Assembly (NCBI RefSeq): GCF_026571515.1
Contig: NW_026860085.1
Span: 1 to 64,000, forward strand
Source: Ruditapes philippinarum
Lineage: Eukaryota
Direction of reading: 5' to 3'
DNA length: 64,000 bases
Part shown: piece after piece, positions 1 through 64,000 of the stretch
Numbering within the stretch: position 1 is the first letter of the stretch
Layout of the letters: every line of letters begins with the position of its first letter
Translations under genes and position numbers: made by a program
The notes under the pieces: model-generated
What the model was told of the DNA's origin: nothing
Databases searched by the model: none
Seen by the model: the letters and a program-made list of their open reading frames with translations, nothing else

Positions 1-293
1 ATGTCTGTTGATATGGTGATCGCGATAAACATTCAGACATGGAGCCCTCCGCCTCTCATTTTTCTTAAATTTTAATAAATCAGGTCACATGTAAGAAGTG
101 TTCATAAACCTTAAATGTTCAAGAATAGTATGCTAATTCCATTTACTTGTAACTGATTAGTCCTCAAATGTACCTCACTTGTGATAACAAATAAGATGTT
201 TTTATGTAACGTTACCATTTATATATTAAAAGAATATTAATGTTTATTGTGTAAGAAAATAATATAACACAAATATAAATATAATATATAACA

Positions 294-3200
294 ATGGATA
301 AAAATCACCATCCGGAAGAAATTCTGGAGAGAATAGGTGGATGTGGAAGATTCCAAGTGTTTCTTTCAGTGATGTCTCATTTGATGAAATTGCCAACTGT
401 GTTAACAATGTACCTAATGGTGATCTCTATAGCAACGCCCGAATGGCGATGTATGGATGACAACGGACCTAGTCACGTGACTGCAGCTTTTAATACAACT
501 TTTCTACATGTTAATTCAACTTACGCAAATTCTTCTGATATAGACTATTTTGGTACAGCAAATCACTCAAAACCGTACAACAATATAAAAGCATGTGAAA
601 ACAGAAATGGTACCCGGTGTAACAATATAGTTTACAGTGATGAAATGAAAACGATAGTGTCTGAGGTAGGTGGTCCACGACAATGAAAGAGAGCTTGTAT
701 TCTATGTGTTTATGTCAAGGTTTAGTTTAACATGTTGTATGATATATATTGTATGTTTTTTAAAAGGTAAAGCTGCTTGTTTCAAACGGAAAGAAAGCAA
801 AGGATAGTTGCGTATAGACTAAAGCAACCTTAACTACAGTGACTATAGCAGAGTTATTAAGTGAGCAAACTCTATAATGTTATCAGTTAAATACTTTAAT
901 ACAATTTGTAAATGTGTGCAGTCGAATTGTATTATATTCTTTATACAGTGAGTCACTATAAAAAAAAACATAATCTCCTTAATTCACAGGACTTGAACAA
1001 ATCCAAATATATAGCAGGGCTATACAACTAAATACTTCATAGAGTATCATAGGTTAATAGAAAAAATACAATGACAGATACAATGTCATGTTGATGAAAC
1101 TTTCCTTGTCTAAATACAAAACTACCGATAAACATAAACTTGGTTGCTTCAATATTTTCAACAACAAAAATGTAGGTTTGTATCAAATACTGCAAACATA
1201 TTTTGTATTATCTGGTGTCGTTTTTTCTATTATAACCATAACTCAGTGTATTCCAACCTTTATCGCTATTGGTTCGAATCTTTCATGTAAGAAAATTGTA
1301 AAATTTGCTGGTCTTTGTTGTTGGATTGTGGGGGTTGCGTTCATTGAACGCCGCCTTTCCTTGTTGATCTTGTTAATCATATTTTTTGCCTGCAGAAGGT
1401 AGGTGTTTTTACCCGGATGCCTACTAATGCCTGATAAAAATGCCCGGGTGTGGTACCTTGGGTGCTTATCTACCACAGCAGGAACGACATACAGCCTTTA
1501 AAGTTCCAATGTGATTTTACACCTAACAGAATGATATTGCTAATTCTATATGTCCTAAACTATTTCTTCTCTTGTTTTTCTCCAGTGGTCAATGTCATGT
1601 ACCTTACCGTGGGTTCCTTCAACAATTGCCTCAATTCAAATGCTTGCAATATTATTTGGAAACCTGGCTTGCGGCCAAATAGCGGATAGCTTTGGTCGAA
1701 AGATGCCTTTATTTTCATCACAGCTGTTACTTATTGCTGCTAACTTAATTGGGTATTTTTCTACATCTTGGCTGATGTTTGGTGTTGCACGAGCAATATG
1801 TGGTATGTTCGTCCTGCATTTCTAATTGATATTTTTAGTCATTATTGTCATCGTATATCTATTCATTTACATTTAAATTTCCAAGTTTGAAATAATCATT
1901 GATAATACAAAAAGGTTATTATTTATTAATGCATACGAATAGAAATAAAACTGTAAAACTTACCATTTAAATACAGTTAAAACATAAAGTCGCATACTTT
2001 ATTTTTGACGGTTTACTCAAGGTTTATTTATTTAATTTAGTTACAGTTAAGTAACAGTATAGTAACATTTAAGTTACAGGTCGGTTATAGTTACATTACA
2101 GTTATGGTAAAGGGAGAATTAAGTTAAGTTGTTTATCTTTAAGTCTTTTAAAGGTACAGTTAAGTTATAGTTAAATTACAGTTAGATTACAATTAAGTTA
2201 TATAAATAGATCAGTATGTAGATCAACCAGTCACTTATATTTTTATAATCAGGTATCGGAATGGGAATGTTTTTGACCGTTCAGTACAGTCTGTCCACTG
2301 AGGTCAGTGTATCCAGTTGGAGACCATGGATCGTGGCATTTCCAACATGGGCATTAATGGCGTGTGGACTAGCATTAGTGAGCTATCTGATGCCAGACTG
2401 GAGAAAACTTCATCTGCTCACAACTATAGTAACAATTCCATATCTTCTCCTGTGGTGGTAAGAAAAAGAACAATGTGTATAAATAATTTCATGTTTTGAT
2501 GACCAAAGGTTAATTATAATGAGAGATAAGGCACAGGAAACAAGATTTGTTATTGAAGCTTGATTAAGTATAGGTTAGTGTTCGAGAACGTATTTAATGG
2601 AATTAACTTAGTCGTTGACAATAAGATATAGAGGATATTTGTTTGTTTGTGTGTAAGATGAAATTTTATTTCATCGAGTGGGCTTTAAAAACAGTATTCT
2701 CACGAGTGGCGTAGCCACGAGTGAGAATACTGTTTTTAAAGTTCACGAGATGAAATAAAATTACATCTTACACAACAAACAGACAAATTTTCTTTTTATT
2801 TTATGCTTTAAAACAAGTTAAAACGAAATTTCCATAATTTTAACGTTGATATTAAAATCTGTTTCCCCCGTTGAGAGCCCCATTTAGAGGGAATTTCTCA
2901 TTAAAAACAAGAAGTCTTGAGCTGAAAAATAAGTCCGCCAATGAAAGTTAAATGAATGTGATATTTATTCATCTTATTAAAAAAATATGAATGATCGCTT
3001 GTTTTAATAATAAAAACAAACAATTCTTGTAGGAGAAATCATCCAACCATCCATCCATATTTCTGTTACTTACTGCGAATTTATATTAGACCTGGCTTTG
3101 TAAAATGTAAACGGCAGCCATTTTTTAAAGTCGTGTATTTCATGGGAGGAAAATAATTGTGTAAGATACAGAAGGATATAATTTGGATTTGTTAGTCATA

Positions 3201-6200
3201 CACCTTTTTAAAAGAAAGAAAACTTATTTGAGGATTGTAACAGACAAAAAATAAGTGTTGACAGAAGTGAAAACATTCAGAAAAGGAGCTAGGAAAATGG
3301 AAAACTTGGAAGCTTGCTAAGGCATTGTAAGGAACGCTGGGTTGATTTACTTATTTTACGAGTGATAGCTGTCAATGCTTTTCAATTTTTCATAAAGCAT
3401 ACGGCAGTTATTGCTCGTAGGATACTTTAATATGCCCAAATGTCATCAAGAGCAGTTTTGCATGGGGAAGGAATGTATTTTTCAGACTGTAAAAACGAAA
3501 CAAAAAAAATTTAGAGACGAAATTTTGTGATTGGAATTTGAAGGAATAGAAGTAAGTTTTCTCTCTTTTAATTCTTTTGACATTTATGTTATTTATCTAT
3601 TTCAGCTTTGCTATTTTTTTAACAGCCTGATATTGTCAGAATTGTCAGTAAAAATAAAATTGAGGTACCACATGGGGAAAATCTTAAAAAAGTAGTTTCG
3701 TCATTGAAAAAAGTGAAATTATATTTTGATAATTTTCACTGTGAAATTATCAAATATAATTTTCACGGATAAATCAGTAATCCACTGAAAACTAAAATAA
3801 AACTGATAACAAAAGTTTAAACGGATTAAATTAGCTAAATTTAAAAACTTAAATAATGAACGATTGATTGGAAAAAATCACCCCGCCCATTTTTAATTGT
3901 TTTTCCCAATATTAAAATCTAAAAATAAACCGTTTTAATTTAATTTTGACCTTTTAAATAACTTTTCGATCCTTTTAACATTTTCCGAGACAGGAGTAAC
4001 TCTTTAAAAAATGAAAATCCAAAACCAGTCTTTTGAAAAAAAAATTTTGCGTTCGTTTCAAACAAGAGGAGATCTCATCAGATTAATCAAAGTTCCTTAC
4101 TATTTCCAGTTGTTTTAAATAATGCTCGCAGATCTGTCTTACCCGAAAGTCGCCTTATGACGTCATCAACAATGAAGAAAAATGACTTGTTTATAATCTG
4201 ACAATAGTTCTAAGAATGCTTATGTAGATTAATTGTATATAGTCATTGTGTCTGTGTTGCAGGTATTTTCCTGAGAGTTTCCGGTGGCACCTGTCACATG
4301 ACAGAACTCATGTAGCTAAAGATATCATACAACGTATAGCAAAGTTCAATAAAAAGTCAGTAAATGATGAAACAATTCTTGAACTTCTTAACACGACAGT
4401 GCTTGATGAAAAATCTGGGGACAGAAAGAAATATTCACTTTGGAATTTGTTCAATACCCGGAGATTAGCAAAGATAACGGTACTGTCGATGACTAACTGG
4501 TAAGATAAACATTCTATTGTACGTGTACAAGAATAACATGTTGGGAAACATTCTATTGTACGTGTACAAGTATAAAAAAAGTTCTAAAACATTGTATTGT
4601 ACGTGTACAAGTAACAAGAATAGAATAATAGAAAACATTATTATGCACATGCACAAGAATAAAAAAAAACGGGAAACATTTTATTTTACGTGTTCAAGAT
4701 TTTAAAGTTGGGAAATATTCTATTGTACGTGTACAATTGTTTAAAGTTGGGAAACATTCTACTTTAAGTGTACAAGTTTTAAAAGTTGGGAAACATTCTA
4801 CTTTACGTGTACAATTTTTTTAAGTTGGGAAGCATTCTATTGTACTTGTACAAGATGTTAAATAGTGTATACGCGGAGCATTTTTAAACGTTTAACATAT
4901 TTTTTACATTTTATCATTAACACGGAATGATTAACTAATTAAGTTTCATTCAAATCATTTAAATTTGTTGAATATTAAAATGCTTTTGCCAGAAATTCAT
5001 TTAAAATGTTTATATCTGTAAAGTACATATATATGTATATCCTACATGATTTTCTTTACAAAGTTGTATTATATAACAATCTGTTTATTCTTTAGCATAA
5101 TTAATGCTACTCAACGTAAAGCTCAATGTACATGTTTTTAGTAAGAATGAATTCCTCTTTTATTGTTTATAATGTTCTACAGTTCGTGTTGTCTTATAAA
5201 TAAAGTGATAACTATTTCTATATCAATGTTTACATTCTCCATACATGTAGGCTGGCTCTGGGACTATTATCATACGGAATTCAGTACGGGATAAAGGCTT
5301 TATCTGGCAACTTCTTTTTCAACTTGTTTTTATTTAATATCATTAGCGTTCCAACAACCTTTATAGCTATCATACTCAGTAATAAGTAAGTGTTTAAACA
5401 TTTTAAAATATTTATATATATACGAGGCCCTCGTACCAATTTGACAAATTTATTCATACAAAAATAGTTACTTTAGTGCTCAAAGTTGATGGGTCTACAA
5501 TGGGTACATTTTCATAAGTATTTCATAATAGAAATGTATCATATAAATATTCTTATAAAATGTTACTTAAAAATAGTTGATAAAGCTCTAAATAATTAAG
5601 TATGAACCTGTTAATATAGAAAAATGATTCCCTTTAAAAAATTTTTATTATTGCTTTTAAAATTTTTATTGGGTAGTACCACCCCTGCCAACATCATTTT
5701 AAAGGATTCCCCAAAAGGGCAAAAACAAAAACATAGATTTTTTTTTGCCATAAATCAGGGGGAATTTTCAAACGATAATTTTTTTACAGTTTTTGTATTT
5801 TTAACCATGATTATGTTATTTAAAGCATTTTTTTCAGAAAATTTCTTAAAAAATTTTGTTTTCGATTTTAAAAAACATTTTTTCAGAATTGAAAAGGGGA
5901 AAAAAAACAGCCGTTTTTACGTATTATGCAACTTTGAGTTTTTTCGTGGGAAAAGTACAATATAGGACTTATGCTCAATGTGTCATTGTTTAAGGGAAAC
6001 TTAACGTGCGGTTATAAAATTTTTTTTAAAGATTATAGGAAACAATGTTATTTAGCTATATAATATTCAACTAGTAATCAAAATAATCGATGTTTTTTTA
6101 TATTTCTAAAACTTAAGAATTTTTTAAGAGGTTTAACCCCACTCAAAGATAGCCATTACAATTTTAAAATAAAATTTATTGTACGTGTGATGTATACACT

Positions 6201-7965
6201 TAAAATTAAATGAGTTCTCATAACTATGGTGTGCGGTAGAGAAAAACAATTTTTAGATATTTTCATCACCAATTATTTATAAATGTTTATATATGGACAC
6301 AGTATATTAATATGAAACATTTCTGCACATTCACTCATGATCTGCTTAATATCCCAAATGAACTCATCAATACATGTTCATTATCAACTTAGGGGATATC
6401 AAGATGGAATTTAAAGGTTGAAGACTTGAAATGTTAGTAGTTTTACAAAGGAAATCAAGTAACTTTAAAACTATAGAAATTTTCTTGAACTTTGCATGAT
6501 TTAAGATAATCAACATTAAGTTGGGAAAGCCAACAGTATCAAACCTGGACGGTCTGTACATCGCCTGTCTCTATACTGGTGGCAAAGTCTGATATAACCA
6601 CATTCTATAACAGCAGGGTTATAAATAACACGTGACGTGACTTAAATATTTTAGAGACGGACATGAGGGATTCGTTGACAAATGGGTTTGCCTTGTTTGC
6701 TAATCTTGGAATAGGTGTAGCCTGGGGTCCTGTACAACTTATGTCTCTAGAATTATACCCCACTGTTGTCAGGTAATGTAAAACAACAAATGTTTAATTT
6801 AAATATTTCAAATGAATCTTTCAATAAAATACAGACCGAGATCATTATAGACACCAGACCGCTATTTTTAACTAGTTGTAATGAAATGTTTGCATTAATT
6901 AAATTACAATGTATTGCATTACTTGTGTCACAAATTTTTGTTTAAGAAAGTAAACATTTTCAGTTTCTCAGTTTCTTAGTGGCATTTTTAAAAAAAGTAT
7001 TTTTCCAATTTATTCCTATCAATTAACTAACAAAATGTATCTGTTGATTAGATTAGTGTTGTTGTATTTTAAATTATCTATTGTGATACAGTTATTATTA
7101 CAAATTCATTTATATAACTTTATGTATAAAAATAGTTATTCTATTGCTTGTTTTAACGTGAATAAAAACAATCATATCTATTTATAAATGAATACTGAAT
7201 ATTTAAAATTGATCATATTACAGAAGTATCGGTTATGGATTCCTGAACACCTTTGCAAGAATAGGAGCAGTAATCGGACCACAACTTGCCTATCTGGTAT
7301 TTATTTTCACCATATACATGTATAAAGGATACTGTTTGGCAATATGGCCGTGTATCAATATAATTTTCACCTGTGACTCTGGGCTATGTAAGATTGCGTC
7401 TATTTAAAACCTGTAAATATTTACAACTATAATAAACACCGTGACTGTAAGTGCTCTGCTATATGAGCTTTGTATTGCTTTGTTACCTTTTATAAGTGTA
7501 TACATGTACCTCATGCAAGCAACACCTATGGACTGCAATGGAAATGATGATGTACCCTTTTTGGGTTATCATTGCTGTTGGTGTGGTAATCACTGATTTT
7601 AGTGTTGTTATCACTGATGTTGGTGTTCTTATCACTGGTGTTGCTATGGTTATCACTGATGTTGCTATGGTTATCACTAGACAGCTGGTGTGGTTATCAC
7701 TGTTGCTTGTACGCATTTTTTGTATGGTCATTGAGCCAAAATCTTACCTTTTTTATTAGTCGCCGGTAGAAACCGACTTGATGTTTTAGTATCAAAACCT
7801 CTACTTATGTTATATATGTTATAATTTACGATTCAGGATACACGTATACCTGGAGTGATGTATTTCGTCTGCTGCGGTGTGTGTGTTTGTTGTATTATAG
7901 CATCTTTACTTCTGCCAGAATCACGAGGAGCAGATCTTGATGATAAAATTACACATAAAAAGTAA
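294..7965 (+). CDS. SLC22-family (organic cation/anion transporter-like) MFS transporter, 9 coding exons, exon 6 garbled
   Basis: Phase-compatible GT-AG exons: 294-665, 1586-1802, 2253-2457, 4263-4499, 5251-5385, [~5887-5966 corrupted], 6655-6772, 7224-7296, 7837-7965 (TAA). SLC22 hallmarks: 'ILERIGGCGRFQ' N-terminus, glycosylated Cys loop ending 'TIVSEWSMSC', 'ADSFGRK', 'FPESFRW', 'ELYPTVVR', 'ARIGAVIGPQ', 'LPESRG'. Confidence 0.93.
2030..2200. repeat. degenerate (AGTTA/CAGTT)n microsatellite in SLC22 intron 2
   Basis: Repeated agtta/ttaca/gttaa 5-mers. Confidence 0.5.
2626..3810. mobile_element. non-autonomous element starting with a ~150-bp foldback hairpin (possibly Crypton-type)
   Basis: Hairpin 2638-2787 with tip GTGGC-GTA-GCCAC. 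The same 5' start (atagaggatatt) and tip recur at 23828-24260. The 3' boundary is approximate and the class is inferred. Confidence 0.5.
4506..4855. repeat. ~41-bp minisatellite (TTGGGAAACATTCTATTGTACGTGTACAAG core), ~8 degenerate copies
   Basis: Core visible repeatedly just after the exon 4 donor. Confidence 0.8.
7565..7705. repeat. 21-bp tandem repeat (GTTATCACTGATGTTGCTATG-like)
   Basis: About 6 copies. They explain the spurious ORFs 7483-7731 and 7496-7759. Confidence 0.8.
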
Positions 7966-8304
7966 ATTAACTGTTTGGTTTTAAATATGCTGCTAGGAAG
8001 GACGTTTCACTATCAACGCCATGATCTGGATTTGCATTGATTACGTTACATTATATGAAATATTTTTGTGACAATGTTATTTAATAGAACAGAAATTTCA
8101 TTATATATACACTATAGAACTATAAAACTGCTTAAGATAAATTTTATTATTTCAAATTTAACAAAACAAAATAAAAGTCTGCGAGGCTATAGTTATATTC
8201 GTACTTGCTGTCGAATTGTACAAGCAACTATACGATTTCAGAATATTGTACATAATGCAAGATAAAATAAACATTAACCAGATATACATATATAGTTAAC
8301 TTAT

Positions 8305-9723
8305 TTGTATATGTCCAATAGATAAAAACGGGTCGTACTATGGGAACGTACCTTGCGTACAGGCGGTCGGCGTCCATTTTTCTTTGGAGCATGTCTTCTT
8401 CACCTTTGGAGGGATTTTAATGAAACTTCAAAGAAATGTCCACCATTATAAGAAGCCGTATCGCGCATAAAGAACAAGTCTCTAGGTCAAGGTCACTCTT
8501 AGAGGTCATCTAAAAATGCTTGTCCCGGGCAAAACTTCTACATGCTTAGAATGATGACTATTAACTTGGCACAAATGTTCACTATCGCGAGGCGGAGTGT
8601 CGCACGCTTATTTCAGGTCCTTTCGACCCAAGTCAAGGTCACACATAGAGTTCAAAATTCAGATACGCAATATGAAGATGTATATAGGGGCCATTTAGTT
8701 ATCATTTATTGATGGATTGTTACAAAAAATTATTATGACTGTTTCTGTGTCACATATCTAATTTAGGTCAATATATGCAAGGTCAAGGTCACTTAAGATG
8801 AAATATCCAGACCTTATCTCCAACGCCTATGGAGGGATTTTATTGAAACTTCAAGGCAATTTTCACCACTAACATAAGCCGTGTCACGCTTATGAACTTG
8901 ATTTTTTCTAAAGCATATCTCCAACATGCATGGAAGAATTTTTATAATAATTCATAGAATATTCACCATCATGAAAAGAATTGCTCCGTGCTTTAACTAG
9001 GTCTTTAAGTCAAAGGTCAAGGTCACACTTAGAGCTTATGAAAAAATGCTTGTCCTGAGTAAAACTTCTACATCCAGTAGGGGATTTTACACTTAGCACA
9101 AATGTTCACCATTATGAGGTGGGGTGTTTTACGCAACATATGGTATCTACAACTAAAGTCAAGGTCACACATAGAGTTCAAATTTAAGAGAAAAATGTGA
9201 AGATGTGTATAGGGACCATTTATTTATTATTAATTAATGGACTTTCATACAAATGATAACTATCATGACTATACATTTAGGTCTAACAAGTGTAATTTAG
9301 ATTAATAGTTGTAAAACCAAGGCCACAAGGGACGATTTAATATCCATAGAGTGTCCAGTGTGTATCTCCTACATGCATGGAGGAATTTTAATGTAACTTT
9401 TTATAGAATTGTTCACCACAATAGACGTAGTGTCCTGTGCATGAACCAGGTCTCTATGTGAAATTAGATCTCTTTGAAAAACGCATGTCTGGAGCAAAAC
9501 CTCTACACTCATTGGGGAATTTTAACATAACTTGATACAATTTTCATCATTGTGTCGTACATAAAATTCAGGTCCCTGCAACCAAGGTCAAGGTAACACA
9601 TAGAGGTACCATTTCAGACGAAAATATTAATAGGAACCAACTTGCCCGTCATACTTCTTATTGCCTACATATTAACCTAAAGTTTTTGTGACGGGTGTAT
9701 TTTGTGACAATGTCAGCCTTGTT
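8305..9723 (-). mobile_element. old HINE/pearl-like non-autonomous element with degenerate internal tandem repeats
   Basis: Recurrent GGTCAAGGTCAC and GGAGGGATTTT units. GGCGGTCGGCGTCC microsatellite-like block near 8362. Ends GACGGGTGTAT...CTTGTT, the reverse of the AACAAG start seen in other copies. Confidence 0.65.
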
Positions 9724-10034
9724 TCTATACGTTTTGTTCAACAAGGTTAAACAAGACTTTTTTCTTCTTTTGTCTCCAATATTATGAAGAAATAAAATCC
9801 CTGACGTCACAAAAGCAAACATCTTTTTCTTTTATGACCAGATGAATACGTACAATGCTGGTTTGAATTTAATTTATCATTGCCCTTTCTTAACCATACT
9901 CGTAGACTTCTATTTATAGACAATTTTAAGAGAAATTGATAACGAACATTGCAGACAATGATCAGACTGCACTGGCGAGATTTTTGTCACCAGCAGGATA
10001 AGTTTTTATCAAGTCGAGCTAACGCCTCAGTTAA

Positions 10035-10401
10035 CTATGGTGGCTGATTTGTGCCATTCGTGTTTTGCCCCGCGACCCCGCCAAGCGAAAAGTCGAAAAT
10101 TAACAAGTTAAAATGGCGGGGGCGCGGGGTGAAGTTTAAAAAATAAAACTTCGCCCCGCGGGGCCGCAGAGCGAGATTTAAGAAATAAAACGGCGGGGTC
10201 GCGGGACGAAAACGCGCTAATTAGAGGGGTCGCGGGGCGAAGTTTAATAAATAAAACTTTTATTTATTAAGTTTCGTCCGCGCACTCGCTAATTAGCGTG
10301 TTTTCGCTGTGCGTCCCGCCTTTTTAACTTGTTAATTTTCGACTTTTCGGTTGTCGGGGTCGCGGGGTGAAAACACGAATGGCACAAACCAGCCACCATA
10401 G
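10035..10401. mobile_element. GC-rich foldback MITE with long TIRs, flanked by TTAA
   Basis: CTATGGTGGCTG...CAGCCACCATAG termini. Arms are complementary over about 100 bp. TTAA at 10031-10034 and 10402-10405. Confidence 0.85.
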
Positions 10402-10840
10402 TTAACAGTATTTTCCTCGGGATGTACTGTTACCCACAAACCCATGTATTATTTATATAATGTATATCCGTATCAGTACCTGTAACTGATACAAATCATT
10501 CTGATTGGTGACTGTTTTCTTTTAAACATTTTGTGCATCAACAACCCTGGTTGTAAACTGTTCGCATGATATGCCTTTACTGTGGAAGAAGTAAACATTA
10601 TGAGGACTAATATCAATTTTAACTTTTTTTAAAAGTGATTTGCATTGTTCTTTTATATAAAAGCAACGTCATGACTATGATAATTAGGCATTGTGTATCT
10701 ATTAAGAAAAGGTCTATGCAATTGCATAAGACACTACGTTTCGTAAAATTGTCTGTTTATCTGTCCGGAGTAACACAGTTTTTTCACAACAATTTCTTTC
10801 TCACTATCAGTACTTCCCAGACATGTATATTTATACATAT

Positions 10841-11075
10841 GAGCCGTCTCATGACAAAACCAACATAGTGCGTTTGCGACCAGCATGGATCCAGACCAGC
10901 CTGCGCATCCGCGCAGTCTGATCAGGATCCATGCTGTCCGCTTACAAACCCTATCACAAGTAGAGAAACTGATAGCGAACAGCATGGATCCTGATCAGAC
11001 TGCGTGGATGCGCAGGCTGGTCTGGATCCATGCTGGTCGCAAAGCCATTATGTTGGTTTTGTCGTGACGCGGCTC
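10841..11075. mobile_element. 235-bp palindromic MITE (GAG...CTC, Sola-like), copy 1
   Basis: GAGCCG...CGGCTC termini, ~95-bp TIRs, 4-bp ATAT duplication. Six copies in the window. Confidence 0.9.
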
Positions 11076-11655
11076 ATATATATTCGTTTGCATGTGTTTT
11101 ACAATTATATTTTTCCGGGCTTGAATTTGGAGCCGGTATTGCAGTGACGGATACAGGAAAATAATACTAAAACGTTACAATGTTGCAAGTACATGTATCT
11201 GCGATCCCGGTGCCTGCAAGAGCTCGGAAAAATATACATTCAACAAATTTTATCGATTCTCTTTTTTATAAGCATGTTAGAATAGAACCAGTTATTACTT
11301 ATTTCGTGCGTGATGATGTTATAAAGAACGGTTTATCATTCAAATGTTTTTGTTATATCGACATTCGTGATTATATTCCTGTGCATTTGAACTGGAACCG
11401 TGAATTATTCTACAACAATACACTTAACAATTGATATTTATTATATTCAATAGGTTTCCAATATTGAATAGCACCGTCTGTTTAAAATTATATTGATCAC
11501 AAAAACTGAAGTATGTTGAAATCAGTTCAATCAGTATGTTTAAAATAAAACTTTAACGAATACTTCCTCCTTTGTCATTGAACCATTAAAGGAAAACTTT
11601 GATTTTGTCTACGATGTAAATGTTGGCTCTTTCAGTCGTTTAAAACCCGTCAGTT

Positions 11656-14600
11656 ATGTCTTTTATTTTCTTAACTGTAATGCTCGCTGGTATAACTATG
11701 TGCGTGATGGTAGCATATGGTATGTACTGTTTATTTATTTTGTTTCGTGTATATAATACATTAGGATTTGTAACTATATTATAAGTAAGGCCTGTTTGTA
11801 AAGATGCAATATGTAGATTTATATGACCGGAAGAACTTTGTGAATGACAGTGCCACGATCTTTATTCATGTGTTAACTGTTATAACTGGCAAGGGACAAA
11901 CATATAAACTTTCATAGCTTTCTGCCTCATTCCTAAATACATTGTGTAAATATTGTTCATAATATCATATCATGCTAAATATTATGCTAAATTTGAATAT
12001 GTGGAATAAATATGTTTAAACCAAAGTTATATGACCAAGATATACATTTAACGACAGGTATACAATTGCTAACTATAGGTTGTCTTTACAAATAAGAAAA
12101 TGATTAATATCAAAATCACAAAAATACGTAAAGAACAAGAAAATGCTTGTCAAACGTTTCAGATTCATAGATGATAAAAATTATTCTAAGTTATTGAAAA
12201 CTTGACTAACGTAATACAGGTCTAGTTACTTAATAGTCACGAGAGTTTAAACAATGTATTGACGATTATGATAAAAAATTATGCCATGTTTTATATTTGA
12301 GCCGCGTCACGACAAAACCAACAGAGTGGGTTTGCGACCAGTATGGATCCAGACCAGCCTGCACCTCCGCGCAGTCTGATCAGGATCCATGTTGTTCGCT
12401 TGCCAACCATATTACAAGTAAAGAAACTGATAGCGAACAGCATGGATCCTGATCAGACTGCGCGGATGTGAAGGCTGGTCAGAATCCATGCTGGTCGCAA
12501 ACGCATTACGTTGGATTTGTCATGACGCGGCTCATTTGTGTGTTTAAAAGGGAAACTTTGTAAATAATGATATTTTTTATTCTGCAATAAAGTTGATTGT
12601 TACGTTGAACCAACGGAATGTTTCCAACCAAAAGTCTACCATTTTATAACAGAGAAGGAATCAAGAATGTTCATCAAGGTACACAGAGGTCGTCGATCTG
12701 TTGATTGTACTGGACATATAGGTGTCACAGTAAATTGTTACAACGAAAACAGCTGTGAATGTAATAAGGCAGCATGCTCTGTAAGTGGCGACATCAATAT
12801 AACATGTTCTGTGTTCTAAGAAAGACATAGATAAATAACATTGAAAGAATGTAAGTTTAATACTGAATTTATTGAACAAGTTGAATAATGAATTTATTGA
12901 ACAAGTTGAATAAAATTATATTTTGCGAGCCACTGGCAAGCATGATATTATTCGACTATTAAACGAGTTAAATAATTTCAGTAATGAACTCAAACGAATT
13001 CACTATTTTATTTATCACATACAAAAATATAGACCGTTTTAAGTGAAAAAGAAACATTTTTCACTGACGCGCATTTAGTGTAACGCTAATATTTAGCGAG
13101 TTTTTACGCTATGTTTATATCACGCAAATGACGTCACGTCAAATTATATGCACGGCCGTGCAATACCATTTATACGGAGTGGCAAAAAAAGGGCACGGTT
13201 ATATGATAAAAGTGCATTGATTTCGTATAATAACATAATTATTTATAGTACTATAGACTTTCCATTAATCTCTTGAAATACTGGTTTTGACAAAAAAAAT
13301 AAATAAAATCTTGTTTAAAAAATCTCAGATTTTCATTTTGAAAAGGAAATCAATTGATTTATTCTCCTTGCTGATTTTAAATACAGAAATAAACGAAAAA
13401 TAGCATTAAATTGTACATTAGATTCGGCACTTGCACAATTCACTATTTATTATTTATTCTTTAATTTTAGTGTACCATTGACATTAACTACACAAAATAT
13501 TACTTTAAAATATCGTAAACATTCATTTATATTGATTTAATTTTTATGATCATAAAATTCAGCCGTTTGTCTGATGTTAAAAAAAATCTTGTGTACCTGT
13601 GTAACGAATTTCAGTGATCAAAATTCACAGTAGTGGTTTGACTCAGAACTGCGTTGTTACATAGTCACTAGCCTCTTGTCAAGCCGGTTTTCACTCTTTT
13701 CCCGATCCTATAGATGATGAGTGATATGCTGTAACCATAGATGTGTTGTTTTATTTAAATTATAGCAAGAATCAGATCGTGAATACTATTGTCATTCCCG
13801 CCAAACACCATGTAGTTCAACACAAATATGCTATCTCAAAACACCTTGTCCTGTTCACTGGGAAACGGAATGTGGGTGTAAGTTACTCTTTCATATTATG
13901 TACGAGTATATGTTAGTGTTCATCAGTGCTGTTCTACAGGCATAAGAAACCTCGACGGGAGCGATAGCGACAGGAGAATGTTTCTAATTTCTGTAGAACA
14001 GCTAAGGATGAATACTAACATATTTAGTGTCAAACTTTATTCGGCCTCATAATCATTCACTTTATAACGTCACTATGTCGTTCAATGAAGTACTATGAAA
14101 AATAGAAGTCGACTATGAACAAAATTCGATATAGTATCGACTCCTGTTCTTCTATGATAATTAACTCATAGGATTTTTTTTAAAAATACAGCGTTTTCAT
14201 TGGATTACAAATAAAGTTGGACACTAAATTAAATTGTCTACTGTAAAATTCTAGATTATTCTGTTTAATAGATAGATATTATAAGAATCTTACACCGGCT
14301 GGTCTGTACCGGCAGCCGGTGTAAGATTCTTATATTCTAGCACGGGTGAAAACGGTAATCCTGTCTGAGATGCAAGAAAAATTTAAATTTACAATTATTA
14401 TAAAACACATTTTAATCGTATATAAGCACCTAACATTTTTTCTTTCTTTTCTTAATAATTATTGACTTACTCTTGGGTAGAAATATCTAAAATTCTTCAG
14501 AAGCTTTTAAATGTCTCTGTTATATCACGTGACTACCATCACCGCTGTAGATAGCTTCTTGTTTTATTCTATTTTAGATAATGCATGTCTGAGCAACCCA

Positions 14601-17188
14601 TGTAAGAACGATGCCACGTGTACTGATGTTGGAATCTTGTCGTATGCATGCAAGTGTAGATCCGGTTATGGTGGAAAGAATTGCGATATTGGTAAACGAT
14701 GTACCTTCTGAAACACATTCCTGTCTATTCTTTGAATCTTGACATATAAACGTATGAAATTATAAGCAAAAGATTAGAGACCGTAAGTCTGTCGGTCACG
14801 TGGCAACTGAATCAAACTATGCAATAATAGAGCAGATCAAGGTCATCCGCCACATTCATGTAGTCTGCGCTGTTTGTTATTCAGCCAGTACTTCAGTTTT
14901 TAAGTATCCCAAAATGATGAATTATGTTGTTCAGAACGAAAAAAAAGATAATTCTACTTTAGATATTTACTGTGATGTGGCGTAAACATAGTATTCATGT
15001 GCAGTAAGGGTTATTCTATTTTCAGAGTGTGGTTTATTAGATTAAACTTGAAGTTATACCCTGAGAAACAAATTGTTTTTAAAATAAATATTAAAGCCAC
15101 TATTAAATTACTTTGATAGTGGAAAAATATGTTTCCTTACATAACACACAATTATGTAGTATTTTCTTTTGGACATAAAGATATTTAAGATTTTCGTATG
15201 TTATTATATTTCGATTTTATTTTGTTATTCAGGACATGCTGAACTTTAAACGTTTTCATTCTGACGGTTTGAAATTTGTGAAGTTGGCAGCCTAGCTTCC
15301 TAAAGAAAACTAAGAATACATATAAAAAAATAAAGATCATGATATTGAATAAAAGCTTGGAATGATCTAAGAAAGTGTCCATAATACATTCCCGACCGTT
15401 TTCATGTTTGTAGTATTCTTAGTTTTCTTTAGGCTGCTAGGCTGCCAACTCCATACTGCTGGGCTGCCATCTTCACGAACATATTAATATTGTATATTTC
15501 AGACACGTATGTAGATGTTGTGTTCTTAATTGATACTTCCGAAAGTCAAAGTGAAGCTACTCTGTTTAAACAGAGACAGTACGTAAAGAATTTCATATCA
15601 AGCCTATCAATAGGACCAAATGATTTTCAAATTGCAATAGTAACATGTTCTTTACATGCGAGCGTTGAGGTATATTTGAACAGCAATTCAACTGTAGCGG
15701 AAATGACAACAATATTAGACAGTATCCAATCTGACAACGGACCAAGTTTTATAGGTGAATGTTTTATGTTTTTAAGGACGGAAATATTCACTTCTGAAAA
15801 AGATGCTAGATATTATGCACGTAAATTTGTCATTGTTTTAAGTGATGGTTTGTCAAGCAACCCGACTGACACTGTTCTACAGGCGGGCCTATTGAAGCAA
15901 ACGGGGATCGACATCTTTGCCGTTGCTACGGGAGACCAAATCAATCATAAAGAACTGTCTGATGTAGCGACACATTGGGATAAAGTGTTCTCCGTGATGA
16001 CCGATGATGTCATGCATACAATCTTTAAAACACCAATTACAGTTAATACCGCAAGTGAGTCTTATTTTGATTGTTTGTTTGTTGTTATTGCTGTTGTTGT
16101 GGCTGTGTGTGTGTGCGTGCGTTGGTGCGTGCATGCGTACGTGCATGCGTGCGTGTGTGTGTTTTTTTTGAAAATGTCCTAAAATTTTTAGAAAGTGAAA
16201 CGATTTAAGAAATAATTTACGTGTTACATGAGTTAAATGACTGATTTTGGAGTATTTGCCACCATATTAATCTGCGTGTCTAACGCAGTAAGGGTATTTT
16301 GCATATTCCGATTTATTTTTGATATTTTACGTAAATTTTCAGTGCCGTTTGCAATGTATAAATTACTTTTTTGTTTACTTGACATTTTACTTTTTCACAT
16401 TTCCAAAGTTTTCATGAGATTAAGCATGAATCTGGAGGCATGCTTCTTAAAGTCAAATATTCTTGCAGCTGCTTTGAAAGGAAACTATATATGTCTTATT
16501 GCTTAAGCACTATCTACGAGCAATGCCAGATGGTTTTGACGAGGAGACTTTTGAGACTGTCCTTAGTTCTCATATTCCATTCATCTCATGTTTTATTTCA
16601 GATTGTGATCACCGTTATAGTGATTTATCTATAATGTTTGACCGTTCAATGGATATATCACCGGTTACATTTTATGAGCAAATATCTGCTGTTGGAGATC
16701 TTCTCAAGACCATTTCACTCGGGTCAGACAATGTTCATGTCAGTTTATACCAATATTCTAACGATGTTGACGTCGTTTTCAACCTTGACGAATATTTCTT
16801 ATCTGGAGATATGGTCATAAAACTAAATGGAATAGCGCAGTCATCCGAAAACGGAAATACCACAAACGCGCTTAAATTCCTGCAACATGCTTTCGTTGTT
16901 GCAAATGGAGCCAGAACAAACGTGAGAAAAATAGCCTTACTAGTAACAAGCGGACACTTTGAAAAAGATATAATTGACGATTTGATGTCTGAAGCAAAAA
17001 CTTTAAAAGACATGGACGTTATATTGGGAATAGTTTCAGTTGGCATGAACGCTAACATTTCTGCATTATCTAACATAGCCTCAGATCCGGCCGTAGTTTA
17101 TGTTATAGGGAAAGAGTTGGACATAGATTACAGTGTTCTTTACACTTTAAATACATTACTAGAATATGACGTTTGTGAAATAAACTAA
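11656..17188 (+). CDS. secreted protein: signal peptide, propeptide (RGRR), Gla-like Cys-rich module, EGF, 2 x VWA (518 aa; matrilin/collagen-VI-like VWA)
   Basis: Exons 11656-11719 ([21 protein letters not shown]), 12653-12780, 13766-13877, 14578-14691 ([15 protein letters not shown]...[12 protein letters not shown]), 15503-16054 ([21 protein letters not shown]), 16602-17188 (VWA). All GT-AG and phase-compatible, 1557 nt, no internal stop. The EGF and VWA exons are certain; the first three exons are my reconstruction. Confidence 0.85.
12299..12533. mobile_element. 235-bp palindromic MITE (Sola-like), copy 2
   Basis: Same family as 10841-11075; ATTT on both flanks. Confidence 0.9.
13908..14023. 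repeat. foldback hairpin element (tip GC-GATA-GC)
   Basis: ATATGTTAGTGTTCATC...GATGAATACTAACATAT and GCTGTTCTACAG/CTGTAGAACAGC arms. Confidence 0.75.
14280..14334. repeat. perfect 22-bp inverted repeat with 11-nt loop
   Basis: TATAAGAATCTTACACCGGCTG (14280-14301) / CAGCCGGTGTAAGATTCTTATA (14313-14334). Confidence 0.9.
15282..15450. mobile_element. small MITE with ~40-bp TIRs
   Basis: AGTTGGCAGCCTAGCTTCCTAAAGAAAACTAAGAATAC / GTATTCTTAGTTTTCTTTAGGCTGCTAGGCTGCCAACT. Confidence 0.75.
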
Positions 17189-19293
17189 AAATAAATTCAC
17201 ATAGAATATTTATGAGAAATGCGACGGGTATTAATGGCATTTTCGTCAGGAGACTTCGATTAATAGATTTTTTATTTAAATACAAATGACTTGAGTCTCG
17301 AGAACATGGCGAATGAATCTATTCAATTTTTGACATTACAATTAGAAACATCTTCAATTCTAACATTTTTTCACTATTAGTTGGCTGGTTGGTTGATTTG
17401 GTATGTAATAAATATACATGGACAATTAAAACAACATGTTTCTATCTGAACTTATCAAACTATTATCATTATTAGTCTTATTTTGCTTTTCTTTAAATAA
17501 TTGATATATCTTATATTTATCTATTCATTTTCGATGCAAGTTGTAACACATCAGCCTTCTAAGTCAACAAACGACAATTTATTTCGCCTTATTTAGCACA
17601 TATATTTATTGTACATTGGGAAAAGACTTCAATAAGCATTAGGTTGCTTCCAGTCTAATCCTTTTCTTGTTTTGATTATAAATATAATGTATGTAAATAT
17701 GCTTATGTGAGAAAGAATAAAATATGTTTAAACCAAAACAACATGTATGGTACAAATATTTAACACATACGTGTGAATAAATGTATTTATTTACGGTGCA
17801 TACACCGTGTCTTTCCATATATGGTAATTCCTCGTGTTTTTAATGGTTATAGTTTTGGCGGTAATTATGCACGATTTTACGTGTAAGTTGATAAAATATA
17901 GTCATTCGAGGCATTACGTTCACGCCGTCCATTTGTGAAATTTCTTTAAATATAATTTTCATATATTACGAAATATCATGGATAAATTTATGGATTTAAC
18001 ATCGCCTTATACAGATTTTTGATATCTTGTTTTATCTATTTCAGATTCTTCGTCTTTGTTTTAACATGGATGTAAAAAATTTAAAAAAAAATGAAGGAAA
18101 GGGAAGATATCAATGCTATGTTTTGATTTAATCTGAAAGTAATGCATTTCATATAATTAATGGTTTTTTATTAGACTCAAAATTGGGGATATGTCAGATA
18201 GGCGATTGAAGCAGCCGCTGATCTAGAGCTTTGGAGCTTCCTACCTCCCCCTCCCAAGACGGAGTAGGGTTGGGTAGCCCGCTCGCAGCATTTCTGACTT
18301 TGGCTTTTTCCACTTATTTTATATTTGATACTACCTGCGATTGATTAAAAATAGTATTTCTTAGAAATCGAAGTTCATTAGGTTTGGTTGGTTGGCTCGG
18401 AGAGCAGAGCACGAAAATTTTAGAACTACACTTGCAGTTTTCCTTCAAGTATTGATCAATGGAGTTGTTTCTTTTGTTTCCTGTAAATTTTTTGTTAAAT
18501 AAACGGGACGGCTTAACGGCATGCCCTCTAACCTCGTTTTATGTTATGTTTTTCTTTAAAGCTGCATGCTTGAATGTAGGTGTATGTTGGAGGATAATAA
18601 ATAATTTATGCTCGTTTGAGAGCATCGAATAAGAGCATAAATAAGCCATCAGGACATCGGCACCAAGGATACCACAAAAAAAGAGAGACTATTATTTCCA
18701 GTGTGGCCAACTGTGTTGTTGGCATGACATAGAGAGCCTTAATTCAGTGCAAATAAATACTTTCAATTAAATATTATCAGTTCGATTTCAATTATTTTTA
18801 CATATTTTGACTAGACTTACAGCACATAATATCACACAATTCAAGTTAAAACAGGATAAACATACTTTAAGAAACAAATGATAAAATTACTGATATAGAA
18901 CAAAAGTGGTGATTGAGACTGAAAAAAAGTTGAAAACGGAATAATATTACATTTCCCTACATCTGCCAGTTACTAATTGACAAAATAATGATGGAAAAAA
19001 TCTGCAACGATACATTTATAACATATCTTAATCTACAATTGCATATCCTTTGCATTTTGTCAATTTTTTTCACAAAATACAATGTCATAATAATGACAAT
19101 AAGTACCATCTGTCGATTTTACGAAAATCATAAAGATAATGAGGCTACATAGATTTATGTCAATTGTTTTATGACAATGTAAGTTAATTGTTAAATAGTA
19201 AATTGTTGACCGGATATCTAATGAATGTTCGTCTGTACGACAAATTGATCAAATTTGATTTCTTGATATCTAATGGGTTTCTTCACATCATTT

Positions 19294-19528
19294 GAGCCGC
19301 ATCACGACAAAACCTACATAATGGGTTTGCGACCAGCATGGATCCAGACCAGCCTGCGCATCCGCGCAGTCTGATCAGGATCCATGCTGTTAGCTTACAA
19401 ACCCTATTACAAGTAGAGAAACTGATAGCAAACAGCATGGATCCTGATCAAACTGCGCGGATGCACAGGCTGGTCTAAATCAATGCTGGTCGCAAACCCA
19501 TTATGTTGGTTTTGTCATGGCGTGGCTC
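19294..19528. mobile_element. 235-bp palindromic MITE (Sola-like), copy 3
   Basis: Same family; flanks ATTT/ATAT. Confidence 0.9.
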
Positions 19529-19784
19529 ATATTGCGACGTTCCAAGGAAGAACTCAGGTGCCCGTCCGGGTTAACGTAGCTGTTTAATGCTAGGCAAGTG
19601 TTTTAATAACATATTAAAATACAGTACATTTTTACTGCAATTAACCATTAATTTAACTTATTAGTGAAAGGAAAAGGATATAAACAAAATAGTCACATTC
19701 ATTAAAATTATATACCCATTCATTTTCGGTAAACTCATTTTTAACCATTGATATAGTATTGATACAGTACAAATGTTTGAGTGT

Positions 19785-21130
19785 TTTAGGGGATTTACGC
19801 TGTCCCCTGGTCGACGTAGGGAGACGGGATTATACCATTTGTTTGAATGTATCCATCTTGTCATATATTTGTTATTTTTATTCTGAAAAATAATCGTCTT
19901 TTAGAGAAATACATGTTATATTCGAATAACCAACTACCTTTTGGTTGGTAGTTATGGATTCACGCGAATAACCAACTGAGTACTCTAGTCTATTTATTGT
20001 GAAAGGGGTGTAACCATGTAACCATATTATAGAAAAGACATATCTCGTTATATAACCGTAACATTTGTTTCAGAAAAATACCTTTTTTAAGAGGAATATA
20101 ATTATGCAATATCCGAATTGCCAACTACCTTCTTGTAAGTAACTGGGTACTCGAGCGAATAACCAACTCAGTCCCCTGGTGGACATAAGGAGACAAGATG
20201 TTTCAATGTTGAAGAACAGATTTGGCTTGCTGTTTATCCGTTATATATATTTCGAAAAAGTACTTTCTGGTTTGAGAGGAAAACATGCATAGTTTGAATT
20301 ACCAACCTCTGGTAGGTAGCTGGGGATTCACGCGAATAACCAACTGTGTCCCCTGGTTGACACAAGGAGACAGTTTGTTCCATGTTGGATAACAGATCTT
20401 TCTTGTTATATTTCCTTACATTTATGCCGAAAAGGTACTTTTAAGGGATAAACATGCAAAGGTCTTATTACTTACTACTTCTGGTAGTAGGGGACTCACG
20501 CGAATAACCAACTGAGTCCCCTGCCCGACGTAGGGAGACGGGATTATACCATTTGGTAGAATTAATCCATCTTGTCATATATTTGTTATTTTTATTCTGA
20601 AAAATGTCTGTTTTTAGGTAAATACATGTTATATTCGAATAACCAACTACCTTCTGGTTGGTAGCTGGGGATTCACGCGAATAACAAACTGAGTCCCCTG
20701 GTCGATTTATTGTAAAGGGGGTGTAACCATATTATAGAAAAGACATATCTCGTTATATAACCGTTTATTTCAGGAAAATACTTCAGAGGAATATAATTAT
20801 ACAATATCCGAATTACCAACAACCCTCTAGTAACCGTCTGAGTCCCATGGAGGACATAGGAAGTTGAAAAAAACAGTTTATTGCTATATACCCGTCACAT
20901 TTATTCCGGAAAAGTACTTTCTGTTTTCAGAGGAAAACATGCTCACTTCGAATTACCAACTAGGTCCCCTTCTTTATGCTATGTTTAAAAAATGTATGAT
21001 GTGTTCAAATATTTCATGCTAGTGATAATGTATTGAGTTACCAACTATCAGCTGTTAAATGGTTGGGAATGACGAATAACCAACTACCAGCTAGTAGGTA
21101 GTTTATAATTCGAATACCCAACTATCAACT
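19785..21130. repeat. degenerate ~180-bp tandem repeat with ~715-bp higher-order duplication
   Basis: GGGATTCACGCGAATAACCAACTGAGTCCCCTGG recurs about every 180 bp. CGACGTAGGGAGACGGGATTATACCATTT occurs at 19811 and 20526. Confidence 0.8.
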
Positions 21131-21265
21131 TCCTACAATACGTCAGCGTCAGCTCATATATGAGGTAGAAAATACCTCAAAACGAGCGCTTTGACAGAAG
21201 TTATCATACATTTCATTACTTTTACCATATGACATTGTATTTAGCCACCGACTACACATTATTAT

Positions 21266-21627
21266 CAGGGGCGTAGCCAGCTTTTTTTAACTTGAAGGCC
21301 CATGAAAGGGGGTCTGGGGGCTAAGCCCCCAGAAGCCAAAAACAAGTTCAGATTAAAAAGAGCAAATTGCGCTTCTAAAGTATTTTCATGGAAAATTATC
21401 AAAACAATAATTTTAAACTATGAATTTGATTAGATGCCAACTTTATTGAGGACGGTAAATCATGCATCAGCATTAAAAACACTTTAATAGACCATACAGC
21501 TTGAACACACTACCAATTTCACCCACGCCTTTTTTTTTAATTGTATTTTTGGGACTTTTGAAAATGTCGATTTCTTGACCAACTTGTAGGCCAGGACCTA
21601 CATTGCCTAATAGTAGCTACGCCACTG
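21266..21627. mobile_element. hAT-type MITE (CAGGGGCGTAGC...GCTACGCCACTG) with 5-bp ATTAT duplication
   Basis: Terminal inverted repeats; ATTAT directly flanks both ends. Confidence 0.75.
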
Positions 21628-22151
21628 ATTATACACGTTTAGAAGTGTACACTTTTGGCTGTACAATTCACTACTACACATTCATTTTGAAGTACGGCTT
21701 TTTTATTTGTTATATGATTTATGATTTCTAAATTCAATCCATCCGCCGTCGAGGAACATAAATTCAATTTTCAGGATCAATGATTCCATTTCGGAAAAAG
21801 GGGAACCTACTGGATGCAATTAAAACAAGTACATGTTACAATTACAAAGTTTGGTTTCAATTATACCAGATAACCAATGCGGACAAGATTTTAAAGCTTG
21901 TCTGTGTTTTTTGGTTGTAGTTTTTTTTTTCTTTTTTTTCCAGACTAGACTTTTACCATCAATGATAGACACAAATACACAAAATGTGTCGTTATTGTAA
22001 ATAAAAACAAGATTGTTATGTTTTCATGAGAGTATTTATTACAACTTTTGTTTGGATGTCAAATAGTAAGTTAATTAGCTTTTTTTAAATTTGTTTGTTC
22101 TCATTGATATCTAAATGGTCACTCCCATATAATCTTCCTGATGACTGTGCT

Positions 22152-24766
22152 TCAAGGAACTGCTGGAATTGCTGGACAGGTGGCGGCAGCTGAAATTGTA
22201 AACCACCAGTACTTCCTGCAGCAACATCCACGAGGTACCCATACATACCTCCATCTCCATGTTTGTAGCCACCCAAAAGAATCGATACCATTGCTCGTAT
22301 TAAAGACTATTCTGTAACAATATACTGGCAAACGGATCAACCTGAATGAAAACAAACGGTCTTTGATTTGATTTTTGTTACAATGTTATTTTCATAATTT
22401 TTGTTACAATGTATTTTTTTCCATTTTTGTTACAATGTTATTTTCATCATTTTTGTTACAATGTAATTTTCACCATTTTTGTTACAATGTTATATTTACC
22501 ATTTTGTGTTACAACCTTATTTTCACAGACAATAATGAGGTCATGAACGTTGCAATGGTGTTAAAACTGTGATTGTATGCATTTCCGTACAATTATACCG
22601 AGCTTACCATTGCTTTTGTACAAAACCATGTGTTTGAACTTTGATATCTTTGTTAGTAAAGCAATTAGCTATTGCAACTTAGAGAGGGATAAGTATACAT
22701 TGTATTACTGAAAATGACATAAATCTAAAATGTAGGTATAATGTACGAAAATAGAAGTAACAATTTGTCTGTGTTTTGAATATAAAATATTTGGTCAGTA
22801 GTCATTACCTGTAATCGGGGAAACATCTGTATCTAGAGTCGACCCAAGTGAACGGCCAGTAGCTCCAGTGACAGTGGCTTCTACAAACGAAATACAAAAA
22901 CATATATAATACAATTTAGTTCTCGTTGACATTTCATAATTAGTATCGTAGAAGTTTAGAAGTTAGACATATAGACATGTTAAGATATTAAGAGATTATT
23001 GTACTATATGAAACAAGCACTTCCTTGTCTATGGAAAAATTGACAACAAAGGATGTCAATGAAACCTACAAACTTATCTTTATTTTGTAAAATAAATCTA
23101 GAAATAAAAATAAGGATACACTTACGCTCCACAATATGTGCCCCAAACCCACCACGGTGACCACCAGTATTCCAGGATGACTGTACCATCAGACTGTAGG
23201 GACCAATATCTCCAGTACCATCTATAACGCCACAATACATACCACTTATACGGGCACGTTCTCCAGTAATATGGCAAAGCTCTAAAACAAACAAATAGCT
23301 CATAAATTATCGAAAGTGTAAATTATCGAAACTTGATATTACTTGATCGAATAATGATATTAATTAGTGCCACTTATCGAAACTTGATATTTATTAGTAT
23401 AAATCATTAAAACTTGATATAAATGTAAATGTTTGCTTTTTATTCTCTCCGGCAGAGAACATTTTTGTTTCTTATGATAATCACATAAAAATAAACTTCA
23501 TCTTTATTAAATCATATTACTTACGTTCACAGATTACAGATTCAAAATCATTGAAGTTATAATACTAATGAAATCAATATAGGCGTTGAAATTGAAACAC
23601 GTGAAATATTTCACAATAACAGTGTGTACTATTAAATTAATCCAGCGTTTTTGTAGTAAGGCATATATAGTAAGGTACATTACAAAATTCAATACGTTTC
23701 TAATTGAACTACAACTTACATGTCTAGATCTGCAGCAGAACCAACTGGTCCAAGATCTGCTTCTAAAATGTCACGTGACACTAGCTCTTCAGCTTTTGCT
23801 TCTATTGAATCACTGTAATCATAAATACATAGAGGATATTCAAGTTTTTTACTGTAAATACATAATTTTTATTTTCATCAAGTGGTATGAAAATAAATAT
23901 TTCATGAGTGGCGGTAGCCACGAGTAAAATATGTTAATTTTCATGCCACGAGTAAAATATGTTAATTTTCATGCCACAAGATGAAACTAAATCATGTATT
24001 TACAGAAAAAAAAATTGAATTTTCTGTTTATTATATACATTTTCCTATTTTTTGACATTAATTTGAAAGAATTTCCCTTAAATGTTGTGTACTGGCAAAA
24101 TTTAAAAGAAAGTAGTCCCGTCAAGACACCAGTGAAAATACGGAAAATATGTTTCACCACAGTGAAAAACACATTTTTACAGTGAAAATACGGAAAATGA
24201 AAATACGCATTTTATTTCATCAATATTTCTCAATATTTCATCTATAAGTATATAATAAATACGTGTATGAGTCTGTGTGTGTTATATTTTGGTTACCTTC
24301 ACCATCAGAAAAAAATTGGGCGAGTATGACTGCATAAGATGGTTCTGGATTAATGTTATAAGATAAAAAAAAAAGATTCTTATCAAACTACTTCAATGAA
24401 AACATTCAGTTTAGGTTTGTCTGTTTATGTTTCTATTAACATGCTTGTATCAGCAACACGTGATTAAAATGCAGTAAGAATTGGTTACCGCTTCCTAGAC
24501 GTTAATTCTGCCAATATGACCTGGTCTAGGTCTAGATACACGTTTCACCTCGTTAATTCTGCCAATATGTCCCGGCTCAGGTTGCCCTCGAGGGCTGACA
24601 GAGCTGCAGTGTATCTGAGTCTGATATTCATGCTGGCAGTCGCTTGTATCTGAAGATCGTGATCCATCGCGTCTTCCTCGCTAGGACAATCCGGCATGGT
24701 CTTCTGAGACGTCACATACTGTGTCCCAAACAACACCATGAATAAAAACAATGAGAAGCGTCCCAT
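22152..24766 (-). CDS. secreted Trp/Tyr/Arg-rich cystine-knot-type protein (Spaetzle/noggin/trunk-like topology) with acidic pro-region, ~242 aa
   Basis: Exons 24766-24549 (signal peptide MGRFSLFLFMVLFGTQYVTS), 23812-23720, 23281-23126, 22880-22809, 22341-22152 (TGA). All introns are phase 2, GT-AG. C-terminal domain: TCP...YCGASHC...YRCFPDY...VYC...VPRGCCC. AATAAA on the - strand at 22040-22035. An acceptor at 24771 implies a non-coding upstream exon. Confidence 0.85.
22372..22525. repeat. 28-bp tandem repeat (TTTTTGTTACAATGTTATTTTCATCA-like), ~5 copies
   Basis: Directly visible; explains spurious ORF 22375-22572. Confidence 0.85.
23828..24260. mobile_element. second member of the hairpin-headed element family (cf. 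2626-3810)
   Basis: ATAGAGGATATT start, tip GTGGC-GGTA-GCCAC (23908-23921), repeated AGTGAAAATAC tail. Confidence 0.55.
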
Positions 24767-24857
24767 TTTCCTGACAACAATACATGAAAATACGAGTTAA
24801 GAATGAATTTTTATTGGTAAAAAGCGTGCGTTTAATACAAATCTCAGTGGTATTTTT

Positions 24858-24916
24858 GAGGGCCTCATGGAAGATTGATATGTTTGTTCAAATGAGTTCT
24901 CTCGTTAAATAAAGTC

Positions 24917-24979
<63 letters not shown>
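24858..24979 (+). repeat. (TTA)n microsatellite, probably the 3' tail of a truncated LINE
   Basis: About 20 TTA units (24918-24979) preceded by AATAAA and a GAGGGCCTCATGGAAGATT...GAG segment resembling a CR1/L2-type 3' end. Confidence 0.75.
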
Positions 24980-26869
24980 TCACTTAATTTTGAAGAGGCC
25001 TTAGCCTCTTAATTTTGGAAAATGTTTCGCTAAAATTGCAAATTTAGGAAGTAAAAAAGCTTAACATTTTGGGAAAACTCCGTGATTTTAAAGAAAATTT
25101 CCATTTGGAAGAGGCCGGTTATGTAGGCCTCTGTTGAAGAGGTAAAAATCATTAAATCTTTACCTTATACATGTATTATTTTCATTTTCAGATTTTCAGA
25201 TTTTATATATAGCAAAGATTTTTATGCTGCTTATAAAATTTATATCATTAGAAATTTCTTTTTTCTTACAGCAATGGAAAATTTGATTTCTGAAGAAAAA
25301 AAAAATAAATAAACATTCATCCAATATTCCTTAAAAGATCATTTTATTTTGATACATGTTTACTTGTATTTGATATACATGTAGTTCGCTTTATATAAAC
25401 AACCTGTCAAGATGTCGTTAAGATATTAAAAAAAAGTTTTAACCCTTTTTATTTAATTAATTATAAATATAGAGTTGCAAAACAGCTACGAATACACGAC
25501 TTAAACATTGAAATACTGTAAATACATGTATTCTAACCAGTACATGTATAGGTTTTTAATTCATAACATGACATATTTCCAATTTAACTATCCAGTAATA
25601 AAGTAAATAATTATTAACGAAAAATTTCTAATGATACGAGGGTGGTTTCCCAATAATTCTTGGAATGCAAATACTCAAAGCGCTTCTTAAAGATTTTAAC
25701 TGATATTTAATACGCTATTGTCGATAGTACGAACAAAACATAAAAAAACAGCATGATATCATTTAATTTGACGGTAAAGCTACCTAGTAACGAAATACGG
25801 CCATTGTCCACGGCTTTGCGGGACAGCCCTCGTTTAATTAATTTCAGACATATTTTATTTTGGCAATATTATCATTATTATTAGTATTGATGACAATAAT
25901 GTTCTTGTCGAATTTAAAGCTCCTATTGAGATAGAATTCAATAATAAAAATTAAATTACAGTATTAATTGTGTAAAAGTTGGCAGCAATTAACATTTCAA
26001 AAACAAAGTACCAATCATATATTATACAAACTACCACTAAAATATCGCTGAATATGTAAGCGGTGCAAAAATAGTGTAAAGATAACTTACATTATTCTTA
26101 TTTCCATTCAAATCACACTCCAAGATGATTACAAGCCCCGTGTGCTTAGCCTTTTAATCGCACTAGAAAGTAGTCCGGCAGGCACGTTGCAAATTTTGAT
26201 TGGAGCTTTTACAGTCATCACAAATAATGGTAAGATGAACCCTATCTGGACGTTGAAAGCTGTTCCTTTGAACTTTTTTGTACACAACATGGGAGGTTCT
26301 TGCTGCCTATGCTATTGTCACCCTACCCCGCCCCACGCCCTCTTCTATAAGCTGTATTGAATGATCCTTTTACGTCAGTTTATAATATTTTTGATATTTT
26401 TTATGTTTTAATTAGTGAACAGGGTACTTCTAAATCATATATCGAATTAAAGAAGTTTTTCACGCAATGATATAAAGGTGTAGTATTATTGAGTACAAAT
26501 GAAATATGGCAAAAGAAAACATATTTTGATAATTTTAGTCAAACATATCACAATTATAATCAGAAAATGGCGAGACTGTTAGTGATAATCGAGGCGTGTT
26601 TAAAGAATATTTTATCAAAGGTTAGTAGGGCATTTAACCATCATTTACCATGATTGGATAAAGACAGTGTATATGTTATATTTTCTATCTATCAATTATC
26701 TAACGATCCTCCCTTTATTGTTTTTTTTTTGTATTAGCCTTAGCGTAGTGATTTCTGAACTGCTGGATTACTAATCATGTTAATAATTGCGGTGATAAAT
26801 CGATTGTGAAAATGAAGGATAACATAACAGACTTAGAAAAGAATCTGAAAATAATTACAAACACCACTT

Positions 26870-29800
26870 ATGGAAGTTTTGGTAAGTTTTTTTATACATT
26901 CATTTTTATTCTTTTTTAAACTTTTGGGCTTCTAAAGAGCTATTCTACTGAGATTACGTTATGTTTCAATAATTGAGTGAATTGAATACTTTTGGCTATA
27001 GTGGCTGATTTTGAACACATTTGTTTGACGTGTTGTCGCTAGCGACACCACGACAAAGCGCCAAACGGCGCAGTGTCGCATTGTCGTCTTGTCGCTAACG
27101 AAGCACACCAAACGCCGTGCTGCCTGTTATCACGACCACATTGTCGCTCGGCTCAAATCGAAGGATTGGCTGTTTGTATATATATTATTAGTTATATATA
27201 TATTTTGACAAGCTATATATGGCCCTATATAAACGATTGTTTGTAAATAAAACCCGAGCCGCTAGGCTACGGTTATATTGCAAACAACCGTTTATATATG
27301 GAATAAACTGTTTGCTCAAATAAGCTATGTATTTATATATAACACCGCATTTAAAATACCGGAGTCTTTGAATACATTGTATATACTTAATAATAAATTG
27401 AAACGCTATTTTTCAATTGATTCGTTTTAGAGATGTTTTGCAAACACTTGGTTAAATCGAACTTGAAAAAATGGCGACCGGGTCAAGAAAAAATATCTGG
27501 TGATTTTAAATGTTGTCCAAATTTTTAGCACATTATACTTCATTTGAACTTAAACAATAACTAGTCGCTGCGTAAAAAATTTTCATTAAATACCAATTCA
27601 ACGTATAATCAGGTCCAATAAGGTCCTGATTTAGATCAGATTGTTGAATAAAATAAACAAATCTGGGATATTCTTATGTTCAACATATAATAATTGCAAT
27701 AACATAACTTGACATTGTTTTTAATTTAAGTGTTGCTTTTCAGAGAGCGTTATGTATCTTTATGACGTGCATCAGTAATGTACAGACATATCCTATAGAA
27801 CACGACATTAACAGCCGCCAAGTCACACGATGTTTATTACCGCAAATACAGTTACTTAATGGTATTCTTGTTCCCGACAGACCAATGCCACGGTACGATT
27901 TCTCTCAATTAACAATGTTGAAGGTAATCAAAATATAACGGTCTTTTAAATTTTATTTTTATCGGAAGAAATTGCAGCAAAATGACGTTCAATAACATCA
28001 TAGATATAATGATAATGAAATACAATATTGAATTGTTTGTTACATGTTAGAAATCAATTTAAAATAAAAAAAATGACAAGTTGGCAGAGATACAGGTATG
28101 CCAATAATGTTTGGCTCTCGGTGTGTTAAGAATCAAGATCACTGATTAAAGGATTTCTGACCCTTATGACTGTGTGTTTGAAACTTGCAAAACCGTTAAA
28201 TTCTTTCACACGTGTAGTCTATACAGCTTTATATGAAAACCGGTGACCCATAATACCCGCGTCCTTAATACGCCTGCATCCTCCCTCGCACAGGTGTCAG
28301 TTTACCTGAACACTGTTCCGAACTTAACCAAAGAAACATATTGTTGAATTATTGCAGAAAGGACTATAAGAATGCATTACGTAAAGAACCAAATGGTAGA
28401 GAGATTAATGCCATGATCAGACAGACGAAAGAAGAGCTGGGACGTGTAGCTGAGTATGGCAATCAACCTTTTAAACAATATGAGCCGCGTCACGACAAAA
28501 CCAACATAGTGCGTTTGCGAACAGCATGGATCCAGACCAGCCTGCGCATCCGCGCAGTCTGATCAGGATCCATGCTGTTCGCTATCAGTTTCTCTACTTG
28601 TAATAGGGTTTTTAAGCGAACAGCATGGATCCTGATCAGACTGCACTGACGAGCAGGCTGGTCTGAATCCATGCTGGTCGCAAACCCATTATGTTGGTTT
28701 TGTCGCGACACGGCTCAATTATAACACTTTCCAATTTTCACATTTAGTGCCAGAATCTGTAGATTATTGTAATTCATTCAACTATCGATGCTTAATGAAG
28801 AGATAATAGAAATTAGATGTCACGTGGTTCATTTAAAGTTTTGTTCTTTATGAAAGTATACTTTGTATACCTAGTAGCGCTTATGTCAATAGTAGAATCA
28901 ATATTGTTATTTTTAGTGTTCTCTTTCAGTTCCGCCTAAACATAATTATTTTCAGCAGCTTTCTTCCAGATTAATTCTAATTTTTATGAAAATTGCAAGT
29001 GTATTTAAAGGTAAAAATTGTAAAGTGAACACAAAAGTAATTTACACATTGCAAACATGTAATGTATATGATTTAGGTTTGTTGGTGAAAAATGCCGAAG
29101 CTTCCGGCAAATATTATTTATTTAATTTTTGGGGATGTCTAGAAAAAACATCATGTATCGTATACATAGACCGATTTATCGTTTGTTTGCATGGTAACCA
29201 GTTTAGAAAAAGAGTTTGACAAGAATTCCGCCCTCTGCTTCCCTCCTTTGTGCAAGTCGAGAATCCGTGTCATAACCAACTGGAGGGTTTTAGGCACAGA
29301 CTGCTGGGCCATACAGCCTGTTATCTGGAGACAATGCAAGGAAAAGTGAGAGAAAAATGACACTAAATCAGTTATCCTAAAATTATATAAAACTGAAATG
29401 ATTTATTATTTACTTCTTAATTTTAAAGCTGTAATTTTAAAGTTTTTTCTCTCTTATTGATAAGATCCGTGAAAGAGATCTTCTAGAAAAATGACTAAAA
29501 TGTAAAGTCGGACTATTTTCTAAATGATTCTGGTCAGAGGTATATAATTGTTAACAATTCTCTGTTCTCACGACTTGTTCATTCTCGTACTTCTTAGCGA
29601 AAACTGAGGCAAAAAATAAACCTAACCACAATATACTTTGTGATATATATTTATATCTATGTTGTTTCAACTAAAACATGGAACACTTAACATGCAAATT
29701 TTGATGCATCTTTCTCTTTCTCACTGAGATATACGGTTACATTTCAACTTGAAAAAAAGTTTTTGCTGATTTTGGAATATTAATTTCAGACCATTGGATG

Positions 29801-29964
29801 CGTTTTCGTGTGTAAACGAGATGTCTACGACAGGGCTAGGTTATACTTGTCAGTCAGAATATATGCCGGTAACGGTGTTGGTATATTGTCAACATGGTGT
29901 GCCAGCGTTCCGCTACATGTCTGTTTATGTCTCATTTAAATGCTCACGTAGGTTCATGTTATAA
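26870..29964 (+). CDS. secreted cystine-knot-type protein, divergent paralog of 22152-24766 (~214 aa; possibly decaying)
   Basis: Exons 26870-26881 (MEVL), 27744-27861 (RALCIFMTCISNVQT-YP..., signal peptide), 28294-28453, 28970-29010, 29207-29345, 29790-29964 (TAA) give 645 nt with no stop. C-terminal LCKS...DCW...RQCKEKPLDAFSC...YTCQSEY...LVYC...VYVSFKCSR aligns with the neighbouring gene. The middle exon boundaries are uncertain. Confidence 0.7.
27226..27298. repeat. foldback hairpin (tip AGCC-GCTA-GGCT)
   Basis: TATATAAACGATTGTTTGTAAATA / TATTGCAAACAACCGTTTATATA arms. Confidence 0.7.
28482..28716. mobile_element. 235-bp palindromic MITE (Sola-like), copy 4
   Basis: Same family; central spacer is in the opposite orientation to copies 1-3. 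Confidence 0.9.
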
Positions 29965-30672
29965 TAATATTTATACCTGTCCGTTTATAACAAATGTGAA
30001 GTAAATCTTTCAGTTGGTCAAAAAGATATAATGATATTGTTTATTAAGAATCATGGCGTGGCTATTTTAGTTTAATGGCATTCAATTCCACCAATCAATA
30101 ACTCACATTAAGCTGATCAATAACACGGAAAGTGACGAAACATGCCGGACTTGTACGAGCCTGTGCTACCAGGGTTTTCCAAATAGAAAAGACCCTGCGC
30201 GGAATAAACATTCTCTTAAAGCAAAGTATATATTTCAACAACCATTGTATTTCTCTGAATCTGTTGTTGTTGTTGTTTTAACATATTTTGCCAAAAAAAA
30301 TACAAGACGCACTGAAAAATAAAGCATTATATATACATAAAATTATTACGCAGGAACACAAACCTGTCATGCTTTCTTATACAGCTACATGTATATAACA
30401 TTAATTTATTTTAATTCTTTTCTATTTTTCAGTAAAGAAGTATTGCTGTCAGAACATTTAATACAGAACACTGATTAATATGATTCTTATCAAACTGTCA
30501 AGTTAAAATAAAAGTAATCAAACAACTTTCTGTGTTGTTGTTTATTGAAATTTGGAGCACCTTATGCTTATATAAATAAGCTCTGCTCTACCTGAAGCTA
30601 GAAAAAAATTATGTTATAGATAAATTATCTATGTGATGTACAGATAATTATCAACCTTAACCAGCTGGAACT

Positions 30673-33661
30673 GAGCCAGGCCAGTCTCCGTTTCGTCTGA
30701 CCTGTGATAGAGCCAAGCCAGCCTTTGTTTTGTCTGACCTGTGATAGAGCCAGGTCAGCCTCCGTTTATTCTGACCTGTGATAGAGCCAGGCCAGCCACC
30801 GTGTAATTTGACCTGTGATAGGGCCGGACCAGCCTCCGTTTAGTCTGATCTGTTATAGAGCCAGGCCAGCCTCCATTAAGTCTGATCTGTATCAGAGCAA
30901 GGCCAGACTCCGTTTAGTCTGATCTGTAATAGTCAGGCCAGCCTCCGTTTAGTCTGATCCGTGATAGAGCCAGGCCAGCCTCGGTTTAGTCTGACCTGTG
31001 ATAGAGCCAGGCCAGCCTCCGTTTAGTCTGACCTGTGATAGAGCCAGGCCAGCCATCGTTAAGTCTGACCTGTGATCGAGCCTGGCCAGCCTCCGTTTAG
31101 TCTGACCTGTTATAGAACCTGACCAGCCTCCGTTTAGTCTGACCTGTGATAGAGCCAGGCAAGCCTCCGTTTAGTCTGACCTATGATAGAGCAAGACCAG
31201 CCTTCGTTTAGTCTGACCTGTGATAGAGCCAGGCCAGCCTCCGTTTAGTCTGACCTTTGATAGAGCAAGACCAGCCTCCGTTTAGTCTGACCTATGATCG
31301 AACCTGACCAGCTTCCGTTTAGTCTGACCTGTGATAGAGCCAGACCAGCCTCCGTTTAGTCTGACATATGATAGAGCAAGACCAGCCTCCGTTTAGTTTG
31401 ACCTGTGATAGAACCTGACCAGCCTCCATTTAGTCTGACCTGTGATAGAGCTAGGCCAGCCTCCGTTTAGTCTGACCTGTGATAGAGCCAGGCCAGCCTC
31501 TGTTCGTCTGACTTGTGATAGAACCTGACCAGCCTCCGTTTAGTCTGACTTTTGATAGAACCTGACCAGCCTTCGTTTAGTCTGACCTTTGATAGAGCCA
31601 GACCTGCCTCCGTTTAGTCTGACCTGTGATAGAGCCTGACCAGTCTCCGTTTAGTCTGACCTGTGATACAGCCAGGCAATCCTCTGTTTAGTCTGACCTA
31701 TGATAGAGTAGAGCAAGACCAGCCTTCGTTTAGTCTGACCTGTGATAGAGCAAGACCAGCCTTCGTTTAGTCTGACCTGTGATGGAGCAAGGCCAGCCTT
31801 CGTTTAGTCTGACCTCTAATAGAGCCAGGCCAGCCTTCGTTAAGTCTGACCTGTGATAGAGCCAGGCCAGCCTTCGTTAAGTCTGACCTGTGATAGAGCC
31901 AGGCAATCCTCTGTTTAGTCTGACCTATGATAGAGCAAGACCAGCCTTCGTTTAGTCTGACCTGTAATAGAGCCAGGCCAGCCTCCGTTTAGTCTGACCT
32001 ATGATAGAGCAAGACCAGCCTCCGTTTAGTCTGACCTGTGATAGAGCCAGGCCAGCCTTCGTTTAGTCTGACCTGTGAGAGCCAGGCAATCCTCTGTTTA
32101 GTTTGACCTATGATAGAGCAAGACCAGCCTTCGTTTAGTCTGACCTGTGATAGACCCAGGCCAGCCTCCGTTTAGTCTGACCTTTGATAGAGCAAGACCA
32201 GCGTTCGTTTAGTCTGACCTGTTATAGAGCCAGACCAGCTTTCGTTTAGTCTGACCTGTGATAGAGCCAGGCCATTTTCTGTTAAGTCTGACCTGTGAAA
32301 GAGCCAGACCAGCTTCTGTTAAGTCTGACCTGTGATAGAGCCAGGCCATCCTCTGTTTAGTCTCACCTGTGATAGAGCCAGACCAGCCTACGTTTAGTCT
32401 GACCTGTGATAGAGCCAGACCAGCCTACTTTAATCTGACTTGTGATAGAGCCAGGCCAGCCTCAGTTTAGTCTGACCTGTGATAGAGCCAGGCCATCCTC
32501 TGTTAAGTTTGACCTGTGATAGAGCCAGGCCAGCCTCCGTTTAGTCTGACCTATGAGAGAGCAAGACCAGCCTTCGTTTAGTCTGACCTGTGATAGAGCC
32601 AGGCCAGCCTCCGTTTAGTCTGACCTATGATAGAGCAAGACCAGCCTTCGTTTAGTCTGACCTGTGATAGACCCAGGCCAGCCTCCGTTTAGTCTGACCT
32701 TTGATAGAGCAAGACCAGCGTTCGTTTAGTCTGACCTGTGATAGAGCCAGACCAGCTTTCGTTTAGTCTGACCTGTGATAGAGCCAGGCCAGCCTTCGTT
32801 TAGTCTGACCTGTGATAGAGCAAGACCAGCCTTCGTTTAGTCTGACTTGTGATAGAGCCAGACCAGCCTTCGTTTAGTCTGACGTGTGATAGAGCCAGAC
32901 CAGCCTCCGTTTAGTCTGACCTGTGATAGAGCAAGACCAGCCTCCGTTTAGTCTGACTTGTGTTAGAGCCAGACCAGCCTCCGTTTAGTCTGACCTATGA
33001 TAGAGCAAGACCAGCCTTCGTTTAGTCTGACTTGTGATAGAGCCAGACCAGCCTCCGTTTAGTCTGACTTGTGATAGAGCCAGACCAGCCTCCGTTTAGT
33101 CTGACCTGTGATAGAGCCAGACCAGCCTCCGTTTAGTCTGACCTCTAATAGAGCCAGGCCAGCCTTCGTTTAGTCTGACCTGTGATAGAGCCAGACAAGC
33201 CTCCATTTAGTCTGACCTGTGATAGAGTCTGACCAGCCTCCATTAGTCTAACCTGCAATAGAGCCAGGCCAGCCTTGTGTAGTCTGACCTGTGATAGAGC
33301 CAGACCAGCCTACTTTAGTCTAACCTTCAATAGAGCCAGGCCAGCCTCCGTTTAGTTTTGACCTGTGATAGAGCCAGGCCATCCTCTGTTAAGTCTGACC
33401 TGTGATAGAGCCAGGCCAGCCTCTGTTAAGTCTGACCTGTGATAGAGCCAGGCCATCCTCTGTTTAGTCTGACCTATGATAGAGCAAGACCAGCCTTCGT
33501 TTAGTCTGACCTGTGATAGAGCCAGACCAGCCTCCGTTTAGTCTGACCTGTGACAGAGCAAGGCCATCCTCTGTTAAGTCTGACCTGAGATAGAACCAGG
33601 CCATCCTGTTAAGTCTGACATGTGATAGAGCCAGGCCATCCTCTGTTAAGTCTGACCTGTG
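30673..33661. repeat. 37-bp satellite array, ~80 copies (GAGCCAGGCCAGCCTCCGTTTAGTCTGACCTGTGATA)
   Basis: Uninterrupted head-to-tail units; period 37 (GTGATAGAGC at 30961 and 30998). Confidence 0.97.
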
Positions 33662-34199
33662 CTATAGTTCTTTATTAAACATATTGTCACATATTGCAGC
33701 ATTACTTACTTAACAATCTTCAGGTTTAACACAATAATATCAGGGTATACATATAACATAATGACTTTACTATTACCAGCTTCTAGCAAGCTGGCCAGGC
33801 CATGTTCTTTTCAACAGCTATTTACATCAATAACAGGCTATTTATCTTCCAATACTGTAGTGTCTTGGTCATCACTACAGACAGACAGACAGATGGACAA
33901 GCAGAGTAAAATTTTGGGGTTTTTTTTCCTTCAACCATTAAGCCAGAGATAGTCACAGAGTTCTGTTATATACTTCAGAGATGTTCTGTTAATTCTTCCT
34001 TATATCTTCCAGGTAACAGTAAAAACACAGACATAATAAATAATGAAATGTTCTTTATTTCTTATTAAAATGATTATCACAGACACATTTGAATGAGAGA
34101 AAAAAGACTACTCATAAAGCAAATTATCTAATTTCAAATGACATCATAGATGGTTTATAATTCAATGTTATCAAAATACAATGTTATCAAAATACATAA

Positions 34200-34405
34200 A
34201 TTGGTGGTATAGCCTTCAAACTAGTGATCTAAGGATCGCTCTCCATGTGGGTTCAAACCCCGTCAAGCACAAGGCGTTGTTTTGTTGAGCAAGAAACTTT
34301 TCACTCATTCCTCAATACTGGTTGGTTCCAGGAATGGATTTGAGGGTGTCTATAAACTTTACCTTTCTTACACAATCAAACTAAAATAAATTCTGTAGAC
34401 ACCAA
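34200..34405 (+). mobile_element. degenerate tRNA-derived SINE (CORE-type)
   Basis: B-box-like GGTTCAAACCC; body TTGAGCAAGAAACTTT...TACTGGTTGGTTCCAGGAA shared with 61560-61790 and partly with 54752-55215. Confidence 0.6.
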
Positions 34406-35233
34406 AATACACTATGTAAATATAAATCATCATTTTCTAGTTGACTTTTGGTCCCTGCAGGTTCAATGTTTCTACACTCAACTTACATTCCCCTGCCCAC
34501 AATATACCTTTGATACCTGTATATACATGTATACTATACCCTTAAATATCAGTCTTATTTACACTTTAAATATGTACAATATAAACATAATATGCTTACA
34601 TACATACATGTGTAGCTATGTTACATCCAGATGTCTCAATACCTCACACAAAAACAAACATGAATAAATGAATCCCTGTCAGAATCAATACATCATAATA
34701 ATCAGAAACATAAAAACATTCTTAATTAAGTTTTAACAGTGATACATTCAACAAAATCACACTAAAGTTTTACCCTATATGAATATGTACAGAGGGAAAA
34801 AAAACAGAAAAACAAGAAAGTATAAGCAACTTTAAGAGCTGTGGATCAGACTGAGACTATTCAATTGTTATCATATTTATTGTTATGAAAAAGAGGCATT
34901 GCGCAAACCAAACATTTGAGTAGGTAAAAGTCAAAATGTCATTTTCTATTTTTACTTCACATCTGGGACCAAAAATATATTATATTAAATACCATTATAT
35001 TTTGTCCAAGTTCACATGAATAATAAATGATACACTTGACTTATGGAATTTTCTCTAAACATTCTTAATCAATTACTAGTATTATTTGCAGACTTTAATA
35101 TGGTGTGGTCAAAAGATCGGGCTAGAAAATTATTAACAGAAACTGTTAAAAAATATCCATTTTTGTACATGTATTTACCCATCAAAAATATTTTCTGTTC
35201 CAATAGCCACAATCTTGTTCTTGATGACCACAT

Positions 35234-35455
35234 GAGCCGCATCACGACAAACCAAGATAATGGGTTTGCGACCAGCATGGATCCAGACCAGCGCAGTCTG
35301 ATCAGGATCCATGCTGTTCTCTATCAGTTTCTTTACTTGTTATTGGGTTTGTAAGAGAACAGCATGGATCCTGATCAGACTGCGCGGATGCGCAGGCTGG
35401 TCTGGATCAATGCTGGTCGCAAACCCATTATGTTGGTTTTGTCATGACGCAGTTC
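35234..35455. mobile_element. palindromic MITE (Sola-like), copy 5, small internal deletion
   Basis: Same family. Confidence 0.88.
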
Positions 35456-35744
35456 AAATGTACAACCATCATTATAATCTCAAACACAAAGTCACAAACA
35501 ATTCTGTAATGTTTTACAAAAATTTACCCGTAGAAGAGGACTTCCAAACATTTTTTCTACATAAGCAACATTTTTAATGTTAGAAATCTGAAGCAAATTG
35601 CCAGGATTTAAAAAGTATATAAGTAACAAATAAAACTATAAAAAAACTTTTACATGATCATATTAATCTAATGTCTAGTTCTAAGAAAATTTCATCAAAT
35701 TATCAAAACATTAAAATAACAAGTGCTCCACATGTCGAGGCATT

Positions 35745-35985
35745 ATACCCATTAATTTATCAACATATGATTGTTGACCGTGTTCCATTAATTTATCCCC
35801 GAATGTAGACTGTGATCCATTGATTTATTTCAGAAACTGTAGGCACTTCTTCTTTGGTTTATCAGACTAAAGACTGTGCTTCAATGATTCACCGCAGAAT
35901 CTTAGACTATAAGTCATTAATTTTTTCAGAAAATGTAGACTGTGCTACATTCATTTATCACAGAATGTAGACTGTGCTACATTTG
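35745..35985. repeat. degenerate ~40-bp tandem repeat (ATGTAGACTGTG core) just downstream of the acyl-CoA dehydrogenase stop
   Basis: About 6 diverged units, probably within the 3' UTR. Confidence 0.6.
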
Positions 35986-36009
35986 ATGTTATAACAATAT
36001 AGGGAGGGA

Positions 36010-39000
36010 TTATTTGAGTTTGGGAGGTGATGGCAGTGTGTCCATGTATTTACAGATGATAGATAACATTACTTCATCTGCCCCTCCACCGATAGAAACC
36101 AGTCGGAAATCCCTGAAAAATAAATTTCCTGTTAAATACTGTCTACCAAAATATCAAACTTAATTTTCTATGAATTAAGTAAACAAAATATCAATCTTTA
36201 ACAATAAATTACCATTACAAATGATTAATATTTCCCTGAATCATAAATGACCATACAAACAGCAAATGTGAATTACTAAAACAAGAGGGCCATGATGGTC
36301 CTAGATCGCTCACCTGACCCATCAAACTCATCCGAACAATTACCTAGACAAGCATTCTGACCAAATTTCATAACAGGTTAGTCAAAATTTGACCACTAGA
36401 GTGTTAACAAGGATTATCCATTTTTGAGCAGTGTGACCTAGTTTTTTACCCAGGTGACCCATATTCGAACTTGACCTAGAAATCATCAAAACAAACTTTC
36501 AGACCAATTTACAGGATATTTCGATCAAAACAGTAGCCACAAGAGTGTTCATAAGATTTTTTCTATTTTTAGCTCCGGTGACCTAGATTTTCATCCCAGA
36601 TGACCCATGTGTGAACTCATCCAAGCTATCACCTAGACAAGCATCTTGACCAAGTTTGATGATGATTGAGGCAAAAATGTGACCGCTAGAGTGTTAACAA
36701 GGTTTTTCCATATTTTTAGCTCCTGTGACCTAGTTTTTCATCCGAGATGACCCATGTTGAACTCATCTGAGCTATCAACTAGATAAGCATCCTGACCAAG
36801 TTTGATGATGATTGAGGCAAAAATGTGACCACTAGAGTGTTAACAAGGTTTTTCTATTTTTAGCTCCTGTGACATAGTTTTTCATCCGAGATGACCCATG
36901 TTGAACTCATCCAAGCTATCAACTAGATTAGCATCCTGACAAAGTTTGATGATGATTGAGGCAAAAACGTGACCGCTAGAGTGTTAACAAACAAGTGTGG
37001 TCGGACGCAGGATGACAGACGGTGGACGACGGACATTAAACTATCCTTAAAGCTCACCCTGAGCTAGCTCAGGTGAGCTAATAAAAGGGTAGCAGGACAA
37101 GGTCTTTTATTCTCAATATAATCTCAAACTATGGAAGGTGAGTGGTACGAAAATGTCTCTTTAGTGCAGTAATGAGTTCAACTCCTATATAATTTAATAA
37201 GAGTTAAAGGAACTCCACTGAGGTCCAAAAGCCTAAAACATAAAGTTGGAAATTTAACACAGTTTAGCTAGGGCATGTACAGCAGAAATTTATGCAAACA
37301 ATAAATTGAAAATCATATTTTCATGCTACTGTTAGTCTGACTTGAGTGAATAGGGTTGCAACACTTTTCAATTTTCGGCCATATTTCACAATTAGAATAA
37401 TTATTATGGAAAAACAGATTAAGCAAATAATCTGAAATTTTGCACACAAGTTATTGGTCTAGACCTTCTTATGGAACATTATCTCGAAGACTCATTTTCA
37501 GTCCTGTCATGTCAAAAAACCTCAGCGTCCCTTTTTAAACCTGTTACTGCACTAAGGTGACAAAATTATGTTATTGGTGATGAGTTTAACAGATACTATT
37601 ATATGTCATATTGGAATTTTCCAGTTTTACTTGCAGTAAAAAGACTGAAGGTGCATTGACTTTGGCATGATAAATTCTTATACAACATAGAAATTTGTAG
37701 AATTGATATCTCAAGCAGTATGATACCAATCACTTATTTAAAGCTCCTTAGTATAATGTACCTCAAGATTATGAAAGAACTTATACTTAAGTATGCTTTA
37801 AAAAATCCAAACCCCAGATGCATAACTACACATGCTGACCAATATATTACATGTACATTATATATATGGTACATTTGAATAGCACCATTTCCTTACTGAG
37901 TTTCATAACAAGGTAATGTCTTTTACTCAGCAGTGGCTAGTTTCATAACAATATATACAGCAATGACATTTTGACTTTGACAAAATCAATACATCTTTAG
38001 TGTTTTTTTTTTATAAATTGTTGTTGACTGTACATGTAACATGTCTTTCTGGCCTTTTACTATACTTATAATAAGGACACTAAACATGTTCTATTTCCAT
38101 ATCCCTTCTTTTTTTCTCTACAGTCAAATTTTTTTGTCATTATGAGGACAATGGCACTGTCAAAAGGTCAAACAATTATTTACCAGCAATATGGTGGAGA
38201 TAATGGCACTGTCAAAGGTCAAACAATTATTTTCCTAAGCCATGTGGTGGAGATAATAGCAATGTCAAAAGGTCAAACAATTATTTTCCAGCCATGTGGT
38301 GGAGATAATAGCACTGTCAAAAGGTCAAATTATTTTCCAGCCATGTGGTGGACATAATGGCAATGTCAAAAGGTCAAACAATTATTTTCCATCCATGTGG
38401 TGGAGATAATGGCACTGACAAAAGGTCAAACAATTATTTTCCAGCCATGTGGTGGAGATAATGACACTGACAAAAGGTCAAACAATTATTTTCCAGCCAT
38501 GTGGTGGAGATAATGGCACTGTCAAAAGGTCAAACAATTATTTTCCAGCCATGTGGTGGAGATAATGGCACTGACAAAAGGTCAAACAATTATTTTCCAG
38601 CCATGTGGTGGAGATAATGGCACTGTCAAAAGGTCAAACAATTATTTTCCAGCCATGTGGTGGAGATAATGGCACTGTCACAATGGTATCAAGTCAGGAA
38701 CCTTGATCACTAGATCATGAAGACCACATAAAGTAAGTTATACCAGTATATAAGACATTGATGTTCAAGGAGACAGCCTGGTATCTGTGTGTGTTCTAAT
38801 GACAGATGGCTGATGACTAATGTTAACATTAACATTTTCTAAATCAATAATCATCTTTATTATGATTCAGTACATATAATTATTGAACATTTATACATGA
38901 GTAATAACAAAACATTTATAAAATGAACACAATGGCTATTTTTTGTTTGTTTGTTTCATTTTACGCCTTTTTCCCCAACAGTATTTCAGTCATATAGGCA

Positions 39001-42000
39001 GGTAGTTTCCTAACCGTTGTTCCTAGATAGTTACACCAGTACTAAACTGCCTTCCTCCGTGCTAAACTACCAAAGCATCTCCCGGGGATCGAACCCAGGC
39101 CAGAGAGGAAACTGGATTAGAAGTCATCGACTCTAACCCCATCGACCACAGAGGCGGTTCACAATGGCTATAATACATGTTATTTTATCATGTATTTAAC
39201 ACTCTATCAAGAATTAGATTGTTATACATGTTATAATAAACTTATTGTGTAAAAATGGGTCAAAGACAGAAAAGGCCGGGTTGCATATGTATACAAAATA
39301 TCATGAGGCTGTGATGTTACGGAAAAATTTTTCAATTGACCCATTAATGTCGAAAATTAAATACAGTAGGTAAACAGGAAATGGATTAGCTACACACCTA
39401 AAATCGAATCCCACAGTATGGGACCATGTGTCAATGCTGTATGCCAAATATCAAGAGGCTGTGATAAGTAGTTGCTGAGAAAACTGTTACGAAAATTTCC
39501 TACCATTGACCATAATGTCAAAAAATCTAACTAATTTAACTAAGTGGATAAACAGGAAGTGGATGAGCGACAGACCTGAAATCAAATCCCACGGTATGGG
39601 ACAATGTGTCAATGCTGTATGCCAAATATCAAGAGACTGTGATAAGTAGTTGCTGAGAAAACTGTTACGAAAATTTCCTAGCATTGACCATTAATGTCGA
39701 AAAATCTAACTAATTTAACTAAGTGGATAAACAAGAAGTGGATGAGCGACAGACCTGAAATCAAATCCCACAGTATGGGACCATGTGTCAATGCTGTATG
39801 CCAAATATCAAGAGGCTGTGATAAGTAGTTGCTGAGAAAACTGTTACGAAAATTTCCTAGCATTGACCATTAATGTCAAAAAATCTAACTAATTTAACTA
39901 AGTGGATAAACAGGAAGTGGATGAGCGACAGACCTGAAATCAAATCCCACGGTATGGGACCATGTGTCAATGCTGTATGCCAAATATCAAGAGGCTGTGA
40001 TAAGTAGTTGCTGAGAAAACTGTTACGAAAATTTCCTACCATTGACCATTAATGTCGAAAAATCTAACTAATTTAACTAAGTGGATAAACAGGAAGTGGA
40101 TGAGCGACAGACCTGAAATCAAATCCCACGGTATGGGACCATGTGTCAATGCTGTATGCCAAATATCAAGAGACTGTGATAAGTAGTTGCTGAGAAAACT
40201 GTTACGAAAATTTCCTATCATTGACCATTAATAATGTCGAAAAATCTAACTAATTTAACTAAGTGGATAAACAGGAAGTGGATGAGCGACAGACCTGAAA
40301 TCAAATCCCACGGTATGGGACAATGTGTCAATGCTGTATGCCAAATATCAAGAGACTGTGATAAGTAGTTGCTGAGAAAACTGTTACGAAAATTTCCTAC
40401 CATTGACCATTAATGTCGAAAAATCTAACTAATTTAACTAAGTGGATAAACAGGAAGTGGATGAGCGACAGACCTGAAATCAAATCCCACAGTATGGGAC
40501 CATGTGTCAATGCTGTATGCCAAATATCGAGACTGTGATAAGTAGTTGCTGAGAAAACTGTTACGAAAATTTCCTACCATTGACCATTAATGTCAAAAAA
40601 TCTAACTAATTTAACTAAGTGGATTAACAGGAAGTGGATGAGCGACAGACCTGAAATCAAATCCCACGGTATGGGACCATGTGTCAATGCTGTATGCCAA
40701 ATATCAAGAGGCTGTGATAAGTAGTTGCTGAGAAAACTGTTACGAAAATTTCCTAGCATTGACCATTAATGTCGAAAAATCTAACTAATTTAACTAAGTG
40801 GATAAACAGGAAGTGGATGAGCGACAGACCTGAAATCAAATCCCACAGTATGGGACCATGTGTCAATGCTGTATGCCAAATATCAAGAGGCTGTGATAAG
40901 TAGTTGCTGAAAAAACTGTTACGAAAGTTTTTTTCCCCGCCCGCCCGCCGCCCGGACGCCCGCCCGCCGCCCAACATTCACCATACTATAACCCGGATTT
41001 GCACCAGTGCAACCCGGCCAATAAAATGTACAGACCAACAAATTATAAACACAAGCAGTTGATTTAAGGGCAAAAACTGTCGTTGTATTGCTGCTGCTAT
41101 ATGTCAGCCTAGCAACTTAAAGTTCAAACAGTGACTTTCCAGCCATTAAATTTGATTCAGGAAGACTTCAGGTGTCCCTCTCTGTCTTATTTCAGACACT
41201 ATAGTGTTTACCTAAGTGAAATCACTTAACTTTCATAAGCTTTTTAAATATCTTTTTTTTTTTTTGTTAGTCTTTTTTTAGCTTTTAGATGCCCTATTTA
41301 CATAGGTAATTCTTGAATAAGAATATCAAATAATTCTTTTACATGGCAGATGAGATTCATGTGGACTTTCTTGGAAGATTGTTAAAATGTTATGACAAGT
41401 TTTATCACATGACTGCAAGTATGTACATAGCATTTCATATGGCCTAAAATCTTGGTGCATTATGCATAATGCTTCGAGATAAAAAATTTTCATATGACAC
41501 TTTAGTTTCATCTCAGACCTGAACTGAACTGTTTAGGTGATATGGTAACCTTGGGGTATGACATCAGGTGGTTGTCTGTGATTTATTTAAAGATCTGGAC
41601 TAGAATGTATCATCTTGGCAGAGCAAGACAATAAACAAAAGAACTACATGCTGTGTTAACACTTATCTGTTAATATAACCACTTTTGACAAAAAATTCTA
41701 AGCTAAAAAGGGGCATGACTCCAAAACTATAGCTTGCAGAATTATGCCCCTTGCCATGATAAGCAAGTATTGCAAGTTTCATATTGATACCTTTAACATT
41801 GTTCTAGTAATGGGCTACATTAAAGTTTTTGCATGATAACAACAATTACACAGCCATCATAGTAGCTTAACATTTTCTTCAAAACAGACAAGCTAAAAAG
41901 ATAATCAAAAGCTGAGCTAAATCTTACATACAATATGTATGTAATGGAGAACACATTTTCTGGATTACCTGTAAAATCGACTAATCAGCACTTCATTTGT

Positions 42001-45000
42001 GAAGCCCATACCACCCCAAAACTGCAAACATTTATCAGTTATCTCCCTTGCTAATCTTCCTGCCTTCAGTTTACTCATAGAGGCCAACTTAGTAACATCA
42101 TTACCTTGGACATACAAAGCTGGGGAAAAACAAAAAACAAAACAACAGTAAAAAAATTGACTGCCAGCATAACAATCCTTAATGTCATTTTATTCTTTCT
42201 TCAATTGACAAACAAGTTTTTAATGATAATTCAGTTCTTAAGTCTTAAAAGGAAATTCCCCTGTCCATCAACTTAACTTCAATATGTCAAAATTTAAACA
42301 AAGTGCTTTTCTTAAAAAAAATCTCAATGTCGTTATGGGGCAGTTTTGTCACATAGGCAGTTATACATTATTTCACTTAAAATAACATTTCTATATTAAA
42401 GGATAGTCACACCAGTAAAAACTAGAACTGCCACTATCATGGCGTGAATACCCCCGCATACCACTTTGTCAGAATCAACAGTGGCCATTTAGAGCTCAAG
42501 GACAACCTCCCTGCCAAATCTGAAGTTACTAAGCCAGTGCATTGCTAAGTTATGTATTCTACATGCTTCAAATGTGAAAATGTCAAAATCAATACATTGC
42601 GGACAGGACATTCTTTAGCAATTGAGAAGAAAAGCTTTTTTTTTGTCAAGGCCTCTGTGACCTTGACCTTTGACCCAGTGACCTCAAAATCAATAGGGGT
42701 CACCTTATAGTCATGATCAACATCCATGCCAAATATGAAGACTGTGGGTCAAAGGAATCTTAAGTTAATGGGCGGACAAACTTTTTGAAGTCAAAGTCCC
42801 TGTGACCTTGACCTTTGACCTGGTGACCTCAAAATCAATAGGGGTCATCTACTAATCATGACTAACCTCCATGCCAAATATGAAGACTGTGGGTCAAAGG
42901 AATCTAAAGTTATTGGGCGGACAAACTTTTTGAAGTCAAATCCCTGTGACCTTGACCTTTGACCTGGTGACCTCAAAATCAATAGGGGTCATCTACTAAT
43001 CATGACTAACCTCCATGCCAAATATGAAGACTGTAGGTCAAAGGAATCTTAAGTTATTGGGCGGACAAGCTTTTTGAAGTCAAGGCCCCTGTGACCTTGA
43101 CCTTTGACCTAGTGACCTCAAAATCAATAGGGGTCATCTACTAATCATGACTAACCTCCATGCCAAATATGAAGACTGTAGGTCAAAGGAATCTTAAGTT
43201 ATTGGGCGGACAAGCTTTTTGAAGTCAAAGCCCCTGTGACCTTGACCTTTGACCTAGTGACCTCAAAATCAATAGGGGTCATCTACTAATCATGACTAAC
43301 CTCCATGCCAAATATGAAGACTGTAGGTCAAAGGAATCTTAAGTTATTGGGCGGACAAGCTTTTTGAAGTCAAGGCCCCTGTGACCTTGACCTTTGACCT
43401 AGTGACCTCAAAATCAATAGGGGTCATCTACTAATCATGACTAACCTCCATGCCAAATATGAAGACTAAGGGTCAAAGGAATCTTAAGTTATTGGGCGGA
43501 CAAGAAAAAACCGACGGACAGCCGGACGGCCGGACAGCCGGACAGCCGGACGGCCGGACAAGCTGATTCCAGTATACCCCCCTTACAACTTTGTTGTGCG
43601 GGGGTATAAAAATTACAAAATTGATCTTTTCCTAAAAAAAAACCCCGTGAATTTGCAAAATAAATCAATATTACAGCTTTACAAAACTACTAGGAATATG
43701 AACTTTAAGCAAATACAACACACAAGGAAAAGCTCAATTTAACAAGATATAGTGGACTTACCTACAGTCCTATATAGCAAAGATCGGAGAAGTTCCAACT
43801 CAGTCTCTAATTCTGCCAGAGTAAAATGTACAACTTGATTGTTAAGGATGGGAAATCCAAAGGCTTTCCTTGTACGAGTGTATTCGATTGTTGACTGTAT
43901 AATTGCCTGTAAAGGCAAAATTGCTGAAATGTTCAAACGGTTACTTCTCAAAAGCTGAACAAATGTAACTAACTTTAACGTTCCTCAAACAAAGCAGGTT
44001 ATTCTAACTTTAATGTACATACTATACAGCAGTATTCTTTTAAAAATGTTTTAGAACTAAAATATCATTTGTGAATAAACCTAATACCTACCACATGGCA
44101 ACAATTACAAAAATCCACTTAAGGTACCTCTTTTCTAATTCTTTCTAACAGCTATACCTTTAATGATCCACCATAGTAAACAACTTTTAATTATCCTGAT
44201 AGTGATTCAGCTATAACCCTTAATTTGCTATATTTGTGTTACAGAGTTTTCCCTGCAGTCCATCTGAATTTTTATGGGCAGATAACTCAAAAATAAAGTC
44301 ACTGCCCCCCCCACCCCCCCAATTGTTTTTTGGTAATACAAAAAAAAAAGCTACCAACAGTATAGATCCTATTCAGACTGCATGGATCTGCAGGATGGCT
44401 GAGCTATATACAAGTGGCTTTTGGTTCAGGCAGATTAAAAGTAAATAATCCACCATTATTAAAGCTTTACTTACGATCCAATAATTATTGTATCAATAAT
44501 CCTTAAGAAATAGTCACAGAGTAATCATTTACCTAGCCTGATGGTAAGTGATTAGCATTTACCTACAGCACAAAGTCAAACTTAGCCTACACTTCCATGC
44601 AATCTTACTAAGACTAGACTCTAAACTATTATGTTTTCAAATAATTGTGTGACATTTCAACCCATTCCCTTAACCTTTTCCATTATATAAGTGTGTTTCG
44701 ACGGCTTTTTGGCCCCCCCCCCCTTTTTGAGGCCTCAAACAGTGAAAAAATGCCCTATTTAGGCCCCAAACACCATTTTTCATTTGAGAAATGTTGTTAA
44801 AAAAAGTGACCACTTTTTCGGCGCCGTCCCCCATGCAAATGTTACATCAGGGGGTTGCCAGAAGAGGGATGTGCCCCCTTTTGTTTGGGGGGTTTGAAGG
44901 GGGGCGGAGTCCCCCTCATCGCCAAGAAAATTTTAGACATGTGACAGGCTAAAAATGACCTCATGTCGATCTTAGGGTAAATAGTAACCGACGCTGAAAA

Positions 45001-48000
45001 GCCTTTTACTATATCTCAATTCATTGAGAAGTTGCAGCACTTTGAAATCAGTTTTGATGGAAAAAAACAATGCAAAATAGTGATTTTTGGCAATTTTGAG
45101 ACTTCCCCCCATTGCCATGGTAACAGGAAATTTACGATTGAGCATGCTGTTACAGAGGCAATGGTCCAGTCAACATTTGTGCCAGGTTTCATCAGCATTG
45201 CAGCATTTTTCATAGTTTCATAGCAGTTTGAACTTGTTACAGGAGGCTTTTCAATGAAAAAGGCCATTTTTCGCAATATGCTCATGGGGTAAAAGGTTAA
45301 GTCGTTTTTCAGGTACCACCTTGCACACAAAAGCTTAACAAAAGTGCAACGCCAGCACTGAAATGAGTACAATAGCTCTCCCTATTCTTCTAATAGTGGA
45401 GTTACATACCAGTATCCATTACATTAACATCAATTTACAATGCTAAAATTGACTTTAATATTATCATCTATTAAGCTATGTAAGCTATAAGTTCAGTGTA
45501 ACATACCTGCGGCCACAGCCCACATTCTCTCTGCCTGAAATTGAATCATCTGATATGTAAAGCCCATCCCTTCCTCTCCAATGATATAGTCTTGTGGTAT
45601 ACGTACATCTTCAAAAAATATCTGAGCAGTATCAGAACTTCTCATACCAAGTTTGTCTATCCTCTTAGCATGATGAATTCCTAGTTAATGATAAAATAAT
45701 AATATAGCATTTCTTCTTGCCTTCCCCTACAGCTGCTGTTAGTTGTATATTTTTGCAGGCACAAGCAGGAGCCCATATTAGTATACCAGAGATAGGGGCC
45801 TTTTATTTTAAATTGATGTCAAAAGAATAATGTGTCTCATTTGAAAGCTATGTGTACGGAATACGAAAAACAATTCCTTAAAAACAACCTCTTTTACAAT
45901 CATCGAAAATCCAGGCTTAGTATAAACTTCACAAAGGTAGATGGATCACCTCATATGATCAAATTTCAATATTCTGTTAATAGATTTGTACACATCATGA
46001 TAAAAGACAATCATAACACTTGTCCATCAAGGTCAATTAGTATTTTAATATCCTTATTTTTAACTTTTAAAAATGAAAGTAGTTAGGTCATGCAAAAATT
46101 ATCAAAATTCCAAAATTCTGCAAACCAAGTCAATCAATGCAGTTTATTAATAGAGACATGTATATAAGACATTGTATGAACATTTATCTGCTTATAAATA
46201 GCCTAAATTATTCTTTTAATGATAACAGAAAGCAAAGAATTACTTAGAACACACAAGACAGAACCACAGATACCATTTACATTTTTGGACAGAATAATAG
46301 CTGATACTGTTACAAATTTTTGAATGTATGAATTTCTTTAGACCAGACTGTCAAGGATAACATACAACAAGCAAATTCGTTGAATTTATATCCCCCGCCG
46401 AGTACTGGTTATTAACACAACAACTGAAGACATAAGGCTTTATTTATATATTAATCATGGCATAAACAGTAATATTCTTTGAACTTGATAAATATTCAGG
46501 GCAATAACAGGGCCATAACTTTGTGTTAGATAGTAAAATCTGGAAATGCCAATGAGATGTATGCATACTACATAACTAATCAAGGGCCATCAATCTGAGT
46601 TATAAGTATCTGACTGGAACAAGGCGACTATATGCATATCTCCTCTTAGTATCCCATAAAGTTTCATTGAATTCCAGCCAGTAGTAGTAGAGAAGTAGCG
46701 AGGAAACAAATATTTTTCTTTATGGATATTGCATAAGTTATCAAGGGCCATAACTCTGAGTTAAAGTGTCTGACCGGAACAAGCCGACGATATGCGCATC
46801 TCCTCTTGGTATTGAAGGTTCCCATAAAGTTTCGTTGAATTCCAGCCAGTAGTTGCAGAGAAGTAGTGCGGAAACGATTTTTACTCTATATGCATACTAC
46901 ATAACTAAGCAAGGGCCATAACTCCGAGTTAAAGTGTCTGACCAGAACAAGCCGATGATATGCGCATCTCCTCTTGATATTGATGATTCCCCTAAAGTTT
47001 CGTTGAATTCCAGCCAGTAGTTGCAGAGAACTACTCCGGAAACAAAATTTTACTCTATATGCATTCTACATAACTTATCAAGGACCATAACTCTTGAGTT
47101 AAAGGGTCTGACCGGAACAAGCTGACGATATGCGCATCTCCTCTTGATATTGATGATTCCCATAAAGTTTCGTTGAATTCCAGCCAGTAGTTGCAGAGAA
47201 CTACTCCGGAAACGAAATTCGGACGGACGGATGGACGGACGGTCAGATGCGCATCTCCTCTTGATATTGATGATTCCCATAAAGTTTCGTTGAATTCCAG
47301 CCAGTTGTTGCAGAGAACTACTCCGGAAACGAAATTCGGACGAACGGATAGATGGATGGACGGACGGACGGACAACGCCAAAACTATATCCCCCTCCCGA
47401 TTCCATCGGCTGGGGATAAAAATGCAAGCACTTATTTTATTTCCAGTTTGACCCTTACATCAGCAGACTTTTGAGACAGCTATGAGATAAAAGGGAATCT
47501 GGGAACCAGGCGCCAGCTCATATTGAATAGACTCCTTGGTACTTTTACATGCCCAGTGTATAGCACTGATACATGAGAGCATTACCTGCATTTCTTACCA
47601 GTACACCACTAAGTAGGTGGGAAACACTGATAGTGTTTCTGAAAGATTCCAAGGGTGTAACCCAGGATGGAACCCGGTACCTCAGGAGTGACAGTCAGTG
47701 GTCCAACAAACTGAGCTATCGCGCAACCATTTTCATTTATTTAAACTTTGCTTAAGGAATATATTGTAAAAACCATAATGTCACCTTAGTGTTGTATTTT
47801 TTTACATAGTAAGGTAAGATCAACTCCTTATATGATTTATATATATTAGGAGTTAACCAACCTGTTACTGCACTAAGGTGACAATTAAGCATCTGTCATA
47901 AGACCATACCTTTGGTATCCATAGGTAGACAAATGAGTGATTTAGAACGGTGAGCAGGGCCATCACTTGTGTTAGCTAACAGACACATCCAGTCTGCCTG

Positions 48001-51000
48001 GAAACCATTGGTGGTCCACATTTTACCACCGTTGATCACATAGTCACCACCTTGTTTGACTGCTTTAGTCTGTATACCTGAAATGTTCAATATACATAAT
48101 AATAATATAAAATTACGATTATGTGAAAATACAAACAGAACAGAAATTTTGTTACTTGGTTTAACCCTTTACCTCATATATAGGCGAAACATTAAGCACT
48201 TTCGACCCCCCCCCCCTCCCCCTCTTTTAGGGCTCAAATAGTGTAAAAATGTCCTGTTTGGGCCAAAACACATGTTTTTGTTTGGAAAATGTGGATAAAA
48301 AAGTTGCCCCCCCCCCATCCAAAAGGTACATCAGGGGGTTGCCAGAAGGGGGATGTGCCCCTTCTGTTTGGGGGGTTTGAAGGGGGGCGGTAGTCCCTCT
48401 CATCACCAAGAAAATTTTGGACTTGTGAGAGGCTAAAAATGACCCCAGGTCGATCATAAGGTAACATGTAACCAACACTGAAATACCTTTGACTCTTTCT
48501 GAATCCATCGAGAAGTTGCAGCACTTTGAAATCAATTTTGATGGAAAAAATCAATGCAAAATAGTGATTTTTGGCAATTTTGAGATGTCCCCTCGTTACC
48601 ATGGTAACAGGAAATTTAAGACTGAGCATGTTGTTACAAAGGCAATGGTCCAGTCAACATTTGTGACAAGTTTGATTAGTATCGAAGAAGTTTTTATAGT
48701 TTTATAGCAATTTGAACTTGTAACGGGAGACTTTTCAATGAAAACAGACATTTTTCACAAAATTCTCATGAAGTAATGGGTTAAGGATAACAAGATCATC
48801 ACCATTTTAAATATACAAATACAACATATGAGCCGTGTCATGACAAAACCAACATAATGGGTTTGCGACCAGCATGGATCCAGACTTGCCTGCGCATCCG
48901 CGCAGTCTGATCAGGATCCATGCTGTTCGCTATCGGTTTCTATACTGGTTATAGAGTTTGTAAGCCAATGGCATGGATCCTGATCAGACTGCGCAGGCTG
49001 GTCTGGATCCATGCTGGTCGCAAACCCATTCTGTTGGTTTTGTCATGACACGGCTCAATTATGATACATAAATGACATATGACATGAACATGTATAACTG
49101 AAAAATCATAATCTATGAAATGTGAGAATGCTTAATGAGACAGGAAATTTCTTTAAAAGCATTTCAATACATATAAATAATTATGCTCAAGAATTTGTTT
49201 ATCATTTGTTTATTTTTACCTAACAGGATCAAATTTAGCTACAATACATTATGTTTTATACTGGGGAATTTGTGTATTACAAAATGTAAGTAAAATCCAC
49301 AAAAAGAAAACCAAAGTTTTAATACATGTATAACTTTTACATTAAAGTCATCTTGCTAGTTGAGATCAAAGGCATACAATAAACAAGCAGCAAGTTCCAT
49401 GTACTGCTAACTATATGCTCCATGTTTATTACAGTAAAATAAGTTCATGTGCAAAATAAGTGTTGTCCTGCACCAACTTTTAACTTTGTACCAGTAAAGA
49501 GTTTAAATCATTTTAAAACACAAATCATGAAATTAACAGTATAGAGCTTGGGCAAATGATGCATTCTGGCTATAGATTAGTAGGAAAAAAAAGAATCCTC
49601 TGGCTCACTTTGGCTCAAAAGTAACAAATTATCTTACAGGGTGTTTGTTTTTTCCCCTTCTATAGCAGAGGCCTTTAAAATATGCCTTCCCCTATCAACT
49701 CCTCCATGAAAATGCTTTAAAATCATACAGACTTCCCCTAAAGTTCAATTTACAACAAGTTTTTTCTTCTCCTTTTGTAAAAGTACAATGTAATTTTCAT
49801 AATTTTAAGTTTGTTTACGCAAATGTTAAGAAGAACATCATATAAAGAACATGTTTTAACCAATATGATGAAATGGTAAAAAAAAATGACAAAAATAATA
49901 TAAACATATTATATATACAGAACATAAGAGACAACAGGGTTGAAACAAATAATTAAATCACATTATTTGTAACTTGTTTTTGATAATGTTAAAAAGTACA
50001 TTGTTAAAACAACATGTTGTTTACAACCTTGAAATGGTAAAAATTCTATACACGCCATGGACATTAAAGTATGCATCAAACGATGACATTAACTAACCAT
50101 CTGCAGTAACCAAAAGTGAGCTGTTCAGAGCCAGGCCATGAGAGAACATCCATGTGGTCTGACATTTAGGTTCTTAAGGATGTTTTCGGGAGTTTTCATA
50201 TATAATACAATTATCGGCAATTTTTTTTTTCCGCATTAAATATTTATATTATCATATTTAACAACATGCCAAGTTTTTAGAAATTCTATAATTGAAGTGT
50301 TTTAATTTTGCCGATTAGTTTATATGAAAAAAATCCAAAAACGTCTGTAGATCATTCTATCTGTATTTAATATTGAAATCCATTAAAGCAACTTCACTTA
50401 GACCAAAGAAAAATCTAAAATATGAATTCCTTACATAAATCAAGTGAAGCATTAAAAATGAAAAATTCTGCAAAGGGTAATATAAAGATAATACTCAAAA
50501 CTGAATTCAATATTGATTTTTAGGTCATTTGAGTGAAAGGTGATGAAACACTTTTCATTTTTTAGGTCACTTTGCTCAATAAAAGTAATTATTCTAGAAA
50601 AATAGGGTAACAGAATGATCTGAAAATTTGCACACAAGTTATTGGTTTGGAACAACATCAAATGGTACAGAAATCTCATAAATATATTTTCAGGCTCTTG
50701 ATGTAAAAAAAACAACTCAACCTCCGTGGAGTCCAATAAACTTTTAATGTACTTTCCCTTATGCTAGGCAAATCAATTCATAAAAAACCTTGTGTTAATA
50801 AACTGTAGGTTTCTCTCTCACTTGACTGACAAACAGAACTTTTTTACAACATAAAAACAGAGTTTGAATGACAAGATTCATCTTTATTCCACCATAAAAC
50901 ACCATCAACTGTTGCAATCATTTTGTAAAACCAATCAACATTGTATTCAAATATAACATGTATGAGAGAGAAAAACTAGCATGAAATATCAAAACATTAC

Positions 51001-54000
51001 CATCTGTTATCAATACATTCAACAAATTGACAATCACATTACAGATTTCCTTAATAAATCTTCAAAAATAACATCACATACCCTTGAATTCATACTTTAT
51101 TATGACAATAAATGAATAACATAATCATTAATTATAGAGAAATCTTTTCTCTATTATTTCAAAAATATAAAAACAATTTGTTCTTTTATAGCATTAGTCT
51201 TTGTTTGTTAAGTACAATGTAAATTCATCTGCTATGAATTTGTGAAATTCAACGCATTTTTGACAGGAAACCAGGCATGGTTTTAATTACTTAGTACAAT
51301 TTTAAATTCCTATTAGTATTACATTGTCATAAACCTAATAATCATTACTACACATGGTGACTTGTTTTACGTTTCTGTAAAGATTCATGACTCCAGGTCA
51401 AATACTTTTTGGGCTACGCACGACACAAGCTAAAAATTTCAAAGTTTTACAAAGGGCAATAACTCTACAAATACTGAATATATCCACAAGCAAACACCCA
51501 GGTGCACAACTACACATGCTGACCAATACTTCTGTACAGTTCATTAATCTAGGTCAATTACTTTTTGGGCTTCACAGGACACAAGTTGAAAATTGCAAAT
51601 TTTTACTAAGTCAAGGGCAATAACTCTTGACAAAACTGAAATAATCCACATGCAAAACCAGAGGTGAACAACTTCAGATGCTTCATCATTCCTGTAAAGT
51701 TTGTGGACTCTAGCTCAAGCACTTTCAGAGCTACATGTGACATAACATGAGATTTCACTCATGGATGCACCGACAGATGGACAAGTGCAAATCTAATTCC
51801 CCCCCCCCCCTAGAGTGGGGGCATAGAAACAAAGCATAACAATTACATTATTTTTTCAAGTGGAGGCAATAACTAATTTTCTCAACTTTCCCAGTAAATA
51901 TAAGATCTACAGAAGTAAGAAAGTTGGATAGCAGCTTAAGAGATGATAATTTTAACTTATAAAACACAGTTACTAAGAATCTAGTATTCGTAACAATTAA
52001 TAAACCTAAAAACAGTATGGTCATCGTTTTCTTTAAATGGGTATAACAAGCACTAGTTAAAACAATTGGTGTTGTTGAAATCATTGTCAATTTCCAAATA
52101 TCAAAATCATTGTCAATTTCCAAATATCATAAAAGGGTTGAAACATAAGCATTATAAAGTGTCATTTACTTGTTTTGTTGATTATTTTTCATATATGTGA
52201 AACAGCTACAAGGAAGAATTGAGTCTGTTTCCATATATGTCTGACAGATCATATTTGTACTGTGGTTCCCTTAAGTGAAAAACAATTACAATATTTTGAT
52301 AAGTAACATTGCCACAAATGAAGAGAAACAGCTCAGGTTCAAGACATTACATAATTTTTTTCATATTTCTTTAAAAAAATAATTTTGGACGTATTTCACT
52401 GATGCTATGCACTCTTCTTCAATTCATCATCATTTTTGATCATCAAGTTTACGTTAAAATAATTCCATGACAGTTGTAAAATATAATTTGATCATGAAAC
52501 TTTCATGTAACAGGAATTGCACAAATACTTAGGTGACGGTGTCAGTTTATCTATTTATTTATTATATACATTGTTCACACAAGTTCAGTTATACACATGT
52601 ACATTTGATTATATTTTAAATACTGTGAAATTGTATTAGTGTTTACAACTGCAGTATTTCAAATGAATCATAACACATTTACTTTGGTAAATCGGCAAAC
52701 TGTTAATTAGTCTAGTTAATCGACTGTTTATAAAAATAATTCAAAACCGATTAAAGCCAGTTAAAATTTATTAGTATGTATTAACAAAATCAAATTGGTC
52801 GCGCAACTGTGCAGCGCCTGGCCAATCAAATTTTGTAAATACGTACTAATACTAAATTGAATCAGTCTAGTAAATCGACAGCTTTATAAAAATAATTCCA
52901 AACACTAAATTGGTTAGTGTGTATTAGTAACCACTACATTAAATTGGTTAAATGCTTACAAATAATTTAACATTACTGGTTTCCTTGCAGTTTCCAGCTC
53001 CTTGCAGATTTCCAGCTCTTTATCATTTTCATCCAGTAAAGTCTATTTTTTATCAGTTAAGCATTAATGTTACTTTATCAATCACAGAAACATTTGTTTT
53101 ATATATAGTACAGCGATTGATAATTGTTTTAAAATTTTGCTTGTTATTTAAAGTTACATAAGAGAACTTGCAACATTTAAAAATTAACAACACCTGGGGA
53201 ATTCTAGTTTGAATGCCCATGCACAATGTCTGAGATCCCATTCTAGGTAAATCAGTACTTTTAAACAATATATTTGCAGACAACACAGAAAAGGTTGGAA
53301 TGTTATATTTATTTGAAAAAAAACAACATTTCTTAACATTGCTTAATACCAGTACTGAATTATATTCAAAATAAAAAAGGTTTGAAAAATTGCTATGAAA
53401 TTTTGAATAAAAGTGAGAAAAGTTGTTATATTTCAGGCCTTTACTCCAATTTAAAAGTAAAATTAAAGAGCAACATTAAAACATGGCAATGCTGGACAGG
53501 TACATTACTTTGTTCTGTCAAAGTTTTGTACTCTTCCGTAGACAAATTTTTATTTTATTTGTTAAAAAGTGCAATTTGAGGCCAGAAACTACTAGGAAAC
53601 CAGTAACCTATACTTAAAGATATAATTTGATCACTAAATGTTTGCTTTTTTACATTGTACTTTATAAAATAATTGAAAAAAATAAAAGTTCATGATTGTC
53701 CTTTTACAAAACACATTAATTTTATACATCATATAATTATTGGTAAAGATATGACAATATATGAGATATGACCTTTCTCGTTTATATGTGATCCTATATT
53801 ATATGAACTTATTGATGATAAAACAGATGTTAAAGTTTCATCAGATTTAACACAACATGTTACAAGTATGACTAACTCTCTATATGACAATTTTTTTTTC
53901 CTACATTGTATGAGTAATTCAAGTGATCTGTCAGTGAAATGTATAGTGTATTTAATTTTTATTGAGTTTTATTACAGTGAAATCTGTGAGACATTGGATG

Positions 54001-57000
54001 GTCTCATAGATATTAGTGAGTCAACATACCAACCCAAATACAACCATATTTTCTTTAATGAGTACAAATTCACCAGGAAATGACTTAAAGTTGGATACAA
54101 AGAAATCAAAACTCTGGATGTTTTGAAAAATATTAGACCTTTGACCTGAGGAAGGTCAAATCTGCGCTCTTCACATCATTTCATTATGGGATACATTTCT
54201 ACCAAGTAGTTTCAATAAATTCCTTCTATCAGTCAAAAAGATACAGAGCAGACAGAGAATTTCTAACAGGTGGACAGACTACCAGGTGCATAACAATAAA
54301 TGCTATAATTTGTTTCGGTATAAAATAAAGAAAGTACAAAGAAATCTTACTAGCAACATCAGATCCTGCTCCTGCCTCACTGACACCTAAACATGCAACT
54401 TTATCTCCTGTTATAGTAGGTGCAAGAAATTCTTTCTTCACTTTATCACTTCCAAAACTGTAAGAAAAAGAATAACAGTATTAGCATTCAAGCAATCATA
54501 GATATACAAGTATTATAATTATATAGGGTATTGATATACATTGTATATATGAAATACATTAAAACACTACAATCTATCTATCTTACAATTGTGTCAAACC
54601 CCTCGTGGGGACGCAGACAGAAAGTTAATTAAAAGTTGTTCAAAAAAGGATAAAAAAATATTAAAAATGTTAAAAACAGGGAACTAGGGGGACACATGTT
54701 TAATGCTAGCTTTTTATAATTAATATATATAGAAAAAAAATCTACATAAATAGGGAGCTGTGGCAAAGTGGTTTAGATGTCTACTTCTCAATTCAAGGAT
54801 GGTAAAGTTTGAGTCATTCTCAAGAAATGACAAAGTTTCCTCATATGATGCTAGTGCTGGTTGGGGCGCCCGTGGCCAAGTGGTTAAGGTTTGACTTCAA
54901 ACCACTTGCCCCTCACCGCTGTGCGTTCGAATCCTGACAGGGACTTTGGATTCTTTCATGTGAGTAAGCTATCCAGCTAGCTTACAGAAAGTCGGTGGTT
55001 CTACTCAGGTGCCCGTTCGTGCCTGAAAAAATGCTTGGAAGGGCACCTGAGGTCTTCCTCCACCAGTAAAACTGGAACGTCGCCAAATGACCTATACTGT
55101 GTCGGTGTGACGTAAAACCCAAGTGAAAAAAAAAAAATTCTGATTAGTTCAAGGAAGAATACACCCAAGTGATAAACTTTAATTGAACTTGTTTCACAAT
55201 CAAGCTTAAATAGATATGTTTTAAAACAACATTTATCTTTGTATCTAGGTCAAATACTCACTAAGTTACCTTAATACCATGCTACTGCAATGCAGTCATG
55301 TCATAAATTCAGTAATTAACCCTTTACTTTGTTAATTATCTTAAAAGCCGATTATGCCTGAGAAATTCTTTTATCTTTATTTCTCAAAAACTTTTTAATT
55401 TTGATGCACTTTTGTAGTATCCAAAAAGTTCAAATACAGTCAGTCATAACTAAAGAAATGATGTACAAAATCAATAACACAACATTCTAAAATTTACAAA
55501 TATAAATAAAACTTTTTCACTAAAAATGTTAAGCTTGAAAACAAAAGTAAATGCATTAATGAAGCTGTGACCTATAAATCGGAACCATGTAGCCTAATAA
55601 AGAAGGTGTACTACATAAATAAGTTGGAAAGGAAAATTAAACCTGTTGAATGTGTAATTAATGGACTAGCCTGGTCTACATTTTACATTTTCCAAACTGT
55701 CTTTTGTCAAATTTTGAGAAGTAATAGTAAGTCATCAGTATAGAACCATATAAGACTTCTGCATGGATATGAAGGCTGTTCAGGCTCTATTCTGGTTACA
55801 AAAACTAAAGTACTTTTGATTGAAGAAGGTTAAGGGTTCAACTTACAGTAATGTTTTCTAATTATGAACTCTTGTCAGCCCACCTACAGTAACAAATTCA
55901 ATAATTAACATCTGTCAGTGACATCTCATATCAAAAATGTTATACTTTTTTTAAAGTATGATAAATCCAATAGTTTATTCACCTTTAAAGTACACATATG
56001 GCACATATGGTATGAATCAGCTGATACATTCTTTATAATTATACACTAGCCACCCTAAATATCTTTCATGGACTTACCCATTTTTGAAAACTGGATTTGT
56101 CATTTTTTGGTTAAATTTCAGAATGATTCCAAAGAAATAGCTACTAAAGAACACCATGATCAGATGGCATGAATGAGCTAGCTGATTTTGATTTTTGTAA
56201 TATGAATTAGTAAGGGTGCTACATTTTAGTGTAACTTTAGGTATTATGATCAAGCTAGGGAAATTCTTTGACCACAATCAAGTAATGTTTTATTAGAGAA
56301 ATATTAACATACGAAGCAAGGGCTGGCGTTGCCATGTCTGTCTGTACACCTATAGCCATTGGTATAGCTCCACAGTTGATTGCTCCAAGTTCCTCAGCTA
56401 CAGCCACGCTATAACTAAAGTCAAGACCCAGTCCACCATATTCTGTAACATTACCAAGAGTTATGTATAAATTACACAATGAACATAGCTCAATGTCTTC
56501 AATCTTTATATCTTAATTAAAGAAAACTATTAAAATTCATACAGTATACTTTGTAACCTTGTTTCAATTTATCCTTAATCTTGAATGACAAAATAATTAT
56601 TATCTTGTTTTATTTACACCATTACTTTATACATGTAATACTACATTATATTTATTCATTGGCCTGCTGGAATTAAAATAATAATAAGCCTTTGCCACTT
56701 GTGCCATCTGACCACTTTATTTAAAGTTGTCATATTGATATCCTTAACATTGATAACTGAAAGTTCCAAAACTGAAGGTGAACAAGTCCATTTCAGAAAT
56801 TCAGCAGAAAAAGGGTAAGAATAGATTGTTGTACAATATACGGTAAGGGATCTTCCATATAGAATATAATTATGTAATGATTGAACAGAGAGACTGGCAT
56901 GCAGACTGAAAACACAATAAGCCGAAATTTCCACCAAACAATGCAGACATAAACACCATTTTATTACTAATTGGCTAATGAATAATATAACAATTACAAG

Positions 57001-57322
57001 ATTATCTGCTTAGAATACAAGCATAACATGAATTTTATTGTCTTTTTTTTTCTTACTTCGCTTGTACTATTCAATAATGAGCTCACTTTTTTAAATGCCA
57101 TTCCAATATTTCATTAAATGTTTACTTAAGGTCACAGTATGAAACACTACATCATAATCACACATCTCACTCTACACTTATCATAATGCAGCAATACATA
57201 CCTGTTGGTTTTGTGACCCCTAAAAATCCTGCAGACCCTAACTTCTTAAAGACTTCATGGGCAGGAAACTGACCCTCTTCTTCCCACTGGTCAACATATG
57301 GGTTGATATCCTTCTCTATAAT
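36010..57322 (-). CDS. acyl-CoA dehydrogenase (probable acyl-CoA dehydrogenase 6 / LCAD-like type), exons 2-9
   Basis: Exons 57322-57202, 56442-56313, 54457-54351, 48077-47910, 45680-45507, 43923-43762, 42119-41969, 36112-36010 (TAA); all GT-AG and phase-compatible. Motifs: 'CLGVSEAGAGSDVA', 'YVINGGKMWTTNG', 'KLGMRSSDTAQIFFEDVRIP', 'RKAFG', 'CLQFWGGMGF', 'SIGGGADEVM'. The first exon probably lies in the corrupted region near 59100-59315. Confidence 0.95.
36280..37081 (+). mobile_element. HINE/pearl-like element with ~145-bp internal tandem repeats
   Basis: AACAAG start, GCTCACCTGA subterminal repeat, about 4.5 units, GGAC-type microsatellite, terminal palindrome GAGCTAGCTC-AGGTGAGC. Confidence 0.85.
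37155..37563. mobile_element. TIR-bounded element (TTAGTGCAGTAA...TTACTGCACTAA) with relatives at 47779-47883 and 50560-50740
   Basis: Inverted terminal motif; AACCTGTTACTGCACTAAGGTGACAA recurs at 47859 and TTTGCACACAAGTTATTGG at ~50628. Confidence 0.5.
38142..38684. repeat. 52-bp minisatellite, ~10 copies
   Basis: CCAGCCATGTGGTGGAGATAATGGCACTGTCAAAAGGTCAAACAATTATTTT; period 52 (38441, 38493). Confidence 0.95.
38940..39160 (-). mobile_element. tRNA-derived SINE, reverse strand
   Basis: On the - strand: GTGGTCGATGGGGTTAGAG (A box), GGTTCGATCCCC (B box), (AAAC)n tail. Confidence 0.6.
39262..41025 (+). mobile_element. HINE/pearl-like element carrying ~9 near-identical 179-bp repeats
   Basis: Subterminal IR GGCCGGGTTGCA (39274-39285) / TGCAACCCGGCC (41008-41019); (CCGC)n microsatellite ~40937-40972; 179-bp period. 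Confidence 0.9.
42420..43610 (+). mobile_element. HINE/pearl-like element with ~6 x 146-bp repeats
   Basis: AACTAG start, ATACCCCCGCA / TGCGGGGGTAT subterminal IR, GTGACCTTGACCTTTGACC units, GGACAGCC microsatellite. Confidence 0.9.
44674..45296. mobile_element. non-autonomous piggyBac-like element, copy A
   Basis: TTAA-CCTTTT...AAAAGG-TTAA; ~620 bp colinear with 48165-48780. Confidence 0.8.
46365..47420 (+). mobile_element. HINE/pearl-like element with ~170-bp repeats
   Basis: AACAAG start, ATCCCCCGCCGA / TCGGCTGGGGAT subterminal IR, (GGAC)n microsatellite duplicated together with a partial unit. Confidence 0.88.
47430..47730 (-). mobile_element. degenerate SINE, reverse strand
   Basis: tRNA-like head on the - strand (GATAGCTCAGTTTGTT...GGGTTCCATCC) and AT-rich tail. 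Confidence 0.45.
48165..48780. mobile_element. non-autonomous piggyBac-like element, copy B
   Basis: TTAA-CCCTTTAC...GTAATGGG-TTAA; colinear with copy A. Confidence 0.8.
48830..49056. mobile_element. palindromic MITE (Sola-like), copy 6
   Basis: Same family, small deletion in the right arm. Confidence 0.9.
51345..51828 (+). mobile_element. truncated HINE-like element
   Basis: 2-3 degenerate units (AAGGGCAATAACTC, GGTGCACAACT), GACAGATGGAC, terminal CCCC...GGGGG palindrome. Confidence 0.6.
54862..55138 (+). mobile_element. tRNA-derived SINE, RUDI/V-SINE-like, near full length
   Basis: A box TGGCCAAGTGG, B box GTTCGAATCC, core GGTGGTTCTACTCAGGTGCCCG...GGGCACCTGAGGTCTTCCTCCACCA, 3' GACGTAAAACCC plus A tail. 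Nested inside an older SINE. Confidence 0.85.
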
Positions 57323-59315
57323 CTACAACAAAATGTTTAACTTTACACAGTATGGATAGTTTTTAGTTAATTCATTATTTTGGTTTGGATTCAGGAAACA
57401 ATACAAACTTAAGGTTTTGCCATTCTAGGGAAGTGAGGTTACCTATGGTGGCACCAAAGACTATCACACTGGAGTGATAATCCACCTTTTTTCTGTATCT
57501 TAACATCTGCAGAAGCACAAGGACACATTCAAAGCTGGGCAAGGGGCTTAATATAAGTCATAGCCAAAAACACCTCAACATCTCAAGTTCTTGCAGGAAC
57601 CTACTTGTATAAGAATTTCTTGAAGTAAGTCTTCTATTATCCCCATACAAACATTTTCATTAACAGGAGCTGAAACTGAAGTTCTCCCTTGTGAGAGGCT
57701 ACACTATTCACTACAATAAAATCCATGGTTGTCCCAATTATTCATTACCCTTACTTTCATAGCATTTTCACAAAACTAGTTGGATACACTACATTTCTTT
57801 ATAAATTCCACATTATCAATGATTCTTTTTTTGTATATTATAAATTTGTATTTTTCTCTTTTAGGAGTTAGGACTGTTTACTTGGTAATTTAACTTTTTT
57901 TATTTACTGCAGTTTTTTCTGTTCATGGGCAAAACAAATTGACTCCATTTTAGGGAAAATTATACTTTTCTAGCACTTATATTTTATAAAATAGACAAAA
58001 TGCAAATATTTTAGACATTTTATATTTTTTGACTAATATCATAAAATTTTCTTGCCACAAGCATCTAGATAAGCAGTCTTATGTCAGCATCCAACTCAGA
58101 CAAAGATTGATTGATAAACATACTTTGTGCTTTCTATGTTTATGATGTTATTATGAAAATTTAGAATTTTTATAACATCATGTACAGATCATTTCAATAA
58201 AAAACAAAAACTTTTTACAGAGATCAAACAAAACATAATAGTGGCAATTAAGTGTGCCTAATTGGAAAAAGGCATTAAGGCAGCACGTAACTCTTGATGG
58301 AAGATTGGTGCTTAATACTCTCCAGATCATAACAGTAATGGCTTTCTAGCAGTTTCCGGCTCCAATCGCACTTTTTAACAAATAAAATATAAATCTGTCA
58401 GCGGACAAGTTCAAAACAATGTTAAAAATCAAAAATTAAAACACCCAAGCTTTTATCTGAATTAAATCATGTCATGTACATATCTGTCGGGATACATGGT
58501 TCTGTAGTGTAGACAATTTAGGTAATTTTGTAACTCTCCTTGACAAGCCTCAAAAATAAGTGTCAATACAATCAGAAATAAACAAACTAGTTTATTAGTT
58601 AGGAGAAGAACCTAGCTGTACTGTTTCGAATTTTTAGGTCTCTAGGTTTCAAATTATGAAATCTGTATGGAAAAATGTTCAAAAAGTGTCCGGTTGATGG
58701 TCCCTGTGTGCTCTCCCGTTTTAAAGCTCCCATTCAAAACATGGCTGACTGACCAAAGATTCAATGAGTTTATCTCTATGCATGATGTGTATTTCTATAG
58801 TCAATTTGCGACAGTTAAATACAATTCAATAAAATAGTAAATACAAGTTCTTTTTATTTGCACAATTTGCTAGAAATAATAAGAATGGTACCATTGGGGA
58901 CCATCCAGGCTGCCGAGGCATCCTATTTTTTTTAGAGAATGACATAGTCTATGATTTTTTTTCAAAATGGCTTATATTAGGTTTTTTGAAAATTTTTGGA
59001 TTAGTAAAATTGCTGGGAGTGAAAAATATAAATTTTATTAAGTTTTAAAAAGGGCCCGTTTGAGTTTCCAAAAACCCCGTCAAAAATTTAAAGAAATGAT
59101 TTCGTTCTACATTCTGCCCCTTTTTTAAAACCCTCGCTTTTAAATTTTGGGTATAAATCTTTTGTAAAAAGTCATCATCGTTGAGAACACTACTGCAGAA
59201 GCTAAATGTCTGCCACGGGAAGTTGTTTTTTGGCCCCTAAAAAACTGTAAATTTTTTTTTTAAAATGGTTTTTTTCTCAGGCTCGATCGAAAAACCCGGA
59301 AATGCAAAACGCCAT

Positions 59316-59702
59316 GTTTCTACAAACCGCATTTTAATTTTTTTTTAAGAAAAAATTTCTGTTTTTGGCTAATTGTTTTATTTCCGTTTTACCCTTCCCA
59401 AACTACAAAACCCAAAAATTCCCAAAATATTTTGCAGATAAATTTTTTTTTGTTAATTAAATTAAATTGTTCGCGGAAATGTAAAGGGGCAAATTAATTT
59501 AGGTGTAAATGTAAAAATTTTGGGTTTGTTTTTAGGGGTTTTTGGGTTCCAGCAAAAAAACTGTATTCATAAATTTAACCCTCGAAAAATCACGCTTCTG
59601 GAATCTTTTTAAAAAACTTTTTCAAATTAAATCATTGCAAGTTCCAAATTTTGGTATATTTCAGTAGTCAGATTGATCAGTACAGCTACAGATTTAAAAA
59701 GA
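59316..59702. promoter_or_regulatory. putative bidirectional promoter between the acyl-CoA dehydrogenase and IAH1
   Basis: Head-to-head orientation. Candidate dehydrogenase ATG at 59315 (-) and IAH1 ATG at 59703 (+). ETS-like CGGAAAT at ~59474. Sequence quality here is poor. Confidence 0.45.
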
Positions 59703-62232
59703 ATGGAAAAGTCATGGCCGAAAGTTGTTTTATTTGGAGATTCATTAACACAGGTAAGAGGAAAGTTGAAAAATATCACACCTGTTTCATTTAAATTGTA
59801 CATTGACTGTGATTGTATTTTGTAAACCCCTTTGCGAAATCCCAGACAAAATTAAAACCCAAAAAAATTTTTGGGGGTTTTGAAACCCAAAAATATTTTT
59901 CCCTTGGGGACCCCCCAAAGGCTTGTCAGTAACAAGGCTAGCCGAGTTACTGCCCATGGGCAGGTTCCGAAGGAACGGATCAATATTCTGATCAGAACAA
60001 CTGACATATGTCAGATATTTTTTCTTGCATCTTCTTCCATATTTCATTATATTTTAAACTCTTTACCTTAATAAAACAATTTTCCATGGAAATTTCTGAC
60101 ATTACACTATTAGTTACTAACTATTTTCTTACAACAGCATAATTTCATGAAATTACATTCATAATGGTAAAATTAAGTCAACCTATAAAAGCATGCCATA
60201 TTGTACAGCACTCGACTCATCTGGGGCCCACCATGCCAGATGAAATACACCCATAAACATTTTTGATATGGACTACGTAAATAACCGAGGTATATCGAGT
60301 GAGAAACTACGAGTTGTTTCCCTTATCTTCAAGTAAAATCGATATCTCTTACGCTAAAACAATACAAATTTAGCCGTTTTTAAACCGCTAGTTTGTTGTG
60401 ATTAAATGCCTGATTTTAAAAATTATTACATCAATGGAAAGCTTTAGATCTTAGCTTTGTCACAGTATATACTTCAACACATCTTTTGTCACCAAAGTAT
60501 TTAACTTAACTATTAAACCTACGATATGTCAGACCATTTTACATACAATTTATACAGTGAGATACGCAACTGGTTATCTCTACTCGAAATACTACTGATA
60601 AGAATAGCCTGTCGTTTGCTAGTTGGGAAAGTGTTTATGGGTGTATTCCCGGTAAAGGTAAAACTAACAGAAATGCCAGTCTCATTTGCAAGAAAATTTA
60701 ATTTTGTCTGTCAGAATTAAAGAGTTTCATATACACAATAATGGAACAAATTATGGGGCCGTTCAGTGGATGTACATGTATGTCATGATAAAGAAGTTTT
60801 TTCAATAATTTAGAACAAAGTCTGTATGCCACTAGGTTCATGTAGCTCAGTTCATAAAGCTGTAGAACAGTATTCCTTGAGTTTTGTCCAGGTCAGGCAA
60901 CACAGTTTTCCCACCCTGGTTACTTGGTAATTAATTACGGAGGTAATTGTATTTTGAATATTGATCTCCAGGTAAGTCACATGTAAAATTTAACTGAATT
61001 ATCATTTGGTGTAAAATTAAAGATCAAAAATAAGATAAAGCATACATTTAGTAAATAATTCAGTAAACTCTTTAAAAAAATCATGCTAATTCAATTGCAA
61101 ACAAATATAAAGTTGTTGAAATTATTAGTTGATACAATATAAAACAGTGCTTCAAACTAAGATTTCTATTACAGCTGTTTAAAGTAAATAATATCATAAA
61201 ACATTTATCATGTACTTTAATTGTAATCAATAATGCATTGCTATTAGTCTTTCCATTCTTTTTTCAGTATGGTTATAGTAAAGATGGTTGCTGGTCAGCC
61301 TTGGTCGCTGACTATTTACAAAGGTAAAATATACTTCTTTGAAAATAAAAAAATCTGACAGTGGGTGTTTACAATTGTAATAATTTTTTAACAAAAGAAG
61401 TAATGAACATCCTTTATTAGTTGCATACTATTTTTAGGCAAATGCCCCCTGTTCTCAGAACAAATTATTATATACCATGTAAGGGAAGTTTTAATGTTAC
61501 TATTTTGTTAAGAAACAACGTCTTCTATCAAGTTTTTGCTTTTAATATCAACTTGAGTGGGCGGCACATATATAGCCCGACGTGGTTACTGATGAGACAA
61601 GTAATCTAATGATAGCTGCAGTGTGGGTTAAAAAACCCCATTAAGGGGTAAGGCTGTTCTTTCCGTGAGCAAGAAACTTTACATTCATTGATAGTACTGG
61701 TTGGCTCCAAGGAATGGAAATTTGAGAGTGTTTCAATATTAAAGCTAATCGTAGCTCCCAACAAAGTTAAGATTAATTTGCATAAACTAACATCAACATG
61801 AATAATTATTTCATACTGATCCTATGAAATAAATAGACAATAATAATTATAGTGTTATATTTAACAATTGCATGTACTTAACTGTCTGAATTTCCTGATT
61901 TTGTGTATTGTAAATTTTGTTAAAATGATAAATAATGAGATCAAATAGTAAATCTCTTCTGGAAAAGTATTCTTGTCATGTTGTATGATTTGATTTACAA
62001 TTTTACTTGAAGGAAATGTGATGTGATAAATCGTGGCTTCTCAGGTTACAATACTAGATGGTGTAAGATCATTCTTCCAGGGTTGGTCACAAGTAAAGAT
62101 ACTGCAGATATAAAGTTGGTCACTATATTCCTAGGTGCCAATGACTCTGTGGATAGTACCTTATGCTCAAAACAACATGTGCCTCTAGAAGAATTTAAAC
62201 AGAACATGAAAGATATGGTTCAGTATTTACAG
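59703..62232 (+). CDS. IAH1: isoamyl acetate-hydrolyzing esterase 1 homolog (SGNH/GDSL hydrolase), first three exons, 3' partial
   Basis: Exons 59703-59753 (MEKSWPKVVLFGDSLTQ), 61268-61323 (YGYSKDGCWSALVADYLQR), 62013-62232 (KCDVINRGFSGYNTRW...VTIFLGANDS...QHVPLEEFKQN). Contains SGNH blocks I-III. Confidence 0.93.
61560..61790 (+). mobile_element. degenerate CORE-type SINE
   Basis: Shares GAGCAAGAAACTTT...TAGTACTGGTTGG body with 34200-34405. Confidence 0.55.
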
Positions 62233-62569
62233 GTGAGTATATTTCCATGAAGGCTAATTAGAGAGGATAAAAGGATTTATCAAGAACAAATATCTAGCAA
62301 GATTACACTCAAAGAGTTTCCATGATTGATGCACATTATTAAAATACTTATTGGTCTCCATTTTTGTCTTAGTTTGTTGCAATATTGAATTTTCTTGTAT
62401 GATATGGGCTTATCTGGGATACTGGCTCTTGGATTGTTGGAAACAGAGATCATCTTTAGGACCAGGATTATGAATTTTATAAAAGCCATTCTGTAATTGT
62501 AAAATAATAATGACTTACCTTAACGGGCATTAGAAAATTCTGTCCATTCATAATTAAATAAAATTAATT

Positions 62570-62790
62570 ATTAATATGTCAGTGGAGGAAATGTCTGATG
62601 ATTAGCATGTCTGTATAGTGGAAGTCTGATAATGTACTTGCTAGTAGAGAGATGTCTGATGAATTAAATGTTTGTAAAGGGGACGTCTGATGATATACTT
62701 GTCTGAAAGGGGATATCCGATGACTTATTTGTCAGTGGAGGGGAATGTTTGATGATAAACATGTCTTTCGATGGAATTTCTGATGATGAT
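62570..62790. repeat. degenerate ~35-40-bp tandem repeat (TGTCTGATGA core)
   Basis: About 6 diverged units in the IAH1 intron. Confidence 0.55.
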
Positions 62791-64000
62791 TAACTTTATC
62801 TTCCACCTTGATTAATCATAACAATTGCTTCAGAGATTCAGTATTTCAGGACTATAGTTTAGATTATTGTTTTCATGTTTATTTTTACTGGATATTGTGA
62901 GTTTGAATCATTTACAGTGGGAGGGAAAGGAAAATAAAACAACTTCTACCCTATTTAAAAAAGTACTGTATAGGGGGGTTAAAGGGGAAGGGGGGTTGGA
63001 AAATTGGCCAAATTTAAGTTTAATTGGGCTACAGTACTTAAATTTCCCCCTTTTGCCAAAAAAAATTTTCCCAAAACCTGTTTTTTTATTTTACGTTTTT
63101 CCAAGATCCCGGGGATTTGCTAATATTTTCACATGCAAAATGGTTTTGGGAAATAAAAATTGGGTTTAACTTTTCCACCCGGGGGAAAATATCCCCTTTA
63201 TACGGTAATTGCTTGTTTTGGGAGGGGTATTTGGTTAGCACGACAAAAGAAGTGTTTTAACCACCAAAAATTTTGATGAACAGAAATTTGGGGGGGAAAA
63301 TTGCCAAAAAAAAAGGTTTTGGGAAATCTTTTTTTTTAGCTAACCCAAAAGAAAAAACAAGGGGGTTTTTTATTTTTAAAAAACTATATCTCAAAAAAGG
63401 GATATTAATTTTAATTTTAGTGTTTTTAGCTTTTTGGCCAAAACTATTTTTTTTTAAAACCAGAAAACCCTTTTTGGGTTTTTAAAACAAACCAAAATTT
63501 TTAGTTTTTTAAACAAATTCCAGAAGTCATATTTCCGACATTAGCCCCCAAATTTATGGGAAAATTTTTATTGGTTTAAAAAGGGGAAAGGGTAAAATGC
63601 TTGAAAAGATTTTTAGGGGTGCGACTGGGGGTTTAAAATCCATTCCCCTCAGGGGGCCTTTTTAAGCTGTTGGGAAAAGTTTAAACTGTTTTTTATTGGG
63701 CCATAAGGCCCCTTTCTTTGCACAGTTATTTAAAAGGGGGTAACCCTATTTTTCAATTAAGGGAAAGGGGAGGGCATGCCTTTAACTGTAAAAAATTGAA
63801 ATTTTTCAAAATTTAATGTTATGGGTCAAACTGGGACAGTGGGTGAAGGCAGGGGATGGGGAAAAGTTTTTTTAAAATCCAACAAAGGGCGAAAGGGTTA
63901 ATTTAAAAATTTATTTAAAATTTTAGGGGAAAAAGTGTTTTGGGGGAAAGGGATAACCCCAACAAAAGGTTTTTGCTGGAAAACATGTTTTAAAAAAGGT

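Follow-up and report, generated by a model that had tools for sequence, protein, structure and literature searches.

A bivalve protein family with a GGCX-recognition-like propeptide and four invariant Glu residues in a Cys-rich module without the canonical Gla-domain motifs

Introduction

Vitamin K-dependent gamma-glutamyl carboxylase (GGCX) is present in invertebrates without a clotting cascade, and, according to PMC12112360, no classical Gla protein has been described in Drosophila. The initial annotation of a 64-kb window of the Ruditapes philippinarum genome (the whole stretch of DNA analysed) had proposed a divergent Gla domain, placed between a propeptide and an EGF domain, in a double-VWA protein. 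Is this N-terminal module a Gla domain, and could the clam protein be a carboxylase substrate? Here we describe the gene structure, the protein family, the propeptide pattern, the invariance of Glu and Cys residues, and the domain content.

Gene structure and domain content

The six-exon gene is real and corresponds to RefSeq XP_060606513 (538 aa), whose numbering is used for the module residues. The borders of the four 5' exons are GT/AG throughout, and joining these exons to 15503-16054 and 16602-17188 gives an open frame with the following features.

11656..11719, + strand: exon 1, which carries the start codon and a hydrophobic N-terminal stretch (residues 1-21, a likely signal peptide); GT donor, hydropathy, tblastn of XP_060606513
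12593..12780, + strand: exon 2 with its acceptor corrected, which encodes the propeptide, the furin-type site and the beginning half of the Cys-rich module; acceptor test, RNA-type contigs
12640..12696, + strand: propeptide core through RGRR, resembling a GGCX-recognition sequence; residue mapping, determinants from PMC13187478, family pattern and chance controls
12697..12780, + strand: first half of the mature module, with C60, C70, E73 (12745-47), C76, E77 (12757-59), C78, N79 and C83
13766..13877, + strand: exon 3, remaining half of the module, with E86 (13769-71), R89, E90 (13781-83), C93, C100, C106-Y-L, P-C112-P, H115 and C120
14578..14691, + strand: exon 4, EGF domain; PF00008, E 1.8e-9
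15503..16054, + strand: exon 5, VWA domain 1 with DxSxS motif; PF00092, E 3.8e-29
16602..17188, + strand: exon 6, stop codon and VWA domain 2, in which DxSxS is degenerate; PF00092, E 2e-24

The 5' exons had been correctly recognized as spliced exons, but the acceptor of exon 2 had been placed 60 nt too far downstream (12653 instead of 12593), which cuts off F-16 (12643-45) and I-15 (12646-48) of the propeptide. Among five AG acceptors tested, only 12593 reproduced XP_060606513 letter for letter, and RNA-type contigs spanning 12628-12780 reach upstream of 12653. Likewise, the predicted EGF domain was confirmed with its exon start corrected to 14578, and the two VWA domains, the quoted protein segments and the 10 Cys residues that follow the furin-type site and precede the EGF domain were all present as described. 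The hydropathy maximum of XP_060606513 lies in the windows beginning at residues 1-8. The junction of exons 5 and 6 (16054 to 16602) was bridged by contigs; support for the 5' junctions is indirect because the joint table was dominated by an intronic repeat, and among the listed datasets containing the sequence none is recorded as RNA. A tblastn search found no second gene copy within the window.

The existing annotation covers the gene with the corrected exons under the name "collagen alpha-5(VI) chain-like" and leaves the N-terminal module itself unnamed. We found no collagen Gly-X-Y repeat in XP_060606513 and no collagen family match in Pfam, indicating that the RefSeq name reflects VWA similarity only. 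A MIDAS is defined by DxSxS together with a downstream Asp. The DxSxS motif was found in VWA1 of 9/10 members, including the clam protein, and in VWA2 of 0/9. The second-best PDB match of the family profile was PTMP1 (4cn8; E 4e-52), which covers the VWA pair only.

A conserved Cys-rich module in clams, scallops, oysters and mussels

We examined 21 N-termini from clams, scallops, oysters and mussels, 17 of which are full-length modules; these 17 are related rather than independent sequences. The module has 19 invariant columns, eight of them Cys. E73, E77, E86 and E90, at mature positions +7 to +34, were invariant in 17/17 modules without a single substitution by Asp, as were R89, C93, C100, C106-Y-L, P-C112-P, H115 and C120 around E86 and E90 in exon 3. 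Columns with Asp or Lys are variable, as are most of those with Asn. Each module contains 4-6 Glu residues, and in the 10 VWA-bearing members 40/50 module Glu residues fell in invariant columns, compared with 10/140 in the VWA region. The residue preceding the Glu is Cys for E77 and Arg for E90 in all members, Asp/Asn for E73 in 15/17, and Asn for E86 in 10/17.

The module occurs in 8-Cys and 10-Cys forms, followed by either EGF-VWA-VWA or EGF-transmembrane bodies; the oyster members are membrane-anchored (hydropathy 2.59 at 222). C70 and C78 were gained or lost together across the family as one evolutionary event, and C78, the first Cys of ECx4C, likely pairs with the clam-type C70 as a disulfide. 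The gap between Cys and ExxRE is two residues in the 10-Cys forms and four in 14/14 pteriomorph forms, and ExxRE-x-[YF]-C was found in 15/17 modules. Structure prediction for a mussel homologue gave a helical first half with a helix-turn-helix and a beta-rich second half, with a pLDDT of 64.5 and a pTM of 0.48; fold searches gave no usable match. By sequence comparison, the module is a domain without a Pfam match whose conservation extends across clams, oysters, mussels and scallops.

By sequence, the module is not a canonical Gla domain

FWxxY is the C-terminal aromatic motif of Gla domains, and the omega-loop F/L-E-E is another Gla-domain feature. Neither FWxxY nor the omega-loop [LFV]EE was found in any of the 17 modules, and ExxxExC, the central Gla-domain motif (PMC8006282), was also absent from all of them. 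In the register proposed by the initial annotation, the core Glu positions of ExxxExC hold K and A. The Gla-core-like spacing noticed in the clam is nontrivial, as E-C-x4-C-x2-E-x2-R-E appeared in 0/200,000 module shuffles (ECx4C by itself in 11%). However, the homologs did not conserve it, the outcome that the initial annotation had named as a refutation, and coagulation-type core homology in that register is not supported: the strict motif is kept in 3/21 family sequences from two venerid species, the C-x4-C hexapeptide loop preceded by Glu in only 3/17 full modules, and its first Cys is missing in 14/14 scallop, oyster and mussel copies.

The Pfam Gla family was not listed by HMMER at E values up to 10 for the exons, the whole proteins or the 21 family members, although the HMMER filters discard most matches above E 0.1. 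PDB sequence searches with family alignments, exon 2 and one family protein gave chance-level matches only. The ESM Atlas gave no usable match for XP_060606513 residues 22-122 and, for one family member, only Cys-rich clusters (Dumpy DPY and EB; 0.75-0.77, below the 0.9 bar). A TNFR-like fold, suggested earlier as an alternative, had no such family among the Pfam matches. Weak Pfam matches to Dickkopf_N, Lustrin and Defensin_int (E 0.065-0.33) were rejected as generic Cys spacing. A likeness to ShK and LNR was not borne out, as their Cys spacing differs and Pfam gave no match. Judged by these sequence features, the module is not a canonical Gla domain.

A propeptide resembling GGCX-recognition sequences

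According to the cryo-EM papers PMC13187478 and PMC12647623, GGCX reads hydrophobic residues at -17 to -15 (F-16), a small residue at -10, and hydrophobic residues at -7/-6. In the clam propeptide, F-16, I-15, S-10 (12661-63), F-7 (12670-72) and I-6, ahead of RGRR (12685-12696), sit in exactly this register. The pattern [IL]x4[AS]xxF[LIAF], with a dibasic site after it, was found in 21/21 N-termini, although it was derived from the same alignment on which it was scored. I/L at -15 and F at -7 occur in 21/21; position -6 is L/I in 18, A in 2 and F in 1, and position -10 is Ala in 16/21 and Ser, the venerid residue, in the clam protein and four others. F-16 is present in 9/21 members, oysters having E and mussels I, K or N, with W at -17 in mussel propeptides; the scallop orthologues have the best propeptide. 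PMC13187478 calls F-16 invariant in human GGCX substrates and gives only Ala and Gly at -10; F-16 is absent also in chicken Bgp2 and zebrafish Bgp1b (Bgp by annotation). Clams and scallops have all five positions in register, and five oyster proteins place the -6 residue exactly five residues ahead of the site, as in factor IX numbering. The furin-type site, predicted from sequence, is RGRR in the clam, RxxR in 13/17, and xxRR in four scallop proteins; cleavage in the clam would leave S57 as the predicted mature N-terminus.

With Ser at -10 allowed post hoc, when the sequence had already been seen, the strict pattern had two matches among 6,215 control residues, and shuffling the 26 residues that precede RGRR produced it in 0.046% of cases. 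Between Ruditapes and Mercenaria, identity was 89% in the propeptide, 53% in the module and 51% in the VWA region. The propeptide was modelled as helical, and GGCX-bound propeptides are helical (PMC12647623). PMC12112360 reports that Drosophila GGCX recognises human propeptides and that Conus has GGCX. The leader resembles the vertebrate GGCX docking tag, and together with the four invariant Glu residues it predicts carboxylation for calcium binding.

Competing explanations

The chances seem even that the family comprises vitamin K-dependent substrates in which a non-Gla domain with 8 or 10 Cys precedes EGF-VWA-VWA or EGF-transmembrane bodies, and the reading of the clam protein as a vitamin K-dependent Ca2+-binding matrix protein is about equally poised. 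This reading stays alive because a vertebrate-type GGCX propeptide with a furin-type site runs across bivalves together with four invariant Glu residues, evidence that the initial annotation did not have; the Gla core that it proposed did not stand. A more specific version, in which a pan-bivalve extracellular or cell-surface family would be endogenous GGCX substrates through the vertebrate F-16/A-10/L-6 code on a Gla-unrelated disulfide-rich domain, falls slightly short of an even chance. The propeptide could otherwise be an ordinary amphipathic pro-helix for folding, sorting or latency, removed by furin, and the module a disulfide-rich domain that is not carboxylated, with Glu, Arg and Asn residues that serve a structural role or directly bind Ca2+ or a partner. 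We take this explanation seriously, although we rather doubt it. F-16 is missing in 12/21 members, and GGCX favours Glu residues that follow a hydrophobic or long-aliphatic one, so that two of the four Glu residues have an unfavourable neighbour. Many non-Glu columns are as invariant, and because the module is highly conserved overall, the invariant Glu may be structural; the ESM Atlas also weakly points to generic Cys-rich modules. Similar AxxFL propeptides are present in some vertebrate proteins, such as augurin/ECRG4 and C17orf67, in which Gla is not known. However, an ordinary pro-helix accounts less readily for five GGCX positions in register in clams and scallops, for a propeptide better conserved than the mature protein between two venerids, and for Glu that is never exchanged for Asp while Asp, Lys and the majority of Asn columns are variable.

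It is unlikely that the module derives from a true Gla domain of the coagulation or osteocalcin/MGP type, having diverged past profile detection and acquired extra Cys residues and a C-terminal beta extension. The venerid C-x4-C-S-x-E-x-x-R-E spacing, rare in shuffles (0/200,000), the frequent ExxRE-x-[YF]-C, and the predicted helix-turn-helix of the first half are consistent with such descent, and the invariant C-E-x-N-x3-C recalls C-E-x-N-x2-C of osteocalcin (human, zebrafish Bgp). The intron phases are 1-0-1-1, the same as the coagulation-factor pattern. However, the phase-0 intron lies one codon past C83, inside the would-be core, eight Cys residues are invariant, the low Glu content and the missing Gla motifs do not fit, and the Pfam and PDB sequence searches returned no Gla match. 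The joint gain or loss of C70 and C78, although one event rather than many, makes C78-C83 an unlikely Gla loop. Each of three different registers can be fitted by slipping a single residue, a sign of weak resemblance.

Relation to known systems

The family shares with osteocalcin (BGP)/MGP an extracellular location, the F-x5-A-x2-F/hydrophobic docking motif accompanied by a furin-type site, few Glu residues, and C-E-x-N in a helical segment; shark Mgp1 even shares RRxAHSF with mussel members. Unlike these proteins, the bivalve module has no ExxxExC, has 8-10 Cys residues instead of two and a predicted beta-rich second half, is fused to EGF and VWA domains or a transmembrane helix, and shows no detectable sequence similarity. 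The coagulation-type Gla proteins (factor IX/X, protein C, Gas6, PRRG1-4) have the same order of signal peptide, propeptide, Glu-bearing module and EGF, and ExxRE with an aromatic residue, and the oyster members are membrane-anchored like PRRG. Coagulation-type Gla domains contain about 9-13 Glu residues, in contrast to 4-6 here, and the bivalve module has neither the omega-loop LEE/FEE, the EExC core nor FWxxY, and does not conserve the hexapeptide-loop Cys. Conus gamma-carboxylated conopeptides are venom peptides, not multidomain matrix proteins, and use a different propeptide signal. They offer a molluscan precedent for vitamin K-dependent carboxylation (PMC12112360). The tandem VWA pair is shared with collagen VI/matrilin-type VWA proteins and PTMP1 (proximal thread matrix protein 1), a mussel double-VWA protein that binds collagens (PMC4754843), but the PTMP1 match excludes the propeptide and the Cys module.

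Implications

The explanation that we favour is a likely secreted bivalve matrix protein consisting of a propeptide, an unnamed Cys-rich module, an EGF domain and two VWA domains. The propeptide would dock on GGCX, some of the four invariant Glu residues in the non-Gla module would become Gla, and a furin-type protease would then likely remove the propeptide. The module could thereby attach to mineral or anionic surfaces in a Ca2+-dependent manner, and VWA1 may bind a collagen-like ligand, as reported for PTMP1.

Neither the module nor bivalve Gla proteins were described in the literature text searched, which covered a minority of subscription papers and of supplementary proteomics tables; six accession numbers likewise led to no paper. 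With its vertebrate-type propeptide and four specified candidate Glu targets, this bivalve family brings the question of invertebrate GGCX substrates within reach of a direct test, and it suggests the propeptide, instead of the Gla domain, as the query for invertebrate secretomes. Should the module prove uncarboxylated, it is still a domain that has no Pfam match and is conserved over clams, oysters, mussels and scallops. If the family members are indeed endogenous GGCX substrates, they would provide molluscs with a matrix adaptor whose Ca2+ binding is vitamin K-dependent, and the docking code would predate the protostome-deuterostome split, independent of the Gla fold.

Gene structure and transcript evidence

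A search with the exon encoding the first VWA domain (VWA1) retrieved P0001 (RefSeq XP_060606513, 538 aa), a 100% identical protein named 'collagen alpha-5(VI) chain-like [Ruditapes philippinarum]' by NCBI, together with its Mercenaria orthologue P0002 and one fish VWA protein. The gene has six exons with intron phases 1-0-1-1-1, all in frame and with GT/AG borders:

11656-11719, forward strand, exon 1
12593-12780, forward strand, exon 2 (acceptor as in P0001)
13766-13877, forward strand, exon 3
14578-14691, forward strand, exon 4
15503-16054, forward strand, exon 5
16602-17188, forward strand, exon 6

The three 5' exons proposed in the initial annotation are all present in P0001, but the acceptor of exon 2 lies at 12593, not at 12653; of the five AG sites tried, three were in frame and only 12593 yields P0001. 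Residues are numbered by P0001, which is 20 residues longer than the initial model. Two further in-frame AG acceptors occur at 12635 and 12653; we saw no read support for the latter. The isoform P0005 is shorter by 2 residues at the exon 3/4 junction. Pfam bore out the annotated EGF and two VWA domains and gave no match to exons 2 and 3.

Contigs and reads were compared for 4 of 24 listed runs, the RNA nature of two being guessed. Contigs of two presumed-RNA runs join 16054 directly to 16602 (exon 5-exon 6). RNA backing for the 5' exon joints is indirect, because an intronic repeat dominated the joint table and these joints do not appear in the rows displayed. In run X5, a 401-nt contig with a depth of 7.57 matches 12628-12780 over 153 letters, and its remaining 248 nt equal exon 3, exon 4 and 22 nt; the same depth was recorded at 14622. 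In run X1, a single depth value of 30.1 is shared by 11669-11676 and 12641. Both contigs extend upstream of 12653. They may derive from another copy, since their variant letters agree with P0006, a close allele or paralogue. The unique exons drew few raw reads, with depths of about 0-4 in X21 and close to 0 in X23. P0006 is about 90% identical to the window exons and is annotated on a different contig, and exon 2 occurs in RNA contigs in two forms, with 4 and 11 differences; this variant type is either an allele or a recent paralogue.

Other features of the window are:

10836-11079, 12294-12537 and 19289-19532, a palindromic, MITE-like repeat of 244 nt, present three times, its two arms of about 105-120 nt separated by 31 nt
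14280-14334, 13928-14002 and 15279-15453, short intronic inverted repeats (arms 22-41 nt, 87-100% complementary)
47899-48168, reverse strand, acyl-CoA dehydrogenase exon (PF02770, E 2.2e-9)
285-683, forward strand, open frame with no Pfam match at E 0.01, presumably similar to exon 1 of SLC22-type organic cation transporters

The intron 1 copy of the 244-nt repeat had very high read depth in RNA runs, drawn from genome-wide copies.

A bivalve family

Searching 1.84 billion representatives at E <= 0.001 with a profile from three venerid N-termini gave 7 proteins, and an eight-row profile matched 21 of 1,442 candidates. All named matches are bivalve (Ruditapes, Mercenaria, Pecten, Ylistrum, Mizuhopecten, Argopecten, Crassostrea/Magallana, Saccostrea, Ostrea, Mytilus). 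The N-terminal Cys-rich module is followed by 0 to 13 EGF domains and then by two VWA domains or a transmembrane helix; among the oyster members are EGF forms anchored in the membrane as well as one form with 13 EGF and 2 VWA. In mussel the family is a tandem cluster, Mytilus coruscus P0015, P0023 and P0045 having consecutive accessions on one contig. P0015 carries the module twice and is probably two fused gene models.

Our counts rest on 21 N-terminus-bearing sequences and 17 complete modules. Neither set includes models without the N terminus (P0010, P0026, P0027, P0029), the P0005 and P0009 isoforms or the duplicate module of P0015; the module set also omits P0008, P0011 and P0030, which are fragmentary or broken models, and P0006, a near-duplicate. 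In pairwise comparison the 17 are 34-92% identical, with a median of 48%. All 17 share F48, R56, eight Cys (60, 76, 83, 93, 100, 106, 112, 120), E73, E77, N79, E86, R89, E90, Y107, L108, P111, P113 and H115. Several truncated models start or stop one codon past C83; an intron at this position therefore seems common to the whole family.

The propeptide

The vitamin K-dependent carboxylase GGCX is reported to recognise a hydrophobic stretch at -17 to -15 that includes Phe-16, together with a small side chain at -10 and hydrophobic residues at -7/-6 (PMC13187478; PMC12647623; PMC5578492), its substrates being selected by an exosite-binding propeptide sequence (PMC9146348). With exon 2 corrected, F39, I40, S45, F48 and I49 fall in the exact GGCX register, and RGRR follows seven residues further. 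The strict pattern, into which Ser at -10 was admitted after the sequence had been seen, had two matches in 6,215 control residues and arose in 0.046% of shuffles. All 21 N-termini have I/L at -15 and F at -7, with A (16) or S (5) at -10. F-16 is found in 9/21 (clams, scallops, two unnamed); the others carry E, I, K or N there, with W occupying -17 in mussels. The Ruditapes and Mercenaria propeptides share 89% identity, against about 52% for the mature protein, whereas at the longer distance of scallop and mussel proteins the propeptide retains 17-32% and the module 42-49%.

The module and the Gla domain

The initial annotation proposed a divergent Gla-like core, ECx4CSxExxRE, in the module. 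This strict motif occurs in only 3/21 sequences, from two venerid species. C78, the Cys of its 'EC', is restricted to 10-Cys forms and always accompanied by C70, and both are missing from 14/14 complete scallop, oyster and mussel modules, which retain eight Cys. Because the two are present or absent together, the simplest reading, although based on one evolutionary event, is that C70 would pair with C78, rather than C78 forming the C78-C83 loop required by the Gla register. C83 and ExxRE are separated by 2 residues in 10-Cys forms and by 4 in other modules. The reported central Gla motif ExxxExC (PMC8006282), FWxxY and [LFV]EE each occur in 0/17 modules, modules hold 4-6 Glu, and no Gla match emerged from sequence searches of Pfam and PDB. 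In the AlphaFold model of a mussel member, the propeptide is helical, the first half of the module forms three short helices (pLDDT 72-78) and the second half strands; fold searches were uninformative. On sequence, we do not place the module in the Gla domain family.

Descent from a true Gla domain that has since diverged is an improbable rival, which differs from our preferred explanation in ancestry and not in chemistry. In its favour, the venerid core spacing appeared in 0 of 200,000 shuffles, ExxRE-x-[YF]-C is present in 15/17 modules, and C-E-x-N resembles an osteocalcin motif; we nevertheless consider remote Gla ancestry unlikely. Osteocalcin and MGP have no homology to Gla-domain factors. 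The four invariant Glu form two i,i+4 pairs within mature +7 to +34, Asp never replaces them, and in the ten VWA-bearing members 40/50 Glu of the module are in invariant columns versus 10/140 of the VWA region. Against carboxylation, many non-Glu columns are just as invariant, and of the hydrophobic or long-aliphatic preceding residues that GGCX reportedly prefers (PMC12647623), only E77 and E90 have one in all members. An ordinary pro-helix followed by an uncarboxylated domain is a serious competitor, which we rate somewhat below the carboxylation reading.

Proposed function

Judged from sequence, ER entry, GGCX docking, carboxylation, a furin-type cut and Ca2+ binding together form the most likely reading, to which we give about an even chance. 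Beyond gene structure and conservation, we infer all of its steps. GGCX is reported from Conus and from Drosophila, whose enzyme recognises human propeptides (PMC12112360). In its predicted working the protein is like osteocalcin and MGP, with few Glu and direction by a propeptide, and its build is that of Gla-EGF proteins, although it belongs to neither family. GRP/UCMA is described as absent from invertebrates (PMC13204790). Our searches of openly accessible papers turned up no description of the module. The VWA pair is similar to those of collagen VI and mussel PTMP1, which reportedly binds collagens (PMC4754843); DxSxS is present in VWA1 of 9/10 members and in VWA2 of 0/9.

In the proposed mechanism, the protein would enter the ER, the propeptide would bind GGCX, and some of the four Glu would become carboxylated before a furin-type enzyme cleaves behind RGRR. 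Splicing at 12653 would delete F-16/I-15, and GGCX docking could thus be switched off. The module would bind Ca2+, and the protein would form a bridge between collagenous matrix and a mineral or anionic surface.

What the first reader, a model, noticed from the sequence alone, without database searches (positions are those of the whole stretch)
22152..23281. Cystine-knot domain with extreme Trp/Tyr/Arg composition
Seen: the last three exons encode about 138 aa containing, by hand count, 20 Trp, 16 Tyr and 13 Arg (e.g. WYVLWRYRWYWRYW, EYWWSPWWVW, WLQTWRWRYVW). The upstream pro-region is acidic (SEEDAMDHD, DSIEAKAEE, LEADL...DLD). The paralog at 29207-29964 has only three Trp in the same region, so the enrichment is specific to this copy. 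Inference: a signalling fold re-tooled as either (a) a Trp/Arg membrane-active antimicrobial neutralised by an anionic propiece, (b) a cation-pi/aromatic self-assembling shell, periostracum or adhesive protein, or (c) a UV-absorbing or high-refractive-index material protein compositionally reminiscent of reflectins.
Basis: partly seen in the sequence, partly recalled or inferred. Interest (0 to 1): 0.82.

Follow-up and report, generated by a model that had tools for sequence, protein, structure and literature searches.

The report
Tryptophan-packed secreted clam knot protein
The Trp/Tyr/Arg-rich reading is the true frame of a real, already annotated but uncharacterised secreted Manila clam protein. 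It belongs to a tiny clam family whose cysteine framework looks like a stretched IL-17/Spaetzle-type cystine knot, and its function is still unknown.

Summary
**Observation: confirmed.**
- The window encodes RefSeq XP_060606477.1 exactly (uncharacterized LOC132758796, Ruditapes philippinarum; 249 aa, six coding exons on the minus strand).

**Frame: the Trp frame is real and the Gly-rich frame is its shadow.**
- Splice phases carry the Trp frame from the signal peptide to the TGA stop.
- The Gly frame meets a TAG inside the last exon.
- A 262-aa homologue from another organism keeps 12 Trp and 10 Cys in place.
- Two distant paralogues share the exon phases and are open only in this frame.

**Composition in the family.**
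- Aromatic richness runs through the family at 22-30%.
- The paralogues are Tyr-rich (4 Trp, 23-24 Tyr). Only this gene and its orthologue shifted to Trp.

**Fold: probable, not proven.**
- In favour: six Cys in cystine-knot order, an IL-17-like ring spacing, four predicted long strands, and language-model neighbours that are Spaetzle, IL-17, NGF or Noggin.
- Not in favour: Pfam, PDB sequence, profile-profile and fold searches gave nothing significant.

**Other points.**
- Function is open. I favour a cytokine-like extracellular binding protein over an antimicrobial or material role.

The parts
26091..26107 (-). Coding part of the 5' exon of the RefSeq model. It holds an upstream ATG and five whole codons plus two bases of a sixth, followed by a GTAAGT donor.
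   Evidence: matches residues 1-5 of P0001
24549..24770 (-). Exon 1. It holds a second in-frame ATG at 24766, the signal peptide, and the start of the acidic, predicted-helical N-terminal region with the conserved C-x-x-E-E-[DE]-A motif. It ends in phase 2.
23720..23812 (-). Exon 2, the rest of the acidic N-terminal region. It ends in phase 2 with a GTAAGT donor.
23126..23281 (-). Exon 3, the first predicted long beta-hairpin of the Cys-rich domain. It runs from knot Cys 1 (the T-C-P motif) to knot Cys 2 and holds 13 of the 20 Trp.
22809..22880 (-). Exon 4, with knot Cys 3 and knot Cys 4 (the conserved R-Y-R-C motif). It ends in phase 2.
22152..22341 (-). Exon 5, the second predicted long hairpin, with the conserved P-[RK]-x-C-C-C motif (knot Cys 5 and 6), a last Cys, and the TGA stop at 22154..22152. 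The acceptor at 22343-22342 is the one used by RefSeq and conserved in the homologues.
22371..22525 (.). 26-bp tandem repeat (about 6 copies) inside the intron between exons 4 and 5. It is not coding.

Best explanation
**Shown**
- This is a real protein-coding gene of the Manila clam, read in the Trp-rich frame. Its product has a signal peptide, an acidic region of about 83 aa predicted to be helical (net charge -12), and a C-terminal 138-aa cationic domain (+10) with 9 Cys.
- It belongs to a very small family: one orthologue in another organism and two near-identical distant paralogues in this genome. No Pfam model covers it.
- The whole family is 22-30% aromatic. This gene and its orthologue replaced many Tyr by Trp at fixed positions. 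12 Trp are invariant between the orthologues, and six of this gene's 20 Trp positions hold Tyr in both paralogues.

**Inferred**
- The domain is a divergent cystine-knot cytokine fold, closest in pattern to invertebrate IL-17. It has a C-P-x start, a C-x4-C plus C-x-C ring, and sits at the C-terminus. Its two beta-hairpin fingers are 19 and 10 residues longer than in this clam's IL-17s.
- On the predicted strands, aromatic residues recur at i+2 and Arg/Lys sit at odd offsets from Trp. The long strands therefore carry a Trp/Tyr face and an Arg-rich face.
- I take the aromatic and Arg residues to be mainly architectural. They would form stacked aromatic or cation-pi layers that hold the long coreless ribbons together and make a dimer or N-region interface, as Trp-Arg layers do in thrombospondin type 1 repeats.
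- On this reading the protein acts as a secreted, disulfide-linked extracellular ligand or binding protein, probably in the immune or mucosal context of the expanded bivalve IL-17-like repertoire.
For: **Frame and gene**
- The exon translations are identical to XP_060606477.1.
- GT-AG sites and phase-2 junctions keep the frame from the ATG and signal peptide to the TGA.
- The Gly frame has a TAG inside exon 5.
- P0002, on a 985-nt Logan contig with an uninterrupted 262-aa ORF, is 39-40% identical over the full length, with 12 W and 10 C invariant. It is not encoded in this genome.
- Paralogues on contigs C12909 and C15479 have the same exon breaks and phases and are open only in this frame. 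Their differences in exon 3 fall 1, 1 and 5 by codon position.
- Codon shuffles: if the Gly frame were the coding one, the Trp frame would be open with P = 0.0003. The reverse case gives P = 0.045.

**Family composition**
-.

**Fold**
- The Cys order and spacing match this clam's own IL-17 ORFs.
- Four long strands are predicted in two hairpins.
- The language-model neighbours of both orthologues are Spaetzle, IL17, NGF and Noggin clusters, best score 0.88 with 181 and 172 shared features. The Atlas model has TM 0.53 to an IL-17A-like cluster.
- Invertebrate IL-17s are described as low in identity, with a C-terminal domain, 6-8 Cys and a CPW motif whose third residue varies (PMC8353272).

**Strand faces and N-region**
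- Aromatic pairs at lag 2: 18 observed against 11.8 expected (P = 0.008). W with R/K is enriched at lags 1 and 3 and depleted at lags 2 and 4.
- The charge contrast between the N-region and the domain is conserved, there is no R-x-[KR]-R site, and the N-region holds a conserved Cys.
Against: **Fold**
- There is no significant sequence or profile link to any cystine-knot family. Pfam found nothing. The Spaetzle and IL17 HMMs hit 5 and 33 other loci in this genome but not this gene or its paralogues. hhalign gave probability 1% and 0.4%. PDB sequence search found nothing.
- The AlphaFold models are poor (pLDDT 37 and 42), and Foldseek and VIA-align found nothing meaningful.
- Atlas scores below 0.9 count only as leads.

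**Strand faces**
- The periodicity signal is weaker in the orthologue.

**Evolution and expression**
- The domain is split over three exons here, while this clam's IL-17 and Spaetzle domains are each matched as one uninterrupted open frame. It is therefore not a recent offshoot.
- There are no expression, proteomic or disulfide data. A ligand with about 30% aromatic residues would be unprecedented, which leaves effector or material roles open.
Confidence: 0.45

Rival explanations
1. Structural or adhesive matrix protein of the shell, periostracum, byssus or mucus. The Tyr/Trp/Arg/Cys-rich domain would self-assemble or stick through cation-pi, pi-pi and oxidative (DOPA or disulfide) cross-links. 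The composition recalls mussel foot proteins 3 and 6.
For: - The family is 22-30% aromatic, with up to 18% Tyr in the paralogues, plus many Arg and Cys.
- It is narrowly restricted by lineage: two homologue clusters among 1.84 billion representatives.
- From my own knowledge, mussel foot protein 3 is rich in Tyr/DOPA, Arg and Trp, and foot protein 6 is rich in Tyr and Cys.
Against: - Residues are conserved position by position within a fixed Cys framework. This is not a repetitive low-complexity array, and no tandem repeats lie in the coding exons.
- The gene is single copy with few paralogues.
- No tissue or proteome evidence could be obtained.
Confidence: 0.2
2. Trp/Arg-rich antimicrobial protein. 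The amphipathic cationic beta-sheet would be kept inert by the anionic N-terminal region until that region is removed, and would then insert its Trp face into microbial membranes.
For: - The domain carries +10 or +14 against -12 for the N-region, in both orthologues.
- Trp and Arg segregate to opposite strand faces.
- From my own knowledge, Trp/Arg-rich and beta-hairpin antimicrobial peptides are well known, and anionic propieces occur in defensin and cathelicidin precursors.
Against: - There is no furin-type or dibasic site at the boundary between the N-region and the domain in either orthologue.
- The conserved Cys in the N-region suggests a covalent tether rather than release.
- At 138 aa with 9-11 Cys, the domain is far larger than known Trp-rich peptides.
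- The Tyr-rich paralogues have the same architecture without the Trp.
Confidence: 0.15
3. The exons are really read in the Gly-rich frame, or the model is a prediction artefact, and the Trp richness is only a frame shadow.
For: - The Gly-rich frame is open across exons 3 and 4 and most of exon 5.
- It has somewhat fewer stops than codon shuffles predict (P = 0.045).
- XP_ records are computational models.
Against: - The Gly frame has a TAG inside exon 5 and does not fit the best splice sites.
- The 99-aa Gly-frame ORF has no homologue, while the Trp frame has an orthologue and paralogues with conserved W and C positions and exon phases.
- In the paralogues the equivalent frame is full of stops, except in exon 4 of the C15479 copy.
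- The Trp frame would be open by chance with P = 0.0003.
Confidence: 0.02
4. Optical material protein, UV-absorbing or of high refractive index, in the manner of reflectins.
For: Only the very high Trp and Tyr content.
Against: - The domain has no Met, is Cys-rich and is predicted to be all-beta.
- There is no Pfam match of any kind.
- From my own knowledge, reflectins are Met-rich, Cys-poor, repeat-based and confined to cephalopods.
- A burrowing clam has no known tissue that would need such a protein.
Confidence: 0.02

Closest known systems
Invertebrate interleukin-17 (Pfam PF06083, cystine-knot cytokine)
   Same: - Both are secreted, with a long N-terminal region and the Cys domain at the very C-terminus.
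- The domain opens with C-P-x, where IL-17 has CPW.
- The six knot Cys come in the same order.
- The ring spacing is the same: C-x4-C, with an extra Cys at +2 in the paralogues exactly as in this clam's IL-17s, and C-x-C preceded by P-x-G (PMC8353272).
- The Atlas model has TM 0.53 to an IL-17A-like cluster.
   Different: - There is no HMM or profile match.
- The Cys1-Cys2 and Cys4-Cys5 segments are 19 and 10 residues longer.
- Aromatic content is 22-30%.
- The domain is split by two phase-2 introns, whereas this clam's IL-17 domains are each matched as one uninterrupted open frame.
- It carries extra Cys: one in the third predicted strand, the middle one of C-C-C, and one near the C-terminus.
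Spaetzle / neurotrophin (PF16077, PF00243)
   Same: - Architecture of signal peptide, N-terminal pro-region and C-terminal knot domain.
- A C-C-x-C-like motif near the C-terminus.
- These are the top language-model neighbours for both orthologues.
   Different: - The ring spacing in this clam's Spaetzle genes is C-x8-C, not C-x4-C.
- hhalign probability is 1%.
- No protease site is recognisable at the boundary.
Thrombospondin type 1 repeat and the WSXWS motif of cytokine receptors (Trp-Arg layered folds)
   Same: - Small disulfide-capped beta structures without a hydrophobic core, held together by stacked Trp and Arg side chains (my own knowledge).
- This domain has W-x-x-W and R-x-R motifs, four and three respectively.
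   Different: - There is no homology.
- Here Trp and Arg lie on opposite faces of the same strand, so any layering would have to be between strands or chains.
- This is an analogy of principle only and was not tested.
Mussel foot proteins 3 and 6; Trp/Arg-rich antimicrobial peptides
   Same: The compositional flavour: Tyr, Trp, Arg and Cys, cationic.
   Different: - There is no sequence relationship.
- Those proteins are short and largely unstructured or repetitive.
- This one has a 138-aa domain conserved position by position with a fixed Cys framework.

Membership tests
Cystine-knot cytokine superfamily (IL-17 / Spaetzle / NGF / Noggin type) | Six Cys in the order C1 ... C2-xn-C3 ... C4 ... 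C5-x-C6, conserved across the family | tested here: met
   C120, C161, C166, C182, C226 and C228 of P0001 are invariant in the orthologue and in both paralogues.
Cystine-knot cytokine superfamily (IL-17 / Spaetzle / NGF / Noggin type) | Two long two-stranded beta-hairpins and little else | tested here: inconclusive
   AlphaFold predicts strands 124-139, 144-159, 185-201 and 210-224, but at pLDDT 37-42.
Cystine-knot cytokine superfamily (IL-17 / Spaetzle / NGF / Noggin type) | Structural similarity to solved members | tested here: inconclusive
   Foldseek found no hit at E <= 0.001 and VIA-align gave a best Z of 3.9 to unrelated folds, on a low-confidence model. The Atlas's own model has TM 0.53 to an IL-17A-like cluster.
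Cystine-knot cytokine superfamily (IL-17 / Spaetzle / NGF / Noggin type) | Knotted disulfide connectivity (1-4, 2-5, 3-6) | not testable with these tools
   Needs disulfide mapping or a solved structure.
IL-17 (PF06083) | Match to the family HMM above its cut-off | tested here: not met
   hmmscan of P0001 and P0002 gave no hit at E <= 10. A genome-wide PF06083 search found 33 loci, none at this gene or its paralogues.
IL-17 (PF06083) | Profile-profile similarity to bona fide IL-17 domains of the same genome | tested here: not met
   hhalign probability 0.4%, with only 9 columns aligned around the V-P-x-G-C-x-C motif.
IL-17 (PF06083) | CPW/SPW motif at the start of the domain, and C-x4-C plus C-x-C ring spacing | tested here: inconclusive
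   C-P-Y, C-P-H or C-P-E stands in place of CPW. The ring spacing is identical to this clam's IL-17s (A4 invariants C24, C26, C29, C82, C84). The motif description comes from PMC8353272. Short motifs alone do not prove membership.
Spaetzle (PF16077) | Match to the family HMM, or profile similarity to this clam's Spaetzle genes | tested here: not met
   No Pfam hit. The five Spaetzle loci lie elsewhere. hhalign probability 1%. The ring is C-x8-C in this clam's Spaetzle genes.
Processed cationic antimicrobial peptide precursors | A recognisable cleavage site that releases the cationic part from the anionic propiece | tested here: not met
   No R-x-[KR]-R motif anywhere in either orthologue. Neither has a dibasic pair at the boundary, and P0001 has none anywhere in the N-region.
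Reflectin | Met-rich reflectin repeat motifs and a Pfam reflectin match | tested here: not met
   The domain has no Met and there is no Pfam match of any kind.
   tblastn found nothing at E <= 10. hhalign gave probability 0.3% and 0.2%, with only a 17-column Y-x-C...V-Y-C match. The neighbour's last ORF has no C-x-C.

The most novel reading that the evidence does not exclude
A cytokine-type cystine-knot scaffold has been turned, in venerid clams, into an effector or material protein. Its elongated fingers would carry one Trp/Tyr face and one Arg face and act directly, by inserting into membranes, binding chitin or glycans, or self-assembling through cation-pi contacts, instead of signalling through a receptor. 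The conserved acidic N-terminal region would serve as an intramolecular shield. This would be a new functional class built on the IL-17/Spaetzle fold, and one of the most Trp-rich folded domains known.
Probability: 0.3. Interest if true: 0.75.

Novelty: new variant of a known kind. Interest (0 to 1): 0.5.

Why it matters
- A folded secreted domain that is conserved position by position and has 14.5% Trp and about 30% aromatic residues is very unusual.
- The family gives a natural series from Tyr-rich paralogues, to the orthologue with 14 Trp, to this gene with 20 Trp, all on a fixed disulfide framework.
- That series could show how aromatic and cation-pi stacking stabilises long beta-ribbons that lack a core.
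- If the fold is confirmed, it extends the very divergent bivalve IL-17/Spaetzle-like repertoire to a form that HMMs cannot detect.
- If the protein acts directly on membranes or matrices, it would be a new use of a cytokine fold and of interest for biomaterials or antimicrobial design.
- The case also shows that a striking composition in one of two open frames can be resolved from sequence alone, using splice phases, paralogues and codon shuffles.

Tried and rejected
**RNA and contig tools**
The DNA and sample of P0002 could not be fetched and no dN/dS could be computed.

**Sequence searches with no result**
- Gly-frame ORF of 99 aa: no homologue.
- Word-indexed searches with P0001 and with the alignment found no further members.
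- Phage collection: nothing.
- Pfam per exon and on the full proteins: nothing.
- PDB sequence search: only chance hits.

**Structure**
- Two AlphaFold jobs gave pLDDT 37 and 42.
- Foldseek against the PDB and the wide VIA-align search gave no meaningful match.
- hhalign against this clam's Spaetzle and IL-17 alignments was not significant.
- The homodimer job returned 'no answer' with score 0.00, the fold being uncertain. It is no evidence either way.

**False leads**
- Weak own-genome hits to the paralogue's last exon (E 0.01-0.8) turned out to be a dispersed repeat, not family members.

**Literature**
- Nothing on LOC132758796 or XP_060606477.
- Nothing relevant for Trp-rich or Tyr-rich clam proteins.

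**Spliced model**
- I did not hand my own joined spliced model to any search, fold or complex tool. Exons were searched one by one by reference, and the joined step was left out.
- Full-length analyses used P0001, the database record returned.
- Exons were concatenated only inside one script, for residue counts.
Full report
**1. What is in the sequence**

| Exon | Window coordinates | Note |
|---|---|---|
| e3 | 23281..23126 | |
| e4 | 22880..22809 | |
| e5 | 22341..22152 | TGA is the last codon |

Upstream lie three more coding exons:
- e2, at 23812..23720.
- e1, at 24770..24549, with an ATG at 24766 and a signal peptide.
- A short 5' exon at 26107..26091, with a further in-frame ATG.

All junctions after e1 are phase 2.

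A phmmer search of the 51-aa Trp-frame translation of e3 against 1.84 billion representatives returned two proteins. P0001 is RefSeq XP_060606477.1, 'uncharacterized protein LOC132758796 [Ruditapes philippinarum]'. Every exon translation from the window is found in it letter for letter. The window is therefore Manila clam DNA, and the gene is already annotated but has no name and no literature.

Twenty Trp where about 1.4 are expected gives P about 3e-17.

**2. Which frame is real**

Two frames are open over these exons. One is the Trp-rich frame and the other is a Gly-rich frame shifted by one base. Five lines of evidence favour the Trp frame:
- **Splicing.** With the best GT-AG sites, the frame set by the ATG and signal peptide runs through all junctions into the Trp frame and ends at the TGA. 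The Gly frame cannot be reached from e2 through an AG acceptor, and it meets a TAG inside e5.
- **Orthologue.** P0002 and P0003 are 262 aa, each an uninterrupted ORF on a Logan contig of about 985 nt. That layout looks like a spliced transcript. They align with P0001 over the full length at 39-40% identity, with 12 Trp and 10 Cys invariant. P0002 is not encoded in this genome, because its best matches there are this same gene at 40-45% identity. It therefore comes from another organism.
- **Paralogues.** Two distant paralogues lie on contigs C12909 and C15479. They are 94% identical to each other in exon 3. They have the same exon breaks and phases and the same Cys framework, and they are open only in this frame. 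The equivalent of the Gly frame carries stops in five of their six exons. Their differences in exon 3 fall 1, 1 and 5 by codon position.
- **No Gly-frame homologue.** The 99-aa Gly-frame ORF has no homologue.
- **Codon shuffles.** If the Gly frame were coding, the Trp frame would be stop-free with P = 0.0003. Given the Trp frame, the near-openness of the Gly frame is only mildly unusual (P = 0.045). This follows from the codons, since TGG, TAY and AGA cannot create stops one base downstream.

The Gly-rich frame is a shadow of the Trp-rich frame.

**3. The family and the origin of the composition**

Searches found no further relatives. Domain compositions:

| Protein | Length (aa) | W | Y | Aromatic |
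|---|---|---|---|---|
| This gene | 138 | 20 | 16 | 30% |
| Orthologue P0002 | 145 | 14 | 17 | 26% |
| Paralogue on C12909 | 126 | 4 | 23 | 23% |
| Paralogue on C15479 | 131 | 4 | 24 | 22% |

- Six of this gene's 20 Trp columns hold Tyr in both paralogues.
- One Trp of this gene replaces a Cys that all the others keep.
- Aromatic richness is therefore a property of the family, and the shift from Tyr to Trp belongs to this gene and its orthologue.
tblastn found nothing and hhalign gave probability 0.3% and 0.2%. It has no Pfam hit and lacks the C-x-C motif. Only a 17-residue Y-x-C...V-Y-C stretch matches in spacing.

**4. Architecture**

- After the signal peptide comes a region of about 83 aa, predicted helical, with net charge -12.
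- The domain that follows carries +10. In the orthologue the values are -12 and +14.
- The N-region holds a motif, C-x-x-E-E-[DE]-A, that is conserved in all family members.
- Neither orthologue has an R-x-[KR]-R site, and neither has a dibasic pair at the boundary.
- From my own knowledge of the IL-17F structure, a Cys in the N-terminal extension links to the partner chain. A tethered N-region is therefore at least as likely here as a released propiece.
- The domain has four W-x-x-W motifs, the consensus for C-mannosylation of Trp (my own knowledge), three R-x-R motifs, and an N-T-S sequon in the second hairpin turn.
- Aromatic residues recur at i+2: 18 observed against 11.8 expected (P = 0.008). 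Arg/Lys sit at odd offsets from Trp. The predicted strands 124-139 and 210-224 therefore each have a Trp/Tyr face and an Arg-rich face. The signal is weaker in the orthologue.

**5. Fold**

Negative results:
- No Pfam hit, per exon or on the full proteins.
- No PDB sequence relative.
- The Spaetzle and IL17 HMMs find 5 and 33 other loci in this genome, but not this family.
- hhalign against alignments of those clam genes gave probability 1% and 0.4%.
- AlphaFold models had pLDDT 37 and 42, and structure searches found nothing meaningful.

Positive but weaker results:
- The six invariant Cys stand in the cystine-knot order.
- The ring spacing is C-x4-C plus C-x-C, which matches this clam's IL-17 ORFs. 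The match includes the extra Cys at +2 in the paralogues and a P-x-G-C-x-C ending. This clam's Spaetzle genes have C-x8-C.
- The domain opens with C-P-x. Invertebrate IL-17s are described as low in identity, with a C-terminal domain, 6-8 Cys and a CPW motif whose third residue varies (PMC8353272).
- Four long strands in two hairpins are predicted.
- The ten nearest named language-model clusters for both orthologues are Spaetzle, IL17, NGF or Noggin, at scores up to 0.88.
- The Atlas model has TM 0.53 to an IL-17A-like cluster.
- Compared with this clam's IL-17s, the Cys1-Cys2 and Cys4-Cys5 segments are 19 and 10 residues longer.

I rate a cystine-knot cytokine-type fold at about 0.6. Membership of the IL-17 or Spaetzle families proper was tested and not met.

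**6. How it most likely works**

Shown:
- A secreted protein with a conserved aromatic, Arg and Cys pattern.
- A conserved charge contrast between the N-region and the domain.

Inferred:
- The fold is a knot with extra-long fingers.
- The aromatic and Arg residues are mainly architectural. They would form stacked layers that stabilise coreless ribbons and an interface with a second chain or with the acidic helices. The thrombospondin type 1 repeat is the known precedent for Trp-Arg layering (my own knowledge).
- The protein would act as an extracellular ligand or binding protein within the expanded bivalve IL-17-like repertoire.

Estimated odds:

| Reading | Odds |
|---|---|
| Cytokine-like extracellular ligand or binding protein | 0.45 |
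| Matrix or adhesive protein | 0.2 |
| Antimicrobial protein with an anionic shield | 0.15 |
| Gly-frame product or prediction artefact | 0.02 |
| Optical material protein | 0.02 |

These cannot be separated without expression, proteomic or biochemical data.

**7. Limits**

- The homodimer prediction gave no verdict.
- My own joined spliced model was not given to any search tool. Exons were searched by reference, and the database record P0001 stood in for the full length.

**8. Verdict**

- The claim that the enrichment is specific to this copy needs correcting.
- Function is open.
- This is a new, HMM-invisible variant of a known kind of fold with an extreme composition that is conserved position by position. 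Interest is moderate.

Noticed in passing
window 30673-33661: A 37-bp satellite with about 81 copies at 86% match. It explains the GC-rich block (0.44-0.48) in an otherwise 30-36% GC window.
   Followed up: partly
window 24489-24582: The last ~19 nt of exon 1, together with the region around its donor, recur about 50 nt downstream in the intron. This is the duplication another first-stage note describes. RefSeq uses the first donor, at 24549|24548.
   Followed up: partly
window 26091-26107: The RefSeq model starts in a separate 5' exon with its own ATG, seven codons upstream of the ATG that begins the signal peptide. Which start is used is unknown.
   Followed up: partly
window 29170-29346 (+) and 29770-29961 (+): Cys-containing ORFs of the neighbouring plus-strand gene. 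They have no Pfam hit, no paralogue in the genome and no significant similarity to this family. What the gene is remains open.
   Followed up: partly
G000:C12909:105984-110182 (L020, L009) and G000:C15479:344-2783 (L021): Two Tyr-rich paralogues, about 18% Tyr, that are 94% identical to each other in exon 3. They may be alleles on separate contigs or a recent duplication.
   Followed up: partly
G000:C9878:338669-476515 and G000:C4951:198206-248996: A dense array of at least 13 IL-17-domain ORFs within about 140 kb, and a tandem array of five near-identical Spaetzle-domain ORFs within about 50 kb.
   Followed up: no
L010-L019 (ten contigs): A dispersed repeat whose translation gave weak false hits to the paralogue's last exon.
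   Followed up: partly
window 22371-22525 and 24918-24979: A 26-bp tandem repeat (about 6 copies) in the intron between exons 4 and 5, and a perfect (TTA)x21 microsatellite just upstream of exon 1.
   Followed up: no

What the first reader, a model, noticed from the sequence alone, without database searches (positions are those of the whole stretch)
22152..29964. Hidden head-to-head pair of divergent secreted cystine-knot (Spaetzle/noggin-like) genes
Seen: two spliced genes start about 2.1 kb apart in opposite directions (ATG 24766 on -, ATG 26870 on +). Each has a signal peptide, a pro-region and a C-terminal Cys domain. The C-termini align: YRCFPDYRLIRLPVYC...WRWRYVWVPRGCCCR versus YTCQSEYMPVTVLVYC...FRYMSVYVSFKCSRR. 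Both have a phase-2 intron 2-3 codons after the second knot Cys, and a weak pro-region match (RLRYTAAL / RKDYKNAL). Established: the C1...C2-xn-C3...C4...CxC pattern behind a pro-domain is the growth-factor cystine knot of Spaetzle, neurotrophins, noggin, trunk/PTTH and IL-17, which act as dimers. Inference: an inverted duplication produced a co-regulated, possibly heterodimer-forming ligand or effector pair from an uncharacterised mollusc family. The ORF track misses most of the + gene and translates one exon of the - gene in the wrong frame.
Basis: partly seen in the sequence, partly recalled or inferred. Interest (0 to 1): 0.88.

Follow-up and report, generated by a model that had tools for sequence, protein, structure and literature searches.

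The report
Head-to-head clam knot-cytokine-like gene pair
Two neighbouring Manila clam genes that start back to back are real, spliced and expressed; they encode secreted cysteine-rich proteins that probably have the cystine-knot cytokine fold, closest to invertebrate IL-17, and one is extremely rich in tryptophan and very highly expressed, but both are already in RefSeq as unnamed genes and their function is untested.

Summary
The two genes exist. My exon coordinates reproduce two RefSeq proteins of Ruditapes philippinarum exactly: LOC132758796 (minus strand, 249 aa) and LOC132758797 (plus strand, 195 aa), both "uncharacterized". Spliced RNA contigs confirm four plus-gene junctions, an alternative plus first exon and a minus 5' exon. 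The transcript starts lie only about 0.36-0.73 kb apart.

- The minus gene has an upstream in-frame ATG at 26107.
- The plus gene ends in a sixth exon (30433-30461), giving ...KCSLKKYCCQNI rather than ...KCSRRFML.
- The pro-region match is chance.

No Pfam, PDB-sequence or hhalign hit is significant, and the AF2 models are poor. The knot-cytokine reading rests on four weaker lines:
- the cysteine framework;
- two predicted long beta-hairpins bracketed by those cysteines;
- ESM Atlas neighbours, all in the Spaetzle/IL-17/NGF/noggin clan;
- an Atlas-model TM of 0.53-0.57 to an IL-17A-like cluster.

The framework fits invertebrate IL-17 better than Spaetzle or noggin. I found two more Tyr-rich paralogues in the genome that keep the mollusc IL-17 CxCxxC motif, and one homologue from another source.

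Paralogy of the two neighbours is probable (profile versus shuffles 1/500; shared phase-2 introns) but not proven. The heterodimer test gave no answer.

The parts
26091..26127 (-). Minus gene (LOC132758796), short 5' exon with the upstream in-frame ATG at 26107 (MEIRIM-). The 5' end near 26127 is estimated from depth.
   Evidence: GT..AG joint 24770|26091 in X1 (depth 8539), and an X4 loose end matching the exon end. Needed to reproduce P0001.
24549..24770 (-).
   Evidence: Contig depth is about 1e5 in X1 and 8-20 thousand in X4, and the donor at 24549 is shown by a loose end.
23720..23812 (-). Minus gene exon 3: second part of the pro-region, with phase-2 introns on both sides.
   Evidence: Collinear with the transcript-derived homologue P0004.
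23126..23281 (-). Minus gene exon 4: C1 (T-C-P-Y), the Trp-rich first beta-hairpin, and C2.
22809..22880 (-). Minus gene exon 5: C3 to C4 (SHC...RYRCFPDY). The longest ORF here is in another frame.
22152..22341 (-). Minus gene exon 6: second hairpin with the extra Cys (VYC), the CCC motif, the RKYWW tail, the last Cys, and the stop codon.
26128..26489 (.). Shared intergenic region between the two divergent transcript starts; putative bidirectional promoter. A TTAAAAGG box lies about 30 nt upstream of the minus start.
   Evidence: Transcript ends inferred. Sequence. Promoter function is inferred, not tested.
26490..26620 (+). Plus gene alternative first exon (ATG 26567, MARLLVIIEACLKNILSK), in frame with exon 2.
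   Evidence: Joint 26620|27744 in X1 (depth 116.5). Translation.
26857..26881 (+). Plus gene (LOC132758797) first exon, ATG at 26870 (MEVL).
   Evidence: Joint 26881|27744 in X4. That contig starts with adapter sequence at 26857.
27744..27892 (+). Plus gene exon 2: rest of the signal peptide and the first part of the pro-region.
   Evidence: Joints in X1 and X4..
28358..28453 (+). Plus gene exon 3: second part of the pro-region.
   Evidence: Joint 27892|28358 in X1 and X4. Loose end at 28453 continues into exon 4.
28481..28717 (.). MITE-like inverted repeat (103-nt arms, 90% complementary) inside plus intron 3; not part of the coding sequence.
   Evidence: Very high depth on both strands in all four runs.
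29202..29345 (+). Plus gene exon 4: first four Cys of the domain (ALC, PLC, TDC, RQC).
   Evidence: Loose end at 29202 carries the end of exon 3. Joint 29345|29790 in X1..
29790..29947 (+). Plus gene exon 5: FSC, YTC, VYC, FKC.
   Evidence: Depth falls to zero after about 30021 in X1.
30433..30461 (+). Plus gene exon 6: (L)KKYCCQNI and the stop codon. Known from the RefSeq model only.
   Evidence: The junction was not covered by the reads laid (the stretch ended at 30400).

Best explanation
SHOWN. The region holds two real, expressed, divergently transcribed Manila clam genes, RefSeq LOC132758796 and LOC132758797. They share a short intergenic region of 0.36-0.73 kb. Each encodes a hydrophobic N-terminus, a predicted helical middle region and a C-terminal disulfide-rich domain.

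INFERRED: FOLD. The C-terminal domain has the cystine-knot cytokine fold. Two long beta-hairpins are clamped by C1-C4, C2-C5 and C3-C6, in the three-disulfide arrangement typical of invertebrate IL-17.

INFERRED: MINUS GENE. It belongs to a small, fast-evolving, aromatic-rich family with at least three loci in this genome and one homologue elsewhere. Its mature domain is 14% Trp, 12% Tyr and net +10, behind a net -12 acidic pro-region, and its mRNA is very abundant in some samples. The acidic pro-region would mask or chaperone the cationic knot domain until secretion or processing. The domain would then act outside the cell as a disulfide-stabilised, probably dimeric, binding protein. Given its abundance and Trp/Arg-rich hairpins, I think an effector that binds microbes or matrix is more likely than a classical low-level cytokine.

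INFERRED: PLUS GENE. It is a strongly diverged paralogue of ordinary composition, expressed about 100-fold lower from the same promoter region, and is the more cytokine-like of the two.
For: GENES
- The exon models reproduce P0001 and P0002 exactly. Both are RefSeq proteins of R. philippinarum.
- Spliced joints and loose ends are seen in two RNA contig sets.
- Both genes are present in X1 and X4 and nearly silent in X21 and X23. In X21 the first mates lie on the minus strand, as expected for a plus-strand RNA.

FOLD
- Conserved cysteines C120, C161, C166, C182, C195, C226-228 and C242 are shared by P0001 and P0004, which are 36% identical (E 7e-50).
- AF2 secondary structure places two long hairpins exactly between these cysteines.
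- All ten best named Atlas neighbours are Spaetzle, IL-17, NGF or noggin clusters (0.81-0.88), and the Atlas model has TM 0.53/0.57 to an IL-17A-like cluster.

IL-17-LIKE FRAMEWORK
- A clam IL-17 alignment shows S-x-C-P-W, C-x-C-x-x-C, C-x-P-V, a further C, and V-G-C-T-C.
- The minus family shows T-C-P, C-x4-C (C-A-C-N-Y-C in the two paralogues), R-C-F-P, a further C, and G-C-C-C.
- Published descriptions give CPW and six to eight Cys for invertebrate IL-17 (PMC8353272) and a three-disulfide ancestral type (PMC11087794).
- The clam IL-17 profile beats composition-preserving shuffles: 1/600, 8/600 and 8/600. Spaetzle-like and noggin profiles do not.

PARALOGY
- The P0002 domain against the family profile scores 1/500.
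- Both genes have phase-2 introns between the two pro-region exons, before the Cys domain, and between two domain cysteines.
- C4-to-next-Cys spacing is identical (13) and the tails are alike, CCCRKYWW and CSLKKYCC.

COMPOSITION AND CHARGE.
Against: - No significant sequence or profile match to any known family: Pfam none at E<=10, PDB sequences none, hhalign E 0.04-0.7 against clam IL-17, Spaetzle-like and noggin profiles, and an IL-17 HMM no better than shuffles for P0004.
- My AF2 models are unreliable (pLDDT 36.8 and 32.7). Foldseek and VIA searches with them found nothing.
- Atlas scores are below 0.9 and its model has pLDDT 0.48.
- The plus protein lacks C-P, C-x4-C and C-x-C.
- BLASTP between the neighbours gives E 0.062.
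- The family profile against single IL-17 sequences averages only z 1.4, against 0.7-0.8 for Spaetzle-like and noggin.
- Canonical clam IL-17, Spaetzle-like and noggin domains lie in one exon. This family has two introns in the domain.
- There is no basic cleavage site at the pro-region/domain border.
- The two Tyr-rich paralogues have no detectable plus-like partner.
- Contig depth is a poor measure of expression, and the tissues are unknown.
Confidence: 0.6

Rival explanations
1. The domains are Spaetzle/neurotrophin-type (or noggin-type) knots, as the reader titled them. They would signal through Toll-like or Trk-like receptors, or bind BMP, rather than being IL-17-like.
For: - Atlas feature neighbours include Spaetzle and NGF clusters at 0.87-0.88 and noggin at 0.85.
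- The overall spacing C1-x40-C2-x4-C3-x15-C4...CC is similar to the Spaetzle pattern I recall from memory.
- The C-x-x-x-Y motif after C4 is also Spaetzle-like, again from memory.
Against: - The Pfam Spaetzle, NGF and noggin models do not match the proteins or the window's exons.
- Profiles of the clam's own Spaetzle-like and noggin genes give no signal by hhalign or by the shuffle test (z -0.7 to 2.3).
- The only structural neighbour above TM 0.5 is an IL-17A-like cluster.
- C-P after C1, C-x-C-x-x-C and the extra Cys after strand 3 are IL-17 features in this clam.
- There is no Arg at the pro-region/domain border for Spaetzle-type activation.
Confidence: 0.15
2. The cysteine pattern is convergent. 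The proteins have a new disulfide-rich beta-hairpin fold and serve as abundant structural, adhesive or antimicrobial secretory products unrelated to cytokines.
For: - No significant homology to any family.
- Very high contig depth, about 1e5 in X1.
- Extreme Trp/Tyr/Arg content and the pairing of an anionic pro-region with a cationic domain, as in antimicrobial peptide precursors (the comparison is from general knowledge).
- The family is taxonomically restricted.
- The structure models are of low confidence.
Against: - All ten best named Atlas neighbours fall in one clan, and a structural neighbour is IL-17-like.
- The hairpins are bracketed by cysteines in the knot order.
- The CxCxxC motif in the paralogues equals the mollusc IL-17 motif.
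- An effector function is compatible with a knot fold, so only the "new fold" part competes with the best explanation.
Confidence: 0.2
3. The two neighbours are unrelated genes that merely share a bidirectional promoter. Their resemblance reflects the small alphabet of Cys-rich secreted proteins.
For: - BLASTP E 0.062 and hhalign E 0.11-0.36.
- The pro-regions are not similar.
- The two alignment registers disagree on which Cys are equivalent.
- The plus gene has no paralogue anywhere in the genome, and the Tyr-rich paralogues have no such partner.
Against: - Shuffle tests give 6/600 and 1/500.
- The domain order is the same in both.
- Three phase-2 introns sit at architecturally equivalent places.
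- C4-x12-C spacing is identical, and the motifs Y-x-C-x-x-[DE]-Y and [RK]-K-Y after the last knot Cys are shared.
Confidence: 0.27

Closest known systems
Invertebrate (three-disulfide, 'T1A'-type) IL-17 family, PF06083
   Same: - Secreted protein with a C-terminal knot domain.
- C1 followed by Pro (C-P-W in IL-17; C-P-Y or C-P-H here).
- C-x4-C, written C-x-C-x-x-C in clam IL-17 and in the two Tyr-rich paralogues.
- C4-x-P, an extra Cys after strand 3, and a final C-x-C (PMC8353272; PMC11087794).
- The family is expanded in this clam, with at least 40 loci.
- The Atlas model has TM 0.53/0.57 to an IL-17A-like cluster.
   Different: - No PF06083 hit.
- Hairpin 1 is about 20 residues longer and packed with Trp/Tyr.
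- There is a roughly 80-residue acidic helical pro-region.
- Two introns lie inside the domain, whereas canonical clam IL-17 domains are single-exon.
- The mRNA level is very high.
- The plus protein lacks C-P, C-x4-C and C-x-C.
Spaetzle / neurotrophin family (PF16077, PF00243)
   Same: - A pro-domain followed by a C-terminal knot domain.
- Similar overall Cys spacing.
- Atlas feature neighbours at 0.87-0.88.
   Different: - No HMM or profile match, including to the clam's own five Spaetzle-like genes.
- No basic activation site at the domain border.
Vertebrate IL17A/IL17F neighbouring genes, whose products form homo- and heterodimers (from general knowledge)
   Same: Two adjacent knot-cytokine-like paralogues with apparently shared regulation.
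   Different: - Here the genes are head to head with a shared promoter region.
- They are far more diverged.
- They are expressed at very different levels.
- There is no evidence of heterodimers (one search gave no answer).
Crustacean female sex hormone (CFSH), an IL-17-fold hormone reported to bind shrimp IL-17 receptors (PMC11087794)
   Same: A precedent for an invertebrate IL-17-fold protein with a precursor region used as an abundant secreted factor outside classical immunity.
   Different: No sequence comparison was made here. The relationship is by analogy only.

Membership tests
IL-17 (PF06083) | Match to the Pfam IL17 model above its gathering score (24 bits) | tested here: not met
   No Pfam family at E<=10 for P0001, P0002 or P0004. 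A genome scan with PF06083 finds 46 loci, none in this window. An HMM of 16 clam IL-17 domains scores the three proteins no better than, or only marginally better than, shuffles.
IL-17 (PF06083) | Invertebrate IL-17 cysteine framework: C1 in C-P-W, C2-x4-C3 (C-x-C-x-x-C), C4-x-P, C5-x-C6 | tested here: met
   Met at the pattern level for the minus gene and its family: T-C-P-Y/H, C-x4-C (C-A-C-N-Y-C in the paralogues), R-C-F-P, C-C-C. Not met for the plus gene, which has no C-P, has C-x9-C, and ends C-x5-C-C.
IL-17 (PF06083) | IL-17 fold by structure comparison | tested here: inconclusive
   The Atlas model (pLDDT 0.48) has TM 0.53/0.57 to an IL-17A-like cluster over 90 residues. My AF2 models have pLDDT 36.8 and 32.7, and Foldseek and VIA searches with them found nothing.
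IL-17 (PF06083) | Binding to an IL-17 receptor ectodomain | not testable with these tools
   Needs a binding assay.
Spaetzle (PF16077) | Match to the Pfam Spaetzle model, or profile similarity to Spaetzle-like genes | tested here: not met
   Searches give no match. hhalign against the clam's five Spaetzle-like genes gives E 0.12-0.25 over irrelevant columns. Shuffle test z -0.6 to 2.3.
Spaetzle (PF16077) | Protease activation site directly before the knot domain | tested here: not met
   The border reads ...AADLDIALPYY in P0001 and ...MQDLSIAFPHY in P0004, with no basic residue.
Noggin (PF05806) | Match to the Pfam noggin model and a C-terminal C-x-C-x-C end | tested here: not met
   Searches give no match. 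hhalign against the two clam noggins gives E 0.14-0.37. The proteins end CCC plus a 21-residue tail, or C-x5-CC-QNI.
Cystine-knot cytokine superfamily (fold level) | Two long beta-hairpins, each bracketed by knot cysteines in the order C1-hairpin-C2..C3-loop-C4-hairpin-C5xC6 | tested here: inconclusive
   Predicted strands 124-139/144-159 lie between C120 and C161. Strands 185-201/210-224 lie between C182 and C226. The model is of low confidence. All ten best named Atlas neighbours are in this clan, but the scores are below 0.9.
Cystine-knot cytokine superfamily (fold level) | Knot disulfide topology (1-4, 2-5, 3-6) | not testable with these tools
   Needs disulfide mapping or a confident structure.

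The most novel reading that the evidence does not exclude
A lineage-restricted, aromatic-rich (Trp or Tyr) offshoot of the IL-17-type knot fold has been turned from a signal into a mass-produced secreted effector. An acidic pro-region masks a cationic Trp/Arg hairpin domain, which acts for example on microbial surfaces or matrix. It is kept under one bidirectional promoter with a diverged, low-level partner that may modulate it or pair with it.
Probability: 0.2. Interest if true: 0.7.

Novelty: new variant of a known kind. Interest (0 to 1): 0.45.

Why it matters
Bivalves have greatly expanded IL-17 and other knot-cytokine repertoires, and most members have no known function. If the fold assignment holds, this family shows how far the scaffold can drift: 14% Trp, long hairpins and introns inside the domain put it beyond the reach of every family model.

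It also offers a concrete, highly expressed candidate for a non-cytokine use of the fold in clam defence or secretion. The compact head-to-head arrangement gives a simple system for testing co-regulation of two diverged paralogues.

In practical terms, it puts a tentative name on two RefSeq "uncharacterized" genes and points to two further loci for which my searches returned no database protein.

Tried and rejected
- Pfam on single exons and on full proteins: nothing.
- Atlas search with the plus last exon alone: no useful neighbour.
- The search for homologous proteins three times (P0001, P0002, alignment A3): only the queries themselves and P0004.
- PDB sequence search: nothing.
- hhalign against clam Spaetzle-like, noggin and IL-17 alignments, and between the two neighbours: never significant.
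- AF2 of the minus protein with a 3-row alignment, and of the plus protein alone: pLDDT 36.8 and 32.7.
- Complex prediction on the two domains as a heterodimer: verdict "no answer", score 0.00, partner fold uncertain. This is no evidence either way.
- Weak own-genome hit L006: repeat noise. L004 looked like noise at first because I read the wrong frame. In the right frame it is a true paralogue.
- Search for a plus-like partner upstream of the C12909 paralogue: none.
- Paper searches for the LOC and XP numbers and for Trp-rich clam proteins: nothing relevant.
Full report
WHAT IS THERE

The window is AT-rich animal DNA. A representative search returned two proteins that carry RefSeq names from the Manila clam Ruditapes philippinarum:
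- XP_060606477.1, LOC132758796, 249 aa (P0001)
- XP_060606478.1, LOC132758797, 195 aa (P0002)

Both are "uncharacterized". So the pair is hidden from an ORF track but not from the public annotation.

GENE MODELS

I derived the exons from the sequence. Joining them in a local script reproduces P0001 and P0002 letter for letter.

- Minus gene: 26107(ATG)-26091, 24770-24549, 23812-23720, 23281-23126, 22880-22809, 22341-22152.
- Plus gene: 26870-26881, 27744-27892, 28358-28453, 29202-29345, 29790-29947, 30433-30461.
- All introns are GT-AG.
- The plus gene has phase 0, then three phase-2 introns, then phase 1.

RNA EVIDENCE

I had one read-laying run, limited to 6,000 letters. I spent it on 24450-30400, because the plus model was the doubtful one.

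Runs X1 and X4 are Logan contig sets labelled only as guessed RNA. They contain GT..AG joints, so they hold cDNA.
- Joints seen: 26881|27744 (X4), 27892|28358 (X1, X4), 29345|29790 (X1).
- The junction 28453|29202 is shown by matching loose ends on both sides (X1).
- An alternative first exon, 26490-26620, is joined to 27744 (X1). It carries an in-frame ATG at 26567.
- For the minus gene, the donor at 24549 is shown by a loose end that matches exon 3.
- A joint 24770|26091 reveals a short 5' exon. Its in-frame ATG at 26107 gives the MEIRIMK extension of the RefSeq protein.

The depth in the 26042-26240 bin implies that this exon is only about 37 nt long. The minus transcript therefore starts near 26127. 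The plus transcripts start near 26490 and 26857; the X4 contig begins there with adapter sequence. The two genes thus share an intergenic region of about 0.36-0.73 kb.

Expression:
- Minus exon depth is about 1e5 in X1 and 8-20 thousand in X4. Plus exons reach a few hundred to a thousand in X1 and about 100-290 in X4.
- Both genes are almost silent in the raw-read RNA runs X21 and X23.
- In X21 the few plus-gene reads have the first mate on the minus strand, as expected for a plus-strand RNA.
- This is compatible with co-expression, but four runs of unknown tissue cannot show it. Contig depth is also a poor measure of expression.

Not seen directly: minus junctions 2 to 5, and the plus junction 29947|30433, which lay outside the stretch. 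They rest on the RefSeq models. For the minus gene they also rest on the gap-free collinearity with P0004, which comes from a 985-nt transcript-like contig.

- Transcript starts are closer than 2.1 kb.
- The plus C-terminus is ...FKCSLKKYCCQNI, not ...FKCSRRFML. The real tail resembles the minus tail better (CCCRKYWW against CSLKKYCC).
- The pro-region match is at chance level (z -0.19).

THE FAMILY

Searches of about 1.8 and 5.8 billion proteins found only one relative of the minus protein, P0004/P0005: 262 aa, 36% identity, E 7e-50. They found none for the plus protein.

P0004 is not encoded in this genome; its best hits here are the minus exons at 40-45% identity. It therefore comes from another source.

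That same search exposed two further paralogues, at C15479 and C12909.
- They have the same three domain exons and the same phase-2 introns.
- A first exon at the C12909 locus carries a signal peptide and the conserved motif C-x-x-E-E-D/E-A.
- They are Tyr-rich rather than Trp-rich.
- They keep every conserved cysteine and read C-A-C-N-Y-C where the minus gene reads C-G-A-S-H-C.

These two spliced paralogues have no single reference. I joined them only inside local scripts for alignment and sent them to no search tool. The same holds for the window's own models: all tool searches used single exons by reference, or the database proteins P0001 and P0002.

COMPOSITION

| Protein | Part | Trp | Tyr | Arg | Net charge |
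|---|---|---|---|---|---|
| P0001 (minus) | domain | 14.4% | 11.5% | 9.4% | +10 |
| P0001 (minus) | pro-region | 0% | 1.2% | 4.9% | -12 |
| P0004 | domain | 9.6% | 11.6% | 8.9% | +14 |
| P0004 | pro-region | 0% | 3.2% | 4.3% | -12 |
| P0002 (plus) | domain | 2.9% | 5.8% | 4.9% | +7 |
| P0002 (plus) | pro-region | 0% | 2.7% | 11.0% | +1 |

The plus protein is ordinary in composition.

WHAT FOLD

Standard tests are negative.
- Pfam: nothing.
- PDB sequences: nothing.
- The Pfam Spaetzle, noggin and IL17 models find the clam's canonical genes (5, 2 and more than 40 loci) but not this window.
- hhalign against alignments of those clam genes is never significant.

The positive evidence is weaker but consistent.
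1. The conserved cysteines of the minus family fall in the order C1, long stretch, C2-x4-C3, loop, C4, long stretch, C-C-C.
2. Even the poor AF2 model predicts helices in the pro-region and four long strands, 124-139/144-159 and 185-201/210-224. That is one hairpin between C120 and C161 and one between C182 and C226.
3. The Atlas language-model search with residues 110-249 returned, as its ten best named neighbours, only Spaetzle, IL-17, NGF and noggin clusters (0.81-0.88). The Atlas's own model has TM 0.53/0.57 over 90 residues to an IL-17A-like cluster. The tool warns that scores under 0.9 are leads, and that a third of shuffled proteins also get ten-of-ten agreement.
4. The clam's own IL-17 domains show S-x-C-P-W, C-x-C-x-x-C, C-x-P-V, another Cys after the next strand, and V-G-C-T-C. 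The minus family shows T-C-P-Y/H, C-x4-C or C-x-C-x-x-C, R-C-F-P, another Cys 13 positions on, and G-C-C-C. Published work describes CPW and six to eight cysteines as the invertebrate IL-17 signature (PMC8353272) and a three-disulfide ancestral type (PMC11087794).
5. I ran a gap-tolerant profile alignment of my own, with gap costs fixed beforehand and composition-preserving shuffles as the null. The clam IL-17 profile reached 1/600 for P0001, 8/600 for P0004 and 8/600 for P0002. Spaetzle-like and noggin profiles gave z between -0.7 and 2.3. For P0001 the best path was in a shifted register, so this number is less meaningful than it looks. The reverse test (family profile against single IL-17 sequences) averaged only z 1.4, against 0.7-0.8 for the other two families.

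I therefore file the domain under the cystine-knot cytokine fold with moderate confidence. I call IL-17 the nearest family by framework, but I do not call the proteins IL-17 family members.

ARE THE TWO NEIGHBOURS RELATED?

- BLASTP gives E 0.062 and hhalign E 0.11-0.36.
- Against shuffles, the plus domain scores 6/600 with the two-species profile and 1/500 with the four-member family profile.
- All methods align the second half the same way: Y-x-C-x-x-[DE]-Y...V-Y-C...R-Y-x-x-V-x-V...C...[RK]-K-Y.
- The first half is ambiguous. The Smith-Waterman register (GTYC = GTDC) does not.
- The two genes also share phase-2 introns between the two pro-region exons and just before the Cys domain.
- Against a conserved pair: the plus gene has no other copy in the genome, and the Tyr-rich paralogue at C12909 has no such partner within 14 kb upstream.

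I put paralogy at roughly 70%.

HOW IT LIKELY WORKS

Shown: two co-located, divergently transcribed, spliced and expressed genes for Cys-rich proteins with hydrophobic N-termini.

Inferred: secretion; a helical pro-region that in the minus family is strongly acidic and would neutralise the cationic domain; a knot-clamped two-hairpin domain; and dimer formation, as in other knot cytokines.

No basic processing site lies at the border (DL-x-IA-x-P is conserved instead), so cleavage of the pro-region is unproven.

Because the minus mRNA is so abundant and its hairpins are covered with Trp, Tyr and Arg, I think an effector or binding role is more likely than a classical cytokine role. The plus gene is the more cytokine-like. 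A heterodimer cannot be the main form of the minus product, given the depth ratio. The complex prediction gave no answer.

VERDICT

This is a real and moderately interesting pair. The "Spaetzle/noggin" label is not supported, and "IL-17-like knot" is the better lead. Novelty lies in the extreme composition, the small hidden family and the head-to-head arrangement, not in the existence of the genes.

Noticed in passing
G000:C15479:343-2786 (+) and G000:C12909:106008-110188 (+) (loci L032, L031): Two further paralogues of the minus gene, 84-88% identical to each other in DNA. They are Tyr-rich, have the same exon structure and keep the mollusc IL-17 motif C-x-C-x-x-C. My protein searches returned no database entry for them, so they may be unannotated.
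   Followed up: partly
window 30673-33661: A 37-bp minisatellite of about 81 copies (86% matches) lies directly downstream of the plus gene's last exon. It explains the GC rise at 30-34 kb.
   Followed up: no
window 28481-28717: A MITE-like inverted repeat (103-nt arms) sits in plus intron 3. It has huge depth on both strands in all four RNA runs, with many chimeric joints, so it is a very abundant transcribed repeat family in this clam.
   Followed up: partly
window 24702-24703 (minus exon 2, just after the signal peptide): The X4 contig carries 50 letters in place of 2, an in-frame 48-nt insertion allele in the pro-region (depth 7899).
   Followed up: no
window 27777-27842 and 29208-29275: The X4 and X1 transcripts differ from the reference at many plus-gene coding positions (9 of 149 letters in exon 2). 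By their codon positions, several of these changes alter the amino acid, so the pro-region looks highly polymorphic.
   Followed up: no
window 24489-24582: The end of minus exon 2 is duplicated in the start of the following intron (CATATTGGCAGAATTAACG occurs twice), as another first-stage note says. An X4 contig covers it unspliced at low depth (77.7).
   Followed up: partly
window 22371-22525 and 24918-24979: A 26-bp tandem repeat (5.9 copies) lies in the last minus intron, and a (TTA)21 run lies upstream of the minus coding exon.
   Followed up: no
G000:C9544, C9033, C9574, C3775 (loci L023-L026): These clam IL-17-domain genes have lost the ring cysteines (the end reads G-Y/F-T-S/A instead of G-C-T-C) but keep C-P-W and C-x-P-V. 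This matches another first-stage note on an 'inverted' IL-17 knot.
   Followed up: no
G000:C15325:255828-256058 (locus L028): A divergent IL-17-like gene just above the Pfam cut-off has Y-T-C-F-P-Q-Y-Y-P-L-T-V-L. This is strikingly like both window genes after C4 (single-comparison E 0.005 and 0.009, chosen after the fact from 16 sequences).
   Followed up: partly
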